Part shown: positions 1 through 64,000 of the stretch, one piece after another
Layout of the letters: every line of letters begins with the position of its first letter
Position numbering within the stretch: position 1 is the stretch's first letter
Source: Bacteroidales bacterium
GTDB lineage: Bacteria; Bacteroidota; Bacteroidia; Bacteroidales; UBA1715
Direction: 5' to 3'
DNA: 64,000 nucleotides
NCBI GenBank assembly: GCA_045600045.1
Contig: JAZRXD010000089.1
Span: forward strand, 5,413-69,412
Position numbers and translations under genes: made by a program
The notes under the pieces: generated by a model
The model's input: only the letters and a program-made list of their open reading frames with translations
What the model was told of the DNA's origin: nothing
Database searches by the model: none

Positions 1-2
1 TG

Positions 3-749
3 ACCGACATTCAGGCACAATATGCCAACAATCAATATTCGCTCATTCGTGCCCAAAATCAATATGAACAGCAAAAACTGACGTTAAAACAACTGTTGGA
101 GTTATCGCCAGAAGAAAATTTTGATGTGGTTGAACCGGAACTGGCACCAAATTATGATATGGAAATCCCTTCGCCAATGGAAGTTTACAACGAAGCGTGC
201 AAGACACTGCCAGAAATTAAAAATGCCGAACAACAACTTGTGATTGACAGTTTGGCTATGAAAATGGCAAAATCTGCATATTATCCTTCCCTATCGCTTT
301 CTGCCGGAGTTGGCGCAAGTGGAGACTTTTTCGACAATGAATCGGAATGGTCTGGAAACAAATCTTTGAGAATGTCGCTTTCGGTTCCGATTTTTAATAA
401 ATGGCAGACCAAAACAAATGTTGAAACCTCAAAAATCAATGCTGAATACAACGCTTTGGCAGTAGAATCGACAAAGAAAAGTCTGTACAAAGAAATTGAA
501 GCAGCGTGTTTAAACGCAAAAGCATATCAAAATGAATGGCAAGCGCTCCAAATGTCGGCTCAAGCGGCACAAGAATCGTATGAATTGGCACAAAAACAGT
601 TCAAAGTCGGTTCAATCGACGCAACATCATTATTATTAGCAGAAACAAAAATGATTGATGCGAATTTGGCACTCAACCAAGTTCATTTCATGACATTATT
701 AAGTTACATTATTATTGATCACTATCAAGGAAAACCTATTTCACTATGA
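3..749 (+). CDS. tolC: TolC-family outer-membrane efflux protein (5' truncated by window edge)
   Basis: Frame is open from nt 3 (TDIQAQYANNQYSLIRAQNQYEQQKLTLKQLLEL). It has OEP-type motifs (AKSAYYPSLSL, LSVPIFN) and is first in an efflux operon. Confidence 0.9.
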   Translation, partial: TDIQAQYANNQYSLIRAQNQYEQQKLTLKQLLELSPEENFDVVEPELAPNYDMEIPSPMEVYNEACKTLPEIKNAEQQLVIDSLAMKMAKSAYYPSLSLSAGVGASGDFFDNESEWSGNKSLRMSLSVPIFNKWQTKTNVETSKINAEYNALAVESTKKSLYKEIEAACLNAKAYQNEWQALQMSAQAAQESYELAQKQFKVGSIDATSLLLAETKMIDANLALNQVHFMTLLSYIIIDHYQGKPISL

Positions 750-2005
750 AAAAAATACTAATCATTGGCCTTATAATTCTTGCCGGACTCGGCGTTGGTG
801 CATATTTTATGTTTTTTGCAGGTGACAAAAACAACATCGTGGTCGCTTCGTCACAACCAGCAACAATGGGAAATATAGCGAATGTTGTTACCGCAACCGG
901 TACTATCGAACCTATCCAACAAGTGGAAGTTGGTACGCAGGTTTCGGGCGAAGTAAAAAAAGTATATGTTGACTATAACAGCGAAGTAAAAGCCGGACAA
1001 TTAATTGCCGAACTCGACAAAACCAATCTTAAAGCATCAGTTGAAGAATCACAAACAAGCTACGAACGCGCGTTGAACGAGTTGAATTACATAAAAAAAA
1101 CGTATGAACGTCAAAAAGCATTGTTTGCCGACAATTTAATCAGTCAAGCCGAATTTGACGAAATTGAGTACAAATACACAAACGCAAAATGTTCGTTGAC
1201 GCAAGCAAAAGCAAGCCTCGAAAAGGCCAAAACAAATTTGAGCTACGCCGACATTTTTTCTCCTGTTGACGGTGTTGTTCTTTCCAAAAGCATTGAAGAA
1301 GGTCAGACCGTTGCTGCAAGTTTCAGTACGCCAACATTATTCACCATCGCGCAAGATTTAACAAAAATGCAGGTTGAAGCCGATATTGACGAAGCTGATA
1401 TTGGTCAAATCAAAGTTGGACAACGAGTTTCGTTCACGGTTGACGCTTTCCAAAACGACATTTTTGAAGGGAAAGTAACCCAAGTAAGATTGGATCCAAC
1501 TGTAACTTCAAACGTTGTTACCTATACCGTGATTATCGAAGCCGACAACTCGGCTTTGAAACTTATGCCGGGATTGACTGCAACAGTATCTATCTACACA
1601 TTGGAAATCAACAATGTACTGACAGTTCCCGAAAGTGCTGTCAATTACAGAATTTCACCAGATTTATTGAAAAAATATTATGCACAAAACAAGGAAAAAG
1701 TTGACCCGAACGCTCACTTTGGAAATGGTGAAAAACCACAAATGCAGGAAGGCGCAGCAAACAAATCGGTGAAATCAGAGAAAAGCGGTGATTATGTTTG
1801 GGTTCTTTCAAACAAAAAATTGGAACGCAGAGAAATTACCATCGGACAAAGTGATGAAATTAACTTCCAAATACTTGCCGGACTTTCAGAAGGAGACTCG
1901 GTTGTAACTTCGTTACGCTCAGTTTCTAAGAAAGAAATGACGCAAGCAAAAAGTCCATTCATGCAAGGACGTCCAGGTGGCAAAAATGGCGGCGGAAAAC
2001 GATAG
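746..2005 (+). CDS. Efflux periplasmic adaptor (MacA/HlyD-like membrane fusion protein)
   Basis: N-terminal TM anchor, VGTQVSG, IFSPVDGVV, VEADIDEADIG and LMPGLTA motifs. ATGA overlap with tolC. Confidence 0.92.
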   Translation: MKKILIIGLIILAGLGVGAYFMFFAGDKNNIVVASSQPATMGNIANVVTATGTIEPIQQVEVGTQVSGEVKKVYVDYNSEVKAGQLIAELDKTNLKASVEESQTSYERALNELNYIKKTYERQKALFADNLISQAEFDEIEYKYTNAKCSLTQAKASLEKAKTNLSYADIFSPVDGVVLSKSIEEGQTVAASFSTPTLFTIAQDLTKMQVEADIDEADIGQIKVGQRVSFTVDAFQNDIFEGKVTQVRLDPTVTSNVVTYTVIIEADNSALKLMPGLTATVSIYTLEINNVLTVPESAVNYRISPDLLKKYYAQNKEKVDPNAHFGNGEKPQMQEGAANKSVKSEKSGDYVWVLSNKKLERREITIGQSDEINFQILAGLSEGDSVVTSLRSVSKKEMTQAKSPFMQGRPGGKNGGGKR

Positions 2006-2008
2006 ACT

Positions 2009-2752
2009 ATGGAAAAGAAACCTATCATACATATTCATAACCTAAAAAAAGAATTTCTCGTTGGTGGTGAAACCGTGCGAGCTTTGAAAGGTGTGTCGTA
2101 CGACATTTATGAAGGTGAATTTGTAACGATTATGGGTACCAGCGGTTCGGGAAAATCAACTATGCTAAACATTCTTGGTTGTCTCGACAAACCAACTGAT
2201 GGGCAATACGAATTGGACGGCATTCCTGTTGATTCTTTGTCTGATGATGAATTGGCAATTATCCGCAATCAAAAAATCGGTTTCGTTTTTCAGGCCTACA
2301 ACCTATTGCCACGAACCACGTGTATAGAAAACGCAGAACTGCCATTGTTCTACAACAATAACATCTCGGCCGAAGAGCGATTGAACCGTTCCATAAACGC
2401 CCTTAACTTGGTTGGATTGCAACAACGTCTGCATCATACGCCAAATCAACTTTCGGGTGGTCAGCAACAACGTGTGGCAATTGCCCGAGCATTGGTAAAC
2501 GATCCAGTCGTGATTTTTGCCGACGAAGCAACCGGAAACCTTGACACCCGTATGTCATACGAAATTATGGGTTTGTTTCAGGACTTAAACCGTCAAGGAA
2601 AAACAATAGTATTCGTAACCCACGAGCCGGATATTGCCCGAATGAGCAAACGAACAATCACGCTTCGCGACGGACTTGTGGTTGACGATCTGGTGTATGA
2701 GCATCAAGTTGACGCGAAAGAAGAATTAGCAAAACTCCCCGTAACTGATTAA
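2009..2752 (+). CDS. ABC transporter ATP-binding subunit (MacB/LolD-like)
   Basis: Walker A GTSGSGKS, signature LSGGQQQRV, Walker B IFADEATGNLD. Confidence 0.95.
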   Translation: MEKKPIIHIHNLKKEFLVGGETVRALKGVSYDIYEGEFVTIMGTSGSGKSTMLNILGCLDKPTDGQYELDGIPVDSLSDDELAIIRNQKIGFVFQAYNLLPRTTCIENAELPLFYNNNISAEERLNRSINALNLVGLQQRLHHTPNQLSGGQQQRVAIARALVNDPVVIFADEATGNLDTRMSYEIMGLFQDLNRQGKTIVFVTHEPDIARMSKRTITLRDGLVVDDLVYEHQVDAKEELAKLPVTD

Positions 2753-2754
2753 TT

Positions 2755-3969
2755 ATGGTAGTATCGAATCTTGTAAAAGTTGCATTAAAAGCCATAGTTC
2801 TCAATAAGTTGAGAACATTCCTCACTATGCTGGGAATCATTATCGGTGTAGGGTCTGTAATTACCATGCTTGCCATTGGTGAAGGTTCAAAACAAAGCAT
2901 TACGGCGCAAATTTCACAAATGGGTTCCAACATGATTACCATCCGTCCCGGTTCGGAACGAGTTGGAGGCGTACGTATTGACGACGGTTCACAACGCAGT
3001 ATGACGTTGAAAGATGTTGAAGCAATACAAAAAGAAGCAACATTTGTTGATCTCGTTTCCCCAATTGTACAAAGTAGCGGACAAACCATTCACGAAGCAA
3101 ACAACTGGCCGTCGACTATTTATGGAGTTTATGCCGATTATCTCGACATTAAGAAAATGGCAATAAGCAAAGGTAGTATGTTCACCGAACGCCACGTAAA
3201 CCAGTCCGCAAAAGTTGCAATTATCGGGCAAACTGTGGTTGACAATTTGTTTGGCGACACAAATCCGATAGGACAAACAATACGATTTAAAAATATTCCC
3301 TTCCAAGTTATTGGTGTATTGGAATCAAAAGGAGAAAACACGTACGGACAAGACCAGGACAATTTGATTTTAGCACCATTCACAACGGTACAAAAACGAA
3401 TTTTAGCAATCAACTACGTTAATTCCATTGTTGCATCAGCATCAAGTGAAGAAGTTGCGGAACAAGCAGTTACCGAAGTAACGGAAATACTACAAAAAGT
3501 TCATAAGAGCGATGGAACCAATAATCCATTTAGAATTATGTCGATGGAAGAATTGTTGACAACGGCAAGTTCCACGACCGACATTCTCACCACCCTATTG
3601 GTTGTAATTGCCGGCATTTCGCTTTTGATTGGTGGTATCGGCATTATGAATATTATGTACGTTTCGGTTAAAGAACGTACCCGAGAGATTGGTTTGCGTA
3701 TGGCCGTTGGAGCCCGAGGCAAAGATATTTTGCTACAATTTTTAACAGAATCAATCTTCATCAGCGTAACAGGCGGCATGATTGGCGTTGTGTTTGGCAT
3801 AGTTGCCACAAAAGTTACTGCGGCACTCACCCAATGGCCGACAGAAATCACGCTTTCTTCTATTGTTATTTCGTTTTTCGTTTGTGCAATCACCGGAATT
3901 TTCTTCGGTTGGTATCCTGCAAAAAAAGCAGCCAACCTCAACCCTATCGAAGCGTTGAGATACGAATAA
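2755..3969 (+). CDS. ABC transporter permease (MacB/FtsX-like)
   Basis: RTFLTMLGIIIGV, GGIGIMNIMYVSVKERTREIGLRMAVGA and PAKKAANLNPIEALRYE motifs. Confidence 0.95.
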   Translation: MVVSNLVKVALKAIVLNKLRTFLTMLGIIIGVGSVITMLAIGEGSKQSITAQISQMGSNMITIRPGSERVGGVRIDDGSQRSMTLKDVEAIQKEATFVDLVSPIVQSSGQTIHEANNWPSTIYGVYADYLDIKKMAISKGSMFTERHVNQSAKVAIIGQTVVDNLFGDTNPIGQTIRFKNIPFQVIGVLESKGENTYGQDQDNLILAPFTTVQKRILAINYVNSIVASASSEEVAEQAVTEVTEILQKVHKSDGTNNPFRIMSMEELLTTASSTTDILTTLLVVIAGISLLIGGIGIMNIMYVSVKERTREIGLRMAVGARGKDILLQFLTESIFISVTGGMIGVVFGIVATKVTAALTQWPTEITLSSIVISFFVCAITGIFFGWYPAKKAANLNPIEALRYE

Positions 3970-4396
3970 TAAAGATTAGAGTTTAATGATCAGTGAACAA
4001 CTTTTTTCTTAAAAAGAGTTTCTTTTTCAAACTGTTTTCACAAGTGCGTTTTTCTACATAGTTAGGGAGTTTGAACTACATAACTATGCAGTTTGAACTG
4101 GCAGGCCTTATCGTGCTTTTTTACGCAAAAAATGCAAAAATTCATTGTACTTGCATACACTATTTCGAGGACAACGAAGAGCCTTTCAAAAAATGACTTT
4201 ATAAAGACCAGAACAAGACACTTTATTTCAACAAGTGTGCAGAACTAACAAAATATGTATATAGTACACTGTACTAAACAAAATCGGTTTGGAAAATTTA
4301 GCTCAAAACCGATTAATGGATTTTTTTAGGGGAAAAATCCATAATTAAATTTCTTTTTAGATTCTAATCTTTCAAAACGTCTTTCATTGATTATGT

Positions 4397-4404
4397 TATC
4401 TTTG
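4397..4404 (+). promoter_or_regulatory. Bacteroidetes sigma-A -7 box (TATCTTTG)
   Basis: Matches TAnnTTTG, 25 nt upstream of the ATG at 4430. Confidence 0.6.
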
Positions 4405-4429
4405 CATTGAATTTACGAGTCATACAAAT

Positions 4430-4960
4430 ATGAAATTATACATAGTCCGTCACGGCGAAACCGAAGAAAATCGCCTTCATATATTACAAGGTCATTTACC
4501 TGGAACATTGACAAAACAAGGCAAAGAACAAATACAAAAAACAGCCGAAGAATTAGCACACAAAAACATTCCTTTCACCTGTATTGTATCAAGCGATTTA
4601 AAACGTGCTATGGATTCTGCACAAATATTGTCAGAAAATCTTAAACTGCCAATAGTCCCTATGCAAACGCTACGGGAACGAGATTGGGGGAAATATACGG
4701 GTATAACCATTGTAGAAGCAAAAGAGAAATATTACAAAGATGGGAAATGGAATTTTCCCGATTCTGCCGAAACCGACGATGGCATTTACCAAAGAGCACA
4801 AAACACATTGAAATATTTATCTGAGACATTCCCAAACAACACTATCCTACTTGTTACTCACGGACAATTTGCAAGAAACCTGTTGGCTGCGAACCAAGGT
4901 TGCTCGTACAAAGAAATACCTTCTTTTTCGAACGCTGAAGTAAGAGTTTTGGAACTGTAA
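4430..4960 (+). CDS. Histidine phosphatase (phosphoglycerate mutase-like) family protein
   Basis: VRHGET catalytic motif, SSDLKRA, LRERDWG and VTHG. Confidence 0.9.
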   Translation: MKLYIVRHGETEENRLHILQGHLPGTLTKQGKEQIQKTAEELAHKNIPFTCIVSSDLKRAMDSAQILSENLKLPIVPMQTLRERDWGKYTGITIVEAKEKYYKDGKWNFPDSAETDDGIYQRAQNTLKYLSETFPNNTILLVTHGQFARNLLAANQGCSYKEIPSFSNAEVRVLEL

Positions 4961-5069
4961 CAACACTCTACTATTCGAAAGATTTCTCAATTATCATTAC
5001 ATATTACCATACACTTCAATGATGGAATTCTTAACATGAAGCGTCCATTTTTGTCTATCATTCTTTTTG

Positions 5070-5102
5070 TTTGGAAAATATAGAAAATTAAACATATCTT
5101 TG
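5070..5102 (+). promoter_or_regulatory. Bacteroidetes sigma-A promoter (-33 TTTG / -7 TATCTTTG)
   Basis: TTTG at 5070-5073 and TATCTTTG at 5095-5102 with a 21-nt spacer. Supports a start at 5127. Confidence 0.7.
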
Positions 5103-5126
5103 AGGTCAAACATTGAAATACATACT

Positions 5127-6155
5127 ATGAAAAAACATTTATTATTAGGATTGGCGTTAACAACGCTTATGGGCATGAGTGCCACAGTTTTTGCACAGGA
5201 ACCAGTAGTTATGCTTCATCACAATGGTGAACAAACTCCATTTCTTGGTATTGATGGTTTGAAACAAGCCTACGAGGCAGCGGTTGACAACGACACAATT
5301 TATTTGCCTGGTGGATTGTTCAATCAACCTTCGGATTACATGAAAGGCATTCATATTTATGGCACTGGTATTTTGCCAGATAGCACCAAAGCAACAACAA
5401 TTACAACTTTGAGTGGCCAAACACGCATACATACAGGTGCAGACAATTTCCATTTAGAAGGAGTTCAAGGAAATTCAAGCATTAGGTTTGGAAATGGTAA
5501 AGATACGATTTCTCAAATACGTATTATTGGTTGTAAATTCGCAGGAATTGCAGAAAATAATTCTAGTGCTCAAATTACTGGTGTACAGCTTATTCAATGT
5601 ATTTTTACAGAAAGCATGAACTTCGCTGGAATAAAAAATTCCATAATGAAAAATTCTATTTTTTGTTCTGAAAGTAGTATTGTGTCAACAACATACAATA
5701 CGTTTGAAAACAATGTCATTATAAGTTCATACGGTTATTATGGTACTAGAGGTTTTAATGGTAATTCAAATACACTGCGTAACAATGCAATATTATATGC
5801 TGCTTCTGGTGATTTTTTGGCAGGGAGTTCAAATTCTTTGTACAATAACACAAATTGTAATGCAGGAAAAGACTGTACAACAAACGAAAATCCATATACG
5901 GTCCTTACAACAGATATGTTTGTGAATTATACTGGTACAACCTTCTCTTTTGACCAAGATTTTCACCTTCAAAATCCAGAATTATATTTAGGAACAGATG
6001 GAACACAAATAGGTATTTATGGTGGAGAATATGCGTGGCCAGATGCAAAGGCTGTTTTGCCGTCAAATCCACATATTCGTGCTTGCAATACAGCATCAAA
6101 TACCGACGAAAATGGTATGTTGCAAATAAATGTTCAAGTTGGCGCTCAAAACTAA
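5127..6155 (+). CDS. Secreted hypothetical protein, probable right-handed beta-helix
   Basis: Signal peptide MKKHLLLGLALTTLMGMSATVFA, then Asn/Ile-rich NNVI/NNTI-type rungs and a DFHLQ...GTDGTQIGIYGG tail typical of beta-helix proteins. Start moved from 5067. Confidence 0.7.
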   Translation: MKKHLLLGLALTTLMGMSATVFAQEPVVMLHHNGEQTPFLGIDGLKQAYEAAVDNDTIYLPGGLFNQPSDYMKGIHIYGTGILPDSTKATTITTLSGQTRIHTGADNFHLEGVQGNSSIRFGNGKDTISQIRIIGCKFAGIAENNSSAQITGVQLIQCIFTESMNFAGIKNSIMKNSIFCSESSIVSTTYNTFENNVIISSYGYYGTRGFNGNSNTLRNNAILYAASGDFLAGSSNSLYNNTNCNAGKDCTTNENPYTVLTTDMFVNYTGTTFSFDQDFHLQNPELYLGTDGTQIGIYGGEYAWPDAKAVLPSNPHIRACNTASNTDENGMLQINVQVGAQN

Positions 6156-6159
6156 TCGC

Positions 6160-8058
6160 ATGAAAATCCTAAGATGCATAGTTCTCGTACTTGCTACCTG
6201 CCTAACAAGCGCGTATGCATTTTCGCAAAATGCTATTTCTCAATATCAATATTGGTTTAATAGTGATTTTGGAAATGCTGTGGTTGTGCAGCAGGAATTT
6301 GCAAAAAATGTTGACATTGCTCCCAAAATTGATGCAAGTTCACTGACGGAAGGTTTACACGTGCTGAATATTCGTTTTCAAGATAAAAACGGCGTGTGGA
6401 GTGCAGTGAAAAGTCAATTTTTCTTGAAACCAACACCGAAAATTGCAAAAGAAAATGCGATGTCTGTTTGTCAATATTGGATAGATTACGATTTTGCCAA
6501 TGCGGTAACAACAGAAACCGCAAACGCGCAAGATATTGTGTTAGATACAAAACTGAATTTTGAAACTATCGGCGAAGGTTTACACGTGCTGAATATTCGT
6601 TTTCAAGACAAAAACGGCGTGTGGAGTGCGGTAAAAAGTCAATTTTTCCTGAAACCAGTGCAGAAAGTTGCAAAAGAAAATGCAATGTCTGTTTGTCAAT
6701 ATTGGATAGATTACGATTTTGCCAATGCGGTAACAACGGAAACCGCAAACGCGAAAGATATTGTGTTAGATACAAAACTGAATTTTGAAACTATCGGCGA
6801 AGGTTTACACGTGCTGAACATTCGTTTTCAAGATAAAAACGGCGTGTGGACATCAACGAAAAGTCAATTCTTTGCGAAAAAAGCATACCGAAATCAAACG
6901 GAAGACGGCAATATTGTAACGTATCAATATTGGTTTGATGACAATTTTGTTGATGCACAAACAATGGTATTGGAAAGTGCTGGCAAAAATGTTGATATAG
7001 CAGACAAATTAGATTGCCGCCGAATACCAAAAGGCGTTCATTACTTGAATTTCCGTTCTATGGACAATCGTGGTGTGTGGAGCAGCGTAATTACCGACAC
7101 AATCGAGAAAATCTCGTTGCCAATTGCAGATTTCACGTTCGATACACTTGAAATTACATGTAAATCAATCACTTTGCGATTCAAAGACAATAGTATTGAT
7201 GGTGATGCATATCAATGGAATTTTGGCGATGCCACCGATGTTGACACAAGCCGCAATCCGACACATACGTTTGGCGAAGGTGAATTTTTTGTTTCGCTGA
7301 TGGTTAGCGATACTACATTGAATAGTGATAGCGCAAAAGCAGCTCCGCTTACTTTCGAGGAAGAACGATTGTATGAAGAACTTTCAGAAACTGCTTGTGA
7401 GTCATTTGTATGGAACGGAGAAACATTCACAGAATCAAATGATTATGAAAGAACATTTTTAACAGAAAATGGTTGCGATTCTGTTGTTACGCTTCATTTA
7501 ACAATCAATAAATCGGTGGAAAATCACATAGAAGAACAAGCGTGCGAATCGTTTGTTTGGGGAAGTGAGGAATATACACTTTCGGGAGATTATACGCAGA
7601 CACTACAAACAGTAACAGGTTGTGATTCAACTGTTACGTTACATTTAACAATCAACCATGCAACGGTTTCTGATTTTAGCGAAACGTCATCTCAACCATT
7701 TGTTTGGAATGGCGTAACATACAACGAAAGCGGCGATTACGTACAAACATTGGAGACACAAACAGGTTGCGACAGTGTTGTAACCTTGCATTTGACAATC
7801 CAAACAGGAATCGAAAATGTGAATGTTTCAAAAATTGTAATGTATCCAATTCCAGCAAAAGATTACTTAAATATTGAATCATCAGAAATGATTAACCACA
7901 TAGAAATCGTCAATGCTGCGGGTCAAGTCGTTAATCGTTATTCTGTTATGGGAACAAAGGCAAAATGCGATGTCTCATCATTACTAAATGGTGTGTATTC
8001 GGTTAAGATGTATCTTAACAACGTACCTGTTCCAATCCAAAAAACATTTGTGAAATAA
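6160..8058 (+). CDS. T9SS-secreted surface protein with tandem Ig-like repeats, a PKD domain and a C-terminal sorting domain
   Basis: Signal peptide MKILRC...AYA; four YQYW(F/I)D...G.H.LN.R..D..GVWS units; PKD motif YQWNFGD...NPTHTF; three GCDSxVTLHLTI units; CTD (MYPIPAKDYLNI...GVYSVK). Confidence 0.8.
   Translation: MKILRCIVLVLATCLTSAYAFSQNAISQYQYWFNSDFGNAVVVQQEFAKNVDIAPKIDASSLTEGLHVLNIRFQDKNGVWSAVKSQFFLKPTPKIAKENAMSVCQYWIDYDFANAVTTETANAQDIVLDTKLNFETIGEGLHVLNIRFQDKNGVWSAVKSQFFLKPVQKVAKENAMSVCQYWIDYDFANAVTTETANAKDIVLDTKLNFETIGEGLHVLNIRFQDKNGVWTSTKSQFFAKKAYRNQTEDGNIVTYQYWFDDNFVDAQTMVLESAGKNVDIADKLDCRRIPKGVHYLNFRSMDNRGVWSSVITDTIEKISLPIADFTFDTLEITCKSITLRFKDNSIDGDAYQWNFGDATDVDTSRNPTHTFGEGEFFVSLMVSDTTLNSDSAKAAPLTFEEERLYEELSETACESFVWNGETFTESNDYERTFLTENGCDSVVTLHLTINKSVENHIEEQACESFVWGSEEYTLSGDYTQTLQTVTGCDSTVTLHLTINHATVSDFSETSSQPFVWNGVTYNESGDYVQTLETQTGCDSVVTLHLTIQTGIENVNVSKIVMYPIPAKDYLNIESSEMINHIEIVNAAGQVVNRYSVMGTKAKCDVSSLLNGVYSVKMYLNNVPVPIQKTFVK
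6349..6870 (+). repeat. Intragenic 225-nt (75-aa) tandem repeat, about 2.3 near-identical copies
   Basis: GAAGGTTTACACGTGCTGAA starts at 6349, 6574 and 6799 (period 225). Confidence 0.95.
7390..7803 (+). repeat. Intragenic 147-nt (49-aa) diverged repeat x3 (ESFVWNG...GCDSVVTLHLTI)
   Basis: TLHLTI codons begin at 7489, 7636 and 7783 (period 147). Confidence 0.85.
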
Positions 8059-8279
8059 AACTGGTTGTACTTATTTAATAAGAGATGAGAAAGAATTTTA
8101 TGGATTAATACTTTGAAATGCTATAAATTATTCCTCTAAGTTAGAATCTTATTATATGTAATACGGATATTCCTTTACCTACCAATGCTTCTGCACCTTT
8201 AGTTTGAGGAAACACTATTTTGTTTTATATTTGCTTGTCAAGCGAAATAAAAACAATAACAAGTAAGACTACCAATAAT

Positions 8280-8951
8280 ATGAATCCTTTTTCTAAAGAA
8301 GATTTTATTGCTTACGCTCAAGATAAAGGGCTTTATGTACTGGGGAAAAAAGATGAGAAAAAGTTTGTAGAATGTGGCGTAGATGCGTTTCTTGGCTACG
8401 GAATGTACAACACGTTTTTCAATCATTATGATACCCCAGATAAATCGTACAATGATAAATTGGCACTTCTTATGCGACTGCTATTCCGTGGAACTCCTGA
8501 AGCTGTCGTTATTGCCAATTCCGAAGACGTTGATGGTTTCGCACAATTTCTTCCACCTGGCTTCTCGGGAACTCCACTAATTAGATACATTCTTGCGGGC
8601 GGATGGAAATTGCCTTTTATGCATAATGGGATCTCTACTATCATCCATTCGGATGCCGTTGAGAAATATTCGTTTATGAAAAAAAAAGAAATCACACAAA
8701 ACGAGGACATATATCTCTATAATCTTGCGGTAAAACACAATAGGCAACATAGACATATAGCATCTACACTTATACACACTATGCAAGAATATGCCTCAAA
8801 TATCGGTCGTTGCTGTTATCTTGAAACATACGACCCCAATAATATAACTATTTATGAACGTATGGGATTCAAACTCCAAAAAGAATCGAGTGTGCCAAAT
8901 TCTGATTTAACACATTACCCTTTCTTGAAAAATCCCACAGAACAAAAATAA
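8280..8951 (+). CDS. GNAT-family N-acetyltransferase
   Basis: YLYNLAVKHNRQHRHIASTLI (motif A) and CYLET...NITIYERMGF. TATATTTG at 8226-8233 supports a start at 8280 rather than 8220. Confidence 0.8.
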   Translation: MNPFSKEDFIAYAQDKGLYVLGKKDEKKFVECGVDAFLGYGMYNTFFNHYDTPDKSYNDKLALLMRLLFRGTPEAVVIANSEDVDGFAQFLPPGFSGTPLIRYILAGGWKLPFMHNGISTIIHSDAVEKYSFMKKKEITQNEDIYLYNLAVKHNRQHRHIASTLIHTMQEYASNIGRCCYLETYDPNNITIYERMGFKLQKESSVPNSDLTHYPFLKNPTEQK

Positions 8952-9048
8952 CATTGACAACCGACTCGATATTACAAAAGTGTCGGATTGTCTAATGACT
9001 AATAAAAATAAACGTTTGGGACTGATATAACTGAAGAATTCTGTTAAC

Positions 9049-9080
9049 AAAAAGGCTCGTCACTAATGGCGAGCCTTTTT
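9049..9080. terminator. Bidirectional intrinsic terminator between the GNAT gene and rbr
   Basis: AAAAAGGCTCGTCA-ctaa-TGGCGAGCCTTTTT hairpin with A/T tails, between convergent genes. Confidence 0.85.
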
Positions 9081-9098
9081 GTTTGATAACGTATAATT

Positions 9099-9647
9099 TT
9101 ATTTTTTGAAATAGCGGTTGTATAAACCTTGGAAACCTTGACCGTGACGAGCCTCGTCTTTTGCCATTTCGTGAACAGTGTCGTGAATTGCGTCAAGATC
9201 TTGAGCTTTAGCGTTTTTAGCAATACGCATTTTGTCTTCGCAAGCACCAGCTTCAGCCATCATACGTTTTTCAAGGTTAGTTTTTGTATCCCAAACAACA
9301 TCACCAAGTAGTTCGGCAAATTTAGAAGCATGTTCAGCTTCTTCCAAAGCATAGCGTTTAAATGCTTCTGCAATTTCTGGGTATCCTTCGCGGTCAGCTT
9401 GACGACTCATAGCCAAGTACATTCCTACTTCAGTGCATTCACCCATGAAATGTGCGTTTAAGTCTTTCTTCATTTCTGCATCACAATCTTTTGCGATACC
9501 AATAACGTGTTCTGTTACAAATGTTAAACCTGCTTTTTCGTCAGCAACTTTCCATTCTACAATCTGTTTACATTGTGGACAGCGTTCTGGGGCTTCGTCT
9601 CCTTCGTGAACATAGCCACATACTGGACAAATAAATTTTTTTGACAT
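9099..9647 (-). CDS. rbr: Reverse rubrerythrin (NADH peroxidase)
   Basis: N-terminal rubredoxin-like CPVC...CPQC, then a di-iron four-helix bundle ([19 protein letters not shown]). Confidence 0.92.
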
Positions 9648-9656
9648 AATTTTTAA

Positions 9657-10082
9657 TTATTTAGTTAAACATAGATTACATATTCCTTTATAGTACATTT
9701 GAGTTTCTGTAATTTTAAAATTCTTTAAAATTACGTTGTCAGATGGATAATCAAACTTTTGCTCAATATCAAAAATTTTTCCACAACAATTGCACATAAA
9801 ATGCGCGTGTTGAGTGGAATAACCATCATAATGAACCATTTTATCGTCTATAAGAATTGATAGAATAGCCCCTTTGGATTCCAGTAATTGCAATGTATTG
9901 TATATTGTTGTTTTTGAAAGCGTTATCATTTCCTTTGATAGCGACTCGTAGATTTCATCAATAGCTGGATGAGTTCTATGTTCCAACAAATACTTTAAAA
10001 TTGCAATTCGTTGAATCGAAGGTTTTATACCAAATTGATTCAATCTATCAATTACCTGTTCTTTTGTGATAATTGTATTCAT
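9657..10082 (-). CDS. Fur-family transcriptional repressor, PerR-like
   Basis: THPAIDEIY, SKTTIYNTL, HAHFMCNCCG and CNLC motifs; directly upstream of rubrerythrin. A -7 box at 10102-10109 supports a start at 10082. Confidence 0.88.
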   Translation of the reverse strand: MNTIITKEQVIDRLNQFGIKPSIQRIAILKYLLEHRTHPAIDEIYESLSKEMITLSKTTIYNTLQLLESKGAILSILIDDKMVHYDGYSTQHAHFMCNCCGKIFDIEQKFDYPSDNVILKNFKITETQMYYKGICNLCLTK

Positions 10083-10101
10083 TGTAAATTTGTATTCATT
10101 A

Positions 10102-10109
10102 CAAATATA
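10102..10109 (-). promoter_or_regulatory. sigma-A -7 box for perR-rbr
   Basis: CAAATATA on the + strand is TATATTTG on the - strand, 19 nt before the ATG. Confidence 0.6.
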
Positions 10110-10209
10110 TACAAAAGAATGGAATTTTTTTTGTAGCAAATTGAACAGTTTAGGAGATTTTTATTTATTACGAAATTCCAATCACTAATCTCTATTTACA
10201 ACTTTATTA

Positions 10210-10239
10210 TTTGAATATTTAATAAATCCAATACCTTTG
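10210..10239 (+). promoter_or_regulatory. sigma-A promoter for tsaE (TTTG ... TACCTTTG)
   Basis: TTTG at 10210-10213 and TACCTTTG at 10232-10239 with an 18-nt spacer. Confidence 0.55.
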
Positions 10240-10284
10240 CATTGGTTGATTATGGTAATCAACACGATTCAAAAACGGTGTACA

Positions 10285-10698
10285 ATGTCTTGTATTACAA
10301 TAAATTCGCTATATGAAATTTCCAAAGCGGCTGCAGAATTCAAAGCTGCGATTGGCGACCATAAAGTAATTGCCTTCCACGGAGAAATGGGAGCTGGTAA
10401 AACAACATTTATCAAAGCATTATGCAAAGAATTTGGTGTGACCGACAATGTTTCGAGTCCAACATTTGCAATCATCAATGAATATTTAACTCCTGAGAAA
10501 TCAACAATTTACCATTTTGATTTATACCGTCTGGAAACCATTGCCGATTTACAAAACATTGGTGCCGAAGATTATTTCTACAGCGGAAGACTATGCTTAA
10601 TCGAATGGCCGGAAATTGCAGAACCTTTATTACCTGGCGATACGTTACATGTCACCATTTCGGTAAATAAGAACAATACAAGGCAAATTTTGTTCTAA
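10285..10698 (+). CDS. tsaE: tRNA threonylcarbamoyladenosine biosynthesis ATPase TsaE
   Basis: GEMGAGKTTF, VSSPTFAIINEY, YHFDLYRL and LIEWPE motifs. Confidence 0.95.
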   Translation: MSCITINSLYEISKAAAEFKAAIGDHKVIAFHGEMGAGKTTFIKALCKEFGVTDNVSSPTFAIINEYLTPEKSTIYHFDLYRLETIADLQNIGAEDYFYSGRLCLIEWPEIAEPLLPGDTLHVTISVNKNNTRQILF

Positions 10699-10791
10699 AA
10701 AAGCAACATTTTTTCTTGCATTGACCACACATTTTTTTGTAATTTGTCCACAAATCAATTGAAGATTTAACTAACTCTATTTCAATACTCT

Positions 10792-13700
10792 ATGAAGCGT
10801 CTATACCTTATATTGGCTTTGTTTTTTATGCCATTTGCAACAGTATTTGCAGATGGAACAAAACAATTAATGCCAAATGCAGGTACAGAAGACAATCCTG
10901 TAGCAAAAGGAACGTGCTACTTAGCAATTGGTTCCCAAGAAGGAGGTAGCGGTCCATCACGTGCTTTTGCCAGATATAATTCCGACGGAAGCAGTTGTGG
11001 AGACCAAGATAGATTATACATAAGAATTGATGATTGTAACACAGAAAAAATTTATCTTGGTTTTGGAGGAATTAGATATGATGGAACTTTAGCCACAATA
11101 AGCAATAATAAATTTTATTCTGGAAGTACCGAACTAATCATTAAGTATAGAATAAAACAATGTGTTGCCGACGATAATGATATCAATCCACCTGTAAATA
11201 ACGGATTGACAGATGCAGAAAGAGCAGGTGCCGATATTGTTGTATACAATGAACATAATGTACCAACGAAAGATGCTGGCTATATAAAAAATTATGCCGA
11301 GGCGTATTATGGCCCCCAAATAAACGGTTCCACCAAAGGTTACAATCCAATTATTGTTGAAGTTCCAAGAAATGGACTTTATTATTTAGAATTTTATATC
11401 GGTTGCGATATTGGAAATAATAGCAGAAAACCTATTGACTTTGAATTTTTTGATGTTTCAGTAGTAAAAACAGAAAATGGTACATCAAAATCCATTGATG
11501 GACGTGTTTACTCTCGTTCGTGGGGATTGAATGCAAATGGAAATACCAACGAAGTGTGGTCAACATTTTATACATATTCAACCGACCATTACACATCAAA
11601 AGTCTATCTTTGCGGTGTAATGCCCTATCGTTTTGTTTTTTGCTGTAACTCATTTGGTGCAATAAACACAAGTACCGTTGAAGAAAATCGTCAATCATAT
11701 CCAAGCCCTGCTGATGAAAAACCAGTTGTTCATCCGAACTACATTCCAGAATACAAAATATTTTTAACCTCACCCGACACAAAATTTTATGGCGAACCAG
11801 CGATGCCTAATCTTCCAAAGAAATTGTCGTTTGCTGGTGATGCGATGACTTGCGAAGATTTGATTTTCGTAATGGAATTAATCAACAGAGAAGACGCCAC
11901 AATTGAATTGTATTTGAACGAGGATGCTTCGGAAGACACCATTGCTGATAAAGTTTTAATTGATGTATTAAAATCAGGAGAAGCCGAATCCCGAGGTTAC
12001 CATTATCCTTGGAAAGACAGATCGGAAATAAAAGAAGCAGGAACATATTTCTATATTCCGGATGATGGTTCTTCCGATATAGTAGCGTGTTCTCGTCAAT
12101 ACAAACTTTCGCTTTTCGACCAACGATTCATTTCCGGTGGCAAGACATACAATATTGGCGATACAATAACAACTGAAGTTGTTCCTTCTGCTATTGCTTG
12201 GAATGAACCATTAGGCAGTGAAAACAATCCAATTTTAATACGAACCAAAGACGATTTGATAGCTTTAGCAAATGCAGTCAACAATGGGACTGCATATAGT
12301 TACGAAATTAACGATTTCTATCTAAACGCCACAGGGCAACATTCCGCAACATTTGCTATTCCAAACACAGACGGATTTGCTGGTATAAATTTTTACCTCA
12401 CTGCACCAACAGGAACTATAATTTTAGATGATGAGTGGCAAGGAATTGGAACTACCGAAAATCCATTTCAAGGAACGTTCCGTTGCGGCCGATACAGTCC
12501 AAATCCTTCTGCCGACAACGACAACCCTGACCATTTAAGATATGCCGGCGACCAAGACACGATTATATTTAGTGAGGCAACTTGCGGTTTGTTCGTTAAT
12601 TGTAAAAATGCTGTTATCGACAACATTCACATAAAAGGAAATATCACCGATGAAATTGAAGGTTATTTTGCTGGATTATGTAATTATGCAGAAGGTACGA
12701 AATTCTTAAATTGTTCAAATGCAGCAGAAATTACCATAGATGCTGTTAGCGATAATTATTCCTACGGAGGCATTTTAGGATATGGAGAAAATTGTTTTAT
12801 CGATTCTTGTTCAAATAAAGGTGCTTTAAATGCCGAAGATTGTGACAAGGTTGGCGGTATAGCTGGTTACCTTAATAACGGAACAGTGAATTTTTGCCAC
12901 AACAATGGAACGATAAACGCCCAATCCTACGCTGGTGGAATTGTTGGAAAAATGTCAGGTACCACAAACAAAATCACCAATTGTAAAAATATTGGTAGTC
13001 TAAATTCCAAACTTAGTTCAGGAGGTATTTTAGGACGTATTGAAAGTTCATCAACAACAAATTTGTCTTCGGGAATCATCTCTGATTGTTGTAATACCGG
13101 TACGATAACCAGTGAACAAATTGCAACTGGCATTGTAGGTTTAAAAAATAATGCAACAATCAACATTGACCATTGTTTGAATACTGGAATTATTGAAGCT
13201 GATGATGATTTAGCATTTGCATTCGATATAGAAGAAGATGATAAAAATGTATCATATTCAATTTCTTACGGTGAGATTGAAAAATATATAACTACAACAG
13301 TTTCAACCGCTACACCTTCTATTTCCTCATTAGGTGAAAGCCACTTTTTTGAAGACGAAGGAAGATTCAACTTATATGGCACGAACTGTTGTGGAAAAAC
13401 ATGGAGAACGGAAGAAGCAGGACGTTTGTATCAAAACGACAAATTATTCTATTTGGCTTGGGATGGTAAATTCGACAATGGCGACTGCGTTGTTGGTGAT
13501 GTTACCGTAAATTATCAAAAAAATACTGGTGTAACCCACTTCCCTTTCTACGATCCCGAAAATATAAAATACGACGAAAGTAAAGGTTGGAGAGGTTTGG
13601 TTGTATATCGTATTGCACCTATCGCCGACACGGTTCGTGGTTTGCTAAAAGATCCTATTGAACAAACAGAATATCAAATAGCAAACAATATTACCGATCC

Positions 13701-14802
13701 TGAGAATTACGGTTACCAAAAATTGCCGAAAGATTATTACAATACAAGTACTACTTCCGAAGAACGAGGTTACGAAATGAAATTGTATTGGGACGACAGA
13801 AAAATCAAATGGGACAACAAAAAATGCGACCAAACAGAAATCAAAGGCTACAAAATCGGTAGAAATGTTCACTATGACGCATCAACAACAACATCGTCAA
13901 CTGGTTCTTGTATCAGTTACGGTTCAAAAGCGTGCGCAAAAAAAGGTGCAGCAATAAAAGTAACAGAAAATGGAACCACAAAGACCAAATATCCATGTGT
14001 ACAATGGAATTGGGGATACAGTGCTACAGATTGTTCCAAATGGTATTATCCACAAGTTGTTACTGCAGCATGCGATACCTGCCACGGTATAGAAAATGTT
14101 TCGGTGGGTGGATATTATGGTTCTGTTGCCGGCGGACACATTTTCCCTATTGGAACGACAAGTTCGGAAGGTTTTGGTAACAAACACATTATGAATACCT
14201 GGTGGAATGGTATTGAAGCAAAAGGTGTAAATACCTTAAAATTGACCGAATTAAGTCCTGTGATTTTGTTGCCAATAACATTATGTAAATGGACCGCTCA
14301 AAATCTAACAACTTCTGTTTTGTTGGAATGGACAACCGCTACGGAAGAAGGGAACAACTATTTCACAATAGAACGTTCGTTTGACGGAGTAAACTGGGAA
14401 ACTCTCGGCAAAGTTGAAGGCGCAGGAACAACAAGTATGTCACATTCATATTCTTTTGAAGATAAAAATCCTCTAAGTGGAATTTCGTATTATCGTTTGA
14501 AACAAACCGACTTTAACGGCAAATCAACATATTCAAGCATAAAATGCATCAATCGACCGAACGACGATGTTGACAATTTTATAGTATATGTCAACGAAGA
14601 ATCTAATTCATTTATAGTTGAAGGTATAGAAATTGCAGCTTGCCCAATCGAAATTCACGATATTCTCGGACATAAAATCACAGAAATTTCATTCTATTCG
14701 TTGAGCACTTCAAAAGTTGCGATTGATGTCACAAAAATTCCCGCAGGAACATACATTGTTACAATTTGCAACAAGTCAAAATCAACAGTAAAAAATTGGT
14801 AA
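10792..14802 (+). CDS. Large T9SS-secreted modular surface protein with an internal GLUG-like beta-helix
   Basis: Signal peptide; central GGIAG/GGIVG + NC.N.G.I repeats (about 12200-13300); C-terminal LPITL...WTTATEEGNNYFTIERSFDG Ig-like domain followed by a CTD-like tail. Confidence 0.8.
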   Translation: MKRLYLILALFFMPFATVFADGTKQLMPNAGTEDNPVAKGTCYLAIGSQEGGSGPSRAFARYNSDGSSCGDQDRLYIRIDDCNTEKIYLGFGGIRYDGTLATISNNKFYSGSTELIIKYRIKQCVADDNDINPPVNNGLTDAERAGADIVVYNEHNVPTKDAGYIKNYAEAYYGPQINGSTKGYNPIIVEVPRNGLYYLEFYIGCDIGNNSRKPIDFEFFDVSVVKTENGTSKSIDGRVYSRSWGLNANGNTNEVWSTFYTYSTDHYTSKVYLCGVMPYRFVFCCNSFGAINTSTVEENRQSYPSPADEKPVVHPNYIPEYKIFLTSPDTKFYGEPAMPNLPKKLSFAGDAMTCEDLIFVMELINREDATIELYLNEDASEDTIADKVLIDVLKSGEAESRGYHYPWKDRSEIKEAGTYFYIPDDGSSDIVACSRQYKLSLFDQRFISGGKTYNIGDTITTEVVPSAIAWNEPLGSENNPILIRTKDDLIALANAVNNGTAYSYEINDFYLNATGQHSATFAIPNTDGFAGINFYLTAPTGTIILDDEWQGIGTTENPFQGTFRCGRYSPNPSADNDNPDHLRYAGDQDTIIFSEATCGLFVNCKNAVIDNIHIKGNITDEIEGYFAGLCNYAEGTKFLNCSNAAEITIDAVSDNYSYGGILGYGENCFIDSCSNKGALNAEDCDKVGGIAGYLNNGTVNFCHNNGTINAQSYAGGIVGKMSGTTNKITNCKNIGSLNSKLSSGGILGRIESSSTTNLSSGIISDCCNTGTITSEQIATGIVGLKNNATINIDHCLNTGIIEADDDLAFAFDIEEDDKNVSYSISYGEIEKYITTTVSTATPSISSLGESHFFEDEGRFNLYGTNCCGKTWRTEEAGRLYQNDKLFYLAWDGKFDNGDCVVGDVTVNYQKNTGVTHFPFYDPENIKYDESKGWRGLVVYRIAPIADTVRGLLKDPIEQTEYQIANNITDPENYGYQKLPKDYYNTSTTSEERGYEMKLYWDDRKIKWDNKKCDQTEIKGYKIGRNVHYDASTTTSSTGSCISYGSKACAKKGAAIKVTENGTTKTKYPCVQWNWGYSATDCSKWYYPQVVTAACDTCHGIENVSVGGYYGSVAGGHIFPIGTTSSEGFGNKHIMNTWWNGIEAKGVNTLKLTELSPVILLPITLCKWTAQNLTTSVLLEWTTATEEGNNYFTIERSFDGVNWETLGKVEGAGTTSMSHSYSFEDKNPLSGISYYRLKQTDFNGKSTYSSIKCINRPNDDVDNFIVYVNEESNSFIVEGIEIAACPIEIHDILGHKITEISFYSLSTSKVAIDVTKIPAGTYIVTICNKSKSTVKNW

Positions 14803-14805
14803 GGC

Positions 14806-15444
14806 CTATTTGGCGAAATTTCTGAAAACTAGCACACACCCATTGGTTTCTATCGTAAACGAATCAGCCAACGATTCATTTAGTGTGCCACACCACCACG
14901 ATTGAAATGTTTTAGGCAACGGATATTTCAAATTTTTGGAAGCGACCTTTGTTGCTGGATTTAACGAAAATAAAGAAACTTGTTGACCACAAAACGATTT
15001 ACATTCCGTTGTTTGCGAAATAGAAATGACTACTCCACTATCCGTAACCATTTGAACTGAATCAAACAATGATTCATATTCCGCCAACAGCGAGATATTG
15101 CCCAAAGTATGATCTTCGCGCAATCCTGTAGCTCCAAGTATTGTAATTGATTCTATTCCATGAGAAACAGCCCATTGTGCAGCTTTTGTCAAATCATTCG
15201 TTTCTTGATCGGGATTGTGAAAAATTCTATCGGAAAATCGTTCCAAAATGTCATCACTTGCAGAATCCAAATCTCCTACAATAACCGTTGGTTCTTTTCC
15301 AAAATCCAACAATTTCTGTGTTGCACCATCGCAACAAATTATCGTTTTCGCTTTTTTTAAGATAGTCAACGGAATTTCATGTGTCGGGAATAATCCATTA
15401 CATAATATCACACAATCCGAATATGTAAAAAAATTCTGTTTCAT
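14806..15444 (-). CDS. thiN: Thiamine pyrophosphokinase
   Basis: ICCDGA, IVGDLDS, DQETNDLTKA and LGATGLREDHTLGN motifs; lies in a TPP-regulated operon. Confidence 0.93.
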   Translation of the reverse strand: MKQNFFTYSDCVILCNGLFPTHEIPLTILKKAKTIICCDGATQKLLDFGKEPTVIVGDLDSASDDILERFSDRIFHNPDQETNDLTKAAQWAVSHGIESITILGATGLREDHTLGNISLLAEYESLFDSVQMVTDSGVVISISQTTECKSFCGQQVSLFSLNPATKVASKNLKYPLPKTFQSWWCGTLNESLADSFTIETNGCVLVFRNFAK

Positions 15445-16061
15445 TTTCCTTGGTTTTGTTTTTTGTATTGCTTATTCCAAGCATAAATTCCAACAAAGGC
15501 TGAAATAATATAACAACTATACAAAATGAATGTCACATACATGCCACTTTGCGAATAATAAATTATTGACGAAACATATACGATGTCCGAAGCCAACCAC
15601 AAAAACCATTGTTCGTAGTATTTCAGAGCCAACATAAACGTAGCAAGAATACTGAACGACGTTATAAACGCGTCGATTGCGGCTAATTCGGAACCAACGA
15701 ACCTCAGCAAATACAATAATAAAACGAACAAAACACCAGCACTTACAGCCGTTATAACACCACCTTTAATCGTAAGTTTTTTTATCGGCATTTCTTCATC
15801 CTGGCTCACTTTCCCATGAAGCCAAACCCACAAGCCATAAATACTCGTAATGATATAATAAATTTGAAACAATGCGTATGCATACACTTCGTTCGCAAAA
15901 AAATTTATACCGAGAAAAGTTGCGGAAACCACATTCAAAATCCACATAACCGGTTTCTCTTTTATTTGATAATACAGCACGAACAATCCCGCAATTGTTC
16001 CGATTAGTTCGCAAAGACTGAAAATATTAAAATTTGCGAAATATGTTTGAATGACTTCCAT
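15441..16061 (-). CDS. pnuC: PnuC-family transporter, probably thiamine (PnuT)
   Basis: Multi-TM protein with DAFITSFSILATFMLALKYYEQWFLW. Thiamine specificity is inferred from the TPP riboswitch and thiN. Confidence 0.9.
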   Translation of the reverse strand: MEVIQTYFANFNIFSLCELIGTIAGLFVLYYQIKEKPVMWILNVVSATFLGINFFANEVYAYALFQIYYIITSIYGLWVWLHGKVSQDEEMPIKKLTIKGGVITAVSAGVLFVLLLYLLRFVGSELAAIDAFITSFSILATFMLALKYYEQWFLWLASDIVYVSSIIYYSQSGMYVTFILYSCYIISAFVGIYAWNKQYKKQNQGK

Positions 16062-16066
16062 TGCTC

Positions 16067-18457
16067 TTAAAATGAATATGTTGCACTAAATGTAAAATGC
16101 GTTCCTGCTTGTGGAAAATAATATTTCCAACTATACTCGGTACCTTGTTCATACCAATTTCCACCATACGCATTACTTATATAATTCTTATTCAATAAGT
16201 TATATACAGAAAACTGAGCTTTTAAGCCTCGAATTATATAACTCACACTACAGTCAAAAACGGTGTAGGCATCAAGCATACGATTTTTGTCGGAGCTATT
16301 ATCGAAATATTGTTTGCCAACTATTTTATTTGTCAGTTCCAAAACCAAACGATTTATTGGAGAATAGGAAATTCTATTTGTCGACACAAAATTAGGAGAA
16401 TATGAAATATCTGTTGTTTCAAGATTTGTTATTTTTTGAATTTCATTCCAATCCTCATCATAATCAAGAGCATACTCCACGTAATTTCTAATTTTATTTT
16501 GCGAGAAATTGAAATTGCCCGACCAATTAAGTTTCTTAAAAATCCACCATGACGTGCTCAATTCCAACCCGCATCGATAACTATTTTTTACGTTTTCCAA
16601 AATTGCGTCGCCCACATCATTCAACTTTCCCGTTTGCACCAACTGATTATCATATTGCATCAAATAGCAGTTTGCCGAAACATCGATTTTTTCACTACTC
16701 CAACGATAACCAAATTCAAAATCGAACAACGTTTCTGGCAGAAGTTCTTTTGCATCAATTTGTTTTGCCGCATCTTTCAAATTTGAACGAGTTGGTTCAC
16801 GATTCGAAACCGAAAAAATTGTTGTTAAACACTCTTTTCTCGAAATTTGATATTTTCCGCCGATTTTCGGATTGAAAAACGACCAATCAAATACGTGATC
16901 CATAATCGTTAAATCATCGTCAACGCCTAACATTTTGTACGAAACATTTCGGTATTGCACATCACCATACAACGAGATTTTTTTATAGGAATAATCCAAA
17001 TTCGCATACAAGTTGAAATCTTTTTTCAAACCATTATTTTCGTAATACGGCTTAGAAATATCAACCTCCGCATTATCTTGAATCCAAATAACATTTCCGA
17101 AATGATTGCCATCGTAAATGCTATAAGAATTGCCAAATGAATATTTTAAACCACCTCGGCGCAACGAAAAATTTGAGACATATCCATAGTGAATATTGTC
17201 CATCGCTTTTTGTCGAATCAAATCGTGAACCGACGGAGAAAAACCATAATCCTCCAACGACGCATCGTCTTTATATTGCTCGTAATAACCATTGCCGGTA
17301 GTGGCGAACAACGAAACAGAAAATACATTTTGAAAAGTTTTATGCGAAACAACAGTATCTTTTCTATACCTATACGACAAAATATAATGCGTTTGAGTGT
17401 AGTTATCCGTTTCATTATCATAGAAATGCTCGTTTCCTTCATCATCATAATATCTTCCAGCAACATTATATGTCAAATCCTTATCGAGCATTTCTTCGGG
17501 CAAACCTTCCCAAGTAATTCCCGTTTTTTGTTTTCCGTATAACACTTTGGCTTTCAATTCGGAATGATTCTTTCTATACGTCGCCATCACATCGAACGAA
17601 TGATTTTTGCAAGTCCCCCGTTGCACCCATCCATCGGAATGCAAACCACCAAAACGAACATCAATCATAAAACGATCGGCCAACTTGCCTGAACTGGCAG
17701 CAACCGACAATTTTTGAGTATTGAAAGAACCAATTGCCGCAGAAACTTCACCGCTCGGCTTGTTAAAACCATTCGGCTCTTTCGTCTCGAAATTGATTGA
17801 CGCACCGAACGACGACGTTCCTGAAGCCGAAGAACCAACACCACGTTGAAGTTCCACATTTTCGACCGATGAAGAAAAATCACCTAAATTCACAAAATAC
17901 ACATCCTGCGATTCTGCGTCGTTCAACGGAATTCCATCAACCGTAATATTCATACGCGACATATCGGCACCGCGAACGCGAAGATTGGTGTAACCAATAC
18001 CCGTTCCCGTTTCGGAAGTTGCAACAACCGACGGCAAATCATTCAAAATGAAAGGCACATCCTGAACTATTTTTTTATCAGCCATCGATACATTCGACAC
18101 ATTCGGCGATGTTTTTTGGAATCCAACAACAGTAACGTTATCCAACAAGAACTGTAATTTCGCTTCCCTTTTCAATACAATAGTTAACTCTTTTAGTGAA
18201 GGACAAGAAACTGGAATTTGCACAACTTCATTCCAATTAGAAACAAACAATGTGTCTGTTTGCTCTTCTATTGCTATTTCAAAATGCCCGTTTTGGTCGG
18301 TAAACACATAATGATTGACAGGTTTTACACAATAAACAATCTCTGTTGACACAGGATTAAAATTTTCATCACATACAGTGCCTTTTACAACGCAATTTTG
18401 GGAAAACGCATGAAATACGCCAATCAAGCAACACAATACAACAACTATCCGTTTCAT
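16067..18457 (-). CDS. TonB-dependent receptor, probably thiamine uptake
   Basis: Plug motifs (GIGYTNLRVRG, ITVDGIPLNDAES, VELQRGVGSS) and C-terminal ...SATYSF; first gene behind the TPP riboswitch. Confidence 0.9.
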   Translation of the reverse strand: MKRIVVVLCCLIGVFHAFSQNCVVKGTVCDENFNPVSTEIVYCVKPVNHYVFTDQNGHFEIAIEEQTDTLFVSNWNEVVQIPVSCPSLKELTIVLKREAKLQFLLDNVTVVGFQKTSPNVSNVSMADKKIVQDVPFILNDLPSVVATSETGTGIGYTNLRVRGADMSRMNITVDGIPLNDAESQDVYFVNLGDFSSSVENVELQRGVGSSASGTSSFGASINFETKEPNGFNKPSGEVSAAIGSFNTQKLSVAASSGKLADRFMIDVRFGGLHSDGWVQRGTCKNHSFDVMATYRKNHSELKAKVLYGKQKTGITWEGLPEEMLDKDLTYNVAGRYYDDEGNEHFYDNETDNYTQTHYILSYRYRKDTVVSHKTFQNVFSVSLFATTGNGYYEQYKDDASLEDYGFSPSVHDLIRQKAMDNIHYGYVSNFSLRRGGLKYSFGNSYSIYDGNHFGNVIWIQDNAEVDISKPYYENNGLKKDFNLYANLDYSYKKISLYGDVQYRNVSYKMLGVDDDLTIMDHVFDWSFFNPKIGGKYQISRKECLTTIFSVSNREPTRSNLKDAAKQIDAKELLPETLFDFEFGYRWSSEKIDVSANCYLMQYDNQLVQTGKLNDVGDAILENVKNSYRCGLELSTSWWIFKKLNWSGNFNFSQNKIRNYVEYALDYDEDWNEIQKITNLETTDISYSPNFVSTNRISYSPINRLVLELTNKIVGKQYFDNSSDKNRMLDAYTVFDCSVSYIIRGLKAQFSVYNLLNKNYISNAYGGNWYEQGTEYSWKYYFPQAGTHFTFSATYSF

Positions 18458-18502
18458 AAGATAAAAAATAAACAGAATAGAAGTGATTGCGTTTGAAGCC
18501 TA

Positions 18503-18578
18503 TTGAATTCCTTACGCAGGTACAAACCTGTTCAAGTTCAAGGGTATCATCTCAGCCTTTGCAGGCACCCCTATTCGA
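18503..18578 (-). ncRNA. TPP (thi-box) riboswitch
   Basis: The minus strand reads GAATAGGGGTGCCTGCAAAGGCTGAGATGATACCCTTGAACTTGAACAGGTTTGTACCTGCGTAAGGAATTC. It has the GGGG..GCTGAGA..ACCC..GA..GCGTA.GGA thi-box core, and a TACTTTTG -7 box lies at 18584-18591. Confidence 0.95.
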
Positions 18579-18681
18579 TGGCACAAAAGTATATAAATTC
18601 TAGAAACAACCTATCGGTTGACAAAAAAAATCATTACGTTGTCTGTTTTAATCTAATCACAGACAAATCTTGAATATTAAG

Positions 18682-21402
18682 TTATTTCACAACAACTTGT
18701 TGAGTCAATATTTCATTATTGGCAAGCATTTTCACCACATACACGCCTGATTCAAAATGTTTTTCCAATTTATAGGAACCATTTGCATCAACAGGCGAAG
18801 TCTGAAATAATTTTCTTCCGTTTAAATCAAAAACTTCGAAAGAAACAACAGGAGCTTCGGTTTGATAATTAATGGAAACCAACGACTGTGTATCGCAATA
18901 AACAGACATTGAACGTCCAACTCCTTTCACATCGTCGATTGCTGTCGCAAAATTAGAAACGCCAAGAATATCAATATAATCGAATTGAATCCACGTCCAA
19001 CTTGCTTTTATTGTAATGGTATTTTCACCTTTCTTTAACGGCATTGTCATTTTCAAGATTTCCCAATCCTGACATTCCTCAAAAGCTACATTTCCCAAAT
19101 TCGTTTTATTTGCGAACAGCAATTCTTCCTTGTAACCATATTTTGCTTTGTAACAAATACAAACTTGATAATCACCATCTTCAGGTGCTACAATACCTGA
19201 GAATTGTACATAATTAAATTCCTGTAAATCAAGGTACTTTGAACCACTACAGAAATCATCAGCTTGCACCGAACTTCCTGATTTATCATTCAACAAAGCT
19301 TTTTCAGCTTCGAAGCGTGTTTTTTTCATATTCGTAACCGAAATAGTCAAAATTTCCGATTTTGCCGAATTGTATTCCGCATCCAAATTATTATTGTAAA
19401 CTATTCCGTAGAATGAATAATTTCCAAGTTCATCGGGTGCAGTCCACGAAAAGGAAAATGGAGCTTTTGTTGCTGTTTCGCACAATTTATCGTTCACATA
19501 AAATTCTACTTTTTCCACCGAAAAACCACCAGGAGCTGCCGCATTCGAAAGAATTTCGAGTTCATCGCCAGGAGTTGCCAAAACGCCAGATTTTGACGTT
19601 AATTTTATTGTTGGTTTTGCAGGCACAACAGTAAAATGAATTGTCTGGGAGGCAACATTTTCAGGATTAGCATTATCAACAATTTTCAACGTATAATCCT
19701 TAGTTTCGCTCAACATAACTTTTGCGGCAGAATTCGGATCAACTTGAACATCATTCAAATATGCTTTAACATCTCCACCTGTTTCCCATGAAAATGTTAC
19801 GAAAGAGCCACCTTCTGCAGTAATTTCTCCCGTTCCTTTTGTAGAACCGAACGATTTAATACCGAAATCCGATGATTGAACATCAAGTTTGAATGGTGTT
19901 ACCGGCAAATACGAATCGTACATAGGAACAGACATATACAAATTCATTCCACCAGGGCAACGGTTCCATGCATAATATATCGTTGCAATGTCAGCCTCGC
20001 CTTTTTCTACTTTCACATGGGAGTCATCAATTCTCGTAGCTTTTGCAATCGACGATTTACCATTCACATCAACAATTTGAAACCATGAAACACTATCACT
20101 TTCAATAGAAACGCCTTCCAACTTGCTTTCTGCTGTTTTCTTGTATTCATACATTTTCAGCGATTGACCAACCTTTTCCGCAACATCAAAACGAATTGTA
20201 ACCGAACCATCTTCGTTTTTCACAAAATCCAATGGTCTTGGACTATATGCTCCTTCCATAGCATTACCATACACCAACTTTTCGACAGCCAAAGCCAAAC
20301 GAGTTCCAACAGTTTGTTTGTCGGTAGGATGGATATTTCCAGCCAAACCTGCGTCAATTGTAACAATTTGAGCAGAATTCGTCAACAAGTCAAGAGATTT
20401 TGTTTGTTGTTCACGCATAATTATCCATGGATCCGAAGCAATTACACTCGACGGTTTGTTGTCGATTTCCGAACGAGTTTCGGATTTGTAATTCGGCAAC
20501 TGAACCCAAATAACAGGGAAATCCATATTCCACAAATTTCTATATGAATTAATCATATTGTTGAATTGTTCGCAATATACTTTCGCGTCATTCTCATTAT
20601 CGCAGTTCGATTCAGCCTGATACCACAACATTGCTTTGAATGGAATTCCAATAAGCGGATTAACCATTTTATTGAAAATCAGAGTTGGTTGGCGTTCGCT
20701 TTCACCTGCCGCCAATTTTATGTCACCAGAATCGTAACCAAGCATTTCTTTGCTCATCCACGCCTCTACACGAGCACCACCATACGAAACATTCAAAATT
20801 CCGAAAGGAATATCTTTATAAGACTCCCGTTTTTTCAATTCTTTCACACAGAAATATGCAGCTGCCGAAAATCCACCAACATAGGCCGATGTAGCTGGAC
20901 GCCAAGCTGTTGAAGGCAATTCGTCGGACAATTCCGAAGAAACACCTTTTGAAACCTTCATTTGACGAATCGTCTCATCATCCGCTTCGTTTTTCACCAA
21001 TTGATAATCGTTGCAAGATTGCACTTCCAATTCCATATTCGATTGACCGGAACAATAAAACACTTCGCCGAAATACACATCTTTATACGTTGCAACAAGT
21101 TCTTGGTTTGCATAAAAATTCATATCGAACGGACCGCCGTAATTCGTTGCAGGAAAACTAATTTTCCATTTTCCATTCTCATCGGCAATCACTGTGTCGG
21201 ATTTTATGTTATTCCATTCTGCAGAAATAGCAACACCATTGTCGGCAGTTCCCCATATTGGCACAACAACATCACGTTGCAAAACCATACCCGATTGGAA
21301 TAATTTACTTGTTTTAAAATTTTGAGCACTTACATTCAATGTCGCACCAAAAAAAAGAGTAGCCATAAATAACTTAACAAAACGTAAATCTTTATTTTTC
21401 AT
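18682..21402 (-). CDS. Sialate O-acetylesterase (SASA/SGNH) domain protein with Ig-like and CBM35/CBM6-like modules and a T9SS CTD
   Basis: CSGQSNME, WYQAESN, WVQLPNY and NIHP catalytic blocks; RFEAEKA carbohydrate-binding module; FDLNGR...SGVYVVK CTD. Confidence 0.85.
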   Translation of the reverse strand: MKNKDLRFVKLFMATLFFGATLNVSAQNFKTSKLFQSGMVLQRDVVVPIWGTADNGVAISAEWNNIKSDTVIADENGKWKISFPATNYGGPFDMNFYANQELVATYKDVYFGEVFYCSGQSNMELEVQSCNDYQLVKNEADDETIRQMKVSKGVSSELSDELPSTAWRPATSAYVGGFSAAAYFCVKELKKRESYKDIPFGILNVSYGGARVEAWMSKEMLGYDSGDIKLAAGESERQPTLIFNKMVNPLIGIPFKAMLWYQAESNCDNENDAKVYCEQFNNMINSYRNLWNMDFPVIWVQLPNYKSETRSEIDNKPSSVIASDPWIIMREQQTKSLDLLTNSAQIVTIDAGLAGNIHPTDKQTVGTRLALAVEKLVYGNAMEGAYSPRPLDFVKNEDGSVTIRFDVAEKVGQSLKMYEYKKTAESKLEGVSIESDSVSWFQIVDVNGKSSIAKATRIDDSHVKVEKGEADIATIYYAWNRCPGGMNLYMSVPMYDSYLPVTPFKLDVQSSDFGIKSFGSTKGTGEITAEGGSFVTFSWETGGDVKAYLNDVQVDPNSAAKVMLSETKDYTLKIVDNANPENVASQTIHFTVVPAKPTIKLTSKSGVLATPGDELEILSNAAAPGGFSVEKVEFYVNDKLCETATKAPFSFSWTAPDELGNYSFYGIVYNNNLDAEYNSAKSEILTISVTNMKKTRFEAEKALLNDKSGSSVQADDFCSGSKYLDLQEFNYVQFSGIVAPEDGDYQVCICYKAKYGYKEELLFANKTNLGNVAFEECQDWEILKMTMPLKKGENTITIKASWTWIQFDYIDILGVSNFATAIDDVKGVGRSMSVYCDTQSLVSINYQTEAPVVSFEVFDLNGRKLFQTSPVDANGSYKLEKHFESGVYVVKMLANNEILTQQVVVK

Positions 21403-21488
21403 ACACTTAAAATGTTTAATTCAATTTTCAATTAAGTTTCGAAAAATACAAATTTTATCTATATTTACCGCAATCAAAATTTGCAGTT

Positions 21489-21824
21489 ATGAAAAACATA
21501 GAATTGGATCCCGAAAAAATGTTCTACTCCATTGGCGAAGTAGCTAAAATGTTTGACGAAAATGCATCGTTGATTAGATTTTGGGAGAAAGAATTCGACA
21601 TTATAAAACCAAAGAAAAACGCAAAAGGCAACCGTCAATTCACACCTGCGGATATTGAAAATTTCAAATTAATCCACTACTACGTAAAAGATTTGGGATT
21701 GACACTCGAAGGCGCCAAGAAAAAGTTAAAAGAAGGAAACGACGAAGGTGTTGCAAAAATGCAAATCGTTGAAAAGCTTACTTCTATAAAAGCAAAGCTT
21801 ATCGATTTGAAATCAAATATGTAA
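21489..21824 (+). CDS. MerR-family HTH transcriptional regulator
   Basis: YSIGEVAKMF..NASLIRFWEKEF, GNRQF and GLTLEGAK motifs. Confidence 0.9.
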   Translation: MKNIELDPEKMFYSIGEVAKMFDENASLIRFWEKEFDIIKPKKNAKGNRQFTPADIENFKLIHYYVKDLGLTLEGAKKKLKEGNDEGVAKMQIVEKLTSIKAKLIDLKSNM

Positions 21825-21877
21825 AAAACATAAACGAGATATAACCTTGAAGGCGTATATCAATACTCAACGATATA

Positions 21878-22690
21878 TTATTTCCAAGAATAAAACGTTG
21901 CTTTTCCGTTAAATTTAACAAGGACAGAATCAACGGAATAGGCATAAAATCTACCTAACGCATCGCCAACCAAATTTGATTCGGGATTATCTGGAGCTGA
22001 GAAAAATCCCGAACTGGAATTCGACATAGCCAACGTATTGTAATAATTGTAGGCTGCCATATCTATCGATTCCAAGAAGAGTTTCAACGTATCGGTTTCC
22101 TTATATTCATCAATATATGTCGCAACACGAATACTTTGACCGTCAAACAATTCGTCGCACGTAACGTTTGACGAAACCAAAGTGTCATTTTTGTAACTAC
22201 GAAGTTTGTAATAATTTGCTGTGCCTTTCGGATCGGTGATATATGCATAAATATCAAATAAATTCGACAACGAATCCGACGGTGTGTACCAGTCCGACAA
22301 AGACGAATAATCTACCGTGACGCTATCCCACAACAATGGTTTCGGCATATAAGATTCTGCAGTAATAAACGTCGAGCCAATCGCTACAGCCAACGAATAC
22401 ATTGTTTCCGAAGGGAAATCGTACGTTATTGAATAATGACCGACAGAATCTTCTTTCAACGTAAAAATCGTATCGTTAAACGCAATCGTCACCTCGGCGC
22501 CATTAACATACGGAATATTCTTAGGATTCAAATAGCTGGTAGTTTTTGAAAGAATAACCGAAGCATTTTTCTGCGAAACAGTCGCTTCAACAACATACCG
22601 AGCATCAGCTGTATTCAAATCCACATCTATTATTTCGGTACACGAATAACAGAAAATCAAAATGAACAATATGTAAAATTTACTTTTCAC
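21878..22690 (-). CDS. DUF4249-family lipoprotein
   Basis: Lipobox YSC-TEIIDVDL, YITDPKGTANYY, DELFDGQ and PESNLVGDALGRF; paired with a TBDR. Confidence 0.8.
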   Translation of the reverse strand: MKSKFYILFILIFCYSCTEIIDVDLNTADARYVVEATVSQKNASVILSKTTSYLNPKNIPYVNGAEVTIAFNDTIFTLKEDSVGHYSITYDFPSETMYSLAVAIGSTFITAESYMPKPLLWDSVTVDYSSLSDWYTPSDSLSNLFDIYAYITDPKGTANYYKLRSYKNDTLVSSNVTCDELFDGQSIRVATYIDEYKETDTLKLFLESIDMAAYNYYNTLAMSNSSSGFFSAPDNPESNLVGDALGRFYAYSVDSVLVKFNGKATFYSWK

Positions 22691-22692
22691 TT

Positions 22693-25002
22693 CTAAAATT
22701 TAAAATCCCACGAAACAGATGGTATTATTGGGAACAAGGTGATTTTTACAGCCTGCAGGACATCAGGATTTTCTTCATCAACTTGTTCAAAATATATCAT
22801 ATACGCATTCTTTCGATTGTACACATTATAGATAGAGAACGACCACGATGATTCAAATCGATCGGTCTTTTTGTTTGTTCGCGTAGCACCCAAATCCAAT
22901 CTGTGATAAGCCGGCATTCGGTAACCATTTCGTTCGGTATAATACGAAACGTATTCGCCGTCAACCAAATATTTTCCCGAAGGATATGTTACAGCATCGC
23001 CGGTTGAATAAACCCACGAAGCCGACAATTGCCATCTTTCGTTCAACTTGTACATTGCAACAATTGAAATGTCGTGGATTCTGTCGTAACGAAGCGGGAA
23101 CCATTTTCCCGAATTTATTTCCTTAAACTGTTTTTCTGACTTCGATAACGTATATGAAACCCAACCTGTCCAATCGCCGAAATTTTTCTTCGCAAACAAT
23201 TCTATACCATACGAACGGCTGTGTCCGTACAACAAAAAAGCTTCGATATTAGCATTTAGGAACAAATTCGTACCGTTTTCATAATCAATTTGATTACGCA
23301 TTCGTTTCCAATAAACTTCAACAGATGTTTCGAACATATTGTCCATAAAATTGCGGAAATAACCAGCCGAAACTTGCGAACACGTCTGAGGTTTAACTTT
23401 ATTTGTACTTGGCATCCAGTAATCGATTGGCAAACTTGCCGTTGAACTTTGTACCAAATGCATAAATTGGCACGTTCTCGTATATGCCGCCTTAATAGAA
23501 CTTTCGCTGTTTATTCGAGCCGTCAAACTTACACGAGGTTCCAAATTCGGATAATAATCAACCAATTCGCCACGCGAGAAAACGGTACTATCAATTTTTT
23601 CGTGATTGGCATCATATTCATATTGTGTCGCGCGGCCAACAAGCATAAAATTTGAAAAGCGAAGCCCATATTGTAATTTCAATACATCTCTAATATTTTG
23701 TAAATTATCAATATACAGATTCGCATCGAATGCAGTTTTTTTCTCCAAATCGACAGGTTGTTCCAGCATCGATGTTGTAAGATGTCCCGGCGCGAATCTG
23801 TGGAACGTCACGTTTCCGCCATAATGAATCGTATTGTTCGTCAAACGATATTCATACTCTTGCTTTAAATTCAAATCAGTTACACCTGTCGTCAATTTCG
23901 CATCGGCAATTGACATATTCAAAGTGGTTTTAGAACTATAACGACTGAAAATCAACGACGTAGTACTTTTCATTTTATTCGAAGGCAAATTAATCCACGA
24001 CAACGTTGCCGTGGCATTTCCACCATCGGTACCAAACATATCTTTGAATTTGAACATATCACGCCCAATATATCCCGATAAAGTCAATTTGTTTTTTTCG
24101 TCAATCACATCCGAAACTTTAAAATTCAAATCGTAGAAATACAATTTAGTTTGATGTAACGAAGTGTCGCGAGCCAATTTCAAAAACAAATCGGCGTATG
24201 TTCTACGACCAGCCACCAAAAACGAACTATTTCCACGTTGAATCGGTCCATCAATCTCAAAACGAGAAGAAATCAAACCTACGCCACCTTGACCGTGAAT
24301 TGCTTCCATTCCACCTTCACGCATCGAGACATCAAGCACGGAAGACAATCTACCACCATATTCGGCAGACATGCTACCTTTATACAACTGAGCATCTTTT
24401 ATTGCATCGCCATTGAACACCGAAAACATTCCCATCATATGCGAAGCATTGAAAATCGGTGCATCGTCAAGCAAAATCAAATTTTGATCGGCTCCACCGC
24501 CACGAACATAATAGCCACTTCCACCCTCGCCTGCACTTTTTACTCCAGGCATAAGTTGCAAGGTTTTCAGCACATCGTTTTCGCCAAACAACACCGGAAC
24601 CATTTTGATTTCCTGCATATTTAAAGTTTGCACGCCAACCTGTGTTGACGAAATGTTATAATCGCGAACGGTAAAAGTAACAACCACATTGTCGATTTTT
24701 ACCGCATCAGGCGAAAGACGAACATTTTTTTTCAAAGCATCCGATAACGTAATATCAATATTTTGAGCAACATAACCCAAATAGGAATATTCAACCTTAT
24801 ACGTTCCTTTTGCAACTCCGATTGAATAAAAACCTTTTTCGTTTGTAAATGTTCCGATTGAAGTTCCAACAACCGCAACCGATGCACCAACCAACGGCTC
24901 TCCGGAAGTAGCATCTTTCACAACGCCACTCAACGTTACTTTTTGAGCCATTGAAAACAACGACAACAATAAATAAATATGTAAAAGATAGTATCTTTTC
25001 AT
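22693..25002 (-). CDS. TonB-dependent receptor with an N-terminal carboxypeptidase-regulatory-like domain
   Basis: SGVVKDATSGEPLVGA, DVLKTLQLMPGV, VRGGGADQNLILLDD, YGGRLSSVLDV and a C-terminal WDFKF. Confidence 0.92.
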   Translation of the reverse strand: MKRYYLLHIYLLLSLFSMAQKVTLSGVVKDATSGEPLVGASVAVVGTSIGTFTNEKGFYSIGVAKGTYKVEYSYLGYVAQNIDITLSDALKKNVRLSPDAVKIDNVVVTFTVRDYNISSTQVGVQTLNMQEIKMVPVLFGENDVLKTLQLMPGVKSAGEGGSGYYVRGGGADQNLILLDDAPIFNASHMMGMFSVFNGDAIKDAQLYKGSMSAEYGGRLSSVLDVSMREGGMEAIHGQGGVGLISSRFEIDGPIQRGNSSFLVAGRRTYADLFLKLARDTSLHQTKLYFYDLNFKVSDVIDEKNKLTLSGYIGRDMFKFKDMFGTDGGNATATLSWINLPSNKMKSTTSLIFSRYSSKTTLNMSIADAKLTTGVTDLNLKQEYEYRLTNNTIHYGGNVTFHRFAPGHLTTSMLEQPVDLEKKTAFDANLYIDNLQNIRDVLKLQYGLRFSNFMLVGRATQYEYDANHEKIDSTVFSRGELVDYYPNLEPRVSLTARINSESSIKAAYTRTCQFMHLVQSSTASLPIDYWMPSTNKVKPQTCSQVSAGYFRNFMDNMFETSVEVYWKRMRNQIDYENGTNLFLNANIEAFLLYGHSRSYGIELFAKKNFGDWTGWVSYTLSKSEKQFKEINSGKWFPLRYDRIHDISIVAMYKLNERWQLSASWVYSTGDAVTYPSGKYLVDGEYVSYYTERNGYRMPAYHRLDLGATRTNKKTDRFESSWSFSIYNVYNRKNAYMIYFEQVDEENPDVLQAVKITLFPIIPSVSWDFKF

Positions 25003-25003
25003 A

Positions 25004-26125
25004 TTAAAATCTTTTTTCTGATAATTCAGATTGATTTTCTATCCATTTACGAATTGGAATTTTAAATTCCATTCCAATTGAATCAACCTGTGATATCCAA
25101 TTTTGATAATACATTGAATCATGTAATAAAATCGGATTATATTCACTTATCAACTTTATATGTTCTTCTGTAGGATTTAATAAAATTTCTTTTACATCTA
25201 ACGAACATTGTATCAACGTTTTAAAAATCTTTGGAATGGGCTTTTCCAACATTTTCCCATCTACATATTTTATTTGTCCTCCAGCAGAAAAAATATCTCT
25301 TATATTCGGCATAACAACCTGTCTATACGAACACAACCACAGAGTTGCCTGATTATATTTTTTCGTTGATTTTTGAGGATTAATAGTTTCTGGGAAAAGA
25401 ATTAAACACATTGCCAATAGATACTGACGTTCCTTTAATGAAAGCGAATTCCACAATCGAATATTAAATGACATCGGAGAATCGACAGAATCATTTGTCA
25501 ACCACCAAGGCATTTCTTGTTTTCCTTCTTTCTTAGCTTTTGCTCTATAATAATGGCGAACTTTTTCTATACTATCAGGAGATGTTCTTAATTCATCATA
25601 GGTTGTTTGCATTTTTGAAAATATAGATTCTCCCGGCTTTAAATCCATATTTATCAAATATCGCGGAGAATGCGTAACAGCAATATCATACAAGACATCT
25701 TGATAGGGACGACACTTAAATTCTGGTGGAGTTCCCCCTAACTTACCAAAGAGCATATAAATATCCTCCACAGTTTCTACTCGTGTTGATTCAACGATAC
25801 TACTTCCAGTGGAGATCCAATGGTTTTTGTCTGTAGATTTCACTTCTACACCATAGTATTTTTCAGCAACTATATCTGGAAATTTTTGTCCCGAGACCAA
25901 TCTTATTTCATTTGGATCAAAAGGTGTGTCATTGCATGCTTTTTTGATAACATCTTCCGCAATTTGTTCTAATTTACTTGAAGATATACCCTTATACAAG
26001 GATTCGTTTTTTTGAGAATTCTCATTTAAAATATTCTCCGTTTTTTGCATCAATTCAGAAAATGCCAAATTTGCTTGCTGTGTATCTGTTTTCCGAATTG
26101 TAATAATGTTTGTTGCGGCTTTCAT
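25004..26125 (-). CDS. Putative type II restriction endonuclease (PD-(D/E)xK)
   Basis: KFPDIVAEKYYGVEVKST fits PD..(E)xK; ATGA-coupled to a C5 methyltransferase. Activity is inferred. Confidence 0.65.
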   Translation of the reverse strand: MKAATNIITIRKTDTQQANLAFSELMQKTENILNENSQKNESLYKGISSSKLEQIAEDVIKKACNDTPFDPNEIRLVSGQKFPDIVAEKYYGVEVKSTDKNHWISTGSSIVESTRVETVEDIYMLFGKLGGTPPEFKCRPYQDVLYDIAVTHSPRYLINMDLKPGESIFSKMQTTYDELRTSPDSIEKVRHYYRAKAKKEGKQEMPWWLTNDSVDSPMSFNIRLWNSLSLKERQYLLAMCLILFPETINPQKSTKKYNQATLWLCSYRQVVMPNIRDIFSAGGQIKYVDGKMLEKPIPKIFKTLIQCSLDVKEILLNPTEEHIKLISEYNPILLHDSMYYQNWISQVDSIGMEFKIPIRKWIENQSELSEKRF

Positions 26126-27480
26126 TCTTTTTTAAAATATAAACTCCACAAATTCTGAATTCGATTTGCTATATTGTAAGCCAAAACAGGCGGAACTGCA
26201 TTACCTATTACCTTATATGCGCCCGACGGACTTACTGCAAATTTTTTTGAATAATCTTTATAAAAAACAAAAGGATAATCTGGTGGGAATGTTTGTATTA
26301 AAGCACACTCTCTAGGTGTCAATCGACGTTCCTTTAAACTATTATTCAATTCTTCATAATTTGTACCACCATTTTCTTTTGAAAGTCTTCGATATTCTAT
26401 ATTTCCATGATGTTCCGAGCGAATTGTTGGTCCTAAACCATCTAAATTTATTTCACTTTGCCCCTGACAATGTTTCCCCATGAATTTAGCTTGGGAATAA
26501 TAACATTGCGATAAATCCATAGAATCATCTGGCTCTTTTAAATCCTCAAAAACATCTCTACACGTTACTGGTGGCAGCAATTCCGATTTTTTATTTGTAT
26601 AACTATGAGTAGGTTTCGGATATGGGTTATACTCTTCAGGAATTTCATTCTGCAATAAAATAGTTTTTGCCCGTTCGTTTAATGCAGATTTTCGAATACC
26701 GATAAAAATAACCCTTTCCCTCGTCTCTGGAACGCCATAATCACCTGCATTCAATACTTGGGGAGATAATACTATATAATCATTTCCATCTGCCGAAGCA
26801 AAATCTTTTTGAATTATTTCTTTTACATCTCCTAAGCTAACCAATCCTTTTACATTTTCAGCTATAAAAATCTTTGGTTTAACAATGTCAATGACTTGCT
26901 TCATCCAAAAATAAAGTTTTCCCCGTGTTTCTTCTGACGGAACATCGCTATTTATGCGTTCTCCATCATGCGACATAGAAGAATTAAAGCCTTTTCTTTT
27001 TCCAGCAACACTAAAATCTTGACAAGGAAATCCTCCAGTAACAATATCAACATCAGTAGGGAAAACATTCACCCCACTTTTTTGCAACTTTACCAAATCC
27101 ACAATACTTTCCGTATGATAAATCTCCATAGGAACATTATAGCGTTTCATATATTTCAACCAAGTTGCTTGCGCTTCCTTTAAAATGTCATTTGCAAAAA
27201 TTGTTCTAAATCGGTTTCTCTTTAAAAGCACCCAATGATCATTAATTACCCTTTCTATCCAAGGACTATTAAGAGGAATTGACTTTTTATTACAAATAAA
27301 ATTACCCTCGAAACCAATATCCATCCCTCCACAACCAGAAAACAAAGACAACATCTTTAATTCTCCATCACGGCAGTCCTTTTCCCAGTCATTTGAAAAC
27401 CAAAATGATAATTGCGGTTCATTGACAACATCAGAAAATGTATTCTTCGTTTTTTCGTATGTTTTTTCTTCTCCTTTCAT
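26122..27480 (-). CDS. DNA (cytosine-5)-methyltransferase, M.BepI-like
   Basis: Motifs I FSGCGG, IV GFPCQDFS, VI ENVKG, VIII PETRERV, IX RRLTPRECALIQTFP and X GNAVPP. The ORF can extend to 27501. Confidence 0.95.
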   Translation of the reverse strand: MKGEEKTYEKTKNTFSDVVNEPQLSFWFSNDWEKDCRDGELKMLSLFSGCGGMDIGFEGNFICNKKSIPLNSPWIERVINDHWVLLKRNRFRTIFANDILKEAQATWLKYMKRYNVPMEIYHTESIVDLVKLQKSGVNVFPTDVDIVTGGFPCQDFSVAGKRKGFNSSMSHDGERINSDVPSEETRGKLYFWMKQVIDIVKPKIFIAENVKGLVSLGDVKEIIQKDFASADGNDYIVLSPQVLNAGDYGVPETRERVIFIGIRKSALNERAKTILLQNEIPEEYNPYPKPTHSYTNKKSELLPPVTCRDVFEDLKEPDDSMDLSQCYYSQAKFMGKHCQGQSEINLDGLGPTIRSEHHGNIEYRRLSKENGGTNYEELNNSLKERRLTPRECALIQTFPPDYPFVFYKDYSKKFAVSPSGAYKVIGNAVPPVLAYNIANRIQNLWSLYFKKE

Positions 27481-27530
27481 GGTATCAAAAATAAAACACA
27501 TTTATTACAATACAAAGAAAATTTGTTTCA

Positions 27531-28319
27531 TCAATATCGAATCACAAAATCCTGTTTTACAATACCTTCACGGAAAAATACCAAGCCTTGTTTGCACAAA
27601 TCTATACTGACAGCCACACGTTTGTCGGCAATAATAGTATTCCAGGCATCACGCATTCCATCGCTCCACGAAATATCATCGAAAATTAAGATGGTATTTG
27701 AGGAACAATACGGATAGATTTGTTCAAAATAGCGCAATGTAGCCTCTTTCGTATGATTGCCGTCAATAAACGCGAAGTCAACTTGTTGCATATTTTCCAA
27801 AGATTGGGACAACGTGTCGTTGAAATTTCCGACAACAATTTCAACATGTTCCGTTCCACAAACTTTCATAGTCTCGCGAGCTATTCCAGCTATCGTTTCG
27901 GAACCTTCAAGCGAAATGAATTTTGCATTGTTTGCACCCGTTGCAAGATATGCCGTGCTAATTCCCAACGAAGTTCCTAATTCCAAAATGGTTGTCGGTT
28001 TGTAACGATTTACCAAATTATACAGCAACTTGGCATATTTACCTTTCGACAGACTCGTTCTTGCTATATAACTGATTTTCCGAACATTAGACGCATTTTG
28101 CTTTGAACCTGCACCAAAATCCTGAATGGATATTTCTGATGAATTTTTCAATAATTCTTTGCGTCGCACTTCTATGCAAGCAAACGTTTTTTTGTCGTTT
28201 TTAGCACGTAAAACCGACTGGATAAAATCATACACAAACGGAGAATGAATGCGGTGTCCGAATTTATGTCCAGACGTTATTAAATAATCGATTGTTTTTT
28301 TCGCCAAAAATGTATTCAT
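27531..28319 (-). CDS. Class I SAM-dependent methyltransferase (Methyltransf_24-like)
   Basis: ILELGTSLGIST, VDFAFIDGNH and IFDDISWS motifs; N-terminal HRIHSPFVYDF. Confidence 0.85.
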   Translation of the reverse strand: MNTFLAKKTIDYLITSGHKFGHRIHSPFVYDFIQSVLRAKNDKKTFACIEVRRKELLKNSSEISIQDFGAGSKQNASNVRKISYIARTSLSKGKYAKLLYNLVNRYKPTTILELGTSLGISTAYLATGANNAKFISLEGSETIAGIARETMKVCGTEHVEIVVGNFNDTLSQSLENMQQVDFAFIDGNHTKEATLRYFEQIYPYCSSNTILIFDDISWSDGMRDAWNTIIADKRVAVSIDLCKQGLVFFREGIVKQDFVIRY

Positions 28320-28510
28320 AGATCTGCAGACTCCAAATTCTGTTCAAACAAATAAGCATGGCAATTACAATCGTGTTTGATGTATTTATATCTTTTTTTG
28401 GCAACTTTCGATGCCTTTTGTGCTTGGCTCATTGGTTTACAAGAAACGCAAAAGCAACCAACAAACAACAACAAAAAAAGTATTTTCAGATATGATTTCA
28501 TCATTATCAC
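28316..28510 (-). CDS. Small basic putative lipoprotein
   Basis: Signal peptide ending VS-C, Lys-rich body and HDCNCH. Its stop overlaps the next ATG (ATGA), and a -7 box lies at 28533-28540. Confidence 0.5.
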   Translation of the reverse strand: MIMMKSYLKILFLLLFVGCFCVSCKPMSQAQKASKVAKKRYKYIKHDCNCHAYLFEQNLESADL

Positions 28511-28606
28511 CTACAATTGAAAGGTAACGAGGCAAATATAACAAAATAAAGGGTAAAAATCAGTTAATTTCACTCTTCAAAAAAGTGCTTGACAAAAAGT
28601 ATTTCT

Positions 28607-28614
28607 TACTTTTG
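28607..28614 (+). promoter_or_regulatory. sigma-A -7 box for the radical SAM operon
   Basis: TACTTTTG 17 nt before the ATG at 28632; divergent from TATATTTG (minus strand) at 28533-28540. Confidence 0.6.
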
Positions 28615-28631
28615 CACAAATTTATTACGTA

Positions 28632-29909
28632 ATGAAATTAAAACTTATCTATCCTCGTTGGAAGAAACTTCCAGGACAAACGACATTCAACCTACCTCCC
28701 CACGGACCTGTTGTATTTGCGGCAACATTACCAGAATGGGTTGACGTGTCTTTCACCGACGAAAACGTTGAAGAAATTGATTGGAACGAAGAATGCGATA
28801 TGGTAGCAATATCGATGATGCTTTCAACGCAAGTTAAACGTGGTTGGGCTATTGCCGACAAATACCGTGCAATGGGCAAGCAAGTTATCTTCGGTGGAAT
28901 TTCCACAATGCTTCATGCTGAAGAAACCATAGAACATGCCGACTCAGTTTTCCTTGGCGAATCGGAAGGTCGTATGGAAGCTGTGATGAACGACTGGAAA
29001 AATGGTAAGTTACAAAAGGTTTACAACTATATGGGCAAAATGCCCGACATCTCGCTTGTAGGTCCTGCTCGTCGCGACTTGTACAAACGCGAATTATACA
29101 ACCACAAAGGTGTTCCAATGGTTGACTTGTTCCATGCTTCGCGTGGCTGTCGTTTCAGTTGCTATCCATGTGCTGTTTCGTACTTGGGAAGCCGTTGTTT
29201 CCGTCCTCGTCCAATAGACAAAACCATTGCCGATTTGGAATCAATCGACAACAATCGTTTGTTTATTGTGGACAACTCATTGGCACAAAACAAAGAATGG
29301 GAAATGCAACTTTTCAAGGAAATGATTCCTCTGAAAAAGAAATGGATTAGCCACACAATTGAAGATGATCCACAAGTGCTTGATTTGGCCGCACAAGCTG
29401 GTTCTTGGTACGTTTATCAAGCAGTTTACGACACTTCGAATTACATTCGTGAACGTGTGAAACGCTACCACGATTACGGAATTGGCGTAGAAGGAACTAT
29501 TCTTCTTGGACTTGACAACCAAACCGAAGACGACATTAAACGATTGATTGATTTCTTGTTGGAAATTGATTTGGATTTGGCAGAATTCACAGTTTTGGCA
29601 CCATTTCCACATACAAAAGCATACGATGATTTGCTTCGTCAAGGGAGAATTTTCGACTTTGACTGGGATCACTACAACGCAGGACAGGTTGTTTACCATC
29701 CAAAACACATGACTGCCGAAAAGCTACAGGAACTTTATGAATATGCTTGGAAATCATTCTATCAAGACGAAAGTCAGGAAGAAAAGATGTTCAAATTATT
29801 CTCAAATGTTGTTCTTCGCGAAATGGAAGATGGCACGTACAGACCACGAGACAGAAAATTAGCAAACAAATCATTTGGTAAAGACGTTGTACGCAACATC
29901 AAAAAATAA
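28632..29909 (+). CDS. Cobalamin-binding radical SAM protein
   Basis: N-terminal B12-binding-like domain (VIFGGISTML, VFLGESEG) and the SRGCRFSCYPC CxxxCxxC motif. Confidence 0.9.
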   Translation: MKLKLIYPRWKKLPGQTTFNLPPHGPVVFAATLPEWVDVSFTDENVEEIDWNEECDMVAISMMLSTQVKRGWAIADKYRAMGKQVIFGGISTMLHAEETIEHADSVFLGESEGRMEAVMNDWKNGKLQKVYNYMGKMPDISLVGPARRDLYKRELYNHKGVPMVDLFHASRGCRFSCYPCAVSYLGSRCFRPRPIDKTIADLESIDNNRLFIVDNSLAQNKEWEMQLFKEMIPLKKKWISHTIEDDPQVLDLAAQAGSWYVYQAVYDTSNYIRERVKRYHDYGIGVEGTILLGLDNQTEDDIKRLIDFLLEIDLDLAEFTVLAPFPHTKAYDDLLRQGRIFDFDWDHYNAGQVVYHPKHMTAEKLQELYEYAWKSFYQDESQEEKMFKLFSNVVLREMEDGTYRPRDRKLANKSFGKDVVRNIKK

Positions 29910-29927
29910 TTATCAAATCAATCACAA

Positions 29928-30305
29928 ATGAAAGTACCTGAAAAATATTACGACGAACAATTCGAGTTCAAGGGCCAATGGGATATGCCATCAACATGCG
30001 GATTGAAGATTTTAGATTATAAAGGTAAGAAAATAGTATTGGTTACAGAACTCTATCAAGATAATCCAGGAACATCAGTAACATACGCTGGAGCATCGTT
30101 GGCAAACCAAATTTGCGAAGCTAAAGGTTTTAATGCAAACGACATTATTTACATAGAATGCAACCCAAACACAAGCTCAAAATTGTCGTTTTATGATGAA
30201 GAATTTTTCCAAGTGACATTTGCAATTACCGACGGCAAATTCTCTGGAACCCCACAATATCAACAACTTACAGCAGACGAAACAAAAGAAATGATTACGC
30301 TATGA
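29928..30305 (+). CDS. Hypothetical protein
   Basis: 125-aa ORF in the operon with TELYQDNPGTSVT and IIYIECNP; no function recognised. Confidence 0.7.
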   Translation: MKVPEKYYDEQFEFKGQWDMPSTCGLKILDYKGKKIVLVTELYQDNPGTSVTYAGASLANQICEAKGFNANDIIYIECNPNTSSKLSFYDEEFFQVTFAITDGKFSGTPQYQQLTADETKEMITL

Positions 30306-31423
30306 GACGAATTTTGTCGTTAGTTGTATGTCTTGCTTGTTTTTTCGATTTTGCATTTTGTCAGATGCTTCCTTCTGTACAAAACGCAAAGAAATTTGTT
30401 GTTGCACAAAAAGAAAGCAAGATAGAAAAATGCACTTTTGAATTTGCTCCTTGGCAAGCTGTGGAATCGCAGAATTGTTTTCTAAACCATAAAGAATTCA
30501 TAAAAAATAAGGAAACAACCAGATTGTACGCTTTTTTCCCAGATACGTCATTGTCAGGACCTTATATAATTGACAACACCCTTCTTGTTTCTGCCAATGC
30601 TTCAGATGAATTCTATAATAAATTTCTACATAGACAAACCGATAAAAAATATCCAGCGGTAATCATTTGTCCCGGAGGAAGTTACCATCATTTAGGCATG
30701 AAACACGAAGGATATCAGGTTGCAAGATGGTTTGCCCAGAAAGGAGTTGTTGCATTTGTGCTTCGCTATCGCGTAAGCAGTCACGGAGCACATAATCCTG
30801 ATATGATTCAGGATTTGCAACTTTCAATTGCGTTGTTAAAACAATATGCTGATGTTTGGTACATCGACACGACAAAAATTGGAGCCATTGGATTTTCTGC
30901 TGGAGGTCATTTAGTTTTACACGGTGGAGTTGCAACGGAAAATTTCATAAAACAAGATTTGCCAACGTCGGAAAACTATGGTTTACGCCCAAACTACGTG
31001 ATGGCAATTTATCCTGTTGTTTCAATGGAAGACAGCATTGCGCATAAAAAATCACGAAAGAATTTATTGACAAAACACTATACCGAATCGGATATTCACA
31101 AATATTCCATTGAGCAAAACATTCCTGACGATATGCCACCTACATTCATATTGGCTTGCACCGACGACGATGTAGTAGATATTCGTAATAGCCGTGCTCT
31201 TTTTAGTGCATTACCAAAGAAAATCATATACGAATGCAAATACACAGAAATACCTGTAGGCGGACACGGATTTGGTATGTTCAAAACAAAATCAGAGCAA
31301 ACGAAAGATTGGGCCGACAAACTTTTAAAGAATTGGTTGGAACTAATTGAGATTCTACCAGTAACACGCATTACACCTTTGGATCCAGACTACGATCTTG
31401 ACGACATTTCTAACAATGAATAG
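30302..31423 (+). CDS. Secreted alpha/beta hydrolase (BD-FAE/acetylesterase-like)
   Basis: IICPGGSY oxyanion motif, GFSAGG nucleophile elbow, PPTFI...DD.V and GGHGFG. Confidence 0.88.
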   Translation: MRRILSLVVCLACFFDFAFCQMLPSVQNAKKFVVAQKESKIEKCTFEFAPWQAVESQNCFLNHKEFIKNKETTRLYAFFPDTSLSGPYIIDNTLLVSANASDEFYNKFLHRQTDKKYPAVIICPGGSYHHLGMKHEGYQVARWFAQKGVVAFVLRYRVSSHGAHNPDMIQDLQLSIALLKQYADVWYIDTTKIGAIGFSAGGHLVLHGGVATENFIKQDLPTSENYGLRPNYVMAIYPVVSMEDSIAHKKSRKNLLTKHYTESDIHKYSIEQNIPDDMPPTFILACTDDDVVDIRNSRALFSALPKKIIYECKYTEIPVGGHGFGMFKTKSEQTKDWADKLLKNWLELIEILPVTRITPLDPDYDLDDISNNE

Positions 31424-32315
31424 CAAACTTGTCGGACATATTGCAATATTTTTAGCGTATGTGATATTCGGATTCAATATAATCACCTGCAAAAATCTTG
31501 TTTCGTTTGATGTGATTTCCCCTATCGGGATTTTTTGTCTCCGTGCAATTGGAGCAACAATTTGTTTTTGGATTCTGTCATTGTTTTTGCCTAAAGAAAA
31601 AGTTGACAAACGTGATTTGCCCAAAATTTTCATAGCTTCAATGTTGGGATTGTTTCTCACCCAAATGAGCTTCCTCGTAGCAATGAAAATAACGACGCCA
31701 GTTGATGCTTCAATCATGACGTCACTCACACCTATATTTACGATGTTTATTGCGGCAATTTTTCTAAAAGAACCTATATCGGTAAAAAAAGCAGGTGGCG
31801 TTGCAATCAGTTTCGGTGGCGTTATTCTTTTAATCCTAAATAGTACTCATGTGCCCAACGGGGTTGAGCAGAGCCATCCATTAGGTTTGTTTCTTATGAT
31901 ATTGAACGGATTATTTTTTGCCAGTTATTTAGGAGCGTTTCGCCCTTTAGTCAGAAAATATAGTACGGTAACATTTATGAAATGGATGTTCCTATTCTCC
32001 ATGCTCGTTTCTGTTTTATTCGATCACAAAGAATTCGCAACAATAAATTATTCGGCAATCAATTCCGATTTTCTTCTAAATCTGTCGTTTACAGTTATTT
32101 GTGCAACATTCATTGCTTATTTTCTTGTTCCTATCGGTCAAAAACGATTACGTCCGACAGTTGTAAGTATGTACGCATATTTACAGCCATTCATTGCCGC
32201 AATTGTAAGCATTGCGTTACAAATGGACACACTCAACTGGCAAAAAGTTGTTGCCGCAATTTTGGTATTCGGCGGAGTTTATTTAGTCAACAAAAGCAAA
32301 GCTCGCGAAAATTAA
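31416..32315 (+). CDS. DMT/EamA-family transporter
   Basis: About ten TM segments in two EamA repeats; PIFTMFIAAIFLKE and YAYLQPFIA. Confidence 0.9.
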   Translation: MNSKLVGHIAIFLAYVIFGFNIITCKNLVSFDVISPIGIFCLRAIGATICFWILSLFLPKEKVDKRDLPKIFIASMLGLFLTQMSFLVAMKITTPVDASIMTSLTPIFTMFIAAIFLKEPISVKKAGGVAISFGGVILLILNSTHVPNGVEQSHPLGLFLMILNGLFFASYLGAFRPLVRKYSTVTFMKWMFLFSMLVSVLFDHKEFATINYSAINSDFLLNLSFTVICATFIAYFLVPIGQKRLRPTVVSMYAYLQPFIAAIVSIALQMDTLNWQKVVAAILVFGGVYLVNKSKAREN

Positions 32316-32318
32316 AAT

Positions 32319-32786
32319 CTACAACAACGTGGAAAACAACACTGTTGGCGGAACTACTCCGTCAACAGTCATAACTATATCACTCGAATAGGTACTCTTT
32401 CCACGATACACGTGGCGACCATCATACGTATACAAAATATCGCTGGAATATGTGCTTTTGCCTTTATACACATGGCGTCCATCCCATGTGTACAAGATGT
32501 CGCTCGAATACGTACTGTTACCTTTATAAATATGTTTTCCGTCGTATGTCAATAAAATATCACTTGAATAAGTACTATTTCCTTTGAACAAATTTTTACC
32601 ATCCCACGTGTACACAATATCGCTCGAATACGTGCTGTTACCCGTGTACAATTTTTTCCCATCAAAAGAATAATGAATATCGCTGGAATATGTGCTATTA
32701 CCACGATAAAGATGAATTTGAGAAGAAGAAAATAAAGACATAAAAATAAAAATTAAAGTAAAAAACAAACATTTTTTCATAGCCAA
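32319..32786 (-). CDS. Secreted protein composed of six 20-aa repeats (YxGxSTYSSDIxYTxDG)
   Basis: Signal peptide followed by six tandem repeats visible in protein and DNA (60-nt period). Confidence 0.8.
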   Translation of the reverse strand: MAMKKCLFFTLIFIFMSLFSSSQIHLYRGNSTYSSDIHYSFDGKKLYTGNSTYSSDIVYTWDGKNLFKGNSTYSSDILLTYDGKHIYKGNSTYSSDILYTWDGRHVYKGKSTYSSDILYTYDGRHVYRGKSTYSSDIVMTVDGVVPPTVLFSTLL

Positions 32787-32980
32787 ACATTTTGTAACAA
32801 AGGTAACACTTCTTTAATTTTATAGATAATGCACAACGGGTTAAATTTATTTTTCACATCTGTGTCATCTCCATAGACTAAATTAGAAATTGTAATAACT
32901 TGTGCATAAGTTAATATCTCTACACTGTGAAAATCCACAAAAAGAAACTACATTCGCACACGAATTTTAACAACGTTGTA

Positions 32981-35029
32981 ATGAAAACTATCTCAGAACG
33001 TTCAGCCGACAACTTGCGTATTCTCGCAGTTTCGATGGTTGAAAAAGCAAAATCAGGTCACCCAGGCGGTTCTATGGGTGGAATGGATTTTATCTCCGTT
33101 TTATATTCAGAATTTCTTCAATACGACCCAACGGATTTGAAATGGGCAAATCGTGATAGATTTTTCCTTGATCCTGGTCATATGTCGCCAATGTTGTACG
33201 CAACATTGGCTATGGTTGGCTCGCTTTCTATTGATGATTTGAAGAATTTCCGTCAATGGGGAAGCATCACAGCCGGACATCCTGAAGTAAATCCTGCAAT
33301 TGGTATCGAAAACACTTCGGGACCGCTTGGTCAAGGTCACACAATGGCTGTCGGAGCTGCAATTGCCGAAAAATTTCTTCGTCATCGTTTTGGTGATTGG
33401 ATGCAACATAAAATCTACGCTTTCATTTCCGATGGTGGTGTACAAGAAGAAATTTCTCAAGGTGCTGGCCGTATTGCCGGACACTTAGGATTGGACAACT
33501 TGATTATGTTCTACGACTCCAACGATATTCAACTTTCAACTCACACCGATGCTGTTTCGAGCGAAGACACTGCAAAGAAATATGAGGCTTGGGGCTGGAG
33601 AGTTATCACAATCAATGGAAACGACCACGATGAAATTCGCAAAGCCTTGAAATGGGCCAACGAAAAATCCGACAAACCATCGTTGATTATCGGTAAAACC
33701 GTTATGGGTAAAGGTCTTTTGGATGCTAACGGGAACTCTTTCGAAGGACAAACATCAACTCACGGACAACCTGTTAGCAAAGCTGGAGCTTCGGTAGAAA
33801 AAACCATTTTAAATTTAGGAGGAAATCCAGAAGATCCATTTGCTGTTTTTGAAGATGTGAAAGAATTCTGGAAAAACGTGAATGCTGAGAAAGCTAAAAA
33901 CGCGCAAAAACGTAAAGCAGAACAAGTAGCGTGGGAAAAACAAAATCCAGAATTGGCGAAGAAATTCGCTCAATTTATGTCGGGCGAACTTCCAGAAAAT
34001 CTTGATTTTTCTAAAATTGAACAAAAAGAAAACGCTGCAACTCGTGTTGCTTCGAAGAATGTTCTCGGTTACTTGGCCGAAAATATCGACAATATGATTT
34101 GTTCATCTGCCGATTTGTCGAATAGCGACAACACAGATGGTTTCTTAAAGAAAACGAAAGACATTGTTAAAGGTGATTTCTCTGGTAAATTCCTTGAATC
34201 GGGCGTTGCCGAATTAACAATGGCTTCGATTATGAATGGTATTGTCCTTCACGGCGGAATTTTCACAGCATGCGGAACATTCTTCGTATTCTCTGAATAT
34301 ATGAAACCAGCAATGCGTTTGTCTGCTTTGATGGAAATCCCAGTAAAATATCTTTGGTCGCACGATGCATTCCGCGTTGGCGAAGACGGACCAACACACC
34401 AACCAATTGAGCAAGAAGCTCAAATGCGCTTGATGGAACAAGTTTACAATCACAGCGGAAAACGTAGTTTTATAGTACTTCGTCCAGCTGACGGACAAGA
34501 AGCAACAGTTTGTTGGGAACTTGCTATGAGAACAAATGACCGCCCAACAGGTTTGATTTTCTCTCGCCAAGTTGTGAAAGATTTACCAGCAAAAGTTGGC
34601 TCTACACGTTATACCGACGCACAAAATGCAAAATTTGGTGCTTACATTATTAACGAACCTAAGAAAGATGTTGATGTTGTTCTTGTAGCAAATGGTTCAG
34701 AAGTAAGCACAATTTACGATGCTTCGCAAATACTTGAAAAAGAACACAATTTGAGCGTACAAGTTGTTTCTGCTCCATCTGAAGGTTTATTTAGAGATCA
34801 ACCAAAGGAATATCAAGAAAAAGTACTTCCATCAAATAAACCAATTTATGGTGTTACTGCTGGACTTTCAATCAATATGCAAGGATTGGTTGGTGCCAAA
34901 GGTAAAGTTTGGGGATTGAACCACTTTGGTTATTCGGCTCCATACACCGTTCTTGATGAAAAATTCGGTTATACGGCCGAAAATATTGTAAATCAAGTTC
35001 TTGAATATCTAAAAGAATTCAAAGCTTAA
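32981..35029 (+). CDS. tkt: Transketolase
   Basis: KSGHPGGSMG, RDRFFLDPGH, NTSGPLGQG, SDGGVQEE and GEDGPTHQP motifs. Confidence 0.97.
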   Translation: MKTISERSADNLRILAVSMVEKAKSGHPGGSMGGMDFISVLYSEFLQYDPTDLKWANRDRFFLDPGHMSPMLYATLAMVGSLSIDDLKNFRQWGSITAGHPEVNPAIGIENTSGPLGQGHTMAVGAAIAEKFLRHRFGDWMQHKIYAFISDGGVQEEISQGAGRIAGHLGLDNLIMFYDSNDIQLSTHTDAVSSEDTAKKYEAWGWRVITINGNDHDEIRKALKWANEKSDKPSLIIGKTVMGKGLLDANGNSFEGQTSTHGQPVSKAGASVEKTILNLGGNPEDPFAVFEDVKEFWKNVNAEKAKNAQKRKAEQVAWEKQNPELAKKFAQFMSGELPENLDFSKIEQKENAATRVASKNVLGYLAENIDNMICSSADLSNSDNTDGFLKKTKDIVKGDFSGKFLESGVAELTMASIMNGIVLHGGIFTACGTFFVFSEYMKPAMRLSALMEIPVKYLWSHDAFRVGEDGPTHQPIEQEAQMRLMEQVYNHSGKRSFIVLRPADGQEATVCWELAMRTNDRPTGLIFSRQVVKDLPAKVGSTRYTDAQNAKFGAYIINEPKKDVDVVLVANGSEVSTIYDASQILEKEHNLSVQVVSAPSEGLFRDQPKEYQEKVLPSNKPIYGVTAGLSINMQGLVGAKGKVWGLNHFGYSAPYTVLDEKFGYTAENIVNQVLEYLKEFKA

Positions 35030-35059
35030 TTTTGTGATTGTCAATATAATAAATTCTCC

Positions 35060-35089
35060 AAGCCTATGTTTTTACATAGGCTTTTTTAT
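35060..35089 (+). terminator. Intrinsic terminator after tkt
   Basis: AAGCCTATGT-tttt-ACATAGGCTT followed by a T tract. Confidence 0.85.
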
Positions 35090-35130
35090 TTCGTAAAAAA
35101 TTCTACATTTGTATCGATTCTATAAATAAT

Positions 35131-35502
35131 ATGCAACGAATAAAGAACATATCTCTATCAATCTGCGCAATTATTGCAGCTGGATTCTATTTAATGATAA
35201 TGCTTTCTTTTTCAAGCAATTGCACAACTGCGGAGCAACAACTTCCGCACGAAGATGCATTTATAGATTATGTTGAAACCCAAATCGGCAACCAAGAAAC
35301 TCCCACAAGTTCCATAAGCACAATCATCAATTTGTGCAAAACGCCAATCAAAAAAAATTCGGAACAAAAATCAGAGGCGACTGCCAACGAAATCAAACTA
35401 ACGACAATTCTTGTCTGTCAGTTTGAAAAAGCAAAAAAAGAAACATCTCCTCTTGCTTTTTCAAGCACCGATATAATCTACCCGTTTAATTATTTTTGGT
35501 AA
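35131..35502 (+). CDS. Hypothetical membrane-anchored protein ending DIIYPFNYFW
   Basis: N-terminal hydrophobic helix; TACATTTG -7 box at 35104-35111; aromatic/Pro C-terminus. Confidence 0.6.
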   Translation: MQRIKNISLSICAIIAAGFYLMIMLSFSSNCTTAEQQLPHEDAFIDYVETQIGNQETPTSSISTIINLCKTPIKKNSEQKSEATANEIKLTTILVCQFEKAKKETSPLAFSSTDIIYPFNYFW

Positions 35503-35638
35503 AATCCTTCATCGCGCATCTTGCGGTAAATCACTTTTGTTGACGAAATAGATACACACCGTAGAAACAAGAGAAAATTGTTTCTACTCTATTTCTTCAC
35601 AATCAAATTTTATCAAAACATAATTTAACACATTCAAA

Positions 35639-36103
35639 ATGAGTACAACATCTCTTATAGGCCTTATTCTTGTGGCCGTTATCGTCATTCCTGTTATATT
35701 ACTTAATCATAACAAAAACAAGAAAAATGCGGCAATAAAAAAAAAATTAGCCGATATGTCGAGAAACGCAATCATTTCGAATCAAGAATTTTGGAATGGT
35801 TATTTAATTGCAATTGACGAAATCGACAAAAAATGTTTCTACGTTCATCAAGAAGACAGTTGCTGCAAAGCCGAGACAATCGATTTGACAAAATATTCAT
35901 CGTGCCGCGTTGTTTCGAGCAGTATGTTGGGAACATCGTCAACTTCGATTGATTTGGTCGAATTGGTATTTACTCCAAAAGACAAAGAATCCGAAAATAA
36001 ATCGCTTGTGTTTTTCAATGCCGAAACCGACGGATTTTGCCTTAACGGAGAACTTCAATCTGCCGAACGCTGGAGAAAAATCTGCAGCAACTTAATCAAA
36101 TAG
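35639..36103 (+). CDS. Hypothetical single-pass membrane protein
   Basis: N-terminal TM helix (LIGLILVAVIVIPVILL) and a basic stop-transfer segment, then a soluble domain. Confidence 0.7.
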   Translation: MSTTSLIGLILVAVIVIPVILLNHNKNKKNAAIKKKLADMSRNAIISNQEFWNGYLIAIDEIDKKCFYVHQEDSCCKAETIDLTKYSSCRVVSSSMLGTSSTSIDLVELVFTPKDKESENKSLVFFNAETDGFCLNGELQSAERWRKICSNLIK

Positions 36104-36126
36104 TATTGTTTTAAAATTTTAGAATT

Positions 36127-37413
36127 ATGTATTCTACAATAATGGTTATCATTTTTGTTCTTGGCTATCTGTGTATAGCCCTTGAACATCCTCTGAAGCT
36201 TGACAAAGCGGCCATTGCTTTGTTAATTGGCGTGCTAACCTGGACTGTTTTTATTGTTTTTGGCGAAAACGACATAACCGAAGTCGGCAACATGCTGAAC
36301 GAAAATTTAGCTGAAACCGCACAAACACTTTTCTTCCTTTTTGCCGCAATGACAATTGTTGAAATTATCGACCGACACAATGGTTTCAAGGTAATTACCG
36401 ACAAAATTCACGCAACAAGCAAAGTCAAATTAATGTGGTTAATCGGTATCCTTACGTTCTTTATGTCGGCCGTGCTCGACAATCTCACAACAACAATCGT
36501 GATTTTGTCGTTGCTCCGCAAACTTATCGGTGACAAAGAAACTCGCTGGACGTTTGCAAGTATTGTAGTTTTAGCAGCAAACGCAGGTGGAGCATGGTCG
36601 CCAATTGGTGATGTAACAACAATTATGCTTTGGATTGGAGGACAAATTTCGGCAGCAAACATCATTACATCGATATTCTTACCAAGTTTAGTTTCTTTAG
36701 CTATACCAATGCTTATTTTGTCGTTCACAATGAAAGGCGAATTGGAACGTCCTGCGGCCGAAGAACAAAATACGTTATTGACAACACCCAAAGAACAAAT
36801 TTCGTATTTAGTTTTTGGTGTTGCTTTGTTGCTATTTGTTCCCGTATTCAAAACCCTCACCCATCTGCCTCCATTTATGGGAATGTTGCTCAGTTTGGGT
36901 ATTTTGTGGCTGGTTGCACAATTTCAGGCAGCAATGTCAAGAGCCAAAAGACGAAATCTTTTAAACGTTAATCAATGCCTTAAACGAGTTGAAACCTCAA
37001 CCATATTTTTCTTTTTAGGTATTTTAACAGCAGTTGGAGCATTAGGCGCCGCTGGTCAATTAGGACATCTATCAGAATGGTTAAAAGACATTACTGGAGG
37101 AAACATCTACGTTATTGATTCGGTAATTGGTGTGCTTTCGTCTATTATCGACAACGTGCCGCTTGTTGCCGCATCAATGGGAATGTATCCTATCGATCCA
37201 AATGTTGCAGAATTCGCAGCCGACGGAACTTTTTGGTCTATGCTTGCTTACTGCGCCGGAACAGGTGGTTCAATTTTGATTATTGGTTCCGCAGCCGGTG
37301 TTGCTGCAATGGGATTAGAGAAAATCGACTTTATTTGGTATTTAAAGAAAATCAGTTGGTTGGCAATTATCGGCTATTTTGCTGGTGTTTTCTGTATTTA
37401 TCTGGGGTTGTAA
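36127..37413 (+). CDS. nhaD: NhaD-type Na+/H+ antiporter (ion transporter superfamily)
   Basis: SAVLDNLTTT, AANAGGAWSPIGDVTTIMLW, SSIIDNVPLVAA and CAGTGGSILIIGSAAGV motifs. Confidence 0.9.
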   Translation: MYSTIMVIIFVLGYLCIALEHPLKLDKAAIALLIGVLTWTVFIVFGENDITEVGNMLNENLAETAQTLFFLFAAMTIVEIIDRHNGFKVITDKIHATSKVKLMWLIGILTFFMSAVLDNLTTTIVILSLLRKLIGDKETRWTFASIVVLAANAGGAWSPIGDVTTIMLWIGGQISAANIITSIFLPSLVSLAIPMLILSFTMKGELERPAAEEQNTLLTTPKEQISYLVFGVALLLFVPVFKTLTHLPPFMGMLLSLGILWLVAQFQAAMSRAKRRNLLNVNQCLKRVETSTIFFFLGILTAVGALGAAGQLGHLSEWLKDITGGNIYVIDSVIGVLSSIIDNVPLVAASMGMYPIDPNVAEFAADGTFWSMLAYCAGTGGSILIIGSAAGVAAMGLEKIDFIWYLKKISWLAIIGYFAGVFCIYLGL

Positions 37414-37430
37414 AATCTATACGAATCTAC

Positions 37431-37463
37431 AATAAAGGGAAATCATAACGATTTCCCTTTATT
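37431..37463. terminator. Bidirectional terminator between nhaD and rsmE
   Basis: Perfect 14-bp stem AATAAAGGGAAATC-ataac-GATTTCCCTTTATT. Confidence 0.85.
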
Positions 37464-37510
37464 ATTCGAACGTCAGTCCATCAAATACAATAAATAATAC
37501 TATGCATTAA

Positions 37511-38212
37511 TTATTGATTCATAACCTCAACAACATGAACCGCTGCAATAGCTGCCGTTTCTGTTCGTAAACGGCTTTCGCCCAACGAAATCGGAATCCA
37601 TCCGTTCTTTTTTGCCAATTCTATCTCCGAAAGCGAAAAATCACCTTCCGGACCAATCAAAATCGTTATCTCACCGCCTTTTTCAATCTCATCGCGCAAC
37701 AATTTCTTTTCCTGATTTTCGCAATGGGCAATACACTTCTTCCCTTGATATAGTGTGGCAATTATTGTTTTCACATCGGTCAGTTCCGACAATTTTGGCA
37801 TTGTTGCTTTATATGACTGTTTCATAGCCGAAAGCACAATACGTTCAATTCTATCAAGCTTCAAAATTTTACGTTCCGAATTTTCGGAACAAATAGGAAT
37901 GATTTCGTCAACACCAATTTCAACTGCTTTTTCCACAAAGAACTCGAATCTGTCGATATTTTTTGTTGGAGCCACGCACATACGTACATAATAATTATGT
38001 GAGCCGAAGTTTTCTACTTTACGAATGATAGAACATACACAATCTCGTTTGCCTATGGATTCAATTCGTGCATAGTATAAATTCCCCAACCCATCAATCA
38101 CGTTGATTTCGTCAACAACAACTTTACGCAAAACTTTCGTGCAATGTTTTGCTTCATCTTCATTCAACACAATTGAATGTTCGTCGATTTCAGAGGAAAA
38201 GAATAAATTCAT
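37511..38212 (-). CDS. rsmE: 16S rRNA m3U1498 methyltransferase RsmE
   Basis: HCTKVLR, FVEKAVEIGV, IGPEGDFS and LGESRLRTETA motifs. Confidence 0.95.
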   Translation of the reverse strand: MNLFFSSEIDEHSIVLNEDEAKHCTKVLRKVVVDEINVIDGLGNLYYARIESIGKRDCVCSIIRKVENFGSHNYYVRMCVAPTKNIDRFEFFVEKAVEIGVDEIIPICSENSERKILKLDRIERIVLSAMKQSYKATMPKLSELTDVKTIIATLYQGKKCIAHCENQEKKLLRDEIEKGGEITILIGPEGDFSLSEIELAKKNGWIPISLGESRLRTETAAIAAVHVVEVMNQ

Positions 38213-38224
38213 AGTTATCTAAAT

Positions 38225-38254
38225 AAAAAAGAGGAAGACTTTCATCTTCCTCTT
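38225..38254 (-). terminator. Terminator downstream of tRNA-Lys
   Basis: AAGAGGAAGA-ctttca-TCTTCCTCTT stem with a T tract on the minus strand. Confidence 0.8.
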
Positions 38255-38257
38255 CCG

Positions 38258-38330
38258 TGATCCAGATGGGGCTCGAACCCATGACCCCATCCTTAAAAGG
38301 GATGTGCTCTACCTGCTGAGCTACTGAATC
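38258..38330 (-). tRNA. tRNA-Lys (anticodon TTT)
   Basis: GATTCAGTAGCTCAGCAGGTAGAGCACATCCCTTTTAAGGATGGGGTCATGGGTTCGAGCCCCATCTGGATCA folds as a full cloverleaf. A -7 box lies at 38356-38363. Confidence 0.97.
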
Positions 38331-38412
38331 AATCCATCTTCCTTTAAAGACAGTGCAAAAGTAGTCTTTTTTTTATTACTCCCAAATTCTAAGATTGTTT
38401 TTTTGAAAAAAA

Positions 38413-39114
38413 TTATTCTTCTTCGGGCAAATCAGCTATTTCTCCATTCAAACGGAACTGTATATAGGTAATTTTTTTGCCTTGAGTCAGATAAAACGAC
38501 TCATAATGTGTCTTTATTGACAGGATTTCGTCGCAATACTGAGAATTGTACAAATCGTCTGTTGCTATTAAAATTTCTTGTTTGTTATATTCCAACACAG
38601 TTTTTGTATAATCAAACAGTTCCTTGCTGTCGGTTTTTAGATTAATTACCGCATTTTGTTTGAGCAATCCACGGTACATATTAAGAAATCGAGGCGAAGT
38701 CAATCTTTTTTTTGCTCGTCTTTCGCTCAATTGCGGATCGGGAAAAGTTATCCAAATCTCTTCTACTTCGTCTTTACCGAAAAACGAATCGACAAATTCT
38801 ATTCTCGTGCGCAAAAAAGCAACGTTTTTCATGCCTTTTTCCAACGCTGTTTTTGCTCCACGCCAAAAACGAGCACCTTTTATATCAACACCAATGAAAT
38901 TCTTTTGTGGAAACTTTTCGGCCAAAGCAACCGTATATTCACCTTTGCCGCAGCCAAGTTCAAGCACTATAGGATTTTCGTTTTTCCAATATGTTTTTTG
39001 CCAAGTTCCTTTCAATTTGTAATCCTTTCGGAAAACTTCTTCAAAACCCGGTTGAATTACATTTTCAAACGTTTCGTTCTCGGCAAATCGTTGCAGCTTA
39101 TTTTTCGCGCTCAT
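38413..39114 (-). CDS. trmB: tRNA (guanine-N7)-methyltransferase TrmB
   Basis: LELGCGKGEY, IGVDIKGAR, WITFPDPQ and LKTDS motifs. Confidence 0.95.
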   Translation of the reverse strand: MSAKNKLQRFAENETFENVIQPGFEEVFRKDYKLKGTWQKTYWKNENPIVLELGCGKGEYTVALAEKFPQKNFIGVDIKGARFWRGAKTALEKGMKNVAFLRTRIEFVDSFFGKDEVEEIWITFPDPQLSERRAKKRLTSPRFLNMYRGLLKQNAVINLKTDSKELFDYTKTVLEYNKQEILIATDDLYNSQYCDEILSIKTHYESFYLTQGKKITYIQFRLNGEIADLPEEE

Positions 39115-39581
39115 TATTTTTTATTTACAGACAAGGACACTGATTTAATACCCGCAACGCTACACGCATCGTTCTTGCAACGCATAGCTTGTTCAAATGC
39201 AAAAATATACGTTCCAACTTCTGGGAACCGAACATTTGTTTTAAATTGAAAATCATTTGTATAACCGTTCATTCCCGTACCAAGCCATTCTCCATCGGTG
39301 GAGGAAAGAATAAATTCAACCGTGTCGCGTAGGTATTTATGACTCGGGAAAATCACATCGGTAAACAAAAACAAATTCGCATACGGATACTCGTCATTGT
39401 TGGTAATGGAGAAAACCACATCGTATGATTTCAACGTATCGGTCACCTCAACCGAAAAACGAACAACTGAATCTTTCGACCATTCGGCATTGTCGAATGA
39501 TATCGAGTCCTGAAAAATACTTTTGCTATTACATGCACAAAACAACAAAAGAGAACAGAACACGACGCCCAAACTACGCAT
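39114..39581 (-). CDS. gldH: Gliding motility lipoprotein GldH
   Basis: Lipobox CAC-N; YPYANLFL, RDTVEFIL...GEWLG and GTYIFAFEQAMR. Lies downstream of the PSP1 gene as in other Bacteroidetes; start moved to 39581. Confidence 0.85.
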   Translation of the reverse strand: MRSLGVVFCSLLLFCACNSKSIFQDSISFDNAEWSKDSVVRFSVEVTDTLKSYDVVFSITNNDEYPYANLFLFTDVIFPSHKYLRDTVEFILSSTDGEWLGTGMNGYTNDFQFKTNVRFPEVGTYIFAFEQAMRCKNDACSVAGIKSVSLSVNKK

Positions 39582-40950
39582 TTTCACCTCCGTTGTTTTG
39601 ACCATTTTGCTGATTATTCGGACGATTATTTGGTCGATTATTTCTGTTATGATGTTTATTACGATTTCTATTTGGGTTTTGATTGTTTTGTCCAAAATTT
39701 TGTCGTTGTTCCTGATTATTCTGAGGTTTTTGATTTTTTTGCTCAGAATCTTGCTTTTGCTCCCCTCCGGCTTGAATTTCCGAAGAATTCGCCGCCGATT
39801 GTTGATTATGCTGATTGTTGTGTTTTTTCTTCTTCTTTTTCTTATCGAAGCGAGTTAAGCTTTCCTGACCAACAACATTTTCATAATCAGGGATTTGTTC
39901 CGTTTCAACTTCAAGCACTTCACCTTCAAGAGTTTCCGGTTTAATTCCTTTTTTATTCAATTCAATAAGTTCCTTTACACGTTCAACAGACAATTCCACA
40001 AACGTTGGAACATCGTCTTTCTTATATTGATACGTGAAAATTCCCTTATACACGTCGGTTTTGGCATGATAGGCCTTTCCTTCCTTGAATTCCAAAGGGA
40101 CATTCGTGTCAGGGAAATTCTTACGTGCGTCCATATAACTTGCCAACTCAAAATTCAAGCAACATTTCAACTTTCCGCACTGACCTGCCATTTTTTGTGG
40201 ATTCAACGAAACTTCCTGATAACGAGCAGCATTTGTAGAAACCGAAATAAAGTTTGTTATGAATGACGAGCAACACAAATCACGTCCGCACAAACCAATT
40301 CCACCAATTCGACCAGCCTCCTGGCGAACGCCAATCTGACGCATTTCTATACGAATTTTGAATTCCTCGGCAAAAACCTTAATCAATTCACGGAAATCAA
40401 CACGTTCGTCTGCTATATAATAAAAAATTGCTTTGGTTTTGTCGCCTTGATATTCCACATCGCCAATTTTCATATTCAATTTCAAATCTTTGGCGATTTG
40501 ACGAGCGCGAATCATTGTTTTATGTTCCAAAGCTTTTGCTTCCGTCCATTTTTCAACATCGGCAGGTTTTGCCTTTCTATATATTTTATTGAACGATTCT
40601 GGAACTTTTTTGCCATACATTTTTTTGATTTGTGCAGCTACCAACTCTCCTGTCAACGAAACAATTCCGATATCGTGCCCTGGAGAAGCCTCAACCGTCA
40701 CAATATCACCAATTTCCAACGGCAAGCCCAATTCGTTCACATAAAAATCCTTGCGAGTATTTTTGAATCGAACCTCTACCAATTTGTTGTCCTGGGCTGA
40801 TTCATTTATATCTTTCATCCAATCGTAGCAATATAGTTTCGCGCTTCCGCTACGACCAGCCGATGCCTTCACTTTCTGCATATACAATTCCGTATCGTTT
40901 GCAGAAACTGCAGATTCATCTTTCTTTATATTTGAATTTTCTAATTCCAT
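39574..40950 (-). CDS. ricT: PSP1-domain protein (RicT/YaaT family)
   Basis: VEVRFKNTRKDFY, ERVDFRELIK, GLCGRDLCC and GQCGKLKCCL motifs; N/Q-rich C-terminal tail. Confidence 0.88.
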   Translation of the reverse strand: MELENSNIKKDESAVSANDTELYMQKVKASAGRSGSAKLYCYDWMKDINESAQDNKLVEVRFKNTRKDFYVNELGLPLEIGDIVTVEASPGHDIGIVSLTGELVAAQIKKMYGKKVPESFNKIYRKAKPADVEKWTEAKALEHKTMIRARQIAKDLKLNMKIGDVEYQGDKTKAIFYYIADERVDFRELIKVFAEEFKIRIEMRQIGVRQEAGRIGGIGLCGRDLCCSSFITNFISVSTNAARYQEVSLNPQKMAGQCGKLKCCLNFELASYMDARKNFPDTNVPLEFKEGKAYHAKTDVYKGIFTYQYKKDDVPTFVELSVERVKELIELNKKGIKPETLEGEVLEVETEQIPDYENVVGQESLTRFDKKKKKKKHNNQHNQQSAANSSEIQAGGEQKQDSEQKNQKPQNNQEQRQNFGQNNQNPNRNRNKHHNRNNRPNNRPNNQQNGQNNGGENA

Positions 40951-40995
40951 AGTTAATTTAATTCGTGCAAAGATACACTTTTTGTATTGTACAAA

Positions 40996-41451
40996 CTACC
41001 AATTCACATAGGGAAAATCTCCATAAAAAATCGTTTTCCCGCTTTTCACTTTTGAATAGGCCTTTTCTTCGTCGTTGCAATTATAATATGTGGTTTTCTT
41101 CGTTCGTGTGTCGGTTTTGTAATAGCCTAAACATTGGTCATCCCTATCATAGCGATAGTTTTTTCGGTCTTTCACTTTTAAATAATTCACCACATTTCCC
41201 GAAACATCGTAATTCACAGTACGATGCGTTTTTTTGTCAACTTTGGCATAACCGATTTCTTTGTTTTTACAATTGTAGTGAATTGTCGCACCGCGTTTTG
41301 GATCGTATTTATCGTAACCTTTACAGTTTCCGTTTTGGTCGTAAAAATACGTTTTGCTTCCTTCAACTTTTGAATATCCAGATTCTTCCTGAGCAAACGA
41401 AACCTGTACGATTGACAATAGAGAAATGAATACCAACAATATCTTTTTCAT
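40996..41451 (-). CDS. Secreted hypothetical protein with Tyr/Lys-rich beta-hairpin repeats
   Basis: Signal peptide; about five loose units of the form Y(D/N)xxxxxxGYxKxD. Confidence 0.7.
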   Translation of the reverse strand: MKKILLVFISLLSIVQVSFAQEESGYSKVEGSKTYFYDQNGNCKGYDKYDPKRGATIHYNCKNKEIGYAKVDKKTHRTVNYDVSGNVVNYLKVKDRKNYRYDRDDQCLGYYKTDTRTKKTTYYNCNDEEKAYSKVKSGKTIFYGDFPYVNW

Positions 41452-41455
41452 AAAA

Positions 41456-42604
41456 TTAGGCTCTAATTAAAACAATGATTTTCATAAACAAGTCGAAAAA
41501 GATGATTTTCGAATTTCCGTTACGAACAATATGGTAATGAGCAGTATTGAATTCTTTTGTAAAACCAGCCACGTTTCGTTCGTTGATAAACGGATGGAAT
41601 TTTTCGGCGAAACTATTTTCCTGTTTATCCATATAAAGAATTTCAGGAATATTTTGATTGCTAATAAAATTTTCGCGCACTTCGCGTAAACAATACATCA
41701 AAAACGACTTTTGTTTTTCACGTCCCCAGGCGTCAACCTCGTCAACCATAGTATTCAATGTAAAAACATCTTTTTGCCAAGCACTTCGCATCATTCGAGT
41801 AAACATATCAAAATATTGTGACGGCGCATTGTCCGACGTAACCATTTTGAAAGCTTGAATATAGTTTCCGTTAGCATTTTTCACAAGAGACTGAAGTTCA
41901 TCGCCTTCGAGCATAAAATCGTCGTGAAGTTTTTGTGCAAGACTGTCGTCGTCAATTTTGGGAATTCTCACAATTTGTGTACGCGACAAAATTGTCGGCA
42001 ACATATATCTTGTGTCTTCGGTAATCAAAAGAAACAATGTGTTTGGTGCTGGTTCTTCCAATATCTTCAAAATCTTGTTGGCACACGATTCGTTCATTTT
42101 TTCTGCCATCCAAATCACCATAACTTTATATTTCGCACTAAAGTTACTGATTGACAACTTGTGGATAATTCCTTTTACTTTCGCATCGTCATCGCCAGCA
42201 GCCTCCGATTCATAAATTATAGGTTGTTTACTTTCCACACCAATATGCGATTGCCACCATTCCAAACTAATGTACGGATTTTGAGAAAACAATTCTCGCC
42301 ATTCAGGTAAATAATCATCGCAACAAAGTTTGTCACGTGTTTTGTCTTTTACAATAGGAAACACAAAATGCAAATCAGGATGTTGCAATTTCGCGTATGC
42401 TTTGCACGAGGGACATTCGCCACAAGAATCCATTCCATTTGGATGTTCGCAATTCAGATATTGGGCAAAAGCCAACGCCAACGGCAATTTTCCGGAACCT
42501 TCCGGGCCAGTGAACATATACGCATGTGCGACACGATTCATTGCAACCGTTTCACACAACTGCTTCTTCACCGACTCCTGTCCAATAACCTCGCTAAACA
42601 ACAT
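41456..42604 (-). CDS. holB: DNA polymerase III subunit delta'
   Basis: AHAYMFTGPEGSGK, CGECPSC, HPDLHF, ANKILKILEEP and LPTILSRTQ motifs. Confidence 0.93.
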   Translation of the reverse strand: MLFSEVIGQESVKKQLCETVAMNRVAHAYMFTGPEGSGKLPLALAFAQYLNCEHPNGMDSCGECPSCKAYAKLQHPDLHFVFPIVKDKTRDKLCCDDYLPEWRELFSQNPYISLEWWQSHIGVESKQPIIYESEAAGDDDAKVKGIIHKLSISNFSAKYKVMVIWMAEKMNESCANKILKILEEPAPNTLFLLITEDTRYMLPTILSRTQIVRIPKIDDDSLAQKLHDDFMLEGDELQSLVKNANGNYIQAFKMVTSDNAPSQYFDMFTRMMRSAWQKDVFTLNTMVDEVDAWGREKQKSFLMYCLREVRENFISNQNIPEILYMDKQENSFAEKFHPFINERNVAGFTKEFNTAHYHIVRNGNSKIIFFDLFMKIIVLIRA

Positions 42605-42694
42605 ATTCTTTTTATAATTTTGGAATATGCAAATATAACAAATGAATCGGTTTTTCTAAAAAATGAAGAAAAGGAAAAACAAAGGTTATAGCCA

Positions 42695-43180
42695 TTAAAA
42701 ATGATATCGCACGCCTGCTCGAACCATCGGGTTCGTACGACCAGACAACGCCTCATCGTACAACACATCGTACAATACCAACGCATACACATCGGTTCGT
42801 TCGGTCAATCTTGTAGTTCCTCCCACGCCAATCGGCAAAGATGTGAGCGTTGCATGATATCCTTCGGAATCCGACAACAACGAGTATTCGTATTCCGCAT
42901 GAACAAACACGTTAAAATCAAAATGATATTCTGCAAAAACACGAGCACCATACATTTGTGTCCAATACGACGACGACAATTCTTTGTTATACAACCAAAA
43001 TGGTGAACCACCAACTTTTATGTGGCTAATAAACGTATATGTGATTTCCGGTGCAAAATCAACCGACAAATAATTGTTTGTGATACCAATGCCGCACGTT
43101 CCGCCTACATCGACTTGCGAAAAACAATTCAAGCTAAAAATCAAGCTTGCGAGTAAATAAAACAATCGTTTTTTCTGCAT
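42695..43180 (-). CDS. Small outer-membrane beta-barrel protein
   Basis: Signal peptide, alternating amphipathic strands and C-terminal GVRYHF. Confidence 0.7.
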   Translation of the reverse strand: MQKKRLFYLLASLIFSLNCFSQVDVGGTCGIGITNNYLSVDFAPEITYTFISHIKVGGSPFWLYNKELSSSYWTQMYGARVFAEYHFDFNVFVHAEYEYSLLSDSEGYHATLTSLPIGVGGTTRLTERTDVYALVLYDVLYDEALSGRTNPMVRAGVRYHF

Positions 43181-43232
43181 AAAAATTTACCTTTGCACTA
43201 CACGATAAAAATAAACAATTTTTTAATTCAAC

Positions 43233-44231
43233 ATGCAAAAAACTCTTGTTGGCAAAAATAATTCCTATACGTTTGACTTTGTTACGGCCAACGAAACAGA
43301 AAACTCGGCCGATGATTTAGGACTTCTTTTCCACGGCAAATGCGACCAAACGCACGAACCTGTCATTATTCGACATATTGCAAACAAGCAACTGATTAAA
43401 AGCCAACAACACCTGTTATTGGTACAAAATATTTTCGCCACATTAAACCATTTGCATAGTGGAATTGTCCAAACACGCGATTTCATATACGACGAAGACG
43501 GCATTTTTATCGTTCGCGAGCAACTCGAAGGAATTGATTTACATCAAATTGCATTCACAGGAGATTATCCCCACCTACGAAACCAAAAGTTTTTTCTGAA
43601 AGTAGCCGAAAAAGTCTGCGAAATACTTTCGGTTCTTCATCAAAACAAAATCATTCACCGACGAATACAGCCAAGCAACATTTTTTTTGTAGCGAATGAA
43701 TTAGGACAAATCGACAAGGAAAACCCAACCGTAAAATTGTTGAATTTTGAATACGCACAAATCAACGGACAAAACATTTTAGGATTCAATTCCATTCCAT
43801 ACGTATTGTATTATTCCGCGCCAGAATTAGTGCTACAATGTAATCCGATGGTAAACGCAACTTGCGATCTTTATAGTTTGGGAATATCAATTTACGAAGC
43901 ATTTGCACGCGAACACGCATTCTTTTGCGACAACGACGATAAGAATCTCATTCTCAACATGCAACTCTCCTATCCTATAAAAAGACATTATCGCATTCCA
44001 AAACAAGTGTTTCCTCTTTTGCAACAAGCTACAACAAAACACCTATTCAAATCACCACCAATGCGTTACAAGCCAGATGCACGCACTAAATATTTTTATT
44101 TGGCTCAAAAAAATCGATTTCAATCAGCCGAAGAAATGCAACAAGCATTAACAACATTGATTACCGAACTACCCGATGAAAAAGAGAATGTAATAATTCA
44201 AAAATTGAAAAAAATATTTGGAACGAAATAG
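43233..44231 (+). CDS. Ser/Thr protein kinase-like protein, predicted pseudokinase
   Basis: Hanks subdomains are recognisable (IIHRRIQPSNIFF, KLLNFE, YSAPE, DLYSLG) but the catalytic residues are substituted. TACCTTTG -7 box at 43188-43195. Confidence 0.8.
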   Translation: MQKTLVGKNNSYTFDFVTANETENSADDLGLLFHGKCDQTHEPVIIRHIANKQLIKSQQHLLLVQNIFATLNHLHSGIVQTRDFIYDEDGIFIVREQLEGIDLHQIAFTGDYPHLRNQKFFLKVAEKVCEILSVLHQNKIIHRRIQPSNIFFVANELGQIDKENPTVKLLNFEYAQINGQNILGFNSIPYVLYYSAPELVLQCNPMVNATCDLYSLGISIYEAFAREHAFFCDNDDKNLILNMQLSYPIKRHYRIPKQVFPLLQQATTKHLFKSPPMRYKPDARTKYFYLAQKNRFQSAEEMQQALTTLITELPDEKENVIIQKLKKIFGTK

Positions 44232-44335
44232 CACCACGAGTTCCAAATTTTAATTTTAATTTCCGCTATCTTAATTCCGATTTTTTTTATCTTTGGGCTG
44301 CAAAAAATTAAGTATTAATAAAAACAATTTATACA

Positions 44336-45610
44336 ATGCAAACAATTGACAACTACAAATTTGCTGGTAAAAAAGCAATTGTCCGTGTGGACTTCAACGT
44401 TCCATTGGAAAATGGTAAAGTAAAAGATGATACTCGTATCATGGGTGCTCTTCCAACTTTGAAAAAAGTTTTGGCAGACGGTGGTTCTTTAATCATTATG
44501 AGCCACATGGGTAAACCAAAAGGACAAGTTGCTGCAAAATATTCTTTGAGCCAAATCGTTGACGCTGTTGCAGAACGTCTTGGTGCTCCTGTAAAATTCG
44601 CTCCAGACTGTGCAAAAGCTGCTGACGCTGCTGCTGCTTTGAAACCTGGAGAAGTTCTTTTGTTGGAAAACCTTCGTTTCTACCCAGAAGAAGAAGGAAA
44701 ACCTGTTGGAATTGAAAAAGAAGATCCTAACTACGACGCAGCTAAGAAAGAAATGAAAGCAAAACAAAAAGAATTTGCTAAAACATTGGCTTCATACGCA
44801 GACTGCTACATTATGGACGCATTCGGAACTGCTCACCGTTCACACGCTTCTACAGCTGTAATCGCTGACTATTTCGACGTAAACAGCAAAATGTTGGGCT
44901 ACTTGATGGAAAAAGAAGTAAAGGCTGTTGACAATGTATTGAACAACATCAACCGTCCTTTCGTTGCCATTATGGGTGGTTCTAAAGTTTCTACAAAAAT
45001 CGGTATCATCGAAAACTTGATGACAAAAGTTGACAAGTTGGTTCTTTGCGGTGGTATGACATATACTTTCGCTAAAGCTAATGGTGGTAACATTGGTTCA
45101 TCTATCTGCGAAGAAGATAAACTTGACTTAGCTCTTAATATTCAAGAATTAGCAAAGAAAAACAACGTAGAATTAGTTCTTGGAACCGACTCTGTTATCA
45201 CTAACGGTTTTGACTTCGACACAATGTCGTTGAAAGCCGGCGCTGATGTTAAAGTTGCTCCTTCTGGTGCAATTGCCGATGGTTACGAAGGTTTGGATGC
45301 AGGACCAGAAAGTCAAAAGAAATTCGCTGAAGCTATCAAAGGTGCAAAAACAATCCTATGGAACGGTCCTGCCGGAGTATTCGAATGTGACGACTTCACT
45401 GCTGGTTCAAAAGCTATTGCAAACGCAATCGCAGCTGCTACAAAAGACGGTGCATTCTCGTTAATCGGTGGTGGTGATTCTGTTGCTTGTATCAACAAAT
45501 TCGGTTTGGCTGATCAAGTTTCTTACATCTCAACTGGTGGTGGTGCATTACTTGAAGCAATCGAAGGAAAAGTTCTTCCTGGTGTTGCAGCAATCAAAGA
45601 TGCAAAATAA
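44336..45610 (+). CDS. pgk: Phosphoglycerate kinase
   Basis: [32 protein letters not shown] and STGGGALLE motifs. TATCTTTG -7 box at 44288-44295. Confidence 0.98.
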
Positions 45611-45631
45611 TTTTAACATCATTTCAATAGG

Positions 45632-45660
45632 AAAAGGCGGTCATTTGATCGCCTTTTTTT
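45632..45660 (+). terminator. Intrinsic terminator after pgk
   Basis: AAAAGGCGGTCA-tt-TGATCGCCTTTT followed by a T tract. Confidence 0.8.
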
Positions 45661-45682
45661 ATTTTTGTACAAAATCAAATAC

Positions 45683-47752
45683 ATGAAATACTTCAAACTT
45701 CTTGTTGTCTGCTTGCTGTTTTCAATCTTCAGTTTCTCACAAACCGCAGATTGGAAGATTTCTTATTCTGCAAACCCAACAACAAAAAACACATTCGCCA
45801 TTCTATTTGAAATTTCCATTCCGCAAGACTTCCACATGTACAGCTTTGACCAAGTTGATGGCGGTCCGATTGCGGCAAAAATTGATTTTGTACTTCCCGA
45901 CGGCATTGAGAAAAAAGGCGGTCTTCACATAGATTCAAAACAACCAGAAGAATTTTTTGACGATATTTTTGAAATCAATATCAGACAATTCTCCAATTCA
46001 ACCAAATGGAGTCAAGAATTTGTCGTTACCAAAGAGATTGAGCCTTGTGAAATAAAAGGTTCCTATAGTTATCAACTTTGCAAGGACGACGGATATTGCC
46101 TTAATCCGTTTCCCGAGGAATTTTCCATACAAATTCCCGCATATTCGGTAAGCTCCAAAATAACAGACAAACTTGAGCAAAGCAACAAACAACCGCAACA
46201 AATACAAATTGATACACAATCGGTTGACACAATAGCAAAAATCATCGAAGGAATTATACAAGACAGCGTTATAACAAGTGTTATTCCTCAAGAAGAAAAA
46301 TTCGATGAACAAATTCAGGCAGAAAGTCGTTCATTATGGCTCATTTTCCTATTAGGATTCCTTGGCGGACTGCTCGCATTCCTTACTCCATGCGTATTTC
46401 CAATGGTTCCAATGACGGTGAGTATGTTCCTCAAACGTGACCAAAAACACGCATTACGCGACATTTTCGTATATGGTCTTTCCATTGTCGTTATTTTCGT
46501 CGCTTTGGGATTGTGCATCACGTTACTTTTCGGTGTCGATGCGCTGAACAAACTTTCTACAGAACCAGCATTTAACATGGTGTTCTTCTTCATTTTCGTA
46601 ATTTTTGCAATCTCATTTTTCGGTGTGTTCGAACTGATGCTCCCAACAAGCTGGATAAATTATTTTGACCAAAAAGCGGACAACTCAAAAGGATTTCTCA
46701 GTATTTTCTTTATGGCTTTCACCTTGGTACTTGTATCATTTTCGTGCACGGCTATGATTATCGGCACCTTGCTGGTTGAATCAGTCGTTTCCGGTTCAAT
46801 TACAGGACCATTAGTTGGAATGCTCGGTTTTGCTATAGCACTGGCATTGCCATTCATTGTCTTTGCGGCAGTCCCATCTTTATTATCTTCAATGAAAAAG
46901 TCGGGCGATTGGATGAACGACGTAAAAATTTCATTGGGTTTCATAGAATTAGGTTTTGCGCTTAAATTCATCTCAAAAGCAGATTTAGTTGCAGGTTGGG
47001 GAATTTTACCTCGCGATTTGTTTATTGCAATTTGGATTATTCTACTCATTCTGTGGGGATTATGCATATTGCGCATCATACGAATTGGCGATTGCGAAAA
47101 GAAAAAATTGTCTAAAACGAGAATCGGCATTTCCATTATTATTTTCGCATTTGCACTCTATCTTGTTCCTGGATTTTTGGGTAAACCAATTGATATTATC
47201 AGCGGCTGGCTGCCACCTATGAGCACACAAAAAATCCACGTGTTTTCCAACGAAAATCAATCTAAAATAACGCCAAACAAAAAATATGGCGACATTTTTC
47301 ATTCGCCTTACGGTATCAACGGATTCTACGATTACGACGAAGGTTTGGCATTTGCAAAATCAGTTAACAAACCTATTTTATTGGATTTCACCGGTCTTGG
47401 TTGCGAAAACTGTCGAAAAATCGAAATGAATGTTTGGGCAAAACCAGAAATTCTGTCAATAATCAAAAACGACTACGTGCTTATTTCCCTCTATCTTGAT
47501 TCTCGCGAGCCATTGGATTCATCGCTTGTTAGAGACGAAGTTTACGGAGAAAAAACATATAAAATAAGAACTGTCGGCGAACATTGGAGTATGTTTATGA
47601 TGAGAAATTACAAAGGATTGATGCAACCATATTATGTATTGCTTTCTCCCGACGGAGAAAAACTTTGTGAACCAGCGACATACGATGATGCGAAAGATGT
47701 TGCGAAATATAAATCGTTCCTTGAATCAGGGTTGAAAAAAATGAGGGAATAA
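45683..47752 (+). CDS. dsbD: Thiol:disulfide interchange protein DsbD
   Basis: N-terminal Cys pair (QLCKDDGYC), TM domain with TPCVFPM and SFSCTA, and C-terminal thioredoxin GCENCRK. Confidence 0.9.
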   Translation: MKYFKLLVVCLLFSIFSFSQTADWKISYSANPTTKNTFAILFEISIPQDFHMYSFDQVDGGPIAAKIDFVLPDGIEKKGGLHIDSKQPEEFFDDIFEINIRQFSNSTKWSQEFVVTKEIEPCEIKGSYSYQLCKDDGYCLNPFPEEFSIQIPAYSVSSKITDKLEQSNKQPQQIQIDTQSVDTIAKIIEGIIQDSVITSVIPQEEKFDEQIQAESRSLWLIFLLGFLGGLLAFLTPCVFPMVPMTVSMFLKRDQKHALRDIFVYGLSIVVIFVALGLCITLLFGVDALNKLSTEPAFNMVFFFIFVIFAISFFGVFELMLPTSWINYFDQKADNSKGFLSIFFMAFTLVLVSFSCTAMIIGTLLVESVVSGSITGPLVGMLGFAIALALPFIVFAAVPSLLSSMKKSGDWMNDVKISLGFIELGFALKFISKADLVAGWGILPRDLFIAIWIILLILWGLCILRIIRIGDCEKKKLSKTRIGISIIIFAFALYLVPGFLGKPIDIISGWLPPMSTQKIHVFSNENQSKITPNKKYGDIFHSPYGINGFYDYDEGLAFAKSVNKPILLDFTGLGCENCRKIEMNVWAKPEILSIIKNDYVLISLYLDSREPLDSSLVRDEVYGEKTYKIRTVGEHWSMFMMRNYKGLMQPYYVLLSPDGEKLCEPATYDDAKDVAKYKSFLESGLKKMRE

Positions 47753-47757
47753 CAACT

Positions 47758-48912
47758 CTATTCCAAATACCACGATTTTATTTTATTCAATACCACAGTT
47801 TGTTTTCCGAAAAACGCCAAAACATCGAGCAACCACGTGTGTTTTGCAATTGTTTGTTGTAATTTGTAACGAATGTGCATTTCTTTTTCAACACGTTTTC
47901 TCAATGTACTCGAATACATTTTTGTTGCTTGTTTCGAGCAATTATTTTGAAGAATACATTGTTCTGCCTTCTGTGCGGCAAAATAACCGCTTACCATTGC
48001 CGAACCAATTCCTCCGCCCGAAATCGGATCAATCAAACTTGCCGCATCGCCACAAACACAAAAATTGTCACCAAAACAATTGAATTCATCAGTATTATAA
48101 GGAATCAAGCCACCTTGAAGTGGAGAAATTTGTTGTGCCTCGGAAAAACGTTCCTTCAAAATCGGATCATTCACAATCCACGATTCAAACACGTCGCGAA
48201 TATCTTGTTCACCTATGGAATTTTCGCATAAATGACAGCCAAATCCCACATTTGCAGAACCATCCTTCATTGGAAACACCCACAAATAACCCGGGAAATA
48301 ATCTTTTTTATAATGTAATTCTATCGTGTCGAGTTTCAAATTTTTCACGCCTGTGTAATAAGCACGTACAGCAACGCCCATCTTGGTCCTATCGTAAACA
48401 GTGTCAGTCAATTTTCGTGCGATTTTTGAAGAAGCACCATTACAAACCAACACCATCTTCGCTAAAAAAATTTTATCGTTTTCCGTAATCAATTTCAAGC
48501 CGTTGGGAACTCGTTCCACATCTTTAACACCACTATTCTGATAAATCTTTGCATTTTTACAATCACGCTGAACCAACGAAAACAAAAAATTATCGAATTC
48601 ACGTCGTTTACACGTATAACCAAAGCTTTTAAAATTAATCAAATACGGACGACCTTTGTAAACCAATTCCGTATTGTGGACGCACAAGGAATTTTGCGTA
48701 GCTAAAAATTCATCGAAATAAGCTGGATTAATTGCTTTCAACGTATTGATACTGCGGTCGCAAACACCATCGCCACAAATTTTGTTGCGAGGAAATTCTT
48801 TTTTCTCAAACAAAGCAACCGACACGTTCGAATTTCGTAACGTCAATGCGGCAGAACAACCTGATGGTCCTGCACCAATTATAGCAATATCAATTTGTTG
48901 TACATCTTCCAT
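47758..48912 (-). CDS. Geranylgeranyl-reductase-family FAD-dependent oxidoreductase
   Basis: IIGAGPSG, RNKICGDG, GYLWVFP and GDAASLIDPISGGGIGSAM motifs. Confidence 0.88.
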   Translation of the reverse strand: MEDVQQIDIAIIGAGPSGCSAALTLRNSNVSVALFEKKEFPRNKICGDGVCDRSINTLKAINPAYFDEFLATQNSLCVHNTELVYKGRPYLINFKSFGYTCKRREFDNFLFSLVQRDCKNAKIYQNSGVKDVERVPNGLKLITENDKIFLAKMVLVCNGASSKIARKLTDTVYDRTKMGVAVRAYYTGVKNLKLDTIELHYKKDYFPGYLWVFPMKDGSANVGFGCHLCENSIGEQDIRDVFESWIVNDPILKERFSEAQQISPLQGGLIPYNTDEFNCFGDNFCVCGDAASLIDPISGGGIGSAMVSGYFAAQKAEQCILQNNCSKQATKMYSSTLRKRVEKEMHIRYKLQQTIAKHTWLLDVLAFFGKQTVVLNKIKSWYLE

Positions 48913-49000
48913 GGTCGCAAAGATATAAAATCGAATGTAACCAAAAGAAAAAACCTTGACACATATTCCTTTTTCGGGTACATTTATAAAAAAAATTACT

Positions 49001-52000
49001 ATGCTAAATATCTACAAAGCTTCGGCCGGTGCGGGAAAAACGTACACTCTTACGCTTGAGTACATAAAATTGCTGTTCAACGACCCAAAGAATTATCAAA
49101 AAACATTGGCGGTAACATTCACCAACAATGCTTGCGGCGAAATGAAAAACAGAATTTTGAAAGCTTTGTACGATTTGTCTTTCAAAGAAAACGCCAATTA
49201 TATAGCAGAATTACAAAAAGAAAATTATAGCAAAAACGTCATCCGCGAAAAAGCAAAAAGTTTATACAAAGACATTCTTCACAACTACTCGTTTTTCTTC
49301 GTGGAAACAATAGATTCTTTCACTCAAAAAATTATCAGAAATTTTGCGAAAGATTTGGGACTGCCTCCAAAATTCACCTTGGAACTTCGTCAAGACGAAA
49401 TTTTGGAAACTATTATAAAAAATCTGCTTGTTAATTCCATTGACAACGAGGAACTCCACCAAATCTTGGTGAATTTTGCTTTCGACGACATTGAAGAAAA
49501 CAAATCAACCGACATAAAAACAGAGATAAAAAAAGAAAGCAACAAATTCTTTAACGAGCTGTATCAGGAAATCACAAACGTAAATCCAGAATCGGCCATA
49601 AACACCAAGCAATTACAAAACTTTTTCGAAAGTTTAGAAGAAAAAATCAACAACTACCAAAATGATATTTCGACAAAAGCAACTCTAGCTCTTGATTTTA
49701 TTGACAAAGCTGGTTTAACAATAGAAAACGATTTCAAAGGAAAATCCCGAAGTCCTTTATTGGTGCTACGGAAATTAGGGAACAAAGATTTCGGGAAACC
49801 ATTAAAACCGACCGTTTGTGAATTGGACGAGGTTCTCAGCAAAGAAAAAACTTTTGAAATCACAAATCTATACATGCCTAACTTCGTAGCGATTTTACAA
49901 GAAATTGCCGACAGAACTAATCCCCAAAACGACGAAAGAAAAGAAATACGAACCGCCGAAGAATTGTTGAAACACAAACAAGGAATTATTTTATCGCAAT
50001 ACATTCAGCAAGAACTTGATACGTATTGCAAAAACGAAAACACGTTTTTCCTTGCTTTTGCCAACAAATTTCTAAAAACAATAATCAACGACAACGATAC
50101 GCCTTTCGTGTACGAAAAAATCGGTCAATTCATAGAAAACATTATGATTGACGAATTTCAAGACACGTCGAAAATGCAATGGGACAACTTTAAACCAATT
50201 GTCAGCAATCTTTTGGGATTGTCGAAAGATGCTTTGATAATTGGCGATGTGAAACAATCAATCTACCGTTTCCGCAATGGAGATTGGAAATTGTTGCACA
50301 CATTGGATTCCGACAAAGAACTTTCACGCTATGTCAATCAAAAGTCTATTGACAAGAATTACAGAAGTTTACGAAACATCGTTGAATTCAACAATCAATT
50401 TTTTAAAGCATATTCAAAATTTGTAGAAGAAAAATTCAACAACAAATACGAGACAAATCGCGACACGATACAAAAAATCTACGAGAACTGTCATCAAGAT
50501 GTAGCAAAAGAAGACGGCGGTTGCGTTGAAGTGAACATTATCAACGCGAATTGCGAAATGAACAGCAACGACGCACAAATTGAAGTTCAGGAAAAGGTAT
50601 TGGAAAAAGTCGTCTATCTTTTGAGAAACGGACGAAAAGCAGAAGACATTGTTTTTCTATGCTATGAAAATGATGAAATCAGCGAGCTGGTGAACTTTTT
50701 CAACAAGAAGAAAAACGATGAACAATACGCTGATATAAAAGACGCTTTTTCTATTATGAGTAAAGAAGCGCTTGCGTTGAACAAATCTTTGTCAATTCAA
50801 TTTATAACAACGTATTTGCAACGAATGACAACTACAAGCAACAGCGACGCAACATTTCTCAATTCATTTTTAGATTACGCTTATTCATCGCTGCATACAG
50901 GAAAACAACGTCCCGATGCAGAAATTTCACACAACATGTCGCTGTTTGAAACATGCGAGGAAATTATAGAAAAATTTGAATTGGCTTTGCCAACAGAAGT
51001 TCCGTTTTTGACTGATTTTCAAAACATTGTGTACAATTATTCCAAGAACAACAACACAAGCATAACACATTTTTTGGAACATTGGAACGAAATAAAAGAC
51101 AAGACCTATCTACAACAAATACAAACAAGCGGTTGCATGAGCGCATCAACCGTTCATAAATCCAAAGGACTTGAATATCCTGTTGTAATCATGCCACAAT
51201 TCTCAAAAAAACCTAGGCGAACGATTTCTGCTTTGTACAAAACAAACATTGAAGAACTTCCAATCGTTAGTTTGAGTGGCGACCTAAGCGATACAACAAT
51301 AAAAGATGAATACATCAACGAATTATTCAACAACGAAATCGATAATTTGAACGCGCTTTACGTTGCTTGTACTCGTCCACGCGAAGAATTGTACATTTTT
51401 GACAAATGCACAAAAAACGACAAAGCCGCTTTGGAAATTTTTGAAACGATTCTAACACAGATAAACAATGACGGAACGGACAATTTTATCTTCACATTAG
51501 GGAAACCAAAACCGTCACAGGAAAAAGAAGACGTAAAAGCGTGCAATATCACAATGTATCCAATTGCAACTATCGAAGAAGGTGAAACTACAAACGCTAA
51601 ACTTCTTCCCGACAAAAATGCCCGACAATTCATTGAAAGACTTGACCAATCACAAAACGAACGTGAACATGGCTTATTAATGCACAAAATTTTGGAACAC
51701 ATCATTACAATTGACGACGTTGACAAATATGTCAACCAATATTGTCCACCAGAATTATTCTCAGTTGAAGAAAAAGCAGGATTAGCACAAGAATTGAAAA
51801 CGAAATTGAACAATCCAAGAATAATTCATTGGTTCGACAAATCTTGGGATTCAGTTCTAACCGAGCAACCGATTCTTCAACAAAACGGAGAAGAAAAACG
51901 CCCCGACCGAATGCTTATTAAAGGAAAAGATGTGACAATCATTGATTACAAATTCACGAAAGAACAACCAGAAAGCCATATAAAACAAGTGCGAGAATAC

Positions 52001-52081
52001 ATGAATATTCTCGCACAAATGGGATATAATCCTAAAGGATTTGTTTGGTACGTTGAACTTGACGACATTAAAACTGTCTAA
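49001..52081 (+). CDS. addA: UvrD-like ATP-dependent helicase with a C-terminal RecB-type nuclease (AddA-like)
   Basis: ASAGAGKT, DEFQDTS, GDVKQSIYRFR, TVHKSKGLE, YVACTRP and RPDR...IIDYK motifs. Confidence 0.88.
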   Translation: MLNIYKASAGAGKTYTLTLEYIKLLFNDPKNYQKTLAVTFTNNACGEMKNRILKALYDLSFKENANYIAELQKENYSKNVIREKAKSLYKDILHNYSFFFVETIDSFTQKIIRNFAKDLGLPPKFTLELRQDEILETIIKNLLVNSIDNEELHQILVNFAFDDIEENKSTDIKTEIKKESNKFFNELYQEITNVNPESAINTKQLQNFFESLEEKINNYQNDISTKATLALDFIDKAGLTIENDFKGKSRSPLLVLRKLGNKDFGKPLKPTVCELDEVLSKEKTFEITNLYMPNFVAILQEIADRTNPQNDERKEIRTAEELLKHKQGIILSQYIQQELDTYCKNENTFFLAFANKFLKTIINDNDTPFVYEKIGQFIENIMIDEFQDTSKMQWDNFKPIVSNLLGLSKDALIIGDVKQSIYRFRNGDWKLLHTLDSDKELSRYVNQKSIDKNYRSLRNIVEFNNQFFKAYSKFVEEKFNNKYETNRDTIQKIYENCHQDVAKEDGGCVEVNIINANCEMNSNDAQIEVQEKVLEKVVYLLRNGRKAEDIVFLCYENDEISELVNFFNKKKNDEQYADIKDAFSIMSKEALALNKSLSIQFITTYLQRMTTTSNSDATFLNSFLDYAYSSLHTGKQRPDAEISHNMSLFETCEEIIEKFELALPTEVPFLTDFQNIVYNYSKNNNTSITHFLEHWNEIKDKTYLQQIQTSGCMSASTVHKSKGLEYPVVIMPQFSKKPRRTISALYKTNIEELPIVSLSGDLSDTTIKDEYINELFNNEIDNLNALYVACTRPREELYIFDKCTKNDKAALEIFETILTQINNDGTDNFIFTLGKPKPSQEKEDVKACNITMYPIATIEEGETTNAKLLPDKNARQFIERLDQSQNEREHGLLMHKILEHIITIDDVDKYVNQYCPPELFSVEEKAGLAQELKTKLNNPRIIHWFDKSWDSVLTEQPILQQNGEEKRPDRMLIKGKDVTIIDYKFTKEQPESHIKQVREYMNILAQMGYNPKGFVWYVELDDIKTV

Positions 52082-53886
52082 GCGAACAACTTTTCAAGAT
52101 TTTCCTTGTATTGTTTTTCAACAACTTTTCTCTTTACCTTCAACGTTGGAGTTAAAATTCCATTGACAATATTCCATTCTTCAGGAACGAGTTCAAATTT
52201 CTTAATTTGTTCTGTATCACCAAATTGAAGATTGTATTTATCAAATTCACGTTTAAAACGAGCAATAATTGTTTTGTCTTTCACCATTTCAACCGGCGTA
52301 GTGTAAACAACATCGTGACGCGAGCACCACAATTTTAAAAACTCAAAATTCGGAGAGACAATGGCAACAGGAAATTTTTGATTTTCACCAAAAACGACTA
52401 TATTTTCAATGAATGGCGACAAGCCGAATGTACTTTCCAACGTTTGCGGATTCACATATTTACCAAAAGCCGTTTTAAATAACGATTTAATACGACCTGT
52501 TAAAACTAATTGACCACGCTCAGTAAACTTGCCTAAATCGCCTGTATGGAACCAACCATCTTTGTCTATAACTTCGGCAGTTAATTCTGGAGCTTTGTAA
52601 TATCCCAACATTATATTATCGCCACGACAAATAACTTCGCCAGTTTCAGCAATTTTCACCTCAACACCAGGTTGTGGGAAACCAACCGTTCCTGCTTCAC
52701 GCGCATATTTTCCACGTTGGCTTACAGCAATCACAGGAGAAGTTTCTGTCAATCCATAACCTTCGAAAACCGGCATTCCAATCGCTGAAAAGAATGAAAC
52801 CAAATGATTTGGAATTGCAGCTGAACCAGAAACAACTATATCAAAATCGCCGCCTATATTTTCTGCAATTTTATTCAAAACCAATTTACGGGCTATTGCA
52901 CATTTTATATTGTAAAATGTTGATCTATCGCAATCATCTATCTTATACACCTTTGCGACATTGATTGCCCAATAAAACAATTTCTTTTTGAAACCCGACA
53001 ATTTTTTCCCGCTATCATAAATCTTGTCATAGAATTTCTCTAAAATTCTTGGAACCGCCGACATCATTGTTGGAACAACTTCTTTAATATTTTCAGCAAT
53101 TGTTCCTAAATTTTGAACGTAATAAACCGACATTCCTAAATATTGGTACATAAACACCAAAGTTCTTTCATATACGTGGCACAACGGCAAGAAACTCAAC
53201 GCTCTGTTTGACCAAGCCGACGGAGTAACACGTAATCCTAATATTTGAGAAATAAAATTTTTATGCGATAGCATAACTCCTTTTGGCGTTCCTGTTGTTC
53301 CCGAAGTATAAACCATTGAAGCACAATCGTCTGATTGTACAGCGTCTTTGCGTTTTTGCAATGCTTCAGGATTTTGGTTTTGTTTTCCCAATTCTATCAA
53401 TTGATCAAAATATGGATATTCTTTTCTATCTATAAAAGTATAAAAATGTTTTAAAGCTTCAGGCAATTCAGCCTTCACTGCATTGATTTTCTTCATCACT
53501 TCGGCACCCTCCATAAACACAACTTTTGCCTCGCAATGATTCAAAATATATTTGTAATCAGTTTCGCTAATTGTTGGATACACAGGAACCGTTACCGCAC
53601 CGATTTGCATAATTCCCATATCAAGCATATTCCATTCAGGACGATTGGAAGCGACAATTGCAACTTTATCGCCTGCCTGAACTCCCAATGCCATCAAGGC
53701 GTAACTAATATTATTTGCGTATTCTTTATATTCTTGAGGTGAATAAGTAATCCACTTTCCTGTTTGTTTTCCAGCTATTGCGATTGTTTGATCTGGATAA
53801 TTTGATTCATAATTATCAAGAATATCAAACAATCTTGTTGAAGTTTTAATGTTTGTAAAATCTCTCGGAACAAATTTATGTGCCAT
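52078..53886 (-). CDS. fadD: Long-chain fatty acid--CoA ligase
   Basis: YTSGTTGTPKGVMLSH, EGYGLTETSP and GWFHTGDLG motifs. Confidence 0.93.
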   Translation of the reverse strand: MAHKFVPRDFTNIKTSTRLFDILDNYESNYPDQTIAIAGKQTGKWITYSPQEYKEYANNISYALMALGVQAGDKVAIVASNRPEWNMLDMGIMQIGAVTVPVYPTISETDYKYILNHCEAKVVFMEGAEVMKKINAVKAELPEALKHFYTFIDRKEYPYFDQLIELGKQNQNPEALQKRKDAVQSDDCASMVYTSGTTGTPKGVMLSHKNFISQILGLRVTPSAWSNRALSFLPLCHVYERTLVFMYQYLGMSVYYVQNLGTIAENIKEVVPTMMSAVPRILEKFYDKIYDSGKKLSGFKKKLFYWAINVAKVYKIDDCDRSTFYNIKCAIARKLVLNKIAENIGGDFDIVVSGSAAIPNHLVSFFSAIGMPVFEGYGLTETSPVIAVSQRGKYAREAGTVGFPQPGVEVKIAETGEVICRGDNIMLGYYKAPELTAEVIDKDGWFHTGDLGKFTERGQLVLTGRIKSLFKTAFGKYVNPQTLESTFGLSPFIENIVVFGENQKFPVAIVSPNFEFLKLWCSRHDVVYTTPVEMVKDKTIIARFKREFDKYNLQFGDTEQIKKFELVPEEWNIVNGILTPTLKVKRKVVEKQYKENLEKLFA

Positions 53887-54136
53887 ATTTTTAAATTTTA
53901 TTTTTGGCAAAAGTCGGAGGATTTTTTTTATTGGTCAAAAAAATGGTATATGCACCCTACCAAATACGTATTTTTCGATATTTCGGTGTAAAAACCTCAT
54001 TTAAGGGGTGAAATTTCCGAAAACAAAGTACCGTTTTTTCGTCCCTAAGCCATATTCCATATAGTTTAGCAAAAGAAAAACCACGAAACGTATTAACATT
54101 TCGAGAAATACAAAATCATTTCAAATAGAATTCGAT

Positions 54137-54526
54137 TTATTGCAAATGTGCTTCCAAATCAGCTCTCATTTGTCCAACAATAGGAACCGATTTTTGATTT
54201 TTGAAATCAAAATGAACGATAACATTTTTTGATTTTGCACAAAGATTTCCATCTTGCCACAATTCCTGCGTCACGTCAAACGAAGAATTACCCATTCGAC
54301 TAATCCATGTCTTAATTTCGACTGAACTGTGAAAAAATATCTGTTTCAAATAATCAACCTCCATGTGTGCCAAAATCAAATTCCATTTGGAAAAATCCAT
54401 AGTAGGATTCAAAATTCTAAACAACGGAGTTCGAGCTTCTTCAAACCAACATGGCAGAACCGTGTTATTTATATGCCCCAACGCATCGGTATCGGCAACT
54501 CGAGGTGTAATAGTGTACGAAAACAT
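54137..54526 (-). CDS. Acyl-CoA thioesterase (4HBT/YbgC hotdog fold)
   Basis: DTDALGHINN motif, WFEEAR and GNSSF. Confidence 0.9.
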   Translation of the reverse strand: MFSYTITPRVADTDALGHINNTVLPCWFEEARTPLFRILNPTMDFSKWNLILAHMEVDYLKQIFFHSSVEIKTWISRMGNSSFDVTQELWQDGNLCAKSKNVIVHFDFKNQKSVPIVGQMRADLEAHLQ

Positions 54527-54537
54527 AATTTTATTTA

Positions 54538-56196
54538 TTATGGCAAAACTACTTCCATCAATTCATTCAATTGATAAAAGCTATTTTTAGTTGTATCCTG
54601 AAAATCCACAACTATATTACCTTGATAGGAATCGGTTATGGTCATTTCCGCAGATTTTACAATTGACGAATAAGTTTCCAACAATGGCAAAACGGCCATT
54701 TTCGACAAATATTCGCGAGCTTGTGGAGGATAATTTTTAATCGTAAAATCAGCATAATGATAAGAAGCTTTCCCGTGAGCTTTTTCAACCAACCGAGAAA
54801 CAGTTTCGCCTGTCGCATTACTTTCTATTGCCGTCCCCGCCAAAATATTTTTTGCATAATCAATATCAGTTGTGCAAATCAAAGCTTCGTTTGTACAAGC
54901 CACAAATGCCGGGAAACCCATAAAATGAGAAAAATCAAACAATCTAGGTTCAACCTGAACACAAATCTCTTTGGTTATATGACTCAAAACCATATTCGGA
55001 ATATCACTATTATTCAAAGACAAAGCCATCACACAATGAGGGAACGTTGTTTTTTGTTCGTGTTGAAGATGTTTCCACAAAAGTCCAGAACCTTTATATT
55101 CGTATTTTTGTACGAATTCCATTGTTCGAACTTTTTCCAACGTAATGTCATACAATGAAAACACGCAATTTCCAGAAAATGATTTTGCAAAATCCTCGAT
55201 TGTCAAATCCAATTTCGCCAACTCCTCTTCAATATATTTTACATATCCCGAACCTTTCAATTGAGAAAGCAAACGTTCCGGATTGATTGCTAAAGTTGCA
55301 AGCCACAAAGTGTTTTGAGGCAACACACCACAAATCTTATTGTCAAAATCCGTTGTTGTAAATTTATTATTTTTCCAAAAACGCTTAAATGCACGGCTTG
55401 GCGTACAACTTAACGAGGCTTTTATTTGTTTGTCGAATTCAACATTTATATGAATATAATTGTCTCTCAATGCATCTTCAGGAATATTTCTCAACGTCAA
55501 GAATTCCGGCAATTTTGAATACCACAACAAGTAACAATCAATCATTTCGGATGTAGAGAACCACAAACCAATATCATCTTTCACATTTAAAAATTCCACG
55601 AAATCTTTATTCGATGACAAGTTTTTAGCCTTTTTCGAAAAAATATTGTTCACACACTCAACAATTCCTTGAGTATGTATCGTTGAACAACCAAACACGG
55701 CAATTTCGTCGTTATAGGCGACCCACGAAAATCTATCGTTTCTGTTGATGTAGCAAACACAATTATCAACGCCCTCCAACAAGCTATAATTTTCGCTCAT
55801 TACCGAACGAATATAAGCCGAAAAATCCGCAGAATCCTTCAACATTACCGACATACATTTATAGGCATTTTTGAATTCTTGCGAAGGAAGCAAATACGCC
55901 ATAATTGTATTTTCCAAATCCATTCCTGTTTTGCTGGAATCCGTAAAAAATGAATGTATCGCCAAATCCAAAGTTTCGTTTGAAAACCCGTAACTTTTAA
56001 AATAGGCAAGTAATTTTTCGGCCGATTCTGCACCTTTTGCTTCAGATTTTTGCATTACCGAAGGCATATCAACAACGATTACCGAAGCGGCAGATTTGGG
56101 AATATATTCAACTTGCTTTGGAGCCTTTGTACATGCGGAAAACGCCGTAGTTATTACTAATAGCAATAGACCAAGCTGGACTTTTTTCAATTTCAT
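54538..56196 (-). CDS. DUF4836-like lipoprotein
   Basis: Lipobox FSAC and N-terminal YIPKSAASVIVVD. The family name is from recall. Confidence 0.65.
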   Translation of the reverse strand: MKLKKVQLGLLLLVITTAFSACTKAPKQVEYIPKSAASVIVVDMPSVMQKSEAKGAESAEKLLAYFKSYGFSNETLDLAIHSFFTDSSKTGMDLENTIMAYLLPSQEFKNAYKCMSVMLKDSADFSAYIRSVMSENYSLLEGVDNCVCYINRNDRFSWVAYNDEIAVFGCSTIHTQGIVECVNNIFSKKAKNLSSNKDFVEFLNVKDDIGLWFSTSEMIDCYLLWYSKLPEFLTLRNIPEDALRDNYIHINVEFDKQIKASLSCTPSRAFKRFWKNNKFTTTDFDNKICGVLPQNTLWLATLAINPERLLSQLKGSGYVKYIEEELAKLDLTIEDFAKSFSGNCVFSLYDITLEKVRTMEFVQKYEYKGSGLLWKHLQHEQKTTFPHCVMALSLNNSDIPNMVLSHITKEICVQVEPRLFDFSHFMGFPAFVACTNEALICTTDIDYAKNILAGTAIESNATGETVSRLVEKAHGKASYHYADFTIKNYPPQAREYLSKMAVLPLLETYSSIVKSAEMTITDSYQGNIVVDFQDTTKNSFYQLNELMEVVLP

Positions 56197-56349
56197 ACCT
56201 CTGATTTATTTTCACAAATGTAGAAAAAAGACAAATAAAATCCTTCCATAAAAACAACAAATTACAACTCCAAAACTTAATTCTAAAAAACTTTATCGGA
56301 GTAAAAATTTTTCCTAAAAATTCGTTATTTTCGTACGATTAGATTTTCA

Positions 56350-59300
56350 ATGATGCATACACTTATTCAAAAAATCATAGAAATTGGACAAAAAGGAAAA
56401 TCAATACACGTATTGTTGCCAGACATTTGCAACAACATTTCGATTTTTCCCGATGTAATCGGCGTCCTCATTTCTTACAACAACATAAACTATTATAGTT
56501 CTCATTTCACAATCAGCAAAAACGTACAAAACCAAGAACTACGAATAGGCGAAAAAATCGTTGGAAACCTTTCCGTTTATTATCAAGAACAAGTCGAAAA
56601 CAAGCAATTTGAAGAAGCCGATTTGCTGTGTGCGGCATCAATCATTACCGGATTCATTTCGGAAAACAAACTAATTCGTTTAACAAACGATTACCAAAAA
56701 CGCACTTTGGAACTTTCGGCAATAAAAAAAGCCAAGGAAATTATCAATTCCGGGTTGCCGACTGAACGAATTCTTCAAGATATATGCGATATGTTACCGC
56801 AATTTTGGAAATTCTCGGATTGTGCGTGCTGTAGAATCACCTTCGACAACGCAAAATACACTTCACACGGATTTAAGGAATCGACCTGTTCAATGAAAGA
56901 ATCTTTCGTCACGTTCGACAACACAACCGGAACAATAGAAATGTTCTACACGAAAGACGACTACATCGACACCGAAAACTTGTTCATGCCCGAAGAAAGA
57001 GAACTTGCCAACACAATAGGACATTTTCTTTGTCAATACATAAACGACACCAAAGGCCGTTTGCTTTCGAACAACCCGATTGTAAACAACAATCCTACAA
57101 GTAAAGATGAACTCACCCGCGAATCGCTTATCCACAGCGACAAACCGCTACAGAAACTGCTAAACGAACAAACATTCGACAAGTACATTTATTTGGACAT
57201 GATGAAACACAAAGTTTCGCAGATTTTGTTTGTCGCAACAATGTACGACGCGTTTAATCTTGAAAAAGACGACAGTTTCTTTGAACGATTCATGGGACCA
57301 ATTTACCAATATAGTATTTTCTCATTACCGAGAATTATTGGTGTTTCGTCGCACAAGCAAGCCCTTGAGTTACTAAAAACCACCCATTTTGATTTGGTTA
57401 TCCTAATGGTTGGTGCCGATGTGCAAAAACCTCTTTTTTTAAGTGGCAAAATCAGAAAAATAAACACGGAAGTCCCTATATATCTGTTGCTTAATCCTCG
57501 TTCAAACATTGCATATTTCGAAGACATGGTTGCAAAAACAACTTTGTTCAACAAAATATTTGTGTGGAACGGTGATTCACAAATTTTTTTCGCAATGGTA
57601 AAATCTTTGGAAGATCTTGCCAATGCCGAAAACGACACTAAAATCGGACTTGTCCGCACCATGTTGTTGATTGAGGATTCTTCGCAATACTATTCGAAAT
57701 ACCTACCGATTATATTCTCGGTCCTTTTCGACCAAGTGGGAGAACAAATTTCCAACTTCGAATCGAACGAATTGGAAAAACTGTCTAAAATCCGTTCAAG
57801 GCCAAAACTACTTTGGGCAAGAAACTACGAAGAAGCAACATTTTTGTTCAACAAATACAAAGATTTTATGACCTGCGTGATTTCCGATATGGAATTCCAA
57901 CGCAATGGTATTTTAGACAAAAATGCCGGTATAGCATTTATGGAGCGCGTTCGCGAATACAACAAAAACATGCCGATTTTGATTCAATCATCGGAATTGA
58001 AATATTCACAATACGCGAAAGAAATTCATGCGAAATTCGTCAACAAGAAATCCGATATGCTTCTTGACAAAATCAAGAAATTCGTGATGCATAATTTCGG
58101 TTACGGAGATTTCATTTTTAGAAATGGCAAAGGAGAACCTATCGCCAAAGCCCGTAATCTTCGCGAATTCGAGATGTTATTGCGTACAATTCCCGACGAA
58201 TCGTTAAAATATCATGCAGACCAAAACCAATTTTCAATTTGGTTGATGGGACGTGGCGAAATTGAATTGGCTCGACAACTAAATCCCGTAAAATTGTCGG
58301 ATTTAAACAACGATGTTTCAAAATTACGCGAAATGAACAACGTAATTCTTGATGAATATCGCCAAACAAAGAAACGCGGGAAAATTCTTTCGTTTGAAGA
58401 AACCGCAGTTATCGACGAAAAGAACGTCGTTTCGTTGGCAGCTGGTTCATTAGGCGGGAAAGGACGCGGATTGGCATTCGTCAATACACTCATCAACAGC
58501 ATCGACATGAATCCTTATGCCGATCAAATGGCACTTCGAACACCCAAAACTGCCGTAATCGGAACGGAAGAATTCGAGTTGTTCATCAAAAACAATTTTG
58601 CCGGGAAAAACCTATTTTCAAAAGATTTAACCGACGAACAAATTAAAGACATGTTCATCGCAGGCCGACTTTCCGACGATTTAAAAAGAAAATTGGCGAT
58701 TCTTTTGGAACAAATTTCAAAACCTTTGGCTGTCCGTTCTTCAAGTATTTTCGAAGATTCAGCGACACAACCGTTGGCTGGCGTGTTCAGCACATACATT
58801 ATTCCGAACAACGACAAGGATTTGAACAAACGATTAAGTGATTTGCAAACAGCCATAAAATTAGTGTACGCTTCGGTTTTCAGCGACCAAGTAAAAGAAT
58901 TTTACAAATCGACAAGCCACAAAATCGAAGAAGAAAAAATGGCAATTGTAATCCAAGAAGTTGTGGGCGACTACCACGAACAATTCTTCTATCCACACAT
59001 TTGCGGTGTGGCACAATCGTACAACTACTATCCTATCGCACACATGAAACCTGAAGAAGGTTTTGCAGTTTGTGCTGTTGGTCTTGGTTTCTACATTGTT
59101 GATGGAGGAAATGCCTATCGTTTTTCTCCCCACTATCCAAAAGTGGAAATTTTAAGCCCGAAAGATCAAATCAAATCATCGCAAACGCATTTCTACGCAG
59201 TTGATTTTTCAAAAACAAACGTCAATTACAAACGCGATGGCGAACACGCCGCTCTTACACTTTTGCCGATTTCGGAAGCCGAAAAACACAACACGTTGAA

Positions 59301-60117
59301 ACATTGTGCTTCGGTTTATAACGTTGAAAATGATAGAATTGAGCCAGGACTTTCCGGCTATGGTCCTCGCATTATAAACTTTGCAAATATTTTAAAATAC
59401 GACTACGCTCCTCTTGCCGAAATTCTTACACTGATTTTAAATACCGTGCAAGAAGCAATGGGTACGCCGGTGGAAATTGAGTTTGCCGTTGATTTGAACG
59501 AAAACGAAGACGGTGTTCCGTCATTCTATCTTCTTCAAATAAAACCACTTACGGGTAGCTTATTGTCAGAAAACGCTTTCCCGGAAGTATTGAAGTCAGC
59601 TCCACAATTACTCCACACAACAACCAGTATGGGTAATGGATTTATAGAAAACATTTGCGATGCAGTTTACATTGATTTGGAAAAATTCGACAAGCTTCGC
59701 ACTCTCGAAATGGTTGCCGAAATTGAAAAAATCAATAAAGCGATGGTCGAAAAAGGTCGGAAATATCTACTTATCGGACCTGGACGATGGGGAACAAGCG
59801 ATAGATTTTTGGGAATTCCTGTTTTGTGGTCGCAAATATCCAATGCAAAAGTCATTGTGGAAATCAGTTTGTCGAACTTCCCGCTTGACGCATCGCTCGG
59901 CTCGCACTTCTTCCACAACATTTCCACTATGAATATCGGTTATTTTGCCATAGAACACACGAACGAAGAAAATTTCATCAATTGGGACATTTTAAAACGC
60001 CAAAAAGTAGTTGAACAAACAGAATTTTTCGTTCATGTTCAATTTGACAAAAATCTTTGCGTTTATATGCAAGGAAAAGAACGAACTGCTACTATCTTTG
60101 TAAACGAATCCGAATAA
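56350..60117 (+). CDS. Multidomain protein: two GAF-like units, two receiver-like domains, a PEP/pyruvate-binding (PPDK_N) ATP-grasp domain and a C-terminal His-containing domain
   Basis: GGKGRGL, LAVRSSSIFED, AGVFSTY, MAIVIQEVVG, PVEIEFA and LLQIKP ATP-grasp motifs; LLIED..VISD..FVNK receiver; GSHFFHN near the C-terminus. Confidence 0.85.
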   Translation: MMHTLIQKIIEIGQKGKSIHVLLPDICNNISIFPDVIGVLISYNNINYYSSHFTISKNVQNQELRIGEKIVGNLSVYYQEQVENKQFEEADLLCAASIITGFISENKLIRLTNDYQKRTLELSAIKKAKEIINSGLPTERILQDICDMLPQFWKFSDCACCRITFDNAKYTSHGFKESTCSMKESFVTFDNTTGTIEMFYTKDDYIDTENLFMPEERELANTIGHFLCQYINDTKGRLLSNNPIVNNNPTSKDELTRESLIHSDKPLQKLLNEQTFDKYIYLDMMKHKVSQILFVATMYDAFNLEKDDSFFERFMGPIYQYSIFSLPRIIGVSSHKQALELLKTTHFDLVILMVGADVQKPLFLSGKIRKINTEVPIYLLLNPRSNIAYFEDMVAKTTLFNKIFVWNGDSQIFFAMVKSLEDLANAENDTKIGLVRTMLLIEDSSQYYSKYLPIIFSVLFDQVGEQISNFESNELEKLSKIRSRPKLLWARNYEEATFLFNKYKDFMTCVISDMEFQRNGILDKNAGIAFMERVREYNKNMPILIQSSELKYSQYAKEIHAKFVNKKSDMLLDKIKKFVMHNFGYGDFIFRNGKGEPIAKARNLREFEMLLRTIPDESLKYHADQNQFSIWLMGRGEIELARQLNPVKLSDLNNDVSKLREMNNVILDEYRQTKKRGKILSFEETAVIDEKNVVSLAAGSLGGKGRGLAFVNTLINSIDMNPYADQMALRTPKTAVIGTEEFELFIKNNFAGKNLFSKDLTDEQIKDMFIAGRLSDDLKRKLAILLEQISKPLAVRSSSIFEDSATQPLAGVFSTYIIPNNDKDLNKRLSDLQTAIKLVYASVFSDQVKEFYKSTSHKIEEEKMAIVIQEVVGDYHEQFFYPHICGVAQSYNYYPIAHMKPEEGFAVCAVGLGFYIVDGGNAYRFSPHYPKVEILSPKDQIKSSQTHFYAVDFSKTNVNYKRDGEHAALTLLPISEAEKHNTLKHCASVYNVENDRIEPGLSGYGPRIINFANILKYDYAPLAEILTLILNTVQEAMGTPVEIEFAVDLNENEDGVPSFYLLQIKPLTGSLLSENAFPEVLKSAPQLLHTTTSMGNGFIENICDAVYIDLEKFDKLRTLEMVAEIEKINKAMVEKGRKYLLIGPGRWGTSDRFLGIPVLWSQISNAKVIVEISLSNFPLDASLGSHFFHNISTMNIGYFAIEHTNEENFINWDILKRQKVVEQTEFFVHVQFDKNLCVYMQGKERTATIFVNESE

Positions 60118-60121
60118 AAAA

Positions 60122-60775
60122 ATGATACACGTTGTTATAGTTGGAATCCACAATTTGCAATCAGAGAGCATTGCAATGATGATTGAATCAAATCCAGAAT
60201 TCAAAGTTTTGGATATTAGAACTCGTACAATCGATTTTTTACAAAAAACGTATGACGAGCCTGTCCACATTGTGATAAAAAACATTCCAAAGATTACCGA
60301 AACCGATATTTCCGACGTTGAGGAAATCCAAAAAGTGTATCCACGAGCAAAAGTCCTTATCATTTCTTACGCCGAAAACGAAGAAACTATTTTCAACATT
60401 ATAAAAGTTGGAGCAAAAGGTTTTCTTTCGCACGACGCAACCAGACAAGACTTGTTCGAGGCAATCTATTCCCTACGAAACGGTTTCGATTACTTCAGCA
60501 AATGCATCACCAACATTTTGTTGAACCGTTACGTGTCGTCGATTCAAAACAACGAAAAGCCAGAGAACGAAGAGGTTGAAAAACTTAGTTCCCGAGAAAT
60601 AGAAATCTTATCTCTTTGGGGAAGTAGTTACACAAACCCTGAAATTGCTGATTCTTTGCATATTAGCGTAAGAACCGTTGAAACACACAAAACACATATC
60701 ATGCAAAAACTCAACCTCAAAACCCAGGTTGACCTTATCAAGTATGCAATAAAAAACAATATCATTAACTTATAA
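60122..60775 (+). CDS. NarL/LuxR-family response regulator with a degenerate receiver domain
   Basis: LSSREIEIL...IADSLHISVRTVETHKTHIMQKL LuxR HTH; a receiver-like N-terminus lacking the conserved Asp and Lys residues. Confidence 0.9.
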   Translation: MIHVVIVGIHNLQSESIAMMIESNPEFKVLDIRTRTIDFLQKTYDEPVHIVIKNIPKITETDISDVEEIQKVYPRAKVLIISYAENEETIFNIIKVGAKGFLSHDATRQDLFEAIYSLRNGFDYFSKCITNILLNRYVSSIQNNEKPENEEVEKLSSREIEILSLWGSSYTNPEIADSLHISVRTVETHKTHIMQKLNLKTQVDLIKYAIKNNIINL

Positions 60776-62271
60776 TGAATTGTAAATACGATATAGTTAT
60801 TGTTGGAAGCGGCCTTGGTGGACTTGTATGTGGTTACATTTTGGCGAAAAAAGGCTTCAAAATAGCAATACTTGAAAAAAATGCACAAATTGGCGGTTGT
60901 TTGCAAACATTCAAACGCAACGGTGTAAAATTCGACACCGGAATGCACTATATCGGTAGTATGGAAGAAGGCCAAATCCTCTATCGTTTTTGGAAATATC
61001 TTGGTTTAACAGAAAATGTTCCTCTTCAACGTTTGAATAATGACGGTTTCGATGTGATTTCGCTCAACGGAACGCAATATAAATTCGCTTCGGGCTACGA
61101 CAATTTCATCAATACTTTGGCAAAACAATTTCCCAATAATGTTGACGATTTGCAAGATTACATTAAACGAGTACGCGACATTGCCGATGCCTCACCGTTG
61201 TACAATCTGCGTAAAATCCAAAACAATGTTTTTTTGGAACCCGACTACATCAAAACAAGCATAAACGATTTTATAGCCGGATCAACACAAAATCCTGTTT
61301 TACAGAATGTTTTGGCGGGAAATCTGCCTCTTTATGCTGGTGTAAAAGACAAAACACCAACATACATCCATGCGTTAATCACAAACTTTTATATCCAAAG
61401 TGCCTATAGAATCATTGGAGGAAGCGACAAAATCGCTAAATCCTTAGCTGATTCCATAAAAAACTTTGGCGGTGAAATTTTCACAAACGCTGAAGTTGAT
61501 AAATTCATTTGCGACAACGAAAAAGCAACAGCGGTAAAACTCACAAATGGCGAAATCTTTGAAGCAAAACACTTCATTTCGAACGTACATCCGCAAATAA
61601 CAATCAGCAAAATCGATACTCCAATGATTAGGAAAGCTTACAGGATGAGAATCAACGGATTACAAAACACAATTTCAAACTTTACCGTTTACATTAAGTT
61701 TAAGAAAAATTGTACTCCATACCTAAACTACAACTATTACTACTATAAAAATTCCGATGTTTGGGCAGGAAATGACTACAATCCCGACACTTGGCCTGAA
61801 CAATTTTTATTTATGCACCAATGCAAAGATGCCAATCAACAATTTGCAGAAAGTGCCGAATTGATTGGTTATATGCGCTATGACGAAGTTGAAAAATGGA
61901 CCGGGACAAAAGTTGGACATCGTGGCGAAGAGTATGAAACATTCAAAAAAATAAAAGCAGAACGAATGCTCAAGGAATTAGAATTATCGTTTCCCGGCAT
62001 CAACAACTGCATTGAATCTTACTCAACCTCAACCCCGCTCACATACGAGAACTACACAAACACAATGTATGGTTCTATGTATGGAATTATTCGAGATAAA
62101 AATTTCCCGACACAAACGCTTGTATCACAACGCACAAAAATTCCAAACCTTTTTATGACGGGACAAAACATCAATTCCCATGGAATTTTAGGTGTAACAA
62201 TCGGTGCTGTAATCACTTGCGCCGAATTTCTTGGGTTAAACGAAGTCATTCAAGAATTTTACGAAGACTGA
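60775..62271 (+). CDS. Phytoene desaturase (CrtI)/retinol-saturase-like FAD-dependent oxidoreductase
   Basis: VGSGLGGL, EKNAQIGGC, FDTGMHYIG, TPLTYENY...GSMYG and LFMTGQNINSHGILGV motifs. Confidence 0.88.
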   Translation: MNCKYDIVIVGSGLGGLVCGYILAKKGFKIAILEKNAQIGGCLQTFKRNGVKFDTGMHYIGSMEEGQILYRFWKYLGLTENVPLQRLNNDGFDVISLNGTQYKFASGYDNFINTLAKQFPNNVDDLQDYIKRVRDIADASPLYNLRKIQNNVFLEPDYIKTSINDFIAGSTQNPVLQNVLAGNLPLYAGVKDKTPTYIHALITNFYIQSAYRIIGGSDKIAKSLADSIKNFGGEIFTNAEVDKFICDNEKATAVKLTNGEIFEAKHFISNVHPQITISKIDTPMIRKAYRMRINGLQNTISNFTVYIKFKKNCTPYLNYNYYYYKNSDVWAGNDYNPDTWPEQFLFMHQCKDANQQFAESAELIGYMRYDEVEKWTGTKVGHRGEEYETFKKIKAERMLKELELSFPGINNCIESYSTSTPLTYENYTNTMYGSMYGIIRDKNFPTQTLVSQRTKIPNLFMTGQNINSHGILGVTIGAVITCAEFLGLNEVIQEFYED

Positions 62272-62874
62272 GTTCAAGTACCGAAAATGGTGAATATGCT
62301 CCGTTAGTACTAAACTTTGATTGACTCAAAATTTTTTCAAAAAAGAAATATTAAACGGAATTATGCACTTTAATCGTGTAAAAACTTTTCTTGTACTTTC
62401 TTACTTGAATAAGAAAGTATCAGTGAATATTTACAAGACGGAAGTACACAATTCCGGGCTGAATTAATTCGTATCAGATTTTTTAAGGAAATGTACACAA
62501 GCGATACTTCTCATACGATTCAAATCGAAAAGCAATTGATTATTTGAAAGGTGAACAAATAGGTAATATTCTTCATATAAAACAAAGTGCAGAAAAATGT
62601 ATAATTCCAATTAAAATTCTCTTTCTCCTGTCCACAATTTGTCGTGATCATAACTCAACCATTTAGGATTTTCATAGCTCTTGACTGAAGTTTGCTCTAT
62701 TTTGGGGTTGATTGATTTATGGACATTGCGGAGTTTGCCACAATTATTCTCCGCAAAAATTTGGTAATCTGTTGAATAGTAATCCATTAGCAATAACCAA
62801 TCCATCACATTGATTTCTTGTTTCTGACGGCAAAGAATCGGACTTGATTTCCTGTGTAAATGTTGTATTTATGC

Positions 62875-62916
62875 TTTCCAAACCAAGGGTTGCGGGTTCG
62901 AGTCCCGTTTCTCGCT
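62875..62916 (+). pseudogene. 3' half of tRNA-Gly(TCC); att-site-like remnant
   Basis: TTTCCAA loop, ACCAA, GGGTT, T-arm GCGGG-TTCGAGT-CCCGT, acceptor 3' strand TTCTCGC and discriminator T. There is no D-arm or 5' acceptor strand upstream. Confidence 0.8.
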
Positions 62917-63069
62917 CTTTAACCCATAAGCACTTACTGATTTGCAAGTATTTTTTTATGATAACCACAATACCTTAATCTAAAAATCACATTGCAATTA
63001 TTTACGTCATTTTATTGATTTTTTGTTTCTTTGTCACGTTTTAAAACACGGGGTTAATAGTTATACAAT

Positions 63070-64000
63070 ATGAAAAAAGTATCATTCATGCTACGCATGT
63101 CTGCTTTGTTAAGTTGCTTATTTATGGCAGCTAATTTCTGTTATGCGACAGAGTCTCAACCTTCTGGCGACGGAACTGCAGAAAGTCCTTATCAAATTTC
63201 CAATGCCGATGAACTTTACTGGTTTGCCGATTTTGTAAATCAAGGTGGCGATAATGCCCAAGCCAATGCCGTGCTTACAGACGACATCACTATCAATGCC
63301 AATCTGCTTACAGATATGATTGAAATAGATGCTGACGGCAAGGCAACCATTAAAGGCGAAAATCCACAAACGTGGACAGGTATCTTTAATTATAAAGGTA
63401 CTTTCGATGGTGCCAACCACACAATTAGCGGACTTTATTCCAATGAAGAAAATGCTGTTTTTGTCGGCTTATTTATGAATAACTATGGCACAATAAAAAA
63501 TGTAAAAATAACCGATACTTATTTCTATGGCAATGGTACTATAGGTGGTATCTGTGATTCTAACGAAGGTATTATCGAAAATTGTTCCTTTTCTGGCTTT
63601 GTTGCTTGTGATGAAAATTTTGTCGGTGGTATATGTGGTGATAATAATGGTGACATCACAAACTGTTACAATATAGGCTCGGTGAAAGCAGGTGGAAAAT
63701 ATGCAGGCGGTATATGTGAGAATAATAACGGCACCATCACAAACTGTTACAATATAGGCCCGGTGACAGGTGGTGATAGTTATGTAGGTGGTATATGTGG
63801 TAATAATAATGGAGACATCACAACTAGCTACAATATTGGTTCGGTGAAAGCTGGTAGAAGTTATGCAGGCGGTATATGTGGTAATAATACTGGAGACATC
63901 ACAACTAGCTACAATACTGGCTCGGTGACAAGTAAAAGCAACAGTGCAGGCGTATGTGGAATCAATGAAAGCTCCATTACAAATTGCTACAATACAGCTG
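63070..64000 (+). CDS. GLUG-motif beta-helix surface protein (3' truncated; absent from the supplied ORF track)
   Basis: Manual translation gives MKKVSFMLRMSALLSCLFMAANFCYA-TESQPSGDGTAESPYQI...FDGANHTISGL, then 27-aa GGICGxNNGxITNCYNxGSV repeats; the frame is open to the window end. Confidence 0.9.
   Translation, partial: MKKVSFMLRMSALLSCLFMAANFCYATESQPSGDGTAESPYQISNADELYWFADFVNQGGDNAQANAVLTDDITINANLLTDMIEIDADGKATIKGENPQTWTGIFNYKGTFDGANHTISGLYSNEENAVFVGLFMNNYGTIKNVKITDTYFYGNGTIGGICDSNEGIIENCSFSGFVACDENFVGGICGDNNGDITNCYNIGSVKAGGKYAGGICENNNGTITNCYNIGPVTGGDSYVGGICGNNNGDITTSYNIGSVKAGRSYAGGICGNNTGDITTSYNTGSVTSKSNSAGVCGINESSITNCYNTA
63622..63990 (+). repeat. Intragenic 81-nt (27-aa) GLUG-like tandem repeats, about 4.5 copies
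   Basis: GGTATATGTG and ATCACAA(A/C) recur about every 81 nt. Confidence 0.85.

Follow-up and report, generated by a model that had tools for sequence, protein, structure and literature searches.

The window, the whole 64,000-nucleotide stretch of Bacteroidales DNA analysed here, encodes on its forward strand a 1255-residue protein that joins a PPDK_N-type ATP-grasp domain to receiver and sensory modules (Table 1). From the N- to the C-terminus, the protein consists of two GAF-like modules, two receivers (REC1 and REC2), a helical linker, the ATP-grasp domain, and a C-terminal domain of about 170 residues. The open reading frame coincides exactly with the one singled out by an earlier sequence-only reading, whose domain parsing is borne out by profile searches and AF2 models and whose motifs are all found in place (LLIED at 439–443, VISD with D513, QSS at 546–548, FVNK at 563–566, and LGSHFFHN with H1186). 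No Pfam or NCBIfam match to HisKA or HATPase_c (DHp H-box, Bergerat-fold ATPase) occurs anywhere in the protein, and a scan for sigma-70 promoters and terminators gave nothing better than shuffled sequence.

Table 1. Features of the sensor gene and its downstream neighbours, in window positions
Feature	Position	Strand	Evidence and remarks
Sensor- and receiver-fused PPDK_N-type ATP-grasp protein, 1255 aa	56350..60117	+	Whole ORF
Module 1, divergent GAF-like unit, aa 2–112	56353..56685	+	Iterated search E 1.3e-21; AF2 secondary structure; tandem-GAF Foldseek matches
Module 2, GAF-like unit, aa 118–240, family motifs GTIEMFY and FMPEERELA	56701..57069	+	Iterated search, AF2, Foldseek, profile search
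Pseudo-receiver REC1, about aa 288–432, Met353 at phospho-acceptor position	57211..57645	+	AF2 (beta-alpha)5 fold; PleD matches
Receiver REC2, about aa 436–583, E442/D443/D513/S547/K566, extra helix between beta1 and beta2	57655..58098	+	AF2, conservation
Asp513 codon, REC2 acceptor position	57886..57888	+	
Beta-hairpin and helical linker, about aa 586–690	58105..58419	+	Weak DUF5752 match; His622 conserved in 90%
PPDK_N ATP-grasp domain, aa 700–1069	58447..59556	+	PF01326 match E 5e-34
C-terminal domain of unknown family, aa 1086–1255	59605..60114	+	GPGRWG (1143–1148), LGIPV, E1171, S1182, G-S-H1186-F-F-H-N
His1186 codon, candidate phospho-carrier	59905..59907	+	Invariant in 143/143 relatives
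NarL/LuxR-type partner regulator, 217 aa, aspartate-less receiver	60122..60775	+	Starts 4 nt past sensor stop codon
CrtI/CrtD-like FAD oxidoreductase	60775..62271	+	Start overlaps regulator stop

The family to which the protein belongs is very large (more than 8000 proteins) and uncharacterised, and its members are, on balance, probably signal-gated dikinase-like enzymes. The C-terminal domain forms 1564 clusters at 50% identity and always follows PPDK_N directly, and in some family proteins the unit of PPDK_N and C-terminal domain occurs twice. A literature search on the family, covering DUF5752, PPDK_N combined with a response regulator, gdh-linked forms, and the inactivation of B. fragilis GDH, returned no relevant paper. 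Conservation figures given for the sensor protein refer to 143 relatives at 19–86% identity.

Each N-terminal unit is modelled by AF2 as two helices, four strands, and a long helix, and an iterated search finds between one and five such units in relatives. The sequence-only reading had likened these units to the short GAF-like module of sensor kinases, and support for this comes at the level of the fold: Foldseek matches tandem-GAF structures (PDE6, PDE5A 3lfv, and phytochrome GAF-PHY) at E-values of 2e-5 to 1e-3, with TM-scores that are low because the model is multi-domain. GAF matches in a sequence profile search are sub-threshold (4g3v, 4g3w, and 6uv8; E 0.16–3), and a Pfam scan of 28 N-terminal modules gave no match. 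The GAF domain of NifA binds 2-oxoglutarate. The two modules of the long form probably bind a small-molecule signal.

The tandem receivers (residues 288–583) find their best Foldseek matches in the REC-REC structures of PleD (9g85, 2wb4, and 1w25; E 5e-7). A degenerate receiver precedes an intact-looking one, as had been noticed earlier. The acceptor site of REC1 is occupied by methionine in 79% of relatives and by aspartate in none. REC2 has the features that define a receiver, namely a (beta-alpha)5 fold, an acidic pair (E442, conserved in 96%, and D443, in 85%), an acceptor aspartate (D513, 91%), a serine (S547, 97%), and a lysine (K566, 95%). Its Pfam score of 16.9 bits lies below the cut-off of 30.2 because of an insertion.

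The ATP-grasp domain is of the PPDK/PEP-synthase type in profile, fold, and catalytic residues. Foldseek matches it to the ATP domain of rifampin phosphotransferase (RPH; 5hv6), the best match (E 2e-9), and to pyruvate phosphate dikinase (PPDK; 1kbl); the alignments to PPDK span 600–705 columns, a length compatible with a tethered domain behind the ATP-grasp. Residues G702-G703-K704, R796-S797, E802, and E1044 are invariant, E1042 is conserved in 96% of relatives, and position 1065 is lysine or arginine. The absence of a pyruvate-binding barrel also stands: Pfam matches neither PF00391 nor PF02896 (PEP-utilizers_C) in the ORF, and no acceptor-substrate domain, whether a PEP/pyruvate TIM barrel or a rifampin-binding domain, is found in the approximately 185 residues that follow the ATP-grasp. 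The best NCBIfam matches, to RPH, PigC/RedH, and PEPS, are partial and reach at most 46 bits against cut-offs of 598–1350.

The C-terminal domain shows no detectable similarity to the PF00391 phospho-histidine domain at the sequence or profile level. A Pfam scan of 36 C-terminal domains gave no match, and single-sequence and profile searches against PDB sequences returned only chance-level longin and VP1 matches, with no PPDK, EI, or RPH. No PF00391 domain was found in the organism's own genome, and an hhalign comparison with 27 PF00391 domains from genomes of the same phylum gave a probability of 0.3%, at which sequence homology to the PF00391 swivel is not claimed. The motif LGSHFFHN had been read as reminiscent of the TSH swivel; since no similarity to that domain is detectable, a swivel-type phospho-histidine is something we infer. 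The conservation of His1186 itself holds across the whole identity range (Table 1). The histidine is present in the 13/143 relatives in which D513 is replaced, and complete stand-alone proteins of 563–625 residues, consisting of ATP-grasp and C-terminal domain without a receiver, keep the motif G-[ST]-H-F-F. Because these receiver-less cores and D513-lacking relatives retain the histidine, Asp513, which had been put forward as a phosphate acceptor, is unlikely to be a general one. In the AF2 model, the loop that carries His1186 has low pLDDT (model residues 614–630). By analogy with PPDK, PEP synthase, and RPH, His1186 most likely carries a phosphoryl group on a tethered domain.

The regulator encoded directly downstream has a GerE helix-turn-helix (E 1e-17) and Asn54 at the acceptor site; since this position is non-Asp in 18/19 partner sequences, the protein is classed as an aspartate-less receiver regulator. 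It is a stable, co-transcribed partner of the sensor gene. Relatives at 94%, 89%, and 82% identity retain the pair amid altered flanks, and when the search started from the partner instead, 3/3 of its homologues on large contigs had a long sensor gene immediately before them and gdh immediately after. A neighbourhood survey of long and short forms shows that the regulator occurs with sensor-bearing long forms only: the share of forms that have it inside 1.5 kb is 0/31 for short forms, 4/28 for those with one module, 4/9 for those with two, and 6/7 for those with three or four. The same survey bears out the association of shorter forms with gdh that the sequence-only reading had mentioned: GDH is encoded within 5 kb of 8/31 short and 12/28 one-module forms, and the forms beside gdh are often tandem paralogues. 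The suggestion that the long form has a regulator neighbour instead of gdh needs qualification. Here gdh is indeed unlinked, but most related loci run in the order sensor, regulator, gdh, and the unlinked gdh carries the same upstream palindrome. The CrtI-like gene that follows the regulator was rejected as a third component because it is absent beside the pair in the relatives at the three identity levels above, and is regarded as a local neighbour only. The genome holds only two clear GerE-type regulators, the second on contig C66.

This palindrome, TACGT-N5-ACGTA, is a new element described in the present analysis. In related loci it sits between the regulator gene and gdh, and its half-sites vary symmetrically (TTACGT/ACGTAA, TTGCGT/ACGCAA, and TTCCGT/ACGGAA). 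The organism's own genome has seven exact sites, six of them intergenic, compared with 0/32 intergenic for six control palindromes; a genome-wide scan with one mismatch adds almost nothing to the exact sites. Genes with such a site upstream are gdh, which is unlinked here, a korA-like gene, ddh, and those of two anion transporters (DASS and CitMHS). The candidate operators of gdh (contig C71, 1766–1780) and korA (contig C68, 3534–3548) lie 95–137 bp ahead of the genes. Among related loci, 6/13 that have the LuxR gene show the strict palindrome ahead of gdh, versus 0/19 that lack it (P = 0.0019), and across genomes the gdh-upstream site is present in 12/19 with a partner orthologue versus 0/10 without (P = 0.0012). 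The korA site is kept in 11/14 congeners amid otherwise diverged DNA. Within the window, including the region upstream of the sensor operon, no site was found even with one mismatch, so autoregulation through the palindrome is not supported. Regulator and palindrome are linked by correlation, and the second GerE regulator or an unrelated factor could bind the element.

The architecture, the conservation of His1186, the gdh link of the short forms, and the association of the long form with a regulator are supported from the sequence-only reading; the swivel identity, Asp513 as general acceptor, and the replacement of gdh by the regulator are unsupported or weakened. The explanation that we favour, with modest confidence, is a signal-gated dikinase-like core whose output runs through the LuxR partner, with putative operators at gdh, korA, ddh, and the transporter genes. 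The GAF-like modules would probably sense a small molecule, and the PleD-like REC1/REC2 pair, with Asp513, would most likely gate the core behind it. As in PPDK, PEP synthase, and RPH, the ATP-grasp may load a phosphoryl group onto His1186 of the flexibly tethered C-terminal domain. The sensor could then either modify the regulator on a non-Asp residue or control it by binding, and the regulator would most likely bind TACGT-N5-ACGTA upstream of gdh, korA (2-oxoacid:ferredoxin oxidoreductase), ddh, and the two anion transporter genes. On this view, the two genes would form a two-component-like system of non-canonical type that serves the node of 2-oxoglutarate and ammonium assimilation. In gut Bacteroidales, the pair probably controls gdh together with 2-oxoglutarate genes, through a mechanism not previously described. 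More tentatively, and possible rather than expected, the pair may define a new two-component-like class, in which a PPDK-type ATP-grasp with a tethered phospho-histidine replaces HisKA/HATPase_c, integrates a metabolite signal from the GAF-like modules with a phosphorylation signal from REC2, and passes phosphate to an aspartate-less LuxR regulator controlling gdh, kor, and related genes, or switches it directly in some other way.

In a rival reading, the palindrome regulon is real but under the control of a different transcription factor, with the sensor–regulator pair serving another target. The lack of a palindrome in the window, the second GerE regulator on contig C66, and a partner–motif link consisting of co-occurrence would all be consistent with such an arrangement. 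It appears somewhat unlikely, however, given that many loci have the palindrome directly between the partner gene and gdh, that it follows the partner orthologue from genome to genome, and that its half-sites co-vary symmetrically between lineages. A different doubt concerns the substrate. Short forms occur beside gdh without the regulator, so the enzymatic output may target something other than the regulator. The protein here could likewise be a receiver- and ligand-gated enzyme that acts on a metabolite or on GDH itself, for example through covalent GDH control, with the LuxR protein merely a sequestered or released accessory and no phosphotransfer. One-module forms without the regulator also adjoin gdh, the catalytic residues are invariant, and known PPDK_N enzymes, including the NCBIfam neighbours PigC/RedH, RPH, and PEPS, phosphorylate small molecules or glucans. 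Yet gdh is unlinked in this genome while the regulator is retained, and the protein has no counterpart of the rifampin-binding domain or of the PEP barrel, making this an unlikely account.

The invariant His1186 and the full acceptor set of REC2 would also suit a self-contained hybrid autokinase, in which the ATP-grasp phosphorylates His1186, the phosphoryl group passes in cis to Asp513, and phospho-REC2 signals to the regulator. No histidine kinase gene lies adjacent, and an internal aspartate would supply the missing step, as the partner cannot accept phosphate on an aspartate. This relay is possible but disfavoured, because the stand-alone core proteins keep the histidine motif; the histidine is likewise invariant where D513 is replaced, and a receiver that precedes an enzyme domain in the chain, as it does in PleD, normally serves as input. 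The autokinase is accordingly judged quite improbable. Neither a canonical phospho-histidine domain nor a substrate domain is recognisable in the protein, as would be expected of a pseudoenzyme scaffold for the regulator with a non-catalytic, nucleotide-sensing ATP-grasp. This is very improbable: the ATP-grasp lysine, arginine, glutamate, and Mg-binding residues are invariant down to 19% identity, a pattern typical of an active enzyme. Finally, database names of close homologues include 'pyruvate, phosphate dikinase', and PPDK_N is present. An ordinary PEP synthase or PPDK is nonetheless hardly credible in view of the missing PF00391 and PF02896 matches, the NCBIfam scores far below cut-off, and the short stretch after the ATP-grasp.

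Little is understood of how Bacteroidota regulate nitrogen assimilation. Gut and sediment Bacteroidales commonly carry the family, and both gene order and a conserved putative operator connect it to glutamate dehydrogenase and 2-oxoglutarate:ferredoxin oxidoreductase, making it a candidate for a missing control system. If the more tentative reading of a new signalling class is true, the pair would be the regulator so far missing for the 2-oxoglutarate and ammonium node of Bacteroidales. Mechanistically, the family would show that a dikinase-type phosphoryl-transfer engine has been recruited for signalling, and aspartate-less receiver regulators would gain a defined upstream partner. With an operator and a regulon predicted, and with K704, H1186, and D513 as invariant or highly conserved residues, the hypothesis lends itself to direct testing.

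Several known systems share parts of this design. RPH (PDB 5HV1/5HV6) and PigC/RedH-type enzymes have the PPDK_N ATP-grasp in common with the present protein, provide its best fold match, and carry their His-bearing domain at the C-terminal end. Unlike RPH, the present protein lacks a PF00391 swivel and a large substrate-binding domain, has a C-terminal domain of a distinct family, carries receivers and GAF-like sensors in the same chain, and is paired with a transcription factor. PPDK and PEP synthase share the ATP-grasp fold and nucleotide-binding residues, whereas the GGxTSH motif and the PEP/pyruvate TIM barrel are absent here. Like PleD-type response regulators, the protein places one competent and one degenerate receiver N-terminal to a catalytic domain; here, however, the degenerate receiver comes first, the output domain is an ATP-grasp rather than GGDEF, and GAF-like modules are added. 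Tandem GAF sensors, such as PDE5/PDE6 GAF-A/B and phytochrome GAF-PHY, resemble the N-terminal region in their repeated small alpha/beta modules and long connecting helices and give it fold-level matches, although the modules described here are shorter (about 115 residues, with four strands) and have no Pfam GAF match. The partner regulator shares with aspartate-less receiver (ALR) NarL/LuxR regulators (PMC4395418) a receiver fold without acceptor aspartate and a GerE helix-turn-helix, and differs from them in belonging to a dedicated gene pair with a PPDK_N sensor enzyme.

The sensor is a 1255-amino-acid protein whose single significant Pfam domain is PPDK_N (aa 700–1069, E 5e-34), with weak matches to Response_reg (aa 490–559) and DUF5752 (aa 600–648). 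The closest folds to its ATP-grasp are the ATP domain of rifampin phosphotransferase (5hv6, E 2e-9) and PPDK, and residues G702-G703-K704, R796-S797, E802 and E1044 are invariant across the 143 full-length relatives (19–86% identity) over which conservation was counted. This evidence bears out the PPDK/PEP-synthase-type ATP-grasp proposed by the sequence-only reading. That reading also set the protein apart from an ordinary PEP synthase or PPDK, and both identities are ruled out because the NCBIfam models for PEP synthase, PigC and RPH cover only part of the ATP-grasp, at no more than 46 bits against cut-offs of 598–1350. The whole assembly of this genome (93% complete) contains one PPDK_N gene and no PF00391 (PEP-utilizers) domain, and therefore lacks a canonical form of PPDK, PEP synthase and PTS enzyme I; PF00391 is also absent from four of five sampled same-class genomes. 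A literature search on the sensor family and DUF5752 found no paper.

Features of the sensor locus and of the predicted regulon
Feature	Position	Strand	Description
DUF4836 protein gene	54538–56196	-	divergent from sensor
Sensor gene	56350–60117	+	
N-terminal repeat 1	aa 2–112		two helices, four strands, long helix (model)
N-terminal repeat 2	aa 118–240		two helices, four strands, long helix (model)
Partner, NarL/LuxR-type regulator gene	60122–60775	+	starts 4 nt past sensor stop codon; GerE, E 1e-17
CrtI/CrtD-like FAD oxidoreductase gene	60775–62271		start overlaps regulator stop codon (TAATG)
Six intergenic palindrome sites			precede gdh; korA-like 2-oxoacid:ferredoxin oxidoreductase gene; meso-diaminopimelate dehydrogenase gene (ddh); DASS transporter; CitMHS transporter; MbnP-like gene

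Structures were predicted as two halves, each from a 25-sequence alignment (mean pLDDT 76.9 for aa 1–587 and 73.3 for aa 567–1255). Residues 1086–1255 form a separate domain behind a poorly conserved, low-confidence tether. As sole query against 1.8 billion representative proteins, this domain retrieves 1564 clusters, and in 150 of the 150 matches listed it forms the C-terminus of a PPDK_N unit. Two consecutive units, each PPDK_N plus this domain, occur in one polypeptide in a few relatives (e.g. P0135, P0159 and P0208, 1523–1654 aa). R1146, W1147, G1155, E1171, S1182 and H1186 are invariant in the 143 relatives, 140 of which have Ser or Thr at position 1185. While His1186 is thus conserved, its suggested kinship with the TSH swivel is not upheld: the domain matches nothing in Pfam, its profile matches no PDB sequence, and hhalign against 27 PF00391 swivel domains from same-phylum genomes gives a probability of 0.3%, with no profile–profile similarity. 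Characterised PPDK_N enzymes act via a tethered His. Four points make the C-terminal domain a candidate phospho-His carrier: it always comes after PPDK_N, its tether is flexible, its [ST]-His is invariant, and these enzymes offer an analogy.

Upstream of the core, the pairing of a degenerate with an intact receiver stands. REC1, the degenerate one, has Met353 at the acceptor site, where Asp is never found among the 143 relatives; REC2 keeps E442, D443, D513, S547 and K566 at 85–97%, and the top Foldseek matches overall for the N-terminal model are PleD structures with tandem receivers (E 5e-7). The N-terminal repeats, which number one to five in relatives (four being commonest), had been called GAF-like. 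Foldseek matches of the N-terminal model include the tandem-GAF structures of PDE6, PDE5A GAF (3lfv) and phytochrome GAF-PHY (E 2e-5 to 1e-3), but a profile built from 28 modules reaches GAF structures 4g3v, 4g3w and 6uv8 only below threshold and Pfam gives no match, so the term holds at most for the modelled fold.

The partner regulator has Asn54 at the acceptor position of its receiver, a position that is non-Asp in 18 of 19 partners from related loci. Among 80 genome loci retrieved with the C-terminal domain, a regulator is found no more than 1.5 kb from 0/31 short forms (<1030 aa), 4/28 one-module, 4/9 two-module and 6/7 three- or four-module forms, in line with the earlier proposal that it accompanies longer sensors. 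Conversely, three of three partner homologues (48–50% identity, on large contigs) sit directly between a long sensor (1268–1535 aa) and gdh. The conserved unit is the two genes, sensor and regulator, since relatives at 94%, 89% and 82% identity to the sensor retain the pair with changed downstream genes, none of them CrtI-like. Here the CrtI/CrtD-like gene is probably co-transcribed with the pair, given the start/stop overlap, and may be a lineage-specific insertion now under the operon's control. A block of UvrD-like helicase, acyl-CoA synthetase, thioesterase and DUF4836 genes is syntenic in the 89% relative. One-module forms (~1150 aa) are very often followed directly by a ~990-aa short paralogue and then gdh (L038, L045, L057, L065, L069 and other loci), an arrangement that suggests hetero-oligomeric pairs.

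Regulator–gdh spacers of related loci share the palindrome TTACGT-N5-ACGTAA, which takes the symmetric forms TTGCGT...ACGCAA and TTCCGT...ACGGAA in some lineages. The sole gdh of this genome lies on a different contig from the sensor, and the same 15-mer as in related spacers, TACGTAAAACACGTA, occurs 124 bp upstream of it. TACGT-N5-ACGTA has seven sites in this genome, six of them intergenic where the non-coding share is ~7% (ORF-based estimate), against 0 of 32 sites for six control palindromes of similar composition. The strict palindrome precedes gdh at 6/13 loci with the regulator versus 0/19 without (Fisher P = 0.0019). Across 29 related genomes, tested alongside this one, it precedes a gdhA-type gene in 12/19 that carry an orthologue of the partner (≥40% identity) versus 0/10 without (P = 0.0012); the other orthologue-bearing genomes mostly have near or variant palindromes at the equivalent position. 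One such variant, TACGA-AAAAC-TCGTA, precedes gdh in three congeners that have no site upstream of korA (G033, G034 and G036; L152, L134, L154; L168–L170), a combination suggesting that the regulon was rewired along with the half-site change. The korA site is kept at -95 to -120 in 11 of 14 congeners within otherwise diverged DNA. We take the palindrome to be a genuine operator and its gene set a regulon. This genome has just two clear GerE regulators, and on these correlations the partner is most likely the binding protein. Upstream of gdh, at ~1730–1760 of contig C71 (L119), the main operator is accompanied by a second, imperfect palindrome, TGCGA-ATTAT-ACGCA, whose centre lies ~22 bp downstream of the operator's. 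Congeners conserve both this element and the TTTTCTAAAATTCA that comes after it, and it might serve as an additional operator or as a promoter element.

Most likely, the GAF-like modules would bind a metabolite while an unlinked kinase or small phosphodonor would phosphorylate REC2, both events jointly gating the ATP-grasp/His1186 core; the core would then switch the aspartate-less regulator, which would act at the gdh, kor, ddh and transporter promoters. The sequence-only reading had instead offered Asp513 as an acceptor for phosphate from His1186. This cis relay is weakened, because complete, Met-starting proteins of 563–625 aa comprising only the ATP-grasp and C-terminal domain retain G-[ST]-H-F-F, and His1186 stays invariant in relatives in which D513 is replaced. 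A strong rival to gating of the regulator is that the enzymatic output targets a metabolite or GDH itself, since short forms without a regulator also adjoin gdh.

What this analysis adds is the partner's dependence on long forms, the operator with its regulon, the way partner and operator correlate phylogenetically, and the argument from stand-alone cores. The His-bearing C-terminal domain is itself undescribed, and known parts, namely a PPDK-type ATP-grasp, receivers, GAF-like modules and an ALR-LuxR regulator, are here joined in an undescribed way.
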